Shown piece by piece: positions 1-29,101 of a DNA stretch of 29,101 nucleotides. The DNA is from Macrostomum lignano (taxonomy: Eukaryota), in NCBI GenBank assembly GCA_002269645.1, contig NIVC01001114.1:1-29101 (forward strand), in the 5' to 3' direction. The notes below the pieces were generated by a model, which saw nothing but the letters and a program-made list of their open reading frames with translations, did not search any database and was not told the origin of the DNA. A program made the position numbers and the translations under genes. Each line of letters begins with the position of its first letter. Within the stretch, counting starts at the first letter, position 1.

Positions 1-242
1 TTTTATAGTCTTGAATCTCAATCGAGAAAAGCAATCTGAATTTAATTTCACAAGATATTAATTTATTTATAATAATCTGACAAATAAAATGCGTAAATAA
101 ATAAAGGTGCTAATTAAATTAGTATCACACTAAGCAAATTATTAGCAGCAAAAATTACGCAAAAATACGAGCGTATAATCACAAAACCAAAAAGCTGAAT
201 TTTAAAAAATTAACACCCATTGTTTAGCACTCAGCAGTGCCG

Positions 243-1558
243 CTACTTATTGAATCCCGCATTCACCTGGCCGCCACTGCCGCTAGCCGTCACTGCAGCA
301 TCGTAGCTCGGAGGCGCGGCAGTGTACTGCGGGTACTGCGGGGCCTGTGGGTACTGCGGCTGCGTCGGGTACGGCTGAGACCCCGCCGGGTACTGCGGCG
401 CAGCGGGGTAGCTGTCGGCAGGCGGCGGGACCGTCACTTGACCGGCGCTGACCACGACGGAACTGGCGCCCTGGACCCGTCGGCGCGCCCGACTGCGCAT
501 GCCGGAGTAAATGCCGAACACGATGAGGCCGAACAAGAACAGGCCGACTAACGCGTAGACCCAAATGTTACTGCTGGTTGAATAGTAAGGAGTGTAGGTG
601 TTTGGCACGGTGTAAAACGTACTCGTGCCGCCAGGAGGTGCGGAGCAGGCGAATTTGTTTCGATCGCTGCAGTCATCCATAAAAATTGCGTAATACGAGC
701 TTTTGTCGTTGAAAGTCCCACAGCGTTCGTACGATAGGCAGCTGGACGAAGAGCCACCTGAGTAGCAGCTGATCTCCGACGTCCTAAAGCACGGATGGTT
801 CGGGAGTCAAAAACAAGAGAAAGAGTAGGTAAATGTTAGATAAAAGGAAAAACGGATCTAGAAATTACCAGAATTGTAGCGTTCCACTCAGCCAGTAGTG
901 GAGAATCGAGACGAGCGGTCGGTCAGTCCGATCCAGGTGTAGTAGCGCCTCAGACTGTTCGGCAGCAGTCGCATGAACGAGCCAATGTTGTTGTAGTACG
1001 CAACCGGAACATGTAGGAGATTCGAGCGCATGCTGTTGCAAGCTCGCTGAGCGTCAAGGTAGTTCTGGCTGCTTTCGATGCTGTCAGTACCGTAGCAGGT
1101 GCCGCTGATGTATGTCCAGCCGGGAATGCAGCCGTTAAAGTCCATCGCTCGAACTCGGACTGTGACGCCCTCGCTGTTCGACTGGTCTCCGGTCGCATCG
1201 AAGCGGACCTTCAGCGACTTCGACGGCGTCAAGATGTTGTGTTGGTAGTCTGGGATGCTGGAACCGCTAAACAGCACCTCATCGCCGGAGCTGATGGTGA
1301 ACACTGCCGAGCTGACCTTGAACGACTTGACTTCGACGAAGAATGCTCGTTGGGCGACTCCGCGTTGAACTCGCAGCTCAGGTCGGAGGAGTAGCCGGCT
1401 TCGTTCTGGCGTCTCGTGGTCAGGTAGAAGTCCGTCAGTGACGCGCTGACGATGGTAGGAGAGTCTGGGCTGCAGTAGAACTGCTGCTGGGCCGCGGCGG
1501 CCGCAACGAGGCAGACCATAAGGACCAGCAGTTTGTGCAAGCCGACTCTGTGTTGCAT
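243..1558 (-). CDS. Type I membrane protein: signal peptide, CUB domain, C-type lectin domain, TM helix, Pro/Tyr/Gln-rich tail with PPSY motif (about 410 aa after restoring two missing bases)
   Basis: ATG at 1558 (MQHRVGLHKLLVLMVCLVAAAAA). CUB-like sequence C..GYSSDLSCEF..AFFVEVKSF..SKSLKVRFDATGDQSNSEG. CTL motifs CIPGWTYISGTCY..NYLDAQRAC..WIGLTD..YWLSGT..W..C..ERC..DDCSDRNKFAC. A phase-2 GT-AG intron at 784-868 joins TG|G to give Trp. TM is IWVYALVGLFLFGLIVFGIY followed by RSRARRR. Stop TAG at 243-245. The frame needs +1 nt near 1346 and near 903. Confidence 0.8.
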
Positions 1559-2967
1559 GTCTCTGTTTCCTATGGGCTTGCGTTCTGCCTCACAATCGGA
1601 TTGAGTCTCATTTGCTAGCCGTTTCCACTGGCAATATATTCCTTTGCAAGACGAGTTTGCCGAGAGAGCTCTGATAAGATATGCCAAGTTATATTTAGTT
1701 TCTGGCTATGTACATCTGCGCTGACGAATGACATCGGCTGAAATTTAATGCTTGACAATTTGCTGAGCCACTTTCGATGATAATAATTATCGCACTTGAT
1801 GATAAAATCGCAGTAGATAACTCGTACAAACAAAAGCTGGACGCACTTGCAGTAAATTTTTGTTGCAGAGACCAACGTGCGTTGTCTTATCACAATCAGT
1901 TTGCGTGTATAGGTTGCTGCTTGGAAACCTGCATTGCCCAGTACCGACCTAAGCTGCATGGCCATTAGTTGAAGAAAAAGAGAAATGTCTCTGCAGGTCT
2001 TTCTCACTTTTGACTTACCGACCTACAAGTCATGCAAGTTACTTGTATGAGTAATAAACTGTGCTATTCAAGACAGTACAATTTATTTTGCACTTTCGAT
2101 GAGTCATTTTCATCACGACGAGACGTCTTCTGGTTGTACAAGATGTTTGAATTTTGACTTTGCAATTAGTTGGTGAAAGCAAGGACTATTCAGTAAGGAC
2201 GGGAAACTACGTCTGAAGGATCCTCGCTTGAGGTTGCATTTGTTGTGTGCACGAGCCTTCCGTAATTATAAACTATTGGCTTCTGATCTTGCTATTGGTA
2301 AACCAATAGTATTGGTAGACCGGTAGTCAGGTATCTACCCACGGAAAATTGTGCAAAAACTTCTATATAGTTTTGATATTTCTTTCAGGTTTCTTGGATA
2401 TTTGGTTATTTTTCGCAATTCTCCCTATCCGAAATCTTGCAAGATCTTTCCAAGATTATAAAAGATTTGAGTCTGACAAAATCGTACAAAGACTAAGACT
2501 GAATTATCTTATCACAAGTTAGACATCTATTATAAGAACACTTGTGGAAATCTTGCTTAGTCATGCTGGTGGACTGCACTTGCAAAATATCACCTAAAAT
2601 GATTCTGCAGAATGATCTACGAGCGTATAATTATTAACGTACATTTTTTCTAAGATTCTCAATAGATAGCCATTAGGGTAAAATGTAGTACTTGCACTTT
2701 GACTCTTGTCTTCTAATGCTCGAAAAGTAGGAGCCCGAGTATTTGAGATTTAGGCTTCAGTTTTAATAGCAATGTGGGCTCTCTGGGTTGGCTCGCTACT
2801 CTCTGCTTTGCACTGGAGCGTTTCGTCTATGGCTCAAAGCCAGCCAAGGTCCAGGGCTGCTGGCAATGCTGCGAACTAATCGTTTTGCTATACTTGATAA
2901 AAGACTTCGCAGCCGGTAGGTTTTCTTTTTCGCAGAAATTAACGTCAAAAAGAAACAAACATTTGCG

Positions 2968-3550
2968 ATGTGGAATACGTCACGTTTTTTGCTGTCGTCT
3001 CAAGTGCTGCTGATTTTGGCTGCCATATTCGTTGGGAACGCCAGCGCCTGCAAGAAAGTCACTAGACCAATCAAGAAATTATTTGCCAGTAAGTGATTTG
3101 GCTGATTTTATTAAAGAAAACTGGCTAAAGCTATGAATATGCAGAAATATCTCTGTGCCTCCCAGCAGAAACCTAAGTCGCTTTTCAATGTATATGGACT
3201 GGCAAGGCTGACTAATTGTGTCTAACCATTTCAAATTCACAGATCCGAAAGTCACGGAGGTCGACGGGCACACCTGCTACACTCAGGAGTCCATCAGGAT
3301 TGACGAAGGCGTCGCAGCCTTCACTAACGACAACATGGACAAAGACCTGTCCTTGGCTGAGTGCAAGAAGTTCTGCAAGGAGTCCGGCTTTGAAGGCAAA
3401 ATTGTCGGACTGACTCCGACCGAGTGCCACTGCAACAAGTACATGAAATACGACGGCAAGCGCGACAAGGAAAAATGCCCAATTAGGTGCAAAGGCAACG
3501 ACCAGGACTATTGCGGCGGCATTGGCTACATCTCGGTTTACCCCAGCTAG
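2968..3550 (+). CDS. Secreted single-WSC-domain protein A (142 aa)
   Basis: Exon 1 2968-3088 (MWNTSRFLLSSQVLLILAAIFVGNASACKK..., donor A|GTAAGT). Exon 2 3243-3550 (acceptor ttcacag). Phase-1 join is in frame, 429 nt. Eight-Cys WSC pattern TCYT..ECKKFC..ECHC..KCPIRCKG..YCGG..ISVY. AATAAA near 3743. Confidence 0.9.
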
Positions 3551-3911
3551 AGGGGGCGATGCTTCTGTGAAAGATGAACTATAGCTACTGTAAACTAAAT
3601 ATTGGTGGATTTTTGTTTAGTTATTTTAGAACCTTGCAGCACCCATCTGAGCTGAATTTCTTTTGCAGTCTGGTTTCTGTTTTCTTAACTATTCATTAGG
3701 TAAAACTGCAGTGTGCGATGAAGTATATAGGATCTACTCCTAAATAAAATGTATTTCAAAATGAAGTTATAAGACTTCAATTCAACTTTTAAGAATTTAA
3801 ACTATAGGTTGCCGGTTCTTCGTATTTAAGTTTAATGAGGTGAAAATAAATCAGTCAGTGTAATAAGCAACTTTTCTCACTAGATAACGCATTTTGTAGA
3901 GAATTGGGAGT

Positions 3912-3950
3912 GCTTTGCTTCAGTTCACCCAGCCGTAAAATGGGTGCCAG
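3912..3950 (-). mobile_element. Possible CORE-SINE (MIR-core-like) remnant
   Basis: Minus strand reads CCCATTTTACGGCTGGGTGAACTGAAGCA, which by eye resembles the MIR/CORE consensus CCCATTTTACAGATGAGGAAACTGAGGCA as I recall it (about 23/29). No clear tRNA head seen. Confidence 0.3.
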
Positions 3951-4488
3951 CATTAGCTGGGGTAATTGAGGGTGTGTGTGGCGACCCCCCCCCCCCAGTC
4001 CTTGGACTGAACAGCCGTACGCAGCCTTCAGATACGCCGCGCAATAGCTGCGGCTGAGCTGTCGGTTGTACATCTGCTCATTAGAGCAGGTGTTATCACT
4101 TATTATTATTACTATTATCATCACGATCATCAATTTCAGGAAGACTGCAGCTATCTACCACGAGCCATGCTGCATGCCCCGATACATATTACTGTAGTAT
4201 AAAAGCAAACCGTTAACAAGTTAAAGTTAAGGCGCATGCTGCATGAGATCACCGTATCAATCTGGCCCGAATCAGACACTGGGTGTACTTTTTTAAGATG
4301 TCCCACTTTGTTTAGGAATTCGAATAATTTGTCTATGGTTGAATCGGTCGGTCAGTCTGTACAGATCTTTTTCGATATTAATTTGCCTTCAACGCTTGCT
4401 TGGGCATAAAAAATTATTAAGTTGTAAATTATCAAGCCGCTGAGGCATCAACGAGTTCGTAGTACAAGGAGGCTTCACCTGCGGCGCC

Positions 4489-4978
4489 ATGTTGAATTTC
4501 CAATTCATTGCTTGCCTCGTGGTTCTTCTGACCACCGTAGCGTCAGTTCAAGCCTGCCCGAGGAGCTTTGTGGCGATCAGAAATACGTTTAGCTGTAAGT
4601 TTTGTATAGGCTCCGTCCGTTTAACCAGAGTCCGTTTAAACATGACCACACTCCCACTGTCACGCTGCTCCAGCTCGAATCAAGACGCTTAACGGACCCA
4701 GCTGCTTCACCGAGCGGTCTTTGCGCACCGCAGGCGAAACGGAGGGCACCTACGACGAACTGAAGGAGACGATGACTCCTGACGCCTGCCGCAAGCTGTG
4801 CAAGGACAAGGGCCATTCAGCTAGCAAAATCATTGCGGTGTCGCAGACGCTGTGCCACTGCGACAAGAACTTCAAAAAGGAGGGCTTATCGGACGTTGCC
4901 AAGTGCACGAACAGTTGCCCGGGCAATCTAGATGAGCGTTGCGGCGGTCCGGAGTATCTGTCTGCCTATCCAGTGTAG
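4489..4978 (+). CDS. Secreted single-WSC-domain protein B (136 aa)
   Basis: Exon 1 4489-4594 (MLNFQFIACLVVLLTTVASVQACPRSF..., donor T|GTAAGT). Exon 2 4674-4978 (acceptor gctccag). 79-nt phase-1 intron, 411 nt CDS. WSC pattern SCFT..ACRKLC..LCHC..KCTNSCPG..RCGG..LSAY. Confidence 0.9.
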
Positions 4979-5653
4979 GAGCCGCGCCTCGATAGTTTGC
5001 TCAAATATAAGTTTTAGAGCATGGATGGACACGTACCTAGCTATAGTCTGCGATACAAGTTAAGAGACAATTTTTTAGCTATCGTACTACCGAGTGAATT
5101 CTTTGTTTTAACTACCGGTAATAAATTACCACCATTCTATATCATTTTTGAAATAAACCTGCACATTTGGCGGCCATCCAGATTTTTTTTATATTTCCAA
5201 CAGGCACTACTAAACATACTGAAATATACTTCAAGTATAAGACGCTGGAGACAAATAGCATAGAGAGCTCTGCAAAGCGAGTTCACTTTTACTGCAGCTT
5301 AAGATTGCACTACTCAACTGACAAGTATGTTCTAGAAATTTCCAATCCAGAATTCAACCATTGGCCTGCGAAACAATGAGGACTGCAAGACCAAGGATCC
5401 CATACGAGAACATGGACTGTCCATGTGGGTGGGGTATAAAGTGAAGTTCACTTCCTGTTCAAGTGTAGTTCAAACTTCTATGATGCTCTCCGTAATAAAT
5501 GTGAACAGGAAATCATGGATCATAAAATTTCGAATTTTAAAAACCTTGCTGCAGAGAGGAAAAAGTATATTTACCTAGTAACTCTAAACGATCGAGACAC
5601 AATGTAAATTCTAGCAAAAGTGATCAGAGACACTGTGAAAATCAATTGGTACT

Positions 5654-5686
5654 TACGAGGCGTGTCCGGAAAGCAGTGCTAACTTT
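5654..5686 (+). mobile_element. Possible solo mariner-type terminal inverted repeat remnant
   Basis: TACGAGGCGTGTCCGGAAAGCAGTGCTAACTTT resembles the TACGAGG..GTCC..AAAGT start of mariner TIRs. No convincing partner TIR or transposase found in the window. Confidence 0.25.
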
Positions 5687-5900
5687 GACGAGGTTGCGCA
5701 AGCCTATGACCAAACTTGACGACGATGTAAATAAGCATCCGGCTTGTATAACTATCGCTAATCCTGCATGTACTTTAAGCTGGTTTGAGTTGTCTATGAC
5801 CGAGCTTTAGCCACGTGGCTTTGGCTTAAAACACGAAGAAATTATTGGGTCAAGGACAATTCATAACAGTAGAGAAAGAGAGCCATCATAAAAAATTGGC

Positions 5901-6409
5901 ATGGCGCATCGCTTAATCCTTTTAGTATTCACCTGTGGAGTCATTCTGCTTAGCAACGTTGCCGAAGTGCATGGCTTCACCCGGGCTTTTGTAGCCTTGA
6001 AAAACATGGTCTCATGTAAGCTTGTTCAGCTGTTGTCTGATTCTGTCTTGATGACGCAAATGCAAGTCCGTCTCTGTTTGAATTCCTAGCCCGGACGCAC
6101 TCCGTACTCGGTCCATCCTGCTTCACACTGAGATCCCTGAGAACTGTCGGCTCAAACGAGGGCACGTACAATAACTCCATGGTGCAGTCGTTCAAGTCCT
6201 GCCGCAACCTGTGCAAAAAGAAAGGCCACGAACAGACTGACATCATCGCGATTGAGGTCGACTTGTGCCACTGCGGCAAGGAGTTCCGCAAAAACGGCCG
6301 GGCGGACGTCAACAAGTGCTTGCACAGCTGCCCTGGCCGGATCGAGGAGCGCTGCGGAGGGCCCGGCCACATCTCCGCTTATCCATACGACATGAAAATT
6401 GACTACTAA
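5901..6409 (+). CDS. Secreted single-WSC-domain protein C (144 aa)
   Basis: Exon 1 5901-6015 (MAHRLILLVFTCGVILLSNVAEVHGFTRAF..., donor T|GTAAGC). Exon 2 6090-6409 (acceptor ttcctag). 74-nt phase-1 intron, 435 nt CDS. WSC pattern SCFT..SCRNLC..LCHC..KCLHSCPG..RCGG..ISAY. Closest to gene B (GPSCFT.RSLRT.G..EGTY). Confidence 0.9.
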
Positions 6410-6932
6410 CCAGGCAGGACTGAGTACTTTAAGTAGCTGCATCAACTAAATCGCTATATTGTCCTGGTTTAGATTTTTTGTTCTCTCATTTAAAGCACTT
6501 AGGAACGAGACGCCTTCTTTGCGTGGTACATGCGGTACCAACCAGTTTACAGATTTGTTTTGCTGTAGGCAAGCGAATTCCTCACTAAAATTAGCGCGGT
6601 AAATAAAAAAATGCTGAGTTCGATGGACAAAAGGTTACAAATAAGTTCAGCACACCTTTGACAACATGTAACGATTTACTTTAAATAACAATTGCTTCTC
6701 AAAACTTCTCTTCAAGATCTGCTATTGCCGAAGAAAGCATTTATCAGGGTATTATTTTACAACATTCTAAGATAATCTCTTAAGTGACAAAGTGAGACAG
6801 AGAGAAGGAAAGCGTCTGTTTAATGCGAATATTGGAGTCCAGCAGGAGACAGGTTCAGGAAAGTTGCAGCGGCACCGGGAAAGGGTGCCTGATGAGAAAA
6901 CTTGGTGAAAAGGTGAATCGGCTAATTCGGCA

Positions 6933-14672
<7,740 letters not shown>

Positions 14673-15288
14673 GGCTCGCATCGCTGCGATACCTTTTTTA
14701 AATCGAGTGTGACTTATTGGTGACTTGCTGCTTGAGCTCACTTCTGCAAAGGGTGCCTTTATATTTGCTCCTTTGCCTTCTTCTTTTGCATGACTTCTGC
14801 ATGCTGGACTTTGCGCCGCGGCTTATAGTTGCCGCTCTGGCCTGCATGGTACGCAGTGGTTGGCTGCAGGCTGCACCCCCCCCCTTACTGGCCAATCCTC
14901 TGAGTCCGGAAGCGTGGTCGAAGAAACCAAGCCTAGTCCTATACCGAGAACTCGGAAAGGCCGTCTCCTAATAGCGCAGCTGTATGGCTAATTCCCCTTG
15001 TACGGACGGGATCTGGCAAGCATCGATAAGATAGCACGGCTCGCCTCATGCAGTACCGTTCCCCTGAGCGGTATTCCGGTCCCTTACAGGGGCTAGCAAA
15101 ACTGTACAGCAAACTGTTTCTTAGAGACGCAAGCGTTTACCAATTGACTGCATGAAAGGTGAAGCAAAGTTCGGGTGTGCAGACAGACAGATCTAGTCAA
15201 TTGACCGTATTGACTGACTGACTCAAAGGTGGGGCGTTGGGCGGGGAAGGTGGCATTTCAAGTCAAAGTAAAGATCTTGTAGTGGCGC

Positions 15289-16278
15289 TGAGGGAATCCA
15301 AGAGGCTGAGTTAAGTACCGAGGGAATCCAAGAGGCTGAATCAAGCACTGAGGGATTCTAAGAGGCTGAGTCAAGCACTGAGGGAATCCAAGAAGCTGAG
15401 TCAAGCATTGAGGGAATCCAAGAGGTTGATAGTCAAGCACGGTGGGAATCCAAGAGGCTGATTCAAGCATTGTGGGAATATAAAAGGCTGAGTCAAGCAT
15501 TGAGGGAATCCAAGAGGCTGAGTCAAGCATTGAGGGAATCCAAGAGGTTGATAGTCAAGCACGGTGGGAATCCAAGAGGCTGATAGTCAAGCACGGTGGG
15601 AATCCAAGAGGCTGAGTCAAGCATTGAGGGAATCCAAGAGGTTGATAGTCAAGCACTTAGGGAATCCAAGAGGCTGAGTCAGACACTGAGGGAATCCAAG
15701 AGGCTGAATCAAGCACTGAGGGATTCCAAGAGGCTGAATCAAGCACTGAGGGATTCCAAGAGGCTGATAGTCAAGCACGGTGGGAATCCAAGAGGCTGAG
15801 TCAAGCATTGTGGGAATCTAAAAGGCTGAGTCAAGCATTGAGGGAATCCAAAAGGCTGAGTCAAGCACGGTCCGAATCCAAGAGGCTGAGTCAAGCATTG
15901 AGGGAATCCAAGAGGCTGAGTCAAGCATTGAGGGAATCCAAGAGGTTGATAGTCAAGCACTTAGGGAATCCAAGAGGCTGAGTCAGACACTGAGGGAATC
16001 CAAGAGGCTGAATCAAGCACTGAGGGATTCCAAGAGGCTGAATCAAGCACTGAGGGATTCCAAGAGGCTGATAGTCAAGCACGGTGGGAATCCAAGAGGC
16101 TGAGTCAAGCATTGTGGGAATCTAAAAGGCTGAGTCAAGCATTGAGGGAATCCAAAAGGCTGAGTCAAGCACGGTCCGAATCCAAGAGGCTGAGTCAAGC
16201 ATTGAGGGAATCCAAGAGGCTGAGAGTCAAGCACTGAGGGAATCCAAGAGGCTGAGTTAGACACTAAGAAAATCCAAG
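15289..16278 (+). repeat. 30/32-bp minisatellite (~32 units, GAGGGAATCCAAGAGGCTGAGTCAAGCACT) with a 304-bp higher-order duplication
   Basis: Tandem units are visible. The block near 15617-15960 recurs at offset +304 (matching ORF translations at 15617/15921 and 15739/16043). I counted 16 exact TGAGTCA. Confidence 0.95.
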
Positions 16279-16312
16279 GCTTAGTCCTTGCATTTGAACT
16301 TCCAATACTCAG

Positions 16313-16527
16313 TCTGCATTCATATTACATAAGGATGGATTAATGCGTACAAACCGCAGGTGAGTGGGTTCATCATGCCTTTGACTGGTCTCGCTTATCG
16401 CTCATTCATCAATTACACTAAAAAGAGCAGACGGGACGCAGGAGCAAGCGAGCAAAAAGTGGTGCAAACACTGGACCGATTGCTCAAAATCGAGCGAGTG
16501 CTCTTAGGCCTAGAGCATGAAGGATAG
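16313..16527 (+). CDS. Possible small spliced coding segment of unknown identity
   Basis: Candidate exons 16313-16359 (donor AG|GTGAGT) and 16431-16527, with a 71-nt intron, join in frame to SAFILHKDGLMRTNRRRDAGASEQKVVQTLDRLLKIERVLLGLEHEG*. The acceptor is purine-rich and no homology is recognised. Confidence 0.2.
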
Positions 16528-17425
16528 AATGGGTTGATGATGCCTGAGCCCATGAAGCAGCACGAAACCCCTGGACGAATTAATGTGGCCTTACGGAGTC
16601 GGGTTCAAGTCTAAAAGGAGTATTTATAAATTATAATTCGCCATATAATTTAGGCTGTCAATTTGAAAGTTCACATAGTTTTAGAGTATTTTAGCTTACT
16701 TCTAAAATAGAATGGGGAGCCGAGTGTTTCGGCAAGGCAGATGAACAGCAGAGTGGACTTGGAAAGCAGTCAAGCACTACTCATCTGAGTGGATGGCTTG
16801 CCGCAACTAACCTGAGGTGTCACTGCTAATCAGTAGCTCACTGCAGACCGACTGTGCATGGCATGGCTGCAAGTTAAAGACTGCCATAGCACTCAACTGC
16901 CGCTTGGATTTGCTGCCCTGCTCAGGCCACAGTTGCACTCTGCAGCTTGAGCCAGTAGGTCCCTATGTGCTGAAACTCTCACACAATAGAATTTTAATTG
17001 TTAGCTATACTATATCCATCAAGTCAGGCAGATTCAGTTACGTTAATAATTTACAAGTTGAAGATACTTGAGTATGACACGACTAGTCAGGTTTTTTCAG
17101 ATCTTCAAGCGGTTCAATACAACGTTTTTTCCGAAATCGAGATTAAAATAAATAAAAGAAAACACTTCTTGTTTTTAGCGTAAAAACAGATTCTGCTTTT
17201 TCACTTACAATGCGGTGCAGTAAATTCGTTTCTGAGTGCACAATTCACTTGAATAGCTACTACAAGTAAAGTTGGCAACAAAAAATAGTGTCTTACTTAG
17301 AACACCTAACTATCTACTTAAGTCTCCATTTGTATCTTACTTCCTCCCAAAAGCTTTTTTAAATTCTTATTCAAACTCTTAGTTCTTACTCGTGTGAAAT
17401 AACGACAAAAGAAAAGGTCACAAGG

Positions 17426-17902
17426 TCACAAATAGTACCCCGAGGCGAAGCCTTTTCCGCCGCACTTGAACAAATGGCTGCCGCGACAGTCCACATCGCA
17501 CTTGGACGCGTCGCGCTTGGCATGACGTCTAAACGCCTTGTTGCAATGGCAGGTTTCGTATTGCAGTATCACAAATTGATTCGAATAACCCTTTTCCGCG
17601 CAGAACTTTTGACACTTTTGAGGTTGGGCATTTTCAATATCAGCCGAGGTGCCCGAGGCCGCATCGATGAACATCCCGTCGGCGTAGTAGCATCCGGTTT
17701 CTTTGATAGTATCATCAGGATTAAATGCATTTTCTGAAAAAATTTGGTTCGTTCATACTAATTCATCACTTTAACGCCGCCAGTCTTGAAAAAAACAGAA
17801 TTGAAGCATGGAGAGGCCAAACTTACTGATAGTATTCGGGCAGGCAGCAGTAAAGCTAAGTACACAAACCAATACTGGTAGAAAAACTAGAAATTTAGCC
17901 AT
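17426..17902 (-). CDS. Secreted single-WSC-domain protein D (127 aa)
   Basis: Exon 1 17827-17902 (MAKFLVFLPVLVCVLSFTAACPNTI, donor A|GTAAGT). Exon 2 17426-17733 (acceptor ttttcag). Phase-1 intron, 384 nt CDS. WSC pattern GCYY..KCQKFC..TCHC..KCDVDCRG..KCGG..GYY. Confidence 0.9.
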
Positions 17903-18593
17903 GCTGGTTGTCAAGATGTATGCTGAGAAGTTTATAGCTGAGTTGCTTTTTAATGCGTACGTAAGCACGCATACACTTGCCTCTACTTGGCTAGTAATTA
18001 GCGAAAGTCTGCAGTCAGGGTGCAATATAAATTCTAGCGATTAAACGAATCCGTCTTTAAGAGTGAATAGTCTATGGTAAAACGGGAAAGCACTTAATAC
18101 GGACAGTTATTAGTGCACATAAGAATAGGATGGTCGGTAGTGACTTTTGGTCGGGTTGGTCAGCTTATTTACACTGTAGTTAAACGGTGCATGTGCATAC
18201 CACTATAGTACGAGTGTAGCCTGCTCTTGTCTGGACTTTACTCATGTTTACTAATCTTCAGACCAGTTTCTGTGGAAAGGAAATGCGGTTTTGTGTGACA
18301 GAGCTTCAATCCATTATATCAATTTAGACGCTCTCTGATGCAACATCAATGCACCTTGTCTGTCAAGTCCCTGGGTGCAGTTCCGGTGCGCTTGCACTCG
18401 TCGAGGGTCCACCTGTTACAAAGATTATATTGGACAACAGTTTAATCGGGTAAAGAAGATTGAACTATACTTTACTAGCTGCAAAATATTTTCGTTGCTG
18501 ACTGCTTTTCCTGTTCAATTTAGCATCTTTTGGATGTACAGGAAGGATGTCCCACCTAAAGTGCTAGATTTTTATGTTGACTTTAATTTTTGT

Positions 18594-18638
18594 CCCCTCT
18601 CCTCTCCTCTCCTCTCTTCTCCTCTCCTCTCCTCTCTC
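18594..18638 (+). repeat. (CTCCT)n microsatellite
   Basis: Directly visible. Confidence 0.9.
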
Positions 18639-18779
18639 CGCCAATACTGTACGCAGGCACGCACTCATGCACTCACTCACACAGGGTGTACAGCGGCCCC
18701 GACTTTCTTCAAAATTACTTGGCATGGCTTATTGTTAATATAAAGCGTGTAGCTCAGTATTGTGAGACTGAAGCACTAT

Positions 18780-18938
18780 TCAGCTGAGTGGACGGCTTCC
18801 CGCATCTATATAATCTGACGTGTCACTGCTAATCAGCAAGTCCCTCTCGACCCGCTGTGCATGGCGGCTCTTCGGACAGGCATTGGTAAAGCTAAGTATG
18901 CAAAGCAATACAGTTGGAAAAACTAGAATGTTCGCCAT
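18780..18938 (-). pseudogene. Internally deleted paralog of WSC gene D: signal-peptide exon without donor or WSC exon, giving a 52-aa ORF
   Basis: MANILVFPTVLLCILSFTNACPK aligns to gene D MAKFLVFLPVLVCVLSFTAACPN. The upstream flank 18941-19020 matches 17903-17975. After CPK the sequence switches to a homolog of 16780-16865. Confidence 0.6.
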
Positions 18939-19501
18939 GCCGCTTGTTGAGATGTAGTAGAGCTGTTTGTTATGCTGGTGTAGTACATAGTTGAGTTGCT
19001 ATGTGGTGCGCACGTAAGCTTCTATGTAATTAGCTACATGTACTTTAGTCGAACGTTCACGGTAATGACCTATTAATGGACTGTTATTAACGAGTATACG
19101 CCTGTTTCGGCCATAGACAATTCAATCAATGCCGCTAATATGAAGCGAGATCAAGGACTACTAAAAAAACTCAGGACGCAGAACTGAAACTTGGTAGGAT
19201 TTTTTCAAAGCCTGCCTGAAAGCATTCTCTATCGTAAAAAATTATACTAAGATACGAACGAAGCGATTTTATATGCGAATTTCAACGTTTGAATTCGTGT
19301 TGCTTGTAGGAAAGTGTACCGGTATGTATATGAGCTATATTTGTATGTATATGCATGTTTGTGAATATATCGATTGTATATTTGAACTGTTTGGAGCATG
19401 CACAAATACTTAATTTGAGTCTACATGTAACTCGTAAATATGCATTGTACTGTACAACTGATTGTACAACATGTATTAGTGTATTCCTCGCACATAGTGT
19501 T

Positions 19502-19562
19502 GTGCCCGGGTGCACTTGCACCGATGAGCAATCTCTGGCTCTCGGTCAAGTGTGCCCGGCAC
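19502..19562. other. Imperfect ~21-bp stem-loop (pre-miRNA-sized)
   Basis: GTGCCCGGGTGCACTTGCACCGA (19502-19524) pairs with TCGGTCAAGTGTGCCCGGCAC (19542-19562), with two G-U pairs and two bulges. Confidence 0.5.
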
Positions 19563-19822
19563 TGCACTCCCACCCCTCCTGGCCGCGTGCCTGCGCCAAC
19601 CCCCCTTTTCTGTTTGCGTCAGCCCCCCCATTTCTGACTGCGCTAACCCCCCCCCCCAGTTGTGTATCAGCCCTTATTCTCTGCCCCCTTTTCTTATTTC
19701 TTATTATGCGTACCCAGCCGGATTGGCTGGCCTGGCCCCTCTCTCCCCCTTTTTGTTAGCACTTGTCAATTCCCTTGTCCCTTGTCAATTGGTGATTGGC
19801 CAACAAGTTGGTTGTTGATAAT

Positions 19823-19861
19823 GCTGCCTGGCGTGAGACCCTAGGGCTTACGCCAGGCAGC
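19823..19861. other. Near-perfect 39-bp palindrome
   Basis: GCTGCCTGGCGTGAG-ACCCTAGGG-CTTACGCCAGGCAGC: 15-bp arms with one G-T mismatch around a CCCTAGGG palindrome. Confidence 0.85.
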
Positions 19862-20673
19862 CTAAATATATAGAGAATTGCTGGCGGTGGGCAGGGTGAG
19901 CGTGTGCCCGTTGACACCTGACACTAGAATCTACAGAATCAACAAACTTCAATATCGAAATCTCAATACTACTAATTGGCGAACTCGCTGCCTTGCTCAC
20001 CGCCGTGCCGATTGGAAGTCAAAGTAAGACTCGCGTCTGTGTTCATTAATCATTTGGGTCTTGAGCAAAGTGGGTACCGTACGCTCTAGGGACGGACTGA
20101 CTGCCTTACCTCGACGCGATCCCTCGCTCAGTAGCGGAGTCAGTCCGGTCAGTGGGCTGACGCCATCTCCAGGCTCGTTCGCTGCAGAACAATCTTAGGG
20201 AGCTGTTCGATCACGTGTAGCGACACAACAATAGCCAACCTGCGGATAAACCCATGCAATGCATGACGGTGCTATTCTCAACGACGCGAAATTCTCAATG
20301 ACGTACAATCAGATATACTAAAAAATGAAAACTTTCTATATACTAAAATGAAAATCTTGCTTGTTGCTTGCTTGCTTGTGCGATATTTTCTGTACAGCTT
20401 CCCCTTTCAGTTTATCTTTGTCCTGTGTCCGCGTTGACTGCCTTAGCGATATAAAATTAAATTGAATCCTAATTTTCTAAGCAAAAAACTAAGTGTTACG
20501 TTTTTGTAGTCGTTGTAGTCCCAAATTAATGGTAAAGTCAAACTCTTGCGTAGTGGGTTGTGTAGCGGAAGCACTTGGCGTATGAGGGCAGAGGACTGCC
20601 GTAAACCGTTTATTGTCGTTATCAATATGATTAATGTCAATACAAGAGTTATAGCGTTCTGGGGCACTGGCGG
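19862..20673 (-). CDS. Candidate 3' exons of an unidentified gene
   Basis: Possible exons 20500-20673, 20110-20181, 20001-20036 and 19862-19917. All are phase 1, GT-AG, with introns of 318, 73 and 83 nt. The last three join to NEPGDGVSPLTGLTPLLSEGSRRGDASLTLTSNRHGGVNGHTLTLPTASNSLYI*. No domain recognised and no start found. Confidence 0.3.
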
Positions 20674-22293
20674 CTGCAACAACGGGTCGATGTAATTGAA
20701 GTTATGAAGTCAAGCAGATGATGAAGGATGATGGTGAAGCAAAGTAGCAAGTGATGGCGCTGAGTACGGTGGTGGCAGTGAGTAGCAAGCAAGTAGGCGA
20801 GTAGTGGCGTGATTGGGCGCTAGCCCGTGGCAGTACAAGGTGGAGCACGAATGCGTAAACAAGTCTGGCCCAGACAGGCGGGCCATGGCGAGAGATAAGG
20901 AGGAACGAACGAAGGCCAGAGGGAGAGCAAGAAGGAAAGAGAGAGAAAGAGAGAGATAACCCCCAGACCGCCGCCAGGCGGTGTTAATAAAGGAGCGCAG
21001 GAGGGTTAGCATAATATATGCGGAGAGTTTTCATTGGCTGGCGGGGAAAAAGCGAGAACTGAAATTATTGATCGCACGAGACCCTACAGACATACGGAAA
21101 GATTACCATGTACGCAATGATTAGCAATTGATACAGATTCGTTGGGCGCTACTACAAGTAAACGTGAGAATACACGATTGGAGAATATTAAATGAGAAAT
21201 TGTAGTGAAATTGTAGTCCAACGGCCCTTTTGCGGGACCACCTTAAACTGACAACGTCACACTAAGAATATATCGATAAAGCTACTGTACATGTGTAAGA
21301 AAGGCAAAACATATCAAAAGATGAACATTTGTGTCTGCAGCCTCCCATAAAAAGCAATATTTTTGCACAAAAATTGAAACCTCATGCAAATTCTCAGTAG
21401 TAGACTTTTTCAGTAAAGTGGATGCAGATGCCTCTGTAACAGTGTAATTCTTAATTTCGTAGAAGCATCTGTATCGTATATCGTTACCTCACTTGCATAC
21501 CGTACTACTACTGTATTCTTTCATTTATTTTAACAATATTCCATACGTATTTTATCGCGCTTCTGTTACTGTTAAATGCCTTATTTTTTGTAGCCTCGTA
21601 TGTATTTATTCTATTGTTTGTATTTCATTCATATTGTAATTATTTCTCGTAAAGTAGTTCCATCTATGTACATGTACTGGCGTTATGATACTTGTATTCT
21701 TGCACGATATATTTTATCGATTAATTTGTACATGTACATTGCGCGTGGGGGACTTGTCTGGGTTTTGGATTAGGGGTGTTGTTGTTATCTGTTTACCTAC
21801 TAATTAAATATATGCTTACACTTGCAGTCAGCGGCCGCTCGCTCTCTCGCCCTTCCCTCCCTCGTTGCTTCGCTTCTCGCTCTACGCGAACCCCTTAATT
21901 ATAGCTATACGGCCTCCTTGCTTCAACTCTTCCGCCGCCTACCTCGGCCCAATTAATTAATCAAGTGATCCCGATCCTAGCAATTTTCTATATATCTACG
22001 AGCGTAAATCTAAGTTGTCTTAAGCAAAACTATAAGTCTAAGGGTGGAAGCGGCCTGCCGATCTGCTAAACTAAATCGTGAACTATCTAATTACCCGCTA
22101 CACAAAACCGTCTTCCCGCCTTTATTCGTCACACCTAAAATTTTCCAAAATGTTTCCCGTCCTTACTTGAATAGTCCTTGCATGGACAGCTGCCAAGTGC
22201 CAAGCCGCATAAGTCTGAAAAGCTTATGTACATGTATGGATATTGAGCCTGACAAACTGGATGTTGCTACTCAGCTGGTAAAAATTGCGCGAC

Positions 22294-24507
22294 TGATGTA
22301 ACCGCCCTTGTCGCCTGTCCGCTCCGTAGAGAGACGAACGCATGGCTAGAGGGGGCAATGACCGTAGGCTGCCTATGACCGGGCAATGACCTGACGGACC
22401 TCCAGCACCAGACTGTCCCGCCCACATGATTAGTAGCTTTGGTAGCGCTTCGTGACCAGAGGGCCAAGGACCCACATGGACCCCACCTGTAGCCAAGGTG
22501 CAATAGTTGGTCACTCGGTCATGGTATGACCGAGTGGCTGCCACCACTCTATGTGACCTGGCGCACCTGGATCTTTCTACCAGACCTCTCGAGGCTAGAG
22601 CCCCGCCTGGATTGGTTACCAGGGGATTTAGGCTAACAGGGGAGACGCATGCAGCCGAGTACAGGGACTCTGCTTGGGGCATGATCGGGAACTCTGGGCT
22701 CAATCCTGGAGGATTTCTCAGCAGGGGATCCTTTTGGCTGTGAGCGAGGCTGGCTTGCGACTTTGATTACTAAGAGTAGTATGAGGCGAACATGTACTGT
22801 CTACAGTTTAGATTGCTCAGGGCGAAGGGACGCGTTAGCATGGGGTTGCAACCTTCCTACTGCCATTCTGTGCCAAGACTCGCTAATCCCTCTACTGCAC
22901 GCACACGCGGCCCCGCAGCACGCACTCACAGGCGGGCTTTGCACGGGGAGAGGCCATTAGCTTACCCAAACTTCCTTATGCTTTGCCACCCCGGGAGAAA
23001 GGCTTAGCAAGCCATGAGTGGAATGATGGTGAAAGATTGAATAATGATGAAGTTAGTTAATAGTTAATAATTAGGCCCTTAGGCAAATAAGCAGGCAATT
23101 AGGCGGCTTCACTATTGAGTAAAATACAGCAAAAGATACGGTATCACAATTGGCTCAGCTCTCTAATCAGACAATGGAAAATAGGCAAACCCCGGATAAG
23201 CAAAGGCAATTAGAGCACAAATTAGTAGCAGGAACTTACCGGCAGCTGCACAGAGAGAGAGAGAGGCGGAGTGACCGAGGGCGGCTGTAGGCTGCAGTCA
23301 GGCAGACGGTGAAGCGGCGATGCGCTGGAGCGACGAGGCGCTGATGTAGATCAGGCGATGCTGATGATGCTGGGCGGTATCAGACCGCTGGCCGATAGGC
23401 GAGCTCACTTGGGGAGCTAAGGATAACTTGGCGGTAACAGACCGCGGACCGGCAGGGATTCGTCTTATAGACGAATGGGTCAGAACTCAATCTGACAGCA
23501 AGTCCAAAGAAGGACGAGGAGAGGAACAGAGATAAACTCAGTTGAGTATTCTCATGCCGAAATCGCTTCCTTTTATAGACCTCACAGCCGCCTCCTCAAG
23601 GTCGTTACCATGGCTCCCTCTCTCTGATTGGCTGCCGGCAGAATGACGTCAGAATGAGTCATGATGAGAAGCATGAGACCGGCATAGCAACATGAGAAAT
23701 CGGGAAATTGCGCAATCCGGAGGTGGGGTGGGGGGATAATTGGCGCAGCGGGTGGTCGCGAAAGTGTTGCGCAAGCAAACATTGAGAACAATAGGGCTGG
23801 GGTCGAGAACAAAGGAATTGGAAATCGGGGATAATTGGGGAAAACTGAGAACAATGGAAAAGTAAACATTGGAGAAAAGGTGATAATTAGGTGCGAAAAC
23901 GAGAACAAAAGAAAGAGAAAATCGGAGAAAATGTGATAATTGGTGGGGGTCGAGAGAACAAAAGAAGCAAAAACGAGAACAATAGAAGCGGAGGTGGGGT
24001 GGGTGTCACATGAGAAATTTGGGAAGGAGAACAATAGCGTGAGAAAAGGTTGCGCAAGAGAGGGGGATGAGTCATCGATGAGTCACCGAGGGGAGAAGGG
24101 GTCACACGACTTGCGTCACCGTTTGGGAGTTTGAGAGGGGATGGGGAGACGGTGAGCACACAAAGTACTGTAAGTAGACACAGGGAAAGAGGGGACAGCG
24201 CAGGAAAAGAGTGCAGAGGGAGACAAAAAAAGGAGGAGGTAGAGAAAGTACAGGAAGAATAGGGCGGGAACAGAAGAGATAGGGTAGAGGGGGAGGTACA
24301 GAAAGGGGTAGGGGCTCCGGAAAGGCAGGTGTGGCGGCAGGAGAGACGGGACCAAGGCAGCAGGAGGGTGCAGCAGAGCGGGAGTCTCCAGGCCCGGTCG
24401 GAGACCTGGCCGAGTCTCGACAGCTCTGTGCAGAGGGTGCACGGGATAGGAGGCACTTTCGAAAAAGTTCCCATGCCCTATCCCGCGACCAGAGCGTGGT
24501 TACATCA
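22294..24507 (-). repeat. 3' LTR, ~2214 bp
   Basis: Bounded by perfect 10-bp inverted termini TGATGTAACC (22294-22303) and GGTTACATCA (24498-24507), i.e. TG...CA. Preceded on the minus strand by a G-rich tract. Contains a TATA/CCAAT promoter. The second LTR and TSD are outside the window, so the boundaries are inferred. Confidence 0.7.
23543..23661 (-). promoter_or_regulatory. LTR core promoter: AP-1, CRE, CCAAT, TATA
   Basis: TGAGTCA 23655-23661, TGACGTCA 23644-23651, CCAAT (minus) 23627-23631, TATAAAA (minus) 23571-23577, Inr-like TCA near 23543. The order and orientation are correct for the element. Confidence 0.65.
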
Positions 24508-24520
24508 CACCCCCACTGCC
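24508..24520 (-). other. Polypurine tract of the retrotransposon
   Basis: Minus strand GGCAGTGGGGGTG lies immediately before the LTR terminus TGATGTAACC. Confidence 0.55.
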
Positions 24521-25112
24521 TTTTGTGACGGAACTGGTTCCGTCATCATCACTGCCCAACATGGAACCACACAGACGGGAGCGGGATCTCAACCGAACGT
24601 GAAATCACAGAATTAACAAACCGCGAGCGGGAATGGAAAAAGGCGATAAAATAGAGGGGATAGCAATAAATTCACAAAACGAGATACATAGGTTGGAGTG
24701 CAATACAGAATTTCAAAAATTTCAACTGTTGCTGTGGCTAAAGTGGGAGGGGGGAAACACAGACAGCGCAATAGTAGGGAGAAAAATAGCGAATTGTCAA
24801 CAATAAATTATCATAATTGGATAGAAGCGCAGCTGGGAAAGAGAGGAAACGGGGAAGGGTGAGGGAAGTGGGGAAAAAGAAGGGGGGAAGGGTTGCTAGC
24901 ACACAGCCAAGGGCAGAGCCTCGGGGAGAATGACGATTACACAGGGGAAAAATACTAATGCAGCGCAGTAAATTAATAAGCTAATTTCGCCGGGAGTTCA
25001 ACCGCACGGAGGCCTAGCGTCCTTGAAGGCTCGGACCCCGCTTCAGCCAGTCAGAGGGCTTCGGGGCGATCGGTTGTAGGCTGGGAGGCGCCGCGCCGTG
25101 CGCTGGCCACTG

Positions 25113-25225
25113 TATAAAAGGCGCCACTGATAACGGGAGCCGGCTGCCTGCAACCTACACGGAGTCGCAGTTTCCAACCAAGGCACTCAGCGCGATTTTC
25201 CAAACTATACAACTACTCGGTAAGT
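25113..25225 (+). promoter_or_regulatory. Candidate antisense promoter and splice donor in the element 3' region
   Basis: TATAAAAG at 25113-25120 behind GC-rich sequence. TCG|GTAAGT donor at 25219/25220, pointing toward pol. Confidence 0.35.
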
Positions 25226-25422
25226 CCCATCACCAACCTGATTTCTTTTCACCTGTACATTATGCGAGATCCACCCATTCGCCATGCCTTTCATGTCAAA
25301 CTGAGCCAATTGCAGTAGTAAAATATATCTTGTCATACGGTACAGTGCCTAAGGTGAAGTCATCGTCCTAATAATGATTCTAATCTCCACGGGGCCAGGG
25401 GCTGACCCGCAAGAGTGGCACC

Positions 25423-28400
25423 TCAGGGAGGATCCCAGTCAAGTGACCCACTGATGCTGCTGTTCCAGCAGTCCTCTGGGTCCGATGGAGGGCCCCAGTC
25501 GTAGTCGGAGTCATCTGCCTCCTGGGTCGAATCCAGCCGCCGCACCTCGTAACCCCAACGTTCTGGGCGCCTCAGGGCAGCCCGAGGGCGCAACACGGGG
25601 CCCAACGGTGGCTCATCCAGCGGTTCCTCGTTGGCTTCGAGCTCTCCCGCTGCGGGGGGCGTGGGCAGTTCGGGGCTGGCGGGCCCTGCTCTACTGGTTC
25701 CTGATCGGCGGCGGGCTCTGGGACGTCAACTGGTTGGGTTGGATGGTTTGCCGGCGGCAATGCTACTTCGGCGGGAACCGTCACCGGAGGGAGCCGGTTT
25801 CGCAGAGGCCATCTGACATACATTTCCTCTTCTTCCTCCGAATCGGAGTCGGGGAACCACTGCGGTGCTTCCGGGGCTCGAGGCGCTGGGCGAACTGGTG
25901 GTCGGCCCGGTCCGGCAGGAGACTTGCGGGCAGCTGCCTGAGGCACCTCGGGCTGATATTGGGCCGGCGCGGGACGGAGCGTATCGCGATGGGTCCGGTA
26001 TACCGCGGGCCTGCCTGGCTGGGGGTGCACCGGGGCGATGTCGAACACGGCCTGGGACGGCTGGGCCACCACCTTCCAGGGGCCGGTGAACGCCTTGTGA
26101 AACTTAGGAATCTCCCATTCTTCCAGATGAGGGTTGGCCAAGAACACAATGTCACCGATGTCCAGGCTGCGGCACTTCTGCGGTCGGCGCGCTTGGTGTT
26201 GAACTCGGGTCTCGAACTTTTCCTCGATATCTGCGCGCGCCTGATCGAGATACGCCGCCAGACGGGCCGCGTAGGCAGCATGCCCGGGAGCGGCCTCAGC
26301 TGGCTCGAGAGCGACGTCCAAGGGCAGTCGAGCCTCTTGCCCGTACGTTAAGCTGAACGCGGAATACCCCGTCATGCGGTTCAGGCTGGAACGCATCGCC
26401 AGGAGGCATGCCGGCAGCTTCTCATCCCACAAGTCGTGGTCCTGTTCCAGCTGCGCCGTCAACAGGGCCCGGATCGTGCGGTGCTGGACTTCGGCCTTCC
26501 CATTGCATTGAGGATGGTATGGCGTCGTGCGGGTTTTGCGGATACCCAGAGAGTCACAAAAGCGCTGGAAGTCCCGGGACTCAAAGTGCTGTCCCTGATC
26601 CGTGTGTATCCAGTCAGGTACTCCGAACCTCGGTATGTATTCCTGCACCAGCAGACGGATGACGGTCTTCGATGTCTGGTCCCGGGTAGGGTAAGCTTCG
26701 ACCCAGCCGGTGTAGCTGTCCGTCACCGTGAGGATACTGGTGTTCCCCTTCCTTGACTTCTGGCCTCGACCCAGGGGCCCCACAAAATCCAAGTGAATGC
26801 GAGAGAACTTCTCGCTAAGTTCAAGAGATTGCGGCGAAGCTTTGGCCCGCTTGTGCGGCTTGGACCGCAAACAGCACTCGCAGGCCGCACACATCTCGGC
26901 GATCCGTCGGTGCAGGCCGGGGCGCCAGAACCGTTGGCGAAAGCGCTCGTCCACTTTCCTTCGCCCAAAGTGCCCGGCCAGAGGATCGTCGTGCAGCAAC
27001 CGGAACACCTTCTGGTCCAAGCTTTCGGGCAACACGATTTTCTTCTTGGCCGCGACCCCCTCCACATCAATCCTTAGTACGCCCTCGTCCACACTGAGCA
27101 AGCCCCAAAAAGGGGCCACCCGGCGCACCAAGGGTGGGCACAATTCCGTCCCAGCTGGCGGGGCTTTCTCTGCACCTTCTCCTAGTCGTCGCATGATCCA
27201 GGCCAAGGCAGGGTCCTTCCTTTGCGCTTCCATGAGCTCCGCCTTGCTGAGGAGGTCCCGCTGTTCCAGCAGACGCCTCTTTGTCTCCACTCGGAAAGTT
27301 CGCAAGTCCTCGTCCAGCTCCCCTGGTGGTCGGGCGTCCTCTGGCGGTCGGCAGATGGGACAGTCCCATGCTGGTGTGCAGGCCGGCGACTGAGCGCGTC
27401 GGCGTTGGTGTGTAGCCGCCCAGGGCGGTATTCCACTTCGAAATCGTACTCAGCGAGGTGAGTAAACCAGCGAGCGATCAATCCGGTCGGCTCCTTGAAA
27501 TTTCTTAGCCACGTCAGAGAGCGGTGGTCAGTGCGGACGATGAAGCGGCGACCTAGCAGGTAATACCGGAATTGTCGCGTAAAGAACACTAGGCTGAGCA
27601 TCTCCAGTTTGGTGACACAGTGGTTACGCTCACTAGACACCAGACTTCGGCTCCCGTAGGCGATGACCCGCTCACTTCCGTCCGCTTGCCTCTGGCTGAG
27701 GACTGCACCCAGGGCATTCAAGCTCGCGTCGCAGTCGAGCACGAAGATGCCCGCCTGAGGCCCGAAATCTGGGTGGTGCAGCACCGGGCGGTAACCAAGG
27801 CGCGCTTTAACTTCTCGAATGCTTGTTCCTGCTCGGGCCCCCAGCGACCCGGGATGTCCTTCGTCCCTTTCTTAGTCAGGGCGTGCAGTGGTGCGGCCAC
27901 CTCACTGTAGTCGGGAATAAACTGCCGATAATATCCGGCCTTCCCCAAGAATTGGCGGACCTCCGTGACGCTCTGGGGCCGCGGCCAGGTGTCAATGGCA
28001 CACGTCTTGTGCGGGCAGGGTGCGACGCCCTCTCTCGAGACCACATATCCTAGAAAGGTGACCTCGGATTTGGCGAAAGCACACTTGGACGGCTTCAGCC
28101 GCAGGTTTGCTGTTCTTAATTTGTTAAAGACAAGTTGCAGGTGATTCAGGTGGGTGCTAAAATCGCGAGAATGCACGATGACATCGTCAATGTAGGCCAT
28201 TGCGATTGCGGGTTGGAGCTCGGCCAACACCAGGTTCATCAGCCGAGAGAAGGTACTTGGGGCGCCCTTCAGTCCGAACGGCATTACGTTCCATTCAAAC
28301 AGCCCCATATTGGGCACAGCGAATGCAGTGTAGGGGCGGCATTCCGGCTGGATGGGCACTTGGTGGTAACCGCTCCGCAGATCGAGGGACGTGAAGTACG

Positions 28401-29101
28401 CCGACCCGCCCAGCGAAGCCAGCAGCTCATCGATTCGAGGCAGAGGGGTTACCTCGGCCACGCTGCGCTCGTTGACCTCCCGGAAATCGATGCACACTCG
28501 TAACGATCCATCGCTTTTGGGGACCAAGACCAACGCGGAGGAGTAAGGACTCTTGGAGACCTTTACCTTGCCGGTCTCCAGCCAGCCCTGCACCTGGTGC
28601 CGCACTTCTTCCTGGTAGGCCTGAGGGAGGCGTCTTGGATGCATCTTGACGGGCTCGAGTCCGTCAACTTGATTTCGTGTGTGACGACGTCGGTGACCCG
28701 CAGGTCGTTCTCCTCCTCGCGAAGACATCGGTGTTGTCGTTGAGTAGGCGTAATAGCCGTTGCCGCTCCTGGGAGAGAGTTGACTGCCCATCTCCAGGTC
28801 TTTCATCCAGTCCGGCGGCTTCCTGGCAGCTGTTGAATCCTTTGGAGTGGCTGTGGGGCCGGGCCCGGTGTTGCCCATTGGCGTAATCCGGTTGACCAGG
28901 GCCACTTCCTTTAAGGCGCTCGCCTGCGCTACTACCGTGCCAGCGGGCAGCTGTACGGTTCTTCGGACCAGTTGATGAGGCGAACTCGGACCCACCCGTC
29001 TACGGCTTGGTCCAACGAGCGACTGACCGCGATCTCCGGGAAGGCTTCCATGTCGACTCCCTCCACCAGACAGTCGCCTTCCCAAGGTCGCCTCGCACTC
29101 T
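25423..29101 (-). CDS. pol: Gypsy pol polyprotein (post-protease linker, RT, RNase H, integrase), 5'-truncated by the window, 7 single-base frameshifts
   Basis: RT: LRVCIDFR, LDLRSGYHQV, MPFGLKGAP, YIDD, FLGY. RNase H: CDAS, LEML, VRTDHRSL, ADALSR. Integrase: HHCC zinc finger, LDFVGP..TDQG..NGKAE (DDE), GPW motif. C-terminus RPRAALRRPERWGY..DPP* ends at 25423. The frame is restored by +1 nt near 28960, 28771, 28714, 28660, 27787, 27382 and 25685. Confidence 0.93.

Follow-up and report, generated by a model that had tools for sequence, protein, structure and literature searches.

A tandem family of small, predicted secreted single-WSC proteins in Macrostomum lignano and its candidate link to prostate secretion

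Introduction

WSC domains are found in proteins of diverse architecture. Secreted WSC proteins of fungi are known glucan binders, some of which bind beta-1,3/1,6-glucans, and the human WSCD1 and WSCD2 are membrane proteins that combine two WSC domains with a sulfotransferase domain. In Macrostomum lignano, small secreted WSC proteins are prominent among the prostate and seminal-fluid candidates (PMC5977470 Table S1; PMC6953679; PMC4490696; bioRxiv 10.1101/734301). The ISH screen for prostate expression yielded 98 prostate-specific transcripts in total (Weber et al. 2018), and WSC matches occur in at least 10 of its RNA815 loci, including transcripts of 486-522 nt (PMC5977470 Table S1); the prostate-linked RNA815_80.4 carries two WSC domains. 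RNAi phenotypes have been reported for two of the M. lignano WSC seminal-fluid candidates. Knock-down of Mlig-pro63 ('WSC domain-containing 2', a 513-nt transcript) lowers the suck propensity of the partner, and seminal-fluid proteins of the WSC class affect both sperm competition and partner behaviour in this species. The papers on these candidates name WSCD2 as a 'significant' human homologue.

Here we describe four genes, A, B, C and D, on contig NIVC01001114.1 of the M. lignano Mlig_3_7 assembly, which in its entirety (29,101 nucleotides) constitutes the window analysed. We consider it probable, at roughly 0.6, that they form part of a subfamily, specific to Macrostomum, of small secreted WSC proteins that are extracellular and lectin-like, with the prostate or seminal fluid as the most specific candidate source. 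Below we detail their structure, their relatives and the evidence that bears on their role.

Gene structure and annotation

Splice models were obtained by enumerating all GT/AG pairs that yield an open frame; the combination of a consensus donor, a polypyrimidine-AG acceptor and phase 1 left one pair per gene (Table 1). The four genes follow a common design, in which a phase-1 intron separates a signal-peptide exon from an exon that encodes a single eight-cysteine WSC domain and the stop codon. All donors begin with GTAAG, extended to GTAAGC in gene C and to GTAAGT in the other three. Each gene possesses its own ATG and signal peptide, and the stop lies right behind the domain. AATAAA signals are located downstream of A, B and C (in A, 193 nt 3' of the stop), and D has only an AATAAG variant. 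A prior inspection of the letters (hereafter the sequence-only reading) had proposed this two-exon, phase-1 layout for a tandem family of stand-alone proteins with a signal peptide and one WSC domain; the splice models confirm it, and the coordinates and the size range of 127-144 aa proved exact for all four genes.

Table 1 Positions of the WSC genes, their exons and the orphan leader in the window
Feature	Position	Strand	Product	Description
Gene A	exon 1 2968-3088, exon 2 3243-3550	+	142 aa	
A exon 1	2968-3088	+		signal peptide MWNTSRFLLSSQVLLILAAIFVGNASA, mature N-terminal Cys, basic linker CKKVTRPIKKLFA; donor CCA/GTAAGT, phase 1
A exon 2	3243-3550	+		one WSC domain (residues 51-133), stop codon
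Gene B	exon 1 4489-4594, exon 2 4674-4978	+	136 aa	
B exon 1	4489-4594	+		signal peptide, linker; donor GCT/GTAAGT, phase 1
B exon 2	4674-4978	+		WSC domain (residues 46-127), stop codon
Gene C	exon 1 5901-6015, exon 2 6090-6409	+	144 aa	
C exon 1	5901-6015	+		signal peptide, linker; donor CAT/GTAAGC, phase 1
C exon 2	6090-6409	+		WSC domain (residues 49-129), 7-residue C-terminal extension, stop codon
Gene D	exon 1 17902-17827, exon 2 17733-17426	-	127 aa	
D exon 1	17827-17902	-		signal peptide MAKFLVFLPVLVCVLSFTAA followed by CPNTI; donor TCA/GTAAGT, phase 1
D exon 2	17426-17733	-		WSC domain (residues 39-118), stop codon
Orphan D-like leader	18780-18938	-		opens a 52-aa ORF, MANILVFPTVLLCILSFTNACPKSRHAQ...

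The spliced models of A (Mlig020127, PAA72073), B (Mlig002939, PAA72072) and C (Mlig022985, PAA72071) are identical to the GenBank proteins and agree with them in gene coordinates on this contig; UniProt labels all three 'WSC domain-containing protein'. The Mlig_3_7 gene annotation was built from RNA-seq using StringTie, TACO and TBONE (PMC5730564), and the match to these gene models means that A, B and C are transcribed as separate mRNAs and therefore are not exons of larger genes. The possibility, raised by the sequence-only reading, that transcripts would reveal them as parts of bigger multidomain genes thus finds no support, the domain exons also ending in a stop. Its remark that annotation based on ORFs alone would miss the signal peptides does not hold for the existing annotation: GenBank and UniProt already list A, B and C including their leaders. 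The exact sequence of D in the window matches no protein record; its homeolog Mlig014715g1 (NIVC01000092.1) is annotated, 97% identical and equal in total gene length.

In addition to the four genes the window contains a D-like leader that is clearly dead. This 86-bp copy (18871-18956) is 80% identical to the start of D exon 1 and its adjoining 5' flank, its splice donor is gone and no WSC exon follows it; nothing equivalent is present at the matching position of the homeologous contig.

Leader and mature protein

The leaders of A to D reach a mean Kyte-Doolittle hydropathy of 2.6-3.2 over 12 residues, and values elsewhere in the proteins do not exceed 1.5; a second hydrophobic segment is absent by the same hydropathy check. 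Residues -3/-1 of the heuristically predicted cleavage sites are small or uncharged (A/A, V/A, V/G, T/A), and the predicted mature proteins are basic, with 107-119 aa, a pI of 8.1-9.1 and a mass of approximately 12-13 kDa. Of the linkers, described earlier as short and basic, those of A, B and C are indeed basic, and that of D is close to neutral. By these sequence heuristics the proteins of the family are predicted to be secreted, and A to D would share a predicted secretory signal with the prostate candidates of Weber et al. (2018).

The WSC domain

Comparison with the PF01822 profile, which had been recommended as a check, places all four proteins above the gathering score of 27.8 bits, with 39.7, 41.6, 33.7 and 43.5 bits (E-values 5.7e-10, 1.5e-10, 4.2e-08 and 3.8e-11) for A, B, C and D, respectively. 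Each protein contains one WSC stretch that covers the profile from position 3 or 4 to position 82 of 82. The eight cysteines of the domain (C52, C81, C85, C102, C104, C119, C123 and C131 in A numbering) do not vary across the eight family members aligned, A to D included, as the sequence-only reading had recognised for these four. A profile of five family members retrieved from the PDB the yeast Wsc1 CRD (7pz2, E 5.3e-4), chain 9n3u (E 7.2e-4) and the WSC domain of KREMEN1 (E 1.4-1.8e-3), all of them weak matches that are specific to the WSC region. An AlphaFold2 model derived from a five-sequence alignment was poor (mean pLDDT 43.9, pTM 0.31).

The family shares the eight-cysteine pattern with the Pfam WSC examples, yeast Wsc1 CRD (7pz2) and human KREMEN1 (5fws, 5fww), and with the Pfam examples a domain length of about 80 residues and a C-terminal CGG...Y motif. 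Unlike Wsc1 and KREMEN1, its members are stand-alone single domains without transmembrane segment, kringle or CUB domain, and in place of the usual C-x-C-G motif they have C-H-C, which is invariant, and then N, D or G. A ninth cysteine is present at the predicted mature N-terminus, beside a conserved linker motif, in seven of the eight aligned members, C being the only one without it.

The tandem WSC arrays typical of secreted fungal lectins are absent in A to D, where the stop adjoins the single domain. Outside the family, the nearest relatives are multi-WSC proteins of bivalves (of Mytilus, and the Crassostrea 'putative fungistatic metabolite') and WSC proteins of fungi, those of Serendipita indica among them. 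Like the family, S. indica WSC3, the Crassostrea protein and Mytilus LOC143076337 are secreted and consist only or mainly of WSC modules; however, the fungal and bivalve multi-WSC proteins carry 3-23 tandem domains per polypeptide instead of one. Human WSCD1 and WSCD2 have only the WSC domain in common with the family, which lacks their membrane, two-WSC and sulfotransferase architecture.

Family extent and selection

In M. lignano the family, initially taken to comprise four genes, has no fewer than seven paralogue types (A', A, B, C, D, D2 and D3). NIVC01001115.1, which is 99.6% identical to the window, and NIVC01002740.1 carry A' some 5 kb upstream of A; D2 (Mlig004834) and an intact D3 that falls outside the called genes are both found at another locus. 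The Logan run SRR31628403 contains an A-like gene whose intron has the same phase and a matching position. Per-domain scores are at least 92 bits within the family and at most 49 for every other retrieved protein, the fungal and bivalve ones included; the family appears to be a distinct clade and a Macrostomum-specific subfamily.

B and C are 53.5% identical and the remaining pairs 30-35% (local alignments), in keeping with the earlier impression that B and C are close and A and D diverged. Nei-Gojobori dN/dS amounts to 0.08-0.34 for homeologous copies of A', B, C and D, and to 0.21-0.24 for A/A' and B/C, with dS from 0.7 to above 2; the A homeolog pair, with a dN/dS of 1.3 from only six changes, is uninformative. 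Reading frames are unbroken in every homeologous copy examined. These data indicate that old duplicates have been kept by purifying selection in the copies that could be compared, and they give no support to the view of the family as diversifying, all informative pairs lying between 0.08 and 0.34.

Comparison with the prostate candidates

Mlig-pro4, -5, -11, -38, -46, -49 and -63 stem from the same species, contain WSC domains and occur in multiple genomic copies (PMC5977470; PMC6953679; bioRxiv 10.1101/734301). Most of the prostate-limited Mlig-pro candidates are predicted to be secretory by the original paper, as is the family here, and their short transcripts include RNA815_38600.1 (522 nt), RNA815_38600.2 (486 nt) and RNA815_39357 (513 nt). 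Their gene IDs differ from those of the window (Mlig021499, Mlig025972, Mlig001287, Mlig027242 and others), and the two sets are likened by description only: the prostate expression and the RNAi phenotypes belong to the Mlig-pro candidates, and the window genes are placed beside them by family.

The Mlig_3_7 IDs to which the 18 RNAi-tested seminal-fluid transcripts map do not include Mlig020127, 002939, 022985, 014715, 027865 or 004834, the 36 primers for these transcripts match neither the window nor related loci at up to 3 mismatches, and a search of full texts and of those supplements that were searchable did not turn up the family's Mlig IDs. That none of the 18 transcripts maps to the window speaks against a prostate or seminal-fluid origin, as does purifying selection, seminal-fluid proteins being usually noted for a different signature; the tissue inference may also fail to transfer because the subfamily is clearly apart in sequence from the other M. 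lignano WSC proteins seen. As a hypothesis, such an origin is more specific than a mucus lectin or an antimicrobial effector of a generic kind. The sequence-only reading had spoken of an uncharacterised system, which is accurate in that no published function was found for these genes, but not for their class, which is documented in prostate and seminal fluid, in some cases with RNAi phenotypes.

Proposed role and alternatives

The subfamily probably expanded from a two-exon unit of leader exon, phase-1 intron and domain exon, which gave rise to A', A, B and C by old tandem duplication and to D, D2 and D3 by dispersed duplication. Each product would start with a cleavable signal peptide and a short conserved linker, followed by a single disulfide-knotted WSC module. 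Gland cells would export these proteins, which could serve as extracellular glycan-binding, lectin-like modules, and the N-terminal ninth cysteine could permit disulfide-linked dimers and hence bivalent binding. To judge from the family, the likeliest specific source would be prostate-gland secretion, in which case the products would be seminal-fluid proteins passed at mating. A far more ambitious version, which we regard as improbable, holds that these are minimal Macrostomum lectins, bivalent via an N-terminal disulfide and delivered in the ejaculate, that bind glycans of the partner's female tract or of sperm and influence post-mating behaviour or the storage of sperm; ligand specialisation would then account for the seven or more types of paralogue.

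The best-surviving alternative, still unlikely on balance, is that of non-reproductive digestive, epidermal or immune lectins, secreted by gut or epidermal glands and binding glycans such as beta-glucans from food diatoms or microbes, like the fungal glucan-binding WSC lectins. M. lignano is fed on diatoms, which store a beta-1,3/1,6-glucan. Old duplications under purifying selection fit conserved ligands, the nearest outside relatives are bivalve multi-WSC and fungal proteins, and neither IDs nor primers link the genes to the 18 RNAi-tested transcripts. The similarity to fungal WSC proteins is low, however, at no more than 49 bits per domain, and the prostate is the only tissue documented for M. 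lignano WSC proteins in the searched literature.

It is distinctly less probable that the module is no lectin at all but a protein-binding ligand or structural part, either a signalling or adhesion cofactor or a component of eggshell, cement gland or adhesive that is cross-linked via the unpaired N-terminal cysteine. The WSC domain of KREMEN1 engages in protein-protein contacts, the M. lignano tail has several gland types other than the prostate, and the odd cysteine sits beside a conserved linker motif in seven of the eight aligned members; yet paralogue C lacks this cysteine, the proteins are devoid of the repeats or low-complexity regions typical of structural and adhesive secretions, and we know of no partner. 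Annotation artefacts, whether the exons belonged to a larger multidomain gene or the copies were decaying pseudogenes of a redundant assembly, are largely refuted and very improbable: the window is a redundant copy, 99.6% identical to part of a larger contig, one D-like leader is dead and the D copy has no exact protein record, but the genes have their own ATG, signal peptide and stop, with AATAAA in A, B and C, these three equal RNA-seq-derived proteins, and the homeologous copies examined retain intact frames and a dN/dS well below 1.

Significance

The finding is sound and its novelty modest: A, B and C are already in GenBank and UniProt and the protein class is known in M. lignano, so that with publicly annotated genes the gain is one of interpretation, not discovery. 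Should the genes be expressed elsewhere than in the prostate, they would represent one more lineage-specific lectin expansion. If they are prostate products, they would provide compact and tractable candidate seminal-fluid lectins of about 115 residues and a single domain, in a species for which RNAi, transgenesis and behavioural assays are already established; and if the ejaculate-lectin version were true, glycan cross-linking would offer a molecular mechanism by which seminal fluid takes effect in a hermaphrodite. The conserved two-exon unit and N-terminal cysteine would, moreover, exemplify a lectin module deployed as a stand-alone secreted animal protein.

Gene models and transcript evidence

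Genes A, B, C and D are independent, conserved two-exon genes that each code for a signal peptide followed by a single WSC module, and A, B and C are transcribed. ORF listing and direct inspection yield four ORFs that encode the domain and four short ones for the leaders. Enumeration of all open-frame GT/AG combinations left one model per gene, in which a consensus donor (GTAAGT or GTAAGC) is paired in phase 1 with a polypyrimidine-AG acceptor. The many other in-frame GT/AG pairs were rejected because only the phase-1 GTAAG models match in intron position across the paralogues and equal the annotated proteins. By exact look-up in GenBank and UniProt, the spliced protein of A is PAA72073/PAA72086 (Mlig020127), that of B is PAA72072/PAA72087 (Mlig002939) and that of C is PAA72071/PAA72088 (Mlig022985), all three carrying the UniProt name 'WSC domain-containing protein'; the record of contig NIVC01001114.1 places called genes at 2968-3550, 4489-4978 and 5901-6409. 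The Mlig_3_7 genes were assembled from RNA-seq data (StringTie, TACO), with gene boundaries taken from trans-splicing and poly(A) evidence (PMC5730564). Since our spliced A, B and C agree at every residue with these RNA-seq-built proteins, the two-exon mRNAs are observed transcripts, and the possibility that they are exons of larger multidomain genes falls away.

The exact D protein is without a record in the same look-up; its homeolog, the near-identical copy Mlig014715g1 (P0007) on contig NIVC01000092.1, is annotated, differs from D by four substitutions and has the same gene length of 477 bp. A canonical AATAAA lies 142-193 nt 3' of the stop codon in A, B and C, and D has only the variant AATAAG, 55 nt downstream of its stop. 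No 7-9-mer recurs in four or more of the 400-bp upstream regions of A, B, C, D and the further paralogue A'.

Features of the window and further members of the family
Feature	Location	Strand	Description
Gene A	window: exon 1 2968-3088, intron 154 nt, exon 2 3243-3550	+	142 aa
Gene B	window: exon 1 4489-4594, intron 79 nt, exon 2 4674-4978	+	136 aa
Gene C	window: exon 1 5901-6015, intron 74 nt, exon 2 6090-6409	+	144 aa
Gene D	window: exon 1 17902-17827, intron 93 nt, exon 2 17733-17426	-	127 aa
A' (Mlig027865)	L001 (NIVC01001115.1) 4819-5329; L004 4844-5354; ~1.7 kb past the left end of the window		139 aa, 74% identical to A
D2 (Mlig004834)	unrelated locus		127 aa, D-like paralogue
D3	L005 5151-5226 and 5327-5637; also ~L006 2628-3111		intact D-type gene
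A-like gene	L007 106-238 and 376-683		on a 938-bp genomic contig, Logan run SRR31628403
G-protein alpha-subunit gene	window: 6933 to beyond 13550	-	annotated 614-aa product
G-alpha Pfam matches	window: ORFs at 8923-9822 and 10309-10548		within the G-alpha gene
Minisatellite region	window: 7576-8469, array 7892-8398	+	21-bp unit x 24, 93% matches
(AGAC) x 103	window: 13039-13449		tandem repeat
(ATAG) x 118	window: 14063-14534		tandem repeat
30-bp unit x 32	window: 15288-16278		tandem repeat
Orphan D-like copy	window: 18780-18938	-	52-aa ORF
Retrotransposon pol	window: 25572-29085	-	reverse transcriptase, RNase H, integrase zinc-binding domain, integrase core

Protein features

The membership of A-D in the WSC family is secure at the level of sequence. 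All four proteins match the Pfam WSC profile (PF01822) over its full length with 33.7-43.5 bits, compared to a gathering score of 27.8, and the eight cysteines are invariant among them. Furthermore, a profile of five family members matches the solved cysteine-rich domain of yeast Wsc1 (7pz2) and the WSC domain of KREMEN1; a PDB sequence search with A alone returned nothing meaningful, and an AlphaFold2 model built from only five sequences reached a pLDDT of only 44, too low for the model to be of use. The leaders combine a strongly hydrophobic core with -3/-1 residues that are compatible with signal-peptidase cleavage. A-D contain no further hydrophobic segment, and their reading frames end directly after the WSC domain. 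The predicted mature products comprise 107-119 residues with a pI of 8.1-9.1 and eight or nine cysteines, and C alone carries an N-glycosylation sequon in the mature region.

The sequence-only reading had proposed four genes of 127-144 aa with precisely this leader, phase-1 intron and single 8-Cys domain, and splice enumeration, Pfam and the cysteine alignment bear it out, as do the model lengths. It had also taken B and C for close relatives and A and D for diverged members, in agreement with local alignments in which B and C are 53.5% identical and the remaining pairs 30-35%. The short basic linker described there holds with the exception of D, whose linker is not basic.

A Macrostomum-specific subfamily

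The family extends beyond the window. On NIVC01001115.1 and on a third copy, NIVC01002740.1, A' is flanked by a PID/SH2 gene and, ~5 kb downstream, by A; the window begins downstream of A', so that A' is a fifth tandem paralogue that was cut off. D3, an intact gene of the same design (leader, phase-1 intron, WSC exon), lies upstream of D2 at a distance of 4.8-7.3 kb; the called genes of those loci do not include it. The A-like gene of the Logan contig retains the leader end A|CPKK...ILK, with A|CPKK marking the mature N-terminus and ILK closing the exon; its phase-1 intron sits at the corresponding position, and a WSC exon follows.

An alignment of eight members has 16 invariant columns including the eight cysteines, a C-H-C motif and CGG...Y; most WSC domains have C-x-C-G where this family has C-H-C. 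An additional cysteine follows directly after the predicted signal-peptide cleavage site in seven of the eight. Searched with a profile, a set of 1.84 billion representative proteins returned 1,925 matches, and the best 150 of these 1,925 are nearly all multi-WSC proteins. When single domains are re-scored, no family member falls below 92 bits and no other retrieved protein exceeds 49 bits; these other proteins include fungal ones, a five-WSC Mytilus protein and Mlig015747, a two-WSC protein of M. lignano. Word-indexed searches with 4- and 11-sequence profiles returned only five to six clusters and did not recover the prostate WSC genes. The analysis delimits a single-WSC subfamily that is distinct and Macrostomum-specific, numbers at least seven paralogue types, and has a conserved architecture and an extra N-terminal cysteine.

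Duplication and selection

The presence of the phase-1 intron between leader and domain in all members examined shows that the entire two-exon unit was duplicated as the family expanded. dN/dS was determined by the Nei-Gojobori method on codon alignments. Between homeologs it is 0.11 for B, 0.15 for C, 0.08 for A' and 0.34 for D; the 1.3 of the A homeologs derives from only six changes and is uninformative. Between paralogues it is 0.24 for A versus A' (dS 0.70) and 0.21 for B versus C, where dS is saturated at ~2.2. These values indicate old duplicates that have each been kept under purifying selection. The sequence-only reading had called the family 'diversifying', and at the whole-gene level diversifying selection is rejected, the informative pairs lying at 0.08-0.34.

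Genomic surroundings

The window is contig NIVC01001114.1 in its entirety (29,101 bp; Mlig_3_7, GCA_002269645.1). Over positions 1-13577 it shares 99.6% identity with L001 7032-20583, part of the 499-kb contig NIVC01001115.1. In line with this match, the assembly of this hidden polyploid is known to be redundant (PMC5730564); the duplication reflects either redundancy of the assembly or a homeolog of recent origin, and the 'copies' counts (g1, g2, g3) therefore overstate the number of distinct genes.

The G-alpha gene lies between the A-B-C cluster and D and runs convergently towards the 3' end of C. Between its ORFs, and hence probably within an intron, lies the 21-bp minisatellite, which on the forward strand reads (SGQQPSQ)n after a signal-peptide-like segment. 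It is not a called gene and could be either a nested gene for a secreted repeat protein or a mere minisatellite. Three further arrays occupy the interval between the G-alpha gene and D; the 30-bp array has higher-order periods of 122 and 152 bp and exists in a longer version on the homeologous contig. Over 86 bp the orphan copy shows 80% identity to the 5' part of D. The start of its ORF is intact and signal-peptide-like, neither a splice donor nor a WSC exon is present, and the copy is without a counterpart at the corresponding position of NIVC01000092.1. The pol region, probably from an LTR element, has its domains spread over three overlapping ORFs, indicating frameshifts; its GC content is ~60% compared to ~45-50% in most of the remaining window, and it ends within 16 bp of the contig end.

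Possible functions and a possible link to seminal fluid

WSC proteins have been encountered repeatedly in the reproductive biology of M. lignano. The prostate-linked transcript RNA815_80.4 encodes two WSC domains (Arbore et al. 2015). An in situ hybridisation screen of 150 tail-enriched, socially plastic transcripts found 98 to be prostate-specific, 76 of them prostate-limited (Weber et al. 2018, PMC5977470). Its Table S1 has WSC-type best hits at no fewer than ten RNA815 loci (15018, 15432, 16008, 17071, 18589, 20163, 29683, 38600, 39357 and 7102), and some of the transcripts measure only 486-522 nt, the size expected for a single-WSC protein (Weber et al. 2018, PMC5977470). Knock-down of one WSC seminal-fluid candidate reduced offensive sperm competitive ability (P2), and knock-down of Mlig-pro63 (RNA815_39357, 'WSC domain-containing 2') reduced the suck propensity of the partner. 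In M. lignano, then, small secreted WSC proteins form an established class of candidate seminal-fluid proteins.

Judged by family alone, we put the chance that A-D are themselves prostate products at roughly one in three. None of the six subfamily gene IDs is among the Mlig_3_7 IDs of the 18 RNAi-tested seminal-fluid transcripts (supplement mapping), the 36 primers of those transcripts have no match in the window or related loci, and the IDs were not found in the full texts searched or in the supplements of PMC7336406, PMC5730564 and PMC12896417. The main alternatives are that A-D act as gut, epidermal or immune lectins, or that they have structural or protein-binding roles.

As for the mechanism, the A-D proteins would be exported co-translationally and cleaved after A/G at -1, the WSC module would fold with four disulfides, and the product would bind a glycan ligand outside the cell. 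More speculatively, the ninth cysteine might link monomers into covalent dimers and so confer bivalency.

The family is real and was accurately described from the sequence; its genes already have annotations, and work on reproduction in M. lignano has already recognised the class of protein they encode. What is added here is the delimitation of the subfamily, its conserved architecture with the extra N-terminal cysteine, and dN/dS evidence of purifying, not diversifying, selection.
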